This document shows positions 1 to 11,694 of a stretch of DNA of 11,694 nucleotides, piece by piece. Source of the stretch: Candidatus Heimdallarchaeota archaeon (GTDB lineage Archaea; Asgardarchaeota; Heimdallarchaeia; JABLTI01); the NCBI GenBank assembly GCA_019056785.1, contig DXJV01000094.1:1-11694 (forward strand), given 5' to 3'. The notes below the pieces were generated by a model. That model did not search any database, was not told where the DNA came from, and saw only the letters and a program-made list of their open reading frames with translations. Every line of letters starts with the position of its first letter. The first letter of the stretch is position 1. The position numbers and the translations under genes were made by a program.

Positions 1-104
1 CCATAGATTTCCGCGTTTTGAATCATCGCCGGATGGTTGCCTGGGATGTAAAGGCGTGTCCGTCGCAATCGATCATCCTTGTCTTTAAATGGTTCTTTCT
101 TCAT
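1..104 (-). CDS. citE: Citrate lyase beta subunit / citryl-CoA lyase (HpcH/HpaI aldolase-citrate lyase family), 5' part only; runs off the window
   Basis: Manual minus-strand translation from ATG at 104 gives MKKEPFKDKDDRLRRTRLYIPGNHPAMIQNAEIYG, which resembles the CitE N-terminal RRxxL(F/Y)xPGN motif. The ATG overlaps the citD stop (ATGA) and is preceded by GGAGTGG. Not in the ORF track because it is truncated. Confidence 0.85.
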   Translation of the reverse strand, partial: MKKEPFKDKDDRLRRTRLYIPGNHPAMIQNAEIY

Positions 105-385
105 TCTTCATCCACTCCAAAGGCGCGCTTAATCGCTGCTTCTGTTCGTGCTTGGATACAATAGGTCAGGGCTCCTTTATCAACAGCAGAAATGATGATG
201 TCTGAGACTCCGAATTTTTTAACAACTTCCATGATCTCAGCAATGATTCTATCACCAAATTGCTTCTTTGCTGATGATTCCAGATTGATCTTTACACCTG
301 ACTGTTCTTTTCCTTTTGTAATAGTGACCAAGATATCACACGATTCTAAGGAACCTGCCTGTGCTGTTCGAACAAATTTCACCAT
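101..385 (-). CDS. citD: Citrate lyase acyl carrier protein (gamma subunit)
   Basis: 94 aa. AGSLESCD matches the CitD AG(T/S)LESxD motif; Ser15 corresponds to the prosthetic-group serine. It also has KQFG and DKGALxxxIxAR, and is translationally coupled to citE. Confidence 0.93.
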   Translation of the reverse strand: MVKFVRTAQAGSLESCDILVTITKGKEQSGVKINLESSAKKQFGDRIIAEIMEVVKKFGVSDIIISAVDKGALTYCIQARTEAAIKRAFGVDEE

Positions 386-562
386 TGTTTTCTCCTATCA
401 GCCAATCTGTTATTGAGGAACTAATTAAAATAATCTCCTTTTAATTTTTCCACAGAGTCTTATCCAAATAAAGGCTAATTAGAGGTATTTTTGCAATTAA
501 AGAATGATTTTAAAGTAAAAATATCTTTTTGCTACTAAAAGTCAAAGCTGTGGTTATTTAAA

Positions 563-1015
563 ATGGTTGTAAATTTCCCCATGAAGTATTTTTTAATCTT
601 TGCAAATTCACCGGAGGATAAGAATTATAAAAATAATCTCAACGCTGGTTTGCGCTTAGCATTGACCCTTTTAATGGACGAGTATGAGGTTTATTTGTTA
701 CTGATAGAAGAAGCAATCTATCTCGCTCGCTCCAAAGAAAATCTCTCTAAACAAGAGACTTTGGACAAATACAGTAGCACAAAGACTGCCAAAGAATCAG
801 ATGAAACAGAAGAAAGTATTGTTGAGGATGTCAGTTTTAGTCCCTATGAGTTATTGGATGGTATTGTCTCCTTCGGAGGACATATTCTGGTTTGTAAAAG
901 TTCCCTGACACTCACCGGTTTAAAAGAGGAAGATCTCATCCCCTCCATTGAATTAGTGCATTTACAAAATGCCGTTAATATAATGGTCGAATGTAATCAA
1001 GTCTTAGTTTTTTAG
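563..1015 (+). CDS. DsrE/DsrF-like (sulfur relay fold) protein
   Basis: Pattern GLRLALTL...VYLLLIEEAIYLA...GGHILVCKSSL...G...EDLI...CNQVLVF is typical of the DsrE family. The start may be ATG 581 (MKYFLIF). Ends with TAG at 1013-1015. Confidence 0.75.
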   Translation: MVVNFPMKYFLIFANSPEDKNYKNNLNAGLRLALTLLMDEYEVYLLLIEEAIYLARSKENLSKQETLDKYSSTKTAKESDETEESIVEDVSFSPYELLDGIVSFGGHILVCKSSLTLTGLKEEDLIPSIELVHLQNAVNIMVECNQVLVF

Positions 1016-1035
1016 GAGAGACTTTTCTTTCTTAT

Positions 1036-1845
1036 TTAGTGATAGAGTCTTTCCTCAATTTGTTTGGCTTTAACATGCAAGCCTAATTTTTTATATAATT
1101 TTGCTAAAATATCCCAAGATACTTCCCAGTTTTTAGGGTTGTTGTTTAAAATGCGTTCGAAAATTTCCAATGATTCTTTATATTTTTCTTGCAAGAAAAG
1201 AATGGAAGCATAGGTATCAAGATAGATGTTGTTTTTATCGTCGTATTGTAATGCTTTCTGAATTAATGTTAAAGCTTCCTCTAATTCGCCCATTTCTGAT
1301 AAGAGAAAAGACAAATGATTCATAATAGAATGGTTGTTTGGATCTAATTCTAAGGCTTTTCGCAGGGGGTTAATGGCTTTCATAGGTTCATCCAGATAAT
1401 AGTAACACAGGCCTATGCCTTCAAAGCAGAAGGGGTCTTTATTATTAAAGTTAATTGCTTCTTGAAAACAATGGAGTGCTTTTTGAATATCGCCTAACTT
1501 GTAGGCTGTTTCACCTTTTTCTCGCCAGATCCGAAAATTATTACTGTTTATTTTTGATGCCTTATCAATATACATAAGTCTTCGTTCGGAATTGTTAACT
1601 AATTTAAAAACTAAGCTTAAAGCTAGATAGCCTTCGAATGTGCTATTATGATTGTTAACTGTTTTTTCGCAAATAGATATTTCATTAATATATTCCCATT
1701 CATTAAAACAGACAGAGCTTTGTTTCACCAGTGATTCTACTTCACCGGTTGCTTGAAAAAAACTATCAATTAATTTAATGGCTTTTTTATACTTTCCTTG
1801 TTGAATCGATTCTAAAGCAGTGCGAAAAATTTCATCTCCTGTCAT
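1036..1845 (-). CDS. Tetratricopeptide repeat protein
   Basis: Consecutive 34-aa TPR units, e.g. WREKGETAYKLGDIQKALHCFQEAINFN, FEGIGLCYYYLDEPMKAINPLRKALELDP, MNHLSFLLSEMGELEEALTLIQKALQYD. Confidence 0.9.
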   Translation of the reverse strand: MTGDEIFRTALESIQQGKYKKAIKLIDSFFQATGEVESLVKQSSVCFNEWEYINEISICEKTVNNHNSTFEGYLALSLVFKLVNNSERRLMYIDKASKINSNNFRIWREKGETAYKLGDIQKALHCFQEAINFNNKDPFCFEGIGLCYYYLDEPMKAINPLRKALELDPNNHSIMNHLSFLLSEMGELEEALTLIQKALQYDDKNNIYLDTYASILFLQEKYKESLEIFERILNNNPKNWEVSWDILAKLYKKLGLHVKAKQIEERLYH

Positions 1846-2066
1846 TTGAAATATCGACCATTATTAGTTATTGATTCACAAGGAATTTTCAGTTTTGCTT
1901 AAAATCAGATTTCTTTTTTAATTTATTAAGCTACAGATAAAATTGAAATAGGAGAAAAATTAGCACAAAAGATACAAAATAATAAATGTGGGTAGCCCCT
2001 ACTCATATTTAACCATTTCAAATAAATACTTAAAAACAAAATTACTAACACAATAATAGAAAGTAA

Positions 2067-2080
2067 GAAAAGTTTATGAA
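2067..2080 (+). promoter_or_regulatory. Putative archaeal BRE (GAAAAG) + TATA (TTTATGAA) promoter for the surface protein gene
   Basis: Purine-rich BRE-like hexamer directly before a TTTAT box, about 75 nt upstream of ATG 2156. An SD-like GGTGA lies at 2143-2147. The region is AT-rich, so a chance match is possible. Confidence 0.35.
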
Positions 2081-2155
2081 ATGTGAACTTTTCAAGCTTA
2101 ATAAACAAAGTAATTGTCCGCTCCAATTTGCAAGAAAAACTTGGTGAAAGTAAAA

Positions 2156-5100
2156 ATGAAGAAAAGTACTAATCACATTTTGATTACGAGTTTAATAGTT
2201 GTCATGCTAATTTCAATAGCACAAGTGGCGAATTCTTTAGGAGAAAAAACTGAAACAATCTCAAGTCAATTTGAAACGAAAAGTTCAGAGAAAAAGGCGA
2301 TCGCCTCAACAATTTTCGAGTCTTTTGCACACATCAATGCTATTTCTGAAGGCTTTTCAAAGATTGGTGAAATAGATGTCGATTAGGGAAACGCCTACAA
2401 AATTTATCGCTCAGGGACAATCCTTTTTGTGGCGGGAAAAAGTGGTGGCGTAACATTCCTTGATGTTTCCAACCCTAGCAACCCCAGAGTATTAGCCAAC
2501 TATTGGAGTGGAGGAGAAATTTACGATGTTATTTATTATCAAGGTTATTGTTATTTGGCATCACCACAAACCGGCTTGGAAGTCATTGATATCACTGATT
2601 GGGACAACATCAAAAGCCTGAACAAGACATATGATGGAGGACAAGCATATGACATGGACTTTGTCGGTTTGAATACTTTATATGTCGCAGACGGAACGGA
2701 CGGATTGGAAATTTATAATTTCAGAGATAGCAAAACTACTTTCACAAAAGTTGCAGCTGACACATTTGGTGTGAGCAAAGTTCTCAGTGTAAAAGTTGAC
2801 CCTCTCGAGAATATTGCCTTTTTAATGTGTGGAACTGATGGTATTGTTGCCTTAGACATTACTCGGCCCTTACAGCCAAACTTTTTAGCTCTTCTAAAGG
2901 ACGGTTCAGTGGATGCTCAACAAGCAGATTTAAGTGCCCATCTTTTATATGTCGCAGATGGTACAAATGGCTTGAGAGTTTATAATTACACAGATCGAAC
3001 AAACATTACACTTAGTGGCACATTCTCTATTGGTCCTGGGGAATATGCTAATTTCTTCCGCTGGGACATAAATAAGAAAGGCTTCCTTTCGACTGGTCCA
3101 AATGGTTACCTCTATCTCTTAAATATCACAAATGTCTCGAGTATTACTGAGCGTTGGAAACGAAGCTTTACTCCGGGCTTTCCAAATGATGTTGCAATCA
3201 ACCAAAAGATCATTTACTTTGCAAATGATTACGATTTAAAAATTCTTAATTTGAATAACATAACCAACCCACAAGAATATTCTCATGTAATTTTTGCTGG
3301 TGAACCAAGCTCTGTACACGTGTCTGGAAACATGGGTGTTTTGGCTGAAGGATTAACAGGAATTGATGTGATAAACCTATCGGATATCACTTCGCCACAA
3401 CTTCTCAGAAAATTTGAAAAAACAGGCGTAAACTTCTATGATGTCTTAATTAATGACTCTAACATCTATTGTGCAACAAGTGAGGGGCTTGAAGTTGTCT
3501 CAATTACCGACCCCCAAAACCCTGTTAACCTCTCGAGTCTCTCTCTCGGAGAAGCATATGCAATTGACTTGAAAGGCTCAGTTGGCTATTTAGTTAGCTC
3601 TTCAGGGCGCCTCCGAACGATTGACCTTTCTGATCCGGCTAATCCAACACAACTGGATAGTTTGGTTATTGGAGATACATGCTACGATCTTTCTATTGAA
3701 AGTAATTATGCATATGTGAGTTTTAAAAGCACGGGCGACCAAGGCTTTGCAGTAGTGGATATTTCAGATCCAAGTAATCTCCAATTGGATAATACTTACA
3801 CCGTTGCTGGTGGTGCTGACGGACTATATGCAAATGGCACACTTCTCGCAGTTGCAGCATTGGAAGCTGGGCTTAGATTGTATGATATCACCGACCCAAC
3901 TTCTGTAACCTTCCTAAATAATGCATTAACAAGCTATAATGTTTCCAAAGTCTATGTTGCAGGTGATGAAATATATGCAGCCGCCCAAGATGATGGATTG
4001 TATAGTATTAACGCTTCAAATGTTCTCTCACTTACATTGGCTGGGCATTTCAATGATGGCGGTGCTACAGTAAATGTCTTGGTAAATAATACCTTCATCT
4101 ATTTAGCTGATAGTGTTGATTCTTTTGAGATTATTGGCCAAGATAGTGATCTCGACCGATTGTCAGATTATCTTGAGACTACCTATTATGGCTCTGACCC
4201 GAACAGCATTGATACAGACCTTGATGGTTTATACGATGGTGACGAAGTGGATTACTGGACAGAGCGAAATGTTGACCCTCTAAACGATTTTGATAATGAT
4301 GGTTTTGTTAATCTACTTGATATAGACTCAGATAATGACAACATTAACGATGGTGATGAGATTAACATTTGGGGTTCAGACCCAATTAACCTGGATTCTG
4401 ATGGTGATGGTCTGCCAGATGAAGATGAAGTGTATGTCTACGGTACACAACCAGCACTAGAAGACACGGATGGCGACGACTTGACCGATTATGATGAGAT
4501 CAAAGGGTATTATGCTCCTACAAATCCTGCTGCAAACGCTACAGGCTATGTCTTGACAAATGCAACAAATCCCGACACCGATTATGACACTCCCTACGAT
4601 GGATGGGAAATTCAATATGGCTTTAATCCTCTTGTGCCTGATAGTCATTTTGACAATGATAGCGACCTTTTGAATGCCACGATGGAGTTTTTATATGGTT
4701 CTAACCCATTTGATGCGGATACAGATGATGATGGCCTTACCGATGGAGAAGAAGTGCTAAGCTATAATACAGATCCAACATTGGAAGACACAGATGGCGA
4801 TTTAATGGATGATTACTATGAAATCAATCAAGGCTTTGATCCATTGGATGATTCTGACAGTCAAGATGATGCTGACAACGATGGCTTGACAAATTATGAA
4901 GAATTCTTCTGGCATACGAATCCTCATTCAAATGACACAGACGGTGATGACATGTCGGATAAATGGGAAGTATATTACGGAACAAATCCATTGGTAAATG
5001 ATACCGGCTTGGATTATGATGGTGATGGTTTAACCAATTTACAAGAATATAAATTTGGGACAAATCCAACTGACCCAGATACGGATGATGATGGCTTCCT

Positions 5101-5263
5101 GGACTCGGAAGAAATTGCTGCAGGGACAGACCCCACAGATGGTGATGACCATCCTGAACGAACAACATCCACACCTCAACTTGGCATAGGCTTTCCAATT
5201 TTCGTCGCCTCGTTGATAATGGTGGGTACAACTTTAATAATCGTCCGAAAACGGAAACATTAA
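2156..5263 (+). CDS. Secreted, C-terminally anchored surface protein: signal peptide + about 14 LVIVD-type beta-propeller repeats + about 14 Asp-rich DxDxDG (TSP3-like) Ca-binding repeats + TM anchor; contains an in-frame TAG at 2384-2386 (codon 77)
   Basis: ORFs 2114..2386 and 2429..5263 are in the same frame. The intervening codons read GNAYKIYRSGTILFV with no further stop and form the start of an LVIVD repeat. The N-terminus MKKSTNHILITSLIVVMLISIAQVANS is signal-peptide-like and follows GGTGA. The C-terminus is GIGFPIFVASLIMVGTTLIIVRKRKH. Length is 1035 aa if the TAG is decoded; otherwise it is a recent pseudogene or a base-call error. Confidence 0.85.
2387..4140 (+). repeat. About 14 protein-level LVIVD repeats (about 42 aa each), likely two 7-bladed beta-propellers
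   Basis: Repeating G-x-A-x-x-(V/I)...(L/I)Y(V/L)A..xGL.(V/I)(I/V)D(I/V)(S/T)(D/N)P..P, e.g. GVTFLDVSNPSNP, GLEVVSITDPQNP, GFAVVDISDPSN, GLRLYDITDPTS. Counted by eye. Confidence 0.85.
4142..5150 (+). repeat. About 14 Asp-rich D-x-D-x-D-G-L-x-D/N-x-x-E...G(T/S)(D/N)P calcium-binding repeats (bacterial/archaeal TSP3-like)
   Basis: DSDLDRLSD, DTDLDGLYD, DSDGDGLPD, DTDDDGLTD, DADNDGLTN, DYDGDGLTN, DTDDDGFLD and others, usually followed by E...G(T/S)(N/D)P. Confidence 0.88.
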
Positions 5264-5265
5264 AT

Positions 5266-5317
5266 GAGAAGCAATTTACTGCTTTCTCCCTCCCTTCTTT
5301 TTCTCATAATTTTTTTA
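5266..5317 (+). terminator. Putative terminator after the surface protein gene (imperfect hairpin followed by pyrimidine/oligo-T tracts)
   Basis: GAGAAGCA...TGCTTTCTC imperfect stem, then CCTCCCTTCTTTTTCTC and TTTTTTT, directly after the TAA at 5263. Confidence 0.45.
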
Positions 5318-5351
5318 TGTCAATAGCGTACCAAGATAATTTAGATGGAAA

Positions 5352-6200
5352 ATGACTTCAAAAAATCAACCAAGAACGTTTCATGAGCTTTTCTCAGAAA
5401 AAAAGCCAATTATTGGCATGTTGCACCTCCCAGCTCTTCCAGGTTCTCCTAAACATCAATTGGCACTTGAGGTTATTATTGAACAAGCAAAGGCTGAATT
5501 AGATGCTTTGATAAAAGGAGGAGTTGATGCCATACTCGTTGAAAATTATCATGACGCCCCCTTTTTGCCTAATGCTGTTGAAGAATGGACAGTAGTGACT
5601 ATGACTATCATCGTACATGAAATTGTTAAATCCTCCTCGAAACCTGTTGGAGTCAATCTTTTAAGGAATGCTTGTATGCAATCATTATTAATTGCTGCTT
5701 TTTCCGGTGCAAAGTTTATTCGTTGCAATTTCTACACAGGAGTGTATGTTTCTGATCAGGGTCTTATTCAGGGTTGTGCACCAGAATTGAAACGTTTACA
5801 AGCGCGTTTAAAATCCTTCTTACCGCCGGCTATCCCCTTAATTTTTGCAGACGTTCATTGTAAGCATGCAAAACCTTTGGGTTCGCGGGGAATTGTCGAA
5901 GAAGTACGGGATGCCTTTGATAGAGGGTTAGCTGATGCTGTAATAATTAGTGGCACTCGAACAGGGGTAGCACCTACGATGGCTGTCCTCGAGGAGCTGA
6001 AAAAACATTCGCTCGGACCAATTCTCCTTGGTAGTGGGTTGACAGCTCAAAACGCAGAAGATTATTTCACTAGAGTAGATGGAGCAATTGTCGGCACGTT
6101 TTTTAAAAAAGACGGTAAAATTGCCAACCCCATCGACCGCCAAAGAGTGGAAGAACTTGTTAGAAAAATTAAGGGGAAGGAAAAACAGTCGATCAGTTAA
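5352..6200 (+). CDS. BtpA/SgcQ family TIM-barrel protein
   Basis: KPIIGMLHLPALPGSP, GGVDAILVENYHDAPF, PVGVNLLRN, AKFIRCN, FADVHCKHA, ADAVIISGTRTG, GSG, DGAIVGTFFKKDG are all characteristic of the family. Confidence 0.93.
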   Translation: MTSKNQPRTFHELFSEKKPIIGMLHLPALPGSPKHQLALEVIIEQAKAELDALIKGGVDAILVENYHDAPFLPNAVEEWTVVTMTIIVHEIVKSSSKPVGVNLLRNACMQSLLIAAFSGAKFIRCNFYTGVYVSDQGLIQGCAPELKRLQARLKSFLPPAIPLIFADVHCKHAKPLGSRGIVEEVRDAFDRGLADAVIISGTRTGVAPTMAVLEELKKHSLGPILLGSGLTAQNAEDYFTRVDGAIVGTFFKKDGKIANPIDRQRVEELVRKIKGKEKQSIS

Positions 6201-7183
6201 TGAGCTGTTTTCAGTGAGAGCGTTTTCTTTGGTTGCTTTAGTGCTATGCTCTCTTTTTGGATTTTTCCCATTAATTTATAATATTCATTTGCTTCTTTTT
6301 CTCGTCCCAAAGTCTCGAGAGAAAGGCAAAGCTCCCTGAGGGCATCAATATTGGCCGGTTCTAGAAATAAAATCTTCTCATAAATTCTCACTGCTTTTTC
6401 CTCCTTTCCCAATTCACTCAATAAATTACCGTATAAAAATAAATTATCCGTATTCTCCGGTTCTTTTTCAACTGCTTTCTGATAAGCTTCTCTCGCTTTA
6501 TCGATTTCATTTAATTCCTCATAGCAATAACCAAGATTAACGAAAACATCTGCTTGTTCATAGCCATGAGAAATGGCTTTTTGAAAATACTTGATTGCTT
6601 TCTTGTATTCTTCCAAAGAGTAATGCGAAATGCCTAAATTAAAATACACAATTGGGAGTGAACCGTTGATTTTCAGTGCTTGGTGAAGATAGGAAATAGC
6701 CAATTCATATTCACCATTGCTTGCATAGGCCCAGCCGATTTGTGATAAGTAATAATCCTCTTCTTCTTTAAGGGCGAGTGCTTTTTTGAAAACAGCAACA
6801 GCCTTGCCATATTCTTCAAATTGTCCATAAAGTCGCCCCAATTCATCATATGCCATGAGAAAAGAGGAGTCTAGAGTGATGAGTCTCTGTAGAGTTTCTA
6901 TTGCTTGTTGAAATTTCTCGATGGCGGAATATTGCGATGCTAATTTGAAAAAGTTCCAGCTCTCAGGTTCTAAAGCCACTAACTGTTCATAACAATCAAT
7001 CGCTTTTTCATGCTTTTTCAAAACAACATAACTAGAGGCAAGATAGTGCCAATAAGTAGTATTTTCAGGTTCGAATGCAAGTAACTCCAAAAATAGGCTG
7101 ATTGCTTTTGAATAATTCCGATTAAAAAAAGCACGGAAAGCTTCTTCCAGCTGGTTGTTATTGGTTTTTTTCTTGCTTTTCAA
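6197..7183 (-). CDS. Tetratricopeptide repeat protein (about 8-9 TPRs, no other domain evident)
   Basis: Tandem TPRs, e.g. YFNLGISHYSLEEYKKAIKYFQKAISHG and FVNLGYCYEELNEIDKAREAYQKAVEKEP. TTG start. The stop overlaps the convergent BtpA stop in a shared TTAA (6197-6200). Confidence 0.9.
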   Translation of the reverse strand: MKSKKKTNNNQLEEAFRAFFNRNYSKAISLFLELLAFEPENTTYWHYLASSYVVLKKHEKAIDCYEQLVALEPESWNFFKLASQYSAIEKFQQAIETLQRLITLDSSFLMAYDELGRLYGQFEEYGKAVAVFKKALALKEEEDYYLSQIGWAYASNGEYELAISYLHQALKINGSLPIVYFNLGISHYSLEEYKKAIKYFQKAISHGYEQADVFVNLGYCYEELNEIDKAREAYQKAVEKEPENTDNLFLYGNLLSELGKEEKAVRIYEKILFLEPANIDALRELCLSLETLGREKEANEYYKLMGKIQKESIALKQPKKTLSLKTAH

Positions 7184-7354
7184 CTATTATTTCTCCGAAA
7201 TATTAACACCCATATATTTTATATTTACCAGTATTTATTAATGATTCATTACTAACAAAAAATAAAACCAAGTAATTTACAAGAAAAATTAATCTGCTAT
7301 TAACAAATAGAAAATTGGACGCTGGTAATTTCCCCTCCAGAAGGAGCCTTAAAG

Positions 7355-7930
7355 ATGACGATTCTAAAGACCATTCAAACGGTTTTAAAAGACTATACAC
7401 CTCGTCTATTGCAAGATGATGGCTCAACCCAAGGAGCGGTAATTGTCCCTCTCTTCCAGCGAGAAGGGCAAATTTTTGTGCTTCTAACAAAACGAACAGA
7501 AAATCTGTCAATCCATAAAGGACAGATCTCATTCCCCGGGGGAAAGAAAGAACCAAACGATAAGACTATTTTTCACTGTGCTCTACGAGAAACGCTTGAA
7601 GAAATAGGCATCCCTCCGGAGAAAATTGCTCTTCTAGGGGCACTCGATCAGTTAAAAACCTTCGGCTCAAATGTTCTTCTCACACCTTTTGTTTGTGAAG
7701 TGGCGTTTCCCTTTGAATTAAAGCCAAACAGTGGAGAGGTAGAAGAAGTAATCGAAATTCCATTTAAGGAGCTGTTAAAAAACGAAAATTGGTCGCAAAA
7801 AACTATTCAAGTTGATAAAATTAAGGAGAAAATTATCTATTATTTCGATTATGAACATTGGACGGTATGGGGCGCAACAGCACAAATCTTGCATCAATTG
7901 GTGACGCTTGTTAGACCTGTATTGGACTAA
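7355..7930 (+). CDS. Nudix hydrolase, CoA pyrophosphatase (NudL/NUDT7-like) subfamily
   Basis: LLTKRTENLSIHKGQISFPGG (CoAse/UPF0035-type motif) followed by the Nudix box GKKEPNDKTIFHCALRETLEEIG, then NSGEVEEV and VWGATA. SD-like AAGGAG at 7341-7346. Confidence 0.9.
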   Translation: MTILKTIQTVLKDYTPRLLQDDGSTQGAVIVPLFQREGQIFVLLTKRTENLSIHKGQISFPGGKKEPNDKTIFHCALRETLEEIGIPPEKIALLGALDQLKTFGSNVLLTPFVCEVAFPFELKPNSGEVEEVIEIPFKELLKNENWSQKTIQVDKIKEKIIYYFDYEHWTVWGATAQILHQLVTLVRPVLD

Positions 7931-8036
7931 ACCAATATTCCCAAATCTACGAAATTGTTTTAAACTAACAGTCTATCGTAAATTCTATATATCTAGAAAA
8001 AGGTAATCTCTTGAGAAAACAAGGAAGGAACTGAAA

Positions 8037-8873
8037 TTGGATCCGAAGAAAATTATCAGTAAAAACCTCATCATTTTTGTTGCAGCGACAATTCTAATTG
8101 TCTGGAATATTGGAAGTTTTCAATTAGCAGCACAAAAGAGCGTAACATCTCTCACTCCTTCCAAGAATGGTGTTCCAGGTGATGGCTTGGGAACGCCGGG
8201 AGTGCAACAGATTCAACCGCCTCTTGGAAATGTTACCAATCTTCCAAACGCCACCACGTATCTAAATATGTTTATCTTTAATTTACCCATTGAGTTGACT
8301 GTGGTCTTTTTAGGCGAATTCTTTATTGGGGCATTGGTGAAAACCGACAAGAAACGCTCGACTTTCTTGAGATTATTACAAACTCTGGGTGTGGGAACCT
8401 TATTGAGTGTCTTTTCAGGCTTAGTTAATTATCTTATTGTTTGGCCGGCAATGCATGATATGCCAATTCATTATCCAGATCCTTCCTTTGAGTATGTGCC
8501 GGCAGAAACATTCTTCACGCCAGCAGTCGATGTTGTTATGTATTTTGTCGCAATTATAATCATCCTCGCATTGCATTTTCTTGCATTTAAATTCCTCCTA
8601 GGATACAAGTATTCCTCAAGTGGGATTGGCATAATTATGCCAGCATTGTATTACTTTATTGTCTGGCGGTCCCTAACAAAACAAAAAATCCCACAAGCAT
8701 TTTGGGATAAAAGTCAGCAACATTTCTACTTGGCACTAATATTCGCAGGAGGATTTATTTTAATAAATGTGCTAATTCTGATCTGGAATTTATCCCTTGC
8801 AACGAGGAAAAAACCAGAGAAACGTGCAAAGGGAGCAGCACAAACATATGCCAGTAGTTTACATAATGACTAA
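8037..8873 (+). CDS. Hypothetical polytopic membrane protein (N-terminal TM/signal, Pro/Gly-rich linker, about 5-6 further TM helices, basic tail)
   Basis: 278-aa ORF with several long hydrophobic stretches. TTG start preceded by AAGGAAGG. No family motif recognised. Confidence 0.75.
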   Translation: MDPKKIISKNLIIFVAATILIVWNIGSFQLAAQKSVTSLTPSKNGVPGDGLGTPGVQQIQPPLGNVTNLPNATTYLNMFIFNLPIELTVVFLGEFFIGALVKTDKKRSTFLRLLQTLGVGTLLSVFSGLVNYLIVWPAMHDMPIHYPDPSFEYVPAETFFTPAVDVVMYFVAIIIILALHFLAFKFLLGYKYSSSGIGIIMPALYYFIVWRSLTKQKIPQAFWDKSQQHFYLALIFAGGFILINVLILIWNLSLATRKKPEKRAKGAAQTYASSLHND

Positions 8874-8890
8874 ATAAAAAAGTCTTGAAA

Positions 8891-8917
8891 CTTTCTCCTC
8901 TTTTTTCTCTTTTTTTT
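8891..8917 (+). terminator. Oligo-T/pyrimidine-tract terminator for 8037..8873
   Basis: Uninterrupted pyrimidine tract (CTTTCTCCTC, then T6 and T8 runs) starting 18 nt after the stop; typical of archaeal intrinsic termination. Confidence 0.6.
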
Positions 8918-8964
8918 GTATTATGTTGCGGTGAATTTTACTAGACAAGCCGAACGAATTTTCC

Positions 8965-8981
8965 ACAAAGGCTTTTTAATA
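8965..8981 (+). promoter_or_regulatory. Putative archaeal promoter (BRE-like ACAAAGG + TATA-like TTTTTAATA) with predicted start near 9001
   Basis: ACAAAGGCTTTTTAATA. A T/G initiator step at 9000/9001 lies about 25 nt downstream of the box centre. There is no plus-strand protein gene downstream for it to serve. Confidence 0.55.
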
Positions 8982-9000
8982 TCATACAAAAGTAGAAAGT

Positions 9001-9218
9001 GTAAACTTCGCCCCAGGAAAAGGGGACATCATTAAACTTGAAGTGACATTCCACTCGGAATGTCATTTAAACCTTCCAACGAACAATAACTCTAAGAATA
9101 CATTAACTTCCAATACCTTGTGAAGTAAGCTGTTAACCTCTATAAAACTTATTTTTCAAAGGCACCCACTCGTTAAACAGACAGGGGAACTTTTCCCCTG
9201 TCTCCTCCCTCTGCTTCT
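9001..9218 (+). ncRNA. Candidate structured non-coding RNA (about 200-220 nt) of unknown family
   Basis: Lies between convergent genes and has its own promoter-like element. Hairpins at 9011-9025, 9041-9068 (12 bp including one G-U on the + strand), 9106-9126 and 9179-9203 (11 bp perfect), followed by a pyrimidine tract. A repeated TAA(A)CYT motif runs through it. No plausible + strand ORF. Confidence 0.5.
9179..9203. terminator. Perfect 11-bp inverted repeat AGACAGGGGAA-CTT-TTCCCCTGTCT; 3' end hairpin of the candidate ncRNA and/or of the PHP operon mRNA
   Basis: Exact reverse complement seen directly. It sits 31 nt past the PHP stop on the minus strand and is followed by CCTCCCTCTGCTTCTT on the plus strand. 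Confidence 0.55.
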
Positions 9219-9234
9219 TAGTTGATTAAAAGTT

Positions 9235-9951
9235 CTAGTCTATTTGCTCGAGTATTTTTCGCAACAATTTTCGGACAGATTGTTGTAGTGTTTTTTCAAT
9301 GTCTTCTGGGGACATGCCTGCTCCTTTTAAAATTGCTTCTCCTTCTTCATAGGTTAACATATCGCTTGGTTTATGGCTGTCAGTATTTTGTATGAATTCT
9401 GCTCTGACGCTTTTACCAACCTTGACTGTATGGCCATTTGTCACGCCATGGGTTTTGTTTGAAGTTATTTCTAAGAAAATATCGTGTTTTTTACAGAGGG
9501 TTGCGACTTGTTTAGTAATTAATCCCGGATGGGCTAAAATATCTACCTCTTTGTTTTTTGCGGAAGCCAAATTTGTTCCCGGCTCTACCGGTTCAGAGAT
9601 TGTTTCCCCGTGGAGGACGATAAGTAGTGCATTTTTCTTTTTTGCCATCTCGACGATGCTATCAATAGCATCCACTGGTACGTGGGTTATTTCTACCCCT
9701 GGAATTGCAACCATCCCCCATTGTTTTATTGCTAATAAACAATCTCGAGTAACCTTCTCAATAATATCGAGGTTCGCTGCACTTACATGATCTGTAATGG
9801 CGTATGCTACATGGCCTTTTACATAGGCTCTTCGAAGCTGTTCGATTGGTAAGAGCGCTCCATCACTCAAAAATGAATGGGTGTGAAAGTCACATCGGCC
9901 AATCCGTGGTTGTGCCAATAATTCTTCAATTGCTTCTTTAAGAATTCTCAT
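9235..9951 (-). CDS. PHP-domain phosphoesterase (archaeal MJ1295-like 'histidinol phosphate phosphatase domain' family)
   Basis: Metal-binding motifs DFHTHS, AITDH, GVEITHVP, LHGETISEPV, ILAHPGLI and NTDSH. Ends with TAG. Confidence 0.9.
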   Translation of the reverse strand: MRILKEAIEELLAQPRIGRCDFHTHSFLSDGALLPIEQLRRAYVKGHVAYAITDHVSAANLDIIEKVTRDCLLAIKQWGMVAIPGVEITHVPVDAIDSIVEMAKKKNALLIVLHGETISEPVEPGTNLASAKNKEVDILAHPGLITKQVATLCKKHDIFLEITSNKTHGVTNGHTVKVGKSVRAEFIQNTDSHKPSDMLTYEEGEAILKGAGMSPEDIEKTLQQSVRKLLRKILEQID

Positions 9952-9975
9952 CTTCTCATCTCGACATTTTTTCTT

Positions 9976-10992
9976 TTATTCGCTTGTAAACTCCGGAATC
10001 TCCTCAATTCGCCAGCATAAAACTGTATGGTCATTTCCAAGGTCCACCAGAGGTGGCTCTTCTCGTCTGCATTTTTCAATTGCATATTCACATCGGGGAT
10101 GGAATCTACAGCCAGAGGGATAATTTGTTGGGTCAGGTTCATCGCCGGGGATGGGTTTGAGCCTCCCTCGTGGTGCCATACTAGGTGAAGCATAAAATAA
10201 TCCTTGTGTGAAAGGATGTTTTGGGTGGTAAAAAATTGTTTCTACATCACCATGTTCGATTATTTTCCCCGCATAAAGAATTGCCACGTAATCTGAAAGT
10301 TCTGCAAGGACCCCAAGATTATGGGCAATTAAAATCATCGTTAATTGATATTTCTCTTTCATAATTTGGAACAGGTCCAAGATTTGTCTGGCGACAGTTG
10401 CATCAATATTTGCTACTGGCTCATCAGCAATGACTAATGTTGGATTATTTATTAAAGCTGAAGCGATTTTAACTCGCTGACTTTCGCCCCCGCTTAATTG
10501 ATGGCTGAATTTCTCAGATGTTTTCACCGGCTCAGAAATAGCTACTACTTGGAGCTGACTTACAACCAGCATCTTTACTTCGGGGTTAGCGTATTTTTCT
10601 TTAGTATGTGCGCGAAATGGTTGACTCGTTGCAAATGTCATGTCTCTTGTGGGGTCAAAACTCCCAGGAGCGTTTTGGAGTATTAATGAAATCTCTTTCC
10701 CTCGGAGATCATTTAATACTTCTTCAGGTGCTTTTAAAAGGTCTTTGCCTTTGTAAATGACTTCTCCTTCCACAATTTTGCCTGGGCGTTCTACAAGGTT
10801 GAGGATGGAGCGCGCTAAAACAGATTTGCCTGAACCAGAGGGGCCAAGAATGCCAAGCGTTGTCCCTCGATAAATTTTAAAGGAAACCCCGTCTAAAATT
10901 TTGAAAACAACTTTGTATTTATTAGTATAATAGGTTTTCAAGTTCTGGACTTCTAGTAAGACTTCTTTATTGGTTTTAACAGTCAATTTCAC
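9976..10992 (-). CDS. Oligopeptide/dipeptide ABC transporter ATP-binding subunit (OppD/DppD-like) with C-terminal Cys-rich domain
   Basis: Walker A GPSGSGKS, signature LSGGE, Walker B VIADEP, H-loop IAHN, HPFT, and GCRFHPRC...C...C tail. GTG start. Confidence 0.93.
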   Translation of the reverse strand: MKLTVKTNKEVLLEVQNLKTYYTNKYKVVFKILDGVSFKIYRGTTLGILGPSGSGKSVLARSILNLVERPGKIVEGEVIYKGKDLLKAPEEVLNDLRGKEISLILQNAPGSFDPTRDMTFATSQPFRAHTKEKYANPEVKMLVVSQLQVVAISEPVKTSEKFSHQLSGGESQRVKIASALINNPTLVIADEPVANIDATVARQILDLFQIMKEKYQLTMILIAHNLGVLAELSDYVAILYAGKIIEHGDVETIFYHPKHPFTQGLFYASPSMAPRGRLKPIPGDEPDPTNYPSGCRFHPRCEYAIEKCRREEPPLVDLGNDHTVLCWRIEEIPEFTSE

Positions 10993-11010
10993 TCAACATC
11001 GAGTAGTTAT

Positions 11011-11694
11011 TTAGTACCATTTATCTTTTAACCATGGTTCATTAAGGAATTTCCATTTCTCTGGATTTTCAAGGAATGAAAGATAAAATGGCTTTTCTGT
11101 AACCTTTTCCGGTTCTTTTTCGCGGACGATGATTCGTTGATGATAGGTTGGATTTCGAATCCATGTATCGTTAGCATGATAGAGATACGCCGCCCCTTTC
11201 TGCTTTCTAATTGGCTCATACCGAGAAGAGAATTCAGAGCTGACCAAATTATTCATAACTAACAGTTTATCCTTCGTAGGGTTTACAGTCACATGCCCAT
11301 AGCCTGGGGGAATGAGAACTTGATCGCCAGCAAATGCTTGAATAATAATAATCTCAATGGGATCTTTCTTTTTCTTGGTCTCTTTCTGGAGCAAATAGAC
11401 TGCTTTGCCATGCATGACTTCATATGCTTCTGGAAAACTTTCTTTCCCTTTTTGGACAGGCGGATGGAAATGACCAGCGGTTTTAACATATTCTCGTCCA
11501 AGCATTCGTGGAGGAATGATGGTAATATCAAACCGGATTTTATGTTTTTGAAAGAGTTCGTGATCTTCTTTTCGAATGAATTCGCGATACATATAATAGA
11601 GGTCCAAATTTTCCTTCTGATTAGCGAACCAATCAGCATCATAAATTACCTCTTTCATATCAAACAGTTTTCTAGTTGTATAAGTGGGGTTTTC
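11011..11694 (-). CDS. Cupin-type (archaeal) glucose-6-phosphate isomerase family protein; 5' end probably outside the window
   Basis: RFDITIIPP, EYVKTAGHFHP, FPEAYEVMHG, IPPGYGHVTVN and GAAY are cupin-PGI motifs. The frame stays open upstream of ATG 11658 to the window edge (ENPTYTTRKLFD-MKEV), so the true start is probably beyond 11694. Confidence 0.88.
   Translation of the reverse strand, partial: ENPTYTTRKLFDMKEVIYDADWFANQKENLDLYYMYREFIRKEDHELFQKHKIRFDITIIPPRMLGREYVKTAGHFHPPVQKGKESFPEAYEVMHGKAVYLLQKETKKKKDPIEIIIIQAFAGDQVLIPPGYGHVTVNPTKDKLLVMNNLVSSEFSSRYEPIRKQKGAAYLYHANDTWIRNPTYHQRIIVREKEPEKVTEKPFYLSFLENPEKWKFLNEPWLKDKWY

Follow-up and report, generated by a model that had tools for sequence, protein, structure and literature searches.

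An intergenic stretch of a Heimdallarchaeial genome very probably contains a genuine non-coding RNA gene, at about 9001-9217 on the + strand of the window (the whole stretch of DNA analysed: 11,694 nt, contig DXJV01000094.1 of Candidatus Heimdallarchaeota archaeon, assembly GCA_019056785.1). The RNA is predicted to be independently transcribed and about 205-215 nt long, with a range of 195-260 nt in relatives. It is previously uncatalogued, is specific to one family of the Heimdallarchaeia and would belong among the archaeal intergenic sRNAs. A first-pass annotation of the window had proposed a stand-alone structured RNA of about 200 nt at this place, and a conserved promoter, conserved hairpins, covariation and the lack of an Rfam match all support that proposal. 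The function of the RNA appears most likely to be gene regulation. An accessible UCCUUCC motif, a G-poor linker and an invariant block of 19-20 nt point most readily to a regulator that acts by base pairing. The explanation as a whole, a non-coding RNA gene whose product acts in trans as a riboregulator on ribosome-binding sites, is given a probability of roughly 0.5.

A single-copy locus linked to a membrane protein gene

The RNA lies in a 361-bp gap between two convergent genes, 8037-8873 on the + strand and 9235-9951 on the − strand, both of which do end facing the gap as first reported. The upstream neighbour, here called gene A, and its translation signal are the following.

8037..8873, + strand: gene A, encoding a 278-aa polytopic membrane protein to which no family is assigned
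8017-8026, + strand: ribosome-binding site of gene A, AAGGAAGGAA

The gene A product has no match in Pfam or NCBIfam, and nothing usable was obtained from the ESM Atlas. The downstream neighbour encodes a PRK06361-type histidinol-phosphatase-like PHP protein (246 bits). It was also considered as the RNase P protein Rpp30 and rejected, the Rpp30 model scoring 14 bits only.

Gene order in the family is constant, running from a NUDIX gene through gene A and the RNA to a convergent gene that is either PHP or, in genomes without PHP, an ABC ATPase. Gene A is invariably immediately 5′ of the RNA and on the same strand. The expected synteny with relatives was thus confirmed, but the association with PHP was not: two genomes that retain the RNA have no PHP gene, and the RNA is linked to gene A instead. 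Gene A itself was found in 11 of 11 family genomes and in none of 71 others in the class.

The distribution of the RNA was followed with a covariance model (R1) built from ten members of the window's genus; all genomes compared are MAGs. The model detects a single full-length copy in each of 10 of the 11 family genomes, comprising nine of the ten genomes of the genus and a second genus at 65 bits, and its match in the window spans 9000-9217. The eleventh family genome is 64% complete and its contig ends 17 nt after gene A, so that the absence of a match there reflects a locus that was not assembled. No match was found in 71 genomes from six other families of the class, nor in a phylum-wide sample of 149 other Asgard genomes. 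Scanning metagenome contigs for the sequence pattern, with the model as a filter, yielded four further and more divergent copies (115-133 bits). The resulting alignment (A3) holds 15 sequences, the window copy and the metagenome copies included.

Nucleotide comparison gives the same picture. When the gap was searched by blastn against 40 relatives, matches came from the window's own family only, in two blocks covering window positions 8926-9078 (69-75% identity) and 9133-9203 (82-94%). This comparison with related Asgard MAGs, which the first-pass annotation had recommended, shows promoter and hairpins kept in syntenic relatives. The RNA region aligns in six to nine of ten relatives, as often as the PHP coding region does, and gene A aligns at the nucleotide level in just 0-2 of ten. 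Protein identity among the family genomes is 30-49% for gene A and 45-65% for PHP.

Within its own 2.87-Mb, 102-contig genome the gap is single-copy, the other hits being at most 44 nt long with E > 0.003. A MITE or IS remnant had been named as an outcome that would speak against an RNA gene. There is one copy in G000 and one per relative, and a locus that is single-copy and always syntenic is no such remnant.

Predicted promoter and transcription start

Upstream of the RNA lies a series of conserved elements, which were compared in the 14 sequences having upstream DNA.

8928..8945, + strand: upstream conserved element GCGG-N2-3-AATTTTACTAGA (GCGG at 8928-8931, AATTTTACTAGA at 8934-8945), kept in all 14
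8958-8968, + strand: conserved box ATTTTCCA(C/G)AA, near-invariant in the family
8965-8972, + strand: BRE-like purine stretch, near-invariant in the family
8973-8982, + strand: TATA box TTTTTAATAT, near-invariant, of TTTTAATAT type across the 14 sequences
9000..9005, + strand: initiator-like TGTAAA, family form TGTA(A/T)A, with TGTA in 15 of 15 sequences

A BRE/TATA-like element ahead of the hairpins had been noticed in the window. It is present and conserved, and TGTA(A/T)A follows the TTTTCCA promoter box at a distance of exactly 41 nt in every one of the 14 sequences. The element fits the pattern (C)GAAAG-N-TTTAAAA that precedes tRNA genes of the same genome. In archaea the distance from TATA box to start is usually about 26 nt, and on this basis transcription is predicted to begin at about 9001-9004, that is, between G9001 and A9004. 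The element at 8928-8945 forms half of a loose direct repeat with 8958-8968, and the two upstream boxes are candidate regulator-binding sites.

This arrangement bears on whether the RNA is independent. It might instead be the 3′ UTR or terminator of gene A on the + strand or of the PHP/ABC gene on the − strand, or be processed from the gene A transcript. The position of the RNA, always directly 3′ of gene A and on the same strand, would suit such an origin, as would the terminal hairpin, which is separated from the PHP stop codon by 32 nt and might act as a terminator in both directions. However, T-rich terminator-like tracts occur between the gene A stop codon and the conserved block, and a BRE/TATA element at a fixed 41 nt from the start motif would be left unexplained. 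For the PHP/ABC gene, the asymmetry of G-U pairs described below excludes the − strand, and the RNA persists where PHP is absent. Dependence on either neighbour is regarded as improbable, and an independent gene is the reading retained.

Hairpins and strand

Four hairpins had been described in the window and all of them are found in its sequence, followed by a pyrimidine-rich tail.

9011..9025, + strand: H1, CCCC-AGGAAAA-GGGG, a CCC(N)/(N)GGG stem found at this position in 15 of 15 sequences
9041-9052/9057-9068, + strand: H2, a 12-bp stem in the window copy with G9043-U9066 as its sole imperfection
9106-9126, + strand: third hairpin, ACTTCCAA/TTG(T)GAAGT, species-specific and within the fast-evolving linker
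9179-9189/9193-9203, + strand: 3′ terminal, terminator-type hairpin with an 11-bp stem and a 3-nt loop
9204..9217, + strand: pyrimidine-rich 3′ tail

Their conservation is unequal. The first, second and fourth hairpins are conserved in the family, but the third belongs to this species only and has no counterpart in the 14 orthologous sequences. H1 has loops of about 3-12 nt that differ in sequence and length between orthologues; one stem change, in G007 (CUC/GAG), is compensatory and another, in G006, disruptive. The alignments are out of register at H1, as they are at a candidate long-range helix discussed below, and the evidence at both places comes from per-sequence folds; on these folds H1 has moderate support.

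H2 behaves differently. Its core is an invariant 9-bp stem (9044-9052/9057-9065), to which the window copy adds 3 bp, closed by a variable loop of 3-7 nt. The stem is 100% paired in the 15 sequences, with a predicted unpaired probability of 0.00 and a mean pairwise identity of 0.78. Its variation consists of A-U to G-U changes alone, in six of the 15 sequences, giving a pair that exists on the + strand only. In the terminal helix none of the eight modelled pairs is invariant; across the sequences they are 98% paired, and 4 of 8 show compensatory changes, which is the covariation that the first-pass annotation had asked about. This hairpin is not directly followed by an oligo-T terminator, as nowhere between it and 9252 do five T occur in a row, and the position of the 3′ end of the RNA is uncertain.

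Taken together, the two modelled helices have 99.2% of their cells in A3 paired, a share that drops to 39-55% once the partners are shifted by 1-3 columns. They contain 20 G-U cells and no A-C cell. Since these 20 cells would be mismatches on the − strand, the folded molecule is the + strand RNA. An argument first drawn from the single G-U pair in the window thus holds for the whole family. Either strand of 8990-9225 folds better than chance would give, the + strand (z = -3.86, equalled by 0 of 200 shuffles) more so than the − strand (z = -2.67).

Known RNA classes and coding potential

A search of the whole window with Rfam 15 gave no match at gathering score. With permissive filters the best scores were 11.8-20.3 bits, against thresholds of 43-100 and with E-values of 0.45 or more. 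Since no known family is found at gathering score, the novelty of the RNA stands. ARAGORN detected no tRNA or tmRNA. The genome's own Archaea_SRP RNA (124 bits) is at G000:C14:10244-10550 and its RNaseP_arch RNA (141 bits) at G000:C6:5822-6156, and both RNAs are also present in four relatives; being located elsewhere, they show that this RNA is no divergent copy of either. The initial view that it is not a tRNA, SRP, RNase P or C/D guide RNA therefore agrees with the Rfam, ARAGORN and box searches.

Several other assignments were considered and rejected. A C/D box sRNA has a C box (RUGAUGA), a D box (CUGA), a length of 50-70 nt and a guide of 10-12 nt to rRNA or tRNA; neither TGATGA nor CTGA occurs in 9000-9217, and the RNA is about 210 nt long. 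An H/ACA sRNA has an internal pseudouridylation pocket, a K-turn or K-loop and an ACA box after the hairpin; H2 and the terminal hairpin are uninterrupted and are followed by UUUAAA and CCUCC, not ACA. A riboswitch or 5′ leader is incompatible with the next gene, PHP or ABC ATPase, being convergent in every genome. As for an rRNA guide or chaperone, the matches to 16S and 23S rRNA are all interrupted and no longer than 7 nt.

The transcript could, in principle, encode a small protein. The window does contain both a + strand ORF at 9043-9123 (26 aa) and a − strand ORF at 8941-9066 (41 aa), the latter with a GGAAGG box shortly before an ATG that lies inside H2. Among orthologues, however, the ORFs of 12 aa or more have no frame, length or start codon in common on either strand. 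G008 and G010 lack an ATG for the − strand ORF, whose length is 11 aa in G004 and G005, 23-24 aa in both G009 and G011, and 40-41 aa in the others. On the + strand, ORFs shift frame, length and start codon from one orthologue to the next, and the alignment gaps are not multiples of three. Because no ORF is conserved in frame, length or start, the RNA is taken to be non-coding, and a protein product is hardly credible.

Single-stranded motifs and the invariant block

Between H2 and the terminal hairpin the RNA is divided into four parts.

9066..9081, + strand: single-stranded motif 1, UUUAAA-(A/C)(U/C)CCUUCCA(C/A), with CCTTCCA at 9072-9078
9082..9146, + strand: fast-evolving G-poor linker, mean pairwise identity 0.43
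9147..9156, + strand: conserved ACUU(A)-U4-5 tract, mean pairwise identity 0.78
9158..9178, + strand: block 3, AAAGGCACCCACUCGUUAAAC, where conservation is highest

Conservation differs greatly from part to part, with mean pairwise identities ranging from 0.94 in a 19-nt block down to 0.39 in the 3′ tail. The CC(U/C)UCC of motif 1, mostly AUCCUUCCAC, directly follows H2 in 15 of 15 sequences, and the UCCUUCC-type motif has a mean predicted unpaired probability of 0.92. Motif 1 is proposed to be a seed with an anti-Shine-Dalgarno-like sequence. The linker that follows contains between one and seven CCUCC-like motifs, and its G content is 7-12% in 13 of 15 sequences; RNAalifold predicts no consensus pairing within 9082-9146. 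In the window species it holds, besides the hairpin at 9106-9126, a second copy of CUUCCAA (9107-9113).

A periodic UUAAAC(C)U motif was also observed in this species, where it occurs 7 times although 0.8 copies would be expected (P < 0.002). Of the 14 orthologues, 13 either lack it or contain it no more often than chance predicts (0-2 copies), and one metagenome sequence has four copies. Being confined mostly to this species, it is not a feature of the RNA family.

Block 3 contains a 19-nt core, AAGGCACCCACUCGUUAAA, that all but one of the 15 sequences share without change (mean pairwise identity 0.94) and that has exact matches in the genomes of nine species. In 11 of 15 sequences a G-containing segment of the linker, located some 55-66 nt 5′ of the block (e.g., GAGUG..UGCCU or CGAGU..GGGU..GCC), can pair with it to form a candidate long-range helix. 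This pairing is far better than that of composition-matched shuffles (P of 0.01 or less), and the helix is part of the minimum-free-energy fold in six of nine sequences folded. The window copy and the second genus are without it; in the window copy, part of the homologous linker segment forms the species-specific hairpin instead. The predicted unpaired probability of block 3 is 0.82 in the window copy against a family mean of 0.37. The block remains invariant while its internal partner varies, which implies a second, sequence-specific interaction with RNA or protein. Searches for a nucleic-acid partner found no complement of at least 13 nt in this genome, no complement of at least 8 nt in the window's neighbouring genes (one 8-nt match across 11 loci), and no notable match in 16S or 23S rRNA.

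An invariant block could also reflect conservation of the DNA itself, as a set of regulator sites, an antisense promoter or an origin-like element. Read on the − strand, the U tract and block 3 give GGGTGCC-TTTGAAAAAT, which is TATA-box-like, and 9147-9167 on that strand resembles the TATA region of the + strand promoter; H2 is a dyad, as in many protein-binding sites. The spacing of the H2 arms (3-7 nt), however, fits a hairpin and not a dimer-binding site, and neither the compensatory changes of the terminal helix nor the excess of G-U over A-C cells suits a DNA element. The − strand TATA-like stretch lacks the A-rich BRE of this genome's promoters. Abundant genomic matches to an 11-12-mer of this stretch look like ordinary coding sequence, and a Pfam scan of eight neighbouring ORFs gave no match to a replication-initiator (Orc1/Cdc6) family. 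Conservation at the DNA level is thus considered very unlikely, and conservation of a + strand RNA is preferred. The 12-mer TGCCTTTGAAAA, which overlaps the same stretch, was considered as a shared promoter or target element and rejected: it occurs on about ten contigs, in contexts that are unrelated to one another and resemble ordinary coding sequence.

Protein recognition is a stronger competitor. The RNA may be a protein-binding or scaffold RNA, either a small RNP or a protein sponge, in which H2, the U tract and block 3 would be the protein sites. The stem sequence of H2 is invariant and its loop free to vary, block 3 is identical in nearly all sequences despite its changing internal partner, and a conserved tract of four to five U stands between structured elements; the failure of the genome, neighbouring-gene and rRNA searches to provide a nucleic-acid partner for block 3 points the same way. 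Against this, no candidate protein gene is linked to the locus, whose sole constant neighbour encodes a membrane protein. Confinement to one family speaks against a core housekeeping RNP, and the UAAAC(C)U repeats, which might have suggested a sponge, are peculiar to the window species. A protein-binding role is accordingly held to be a minority possibility, though a substantial one. A narrower version, in which the RNA is the core of a lineage-specific RNP rather than an mRNA regulator, its stem, U tract and block serve for recognition of protein and RNA, and the masking helix is a conformational switch, seems a good deal less probable. The placing of a U tract between structured elements resembles the layout of an Sm site, and one may speculate that the tract binds an Sm-like protein (SmAP).

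A proposed base-pairing regulator

The reading preferred here is that of a riboregulator. In this model a regulated archaeal promoter, made up of the two conserved upstream boxes, the BRE/TATA element and the initiator motif, would drive synthesis of an RNA with, from 5′ to 3′, H1, H2, the unpaired UCCUUCC, a G-poor C/U/A-rich linker, the U tract, the invariant block and the terminator hairpin. By pairing with purine-rich ribosome-binding sites, the exposed pyrimidine motifs would keep translation from being initiated. The leading candidate target would be the unusual GGAAGGA ribosome-binding site of the co-inherited gene A. The invariant block would have a second, sequence-specific partner, and in most orthologues an internal helix would partly mask it.

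The translation signals of the genome are in line with such a mechanism. Its Shine-Dalgarno sites are of AGGAG/GAGGA/AAGGA type and its 16S rRNA ends in ...GAUCACCUCCU (CCUCCU), which makes the CC(U/C)UCC motifs of the RNA anti-Shine-Dalgarno-like. Most orthologues of gene A have AGGAAGGA as their ribosome-binding site, which is exactly complementary to UCCUUCC; the two can form 7 bp in most of the family and 6 bp in the window. Sites of the GGAAGG type precede about 1% of genes (11 of 1975 by one count, about 25 genes by another), and among the twelve genes of the window gene A alone has one. Gene A and the RNA are restricted to the same family and always stand side by side, also in genomes that have lost PHP.

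Other observations temper the choice of gene A. Duplex energies between the RNA and the gene A initiation region have z-scores of -0.2 to -2.0, with one outlier at -5.1; as they are mostly no better than those of shuffles, a duplex between the whole RNA and gene A is kept as a lead only. In G005 and G009 the gene A site reads GGAUGGA, and the RNA has no clean compensating change. Because the pairing is short, the energies weak and GGAUGGA uncompensated, gene A is a tentative candidate for a direct target, with the odds lying clearly on the other side. Base pairing as such, whatever its target, is put at slightly below even odds. Pairing alone would leave a 9-bp stem and a 20-nt block, both invariant, that suit recognition by protein at least equally well.

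Relation to known systems

Most knowledge of Asgard archaea comes from metagenome bins, in which an RNA gene not covered by Rfam receives no annotation. Literature searches returned no description of this RNA, of Heimdallarchaeial sRNAs or of Asgard small regulatory RNAs. The locus yields a well-delimited RNA family supported by comparison, for which there are now 15 aligned sequences, a covariance model, defined invariant motifs and a prediction of promoter and start. Though restricted to one lineage, the RNA offers an entry point into RNA regulation in Heimdallarchaeia. If the pairing of UCCUUCC with GGAAGGA is real, it would be a first worked example of riboregulation in this group. If the invariant block is instead a protein site, it would point to a new RNP, and if that RNP is lineage-specific, to a new RNP class in the archaeal lineage closest to eukaryotes.

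Among archaeal RNAs, the C/D, H/ACA, SRP and RNase P RNAs are likewise stable, structured, intergenic and provided with their own promoters. In contrast to these guide and housekeeping RNAs, the RNA described here has no C, D or ACA box, no pseudouridylation pocket and no notable complementarity to rRNA.

Bacterial sRNAs of the RsaE/RoxS type use C-rich motifs to bind Shine-Dalgarno sites and present UCCC motifs in loops. The Heimdallarchaeial RNA has a similar layout, with G-poor unstructured pyrimidine motifs between hairpins and then a terminator hairpin, and its motifs too are complementary to purine-rich ribosome-binding sites. The RsaE/RoxS RNAs are, however, bacterial and shorter, and the resemblance is an analogy of design only, with no homology.

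The closest comparison within the Archaea is with Methanosarcina mazei, whose sRNA41, sRNA154 and sRNA162 have been reviewed as intergenic trans-acting sRNAs (PMC5867862). Two of these intergenic RNAs, sRNA41 and sRNA154, mask ribosome-binding sites (PMC5867862). The Methanosarcina sRNAs come from another phylum and have no sequence or Rfam relationship to the present RNA, whose invariant 20-nt block and 9-bp stem are features that a base-pairing model does not explain. What the two share is that they are archaeal and non-coding, measure a few hundred nucleotides or less and lie between protein genes; the masking of ribosome-binding sites, described for the Methanosarcina RNAs, is for the exposed UCCUUCC a proposed mechanism.

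The upstream promoter region and the RNA

The RNA gene (window ~9001-9217, + strand) is preceded by two conserved boxes and lies directly downstream of gene A, a membrane-protein gene.

8017-8873, + strand: gene A with its leader (orthologues in loci L018-L027 and L103)
8928-8968: two conserved boxes upstream of the BRE/TATA element of the RNA

The boxes, GCGG-N-AATTTTACTAGA and ATTTTCCA(C/G)AA, form a loose direct repeat with a spacing of about 24 nt. Both occur in all 14 orthologues for which upstream DNA is available, and they are probably sites for a regulator. Within the RNA, the copy in the window species has features of its own. The motif UA(2-4)C(1-2)U is present seven times (9000-9152) against 0.8 expected (P < 0.002). 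Of the 14 orthologues, 13 have only zero to two copies, and the remaining one, a metagenome copy, has four. In the window RNA, CUUCCAA also occurs a second time, at 9107-9113, and the linker is shorter and has been remodelled.

Gene A

The product of gene A is a polytopic membrane protein of 278 aa with no family match in Pfam or NCBIfam. The gene is restricted to the Heimdallarchaeia family of the window, being found in 11/11 of its genomes versus 0/71 others. It evolves fast, with 30-49% identity among orthologues, and despite this a conserved ATCGTAAACTCTATATAA-like promoter box is kept; the ribosome-binding site, AGGAAGGA, is unusual and likewise conserved. The orthologue in the related genome G003 (L011; G003:C130:8330-9436) has an open frame of 413 aa that aligns to gene A as two pieces, residues 8-146 and 153-257, and appears to contain a mid-protein insertion of about 120 aa.

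Gene order and other features of the genomes

The convergent PHP gene is missing in two genomes, G002 and G011. The RNA then directly faces a convergent gene of 338-340 aa (3289-4305 in L020 of G002; 2058-3080 in L018 of G011) that matches the ABC ATPase gene of the window (9976-10992) by size. At locus L023 of G009 (contig DATKZI010000014.1), gene A, the RNA and PHP are arranged in the same order, and G009 is placed in one genus with the Heimdallarchaeota MAGs. The record is titled 'Candidatus Bathyarchaeia archaeon', a public label that is probably wrong.

Elsewhere in the window lies a long open frame.

2429-5263: 944-aa ORF with repeated Asp-rich units

Its units are of the D-x-D-x-D-G type and correspond to direct-repeat families D1, D2, D5 and D8.

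In the genome of the window, the 23S rRNA match (G000:C99:38470-42544) suggests the presence of large insertions or expansion segments, because it spans 4075 nt versus a model of 2987 positions. Such features are reported for Asgard rRNAs in PMC7594248.
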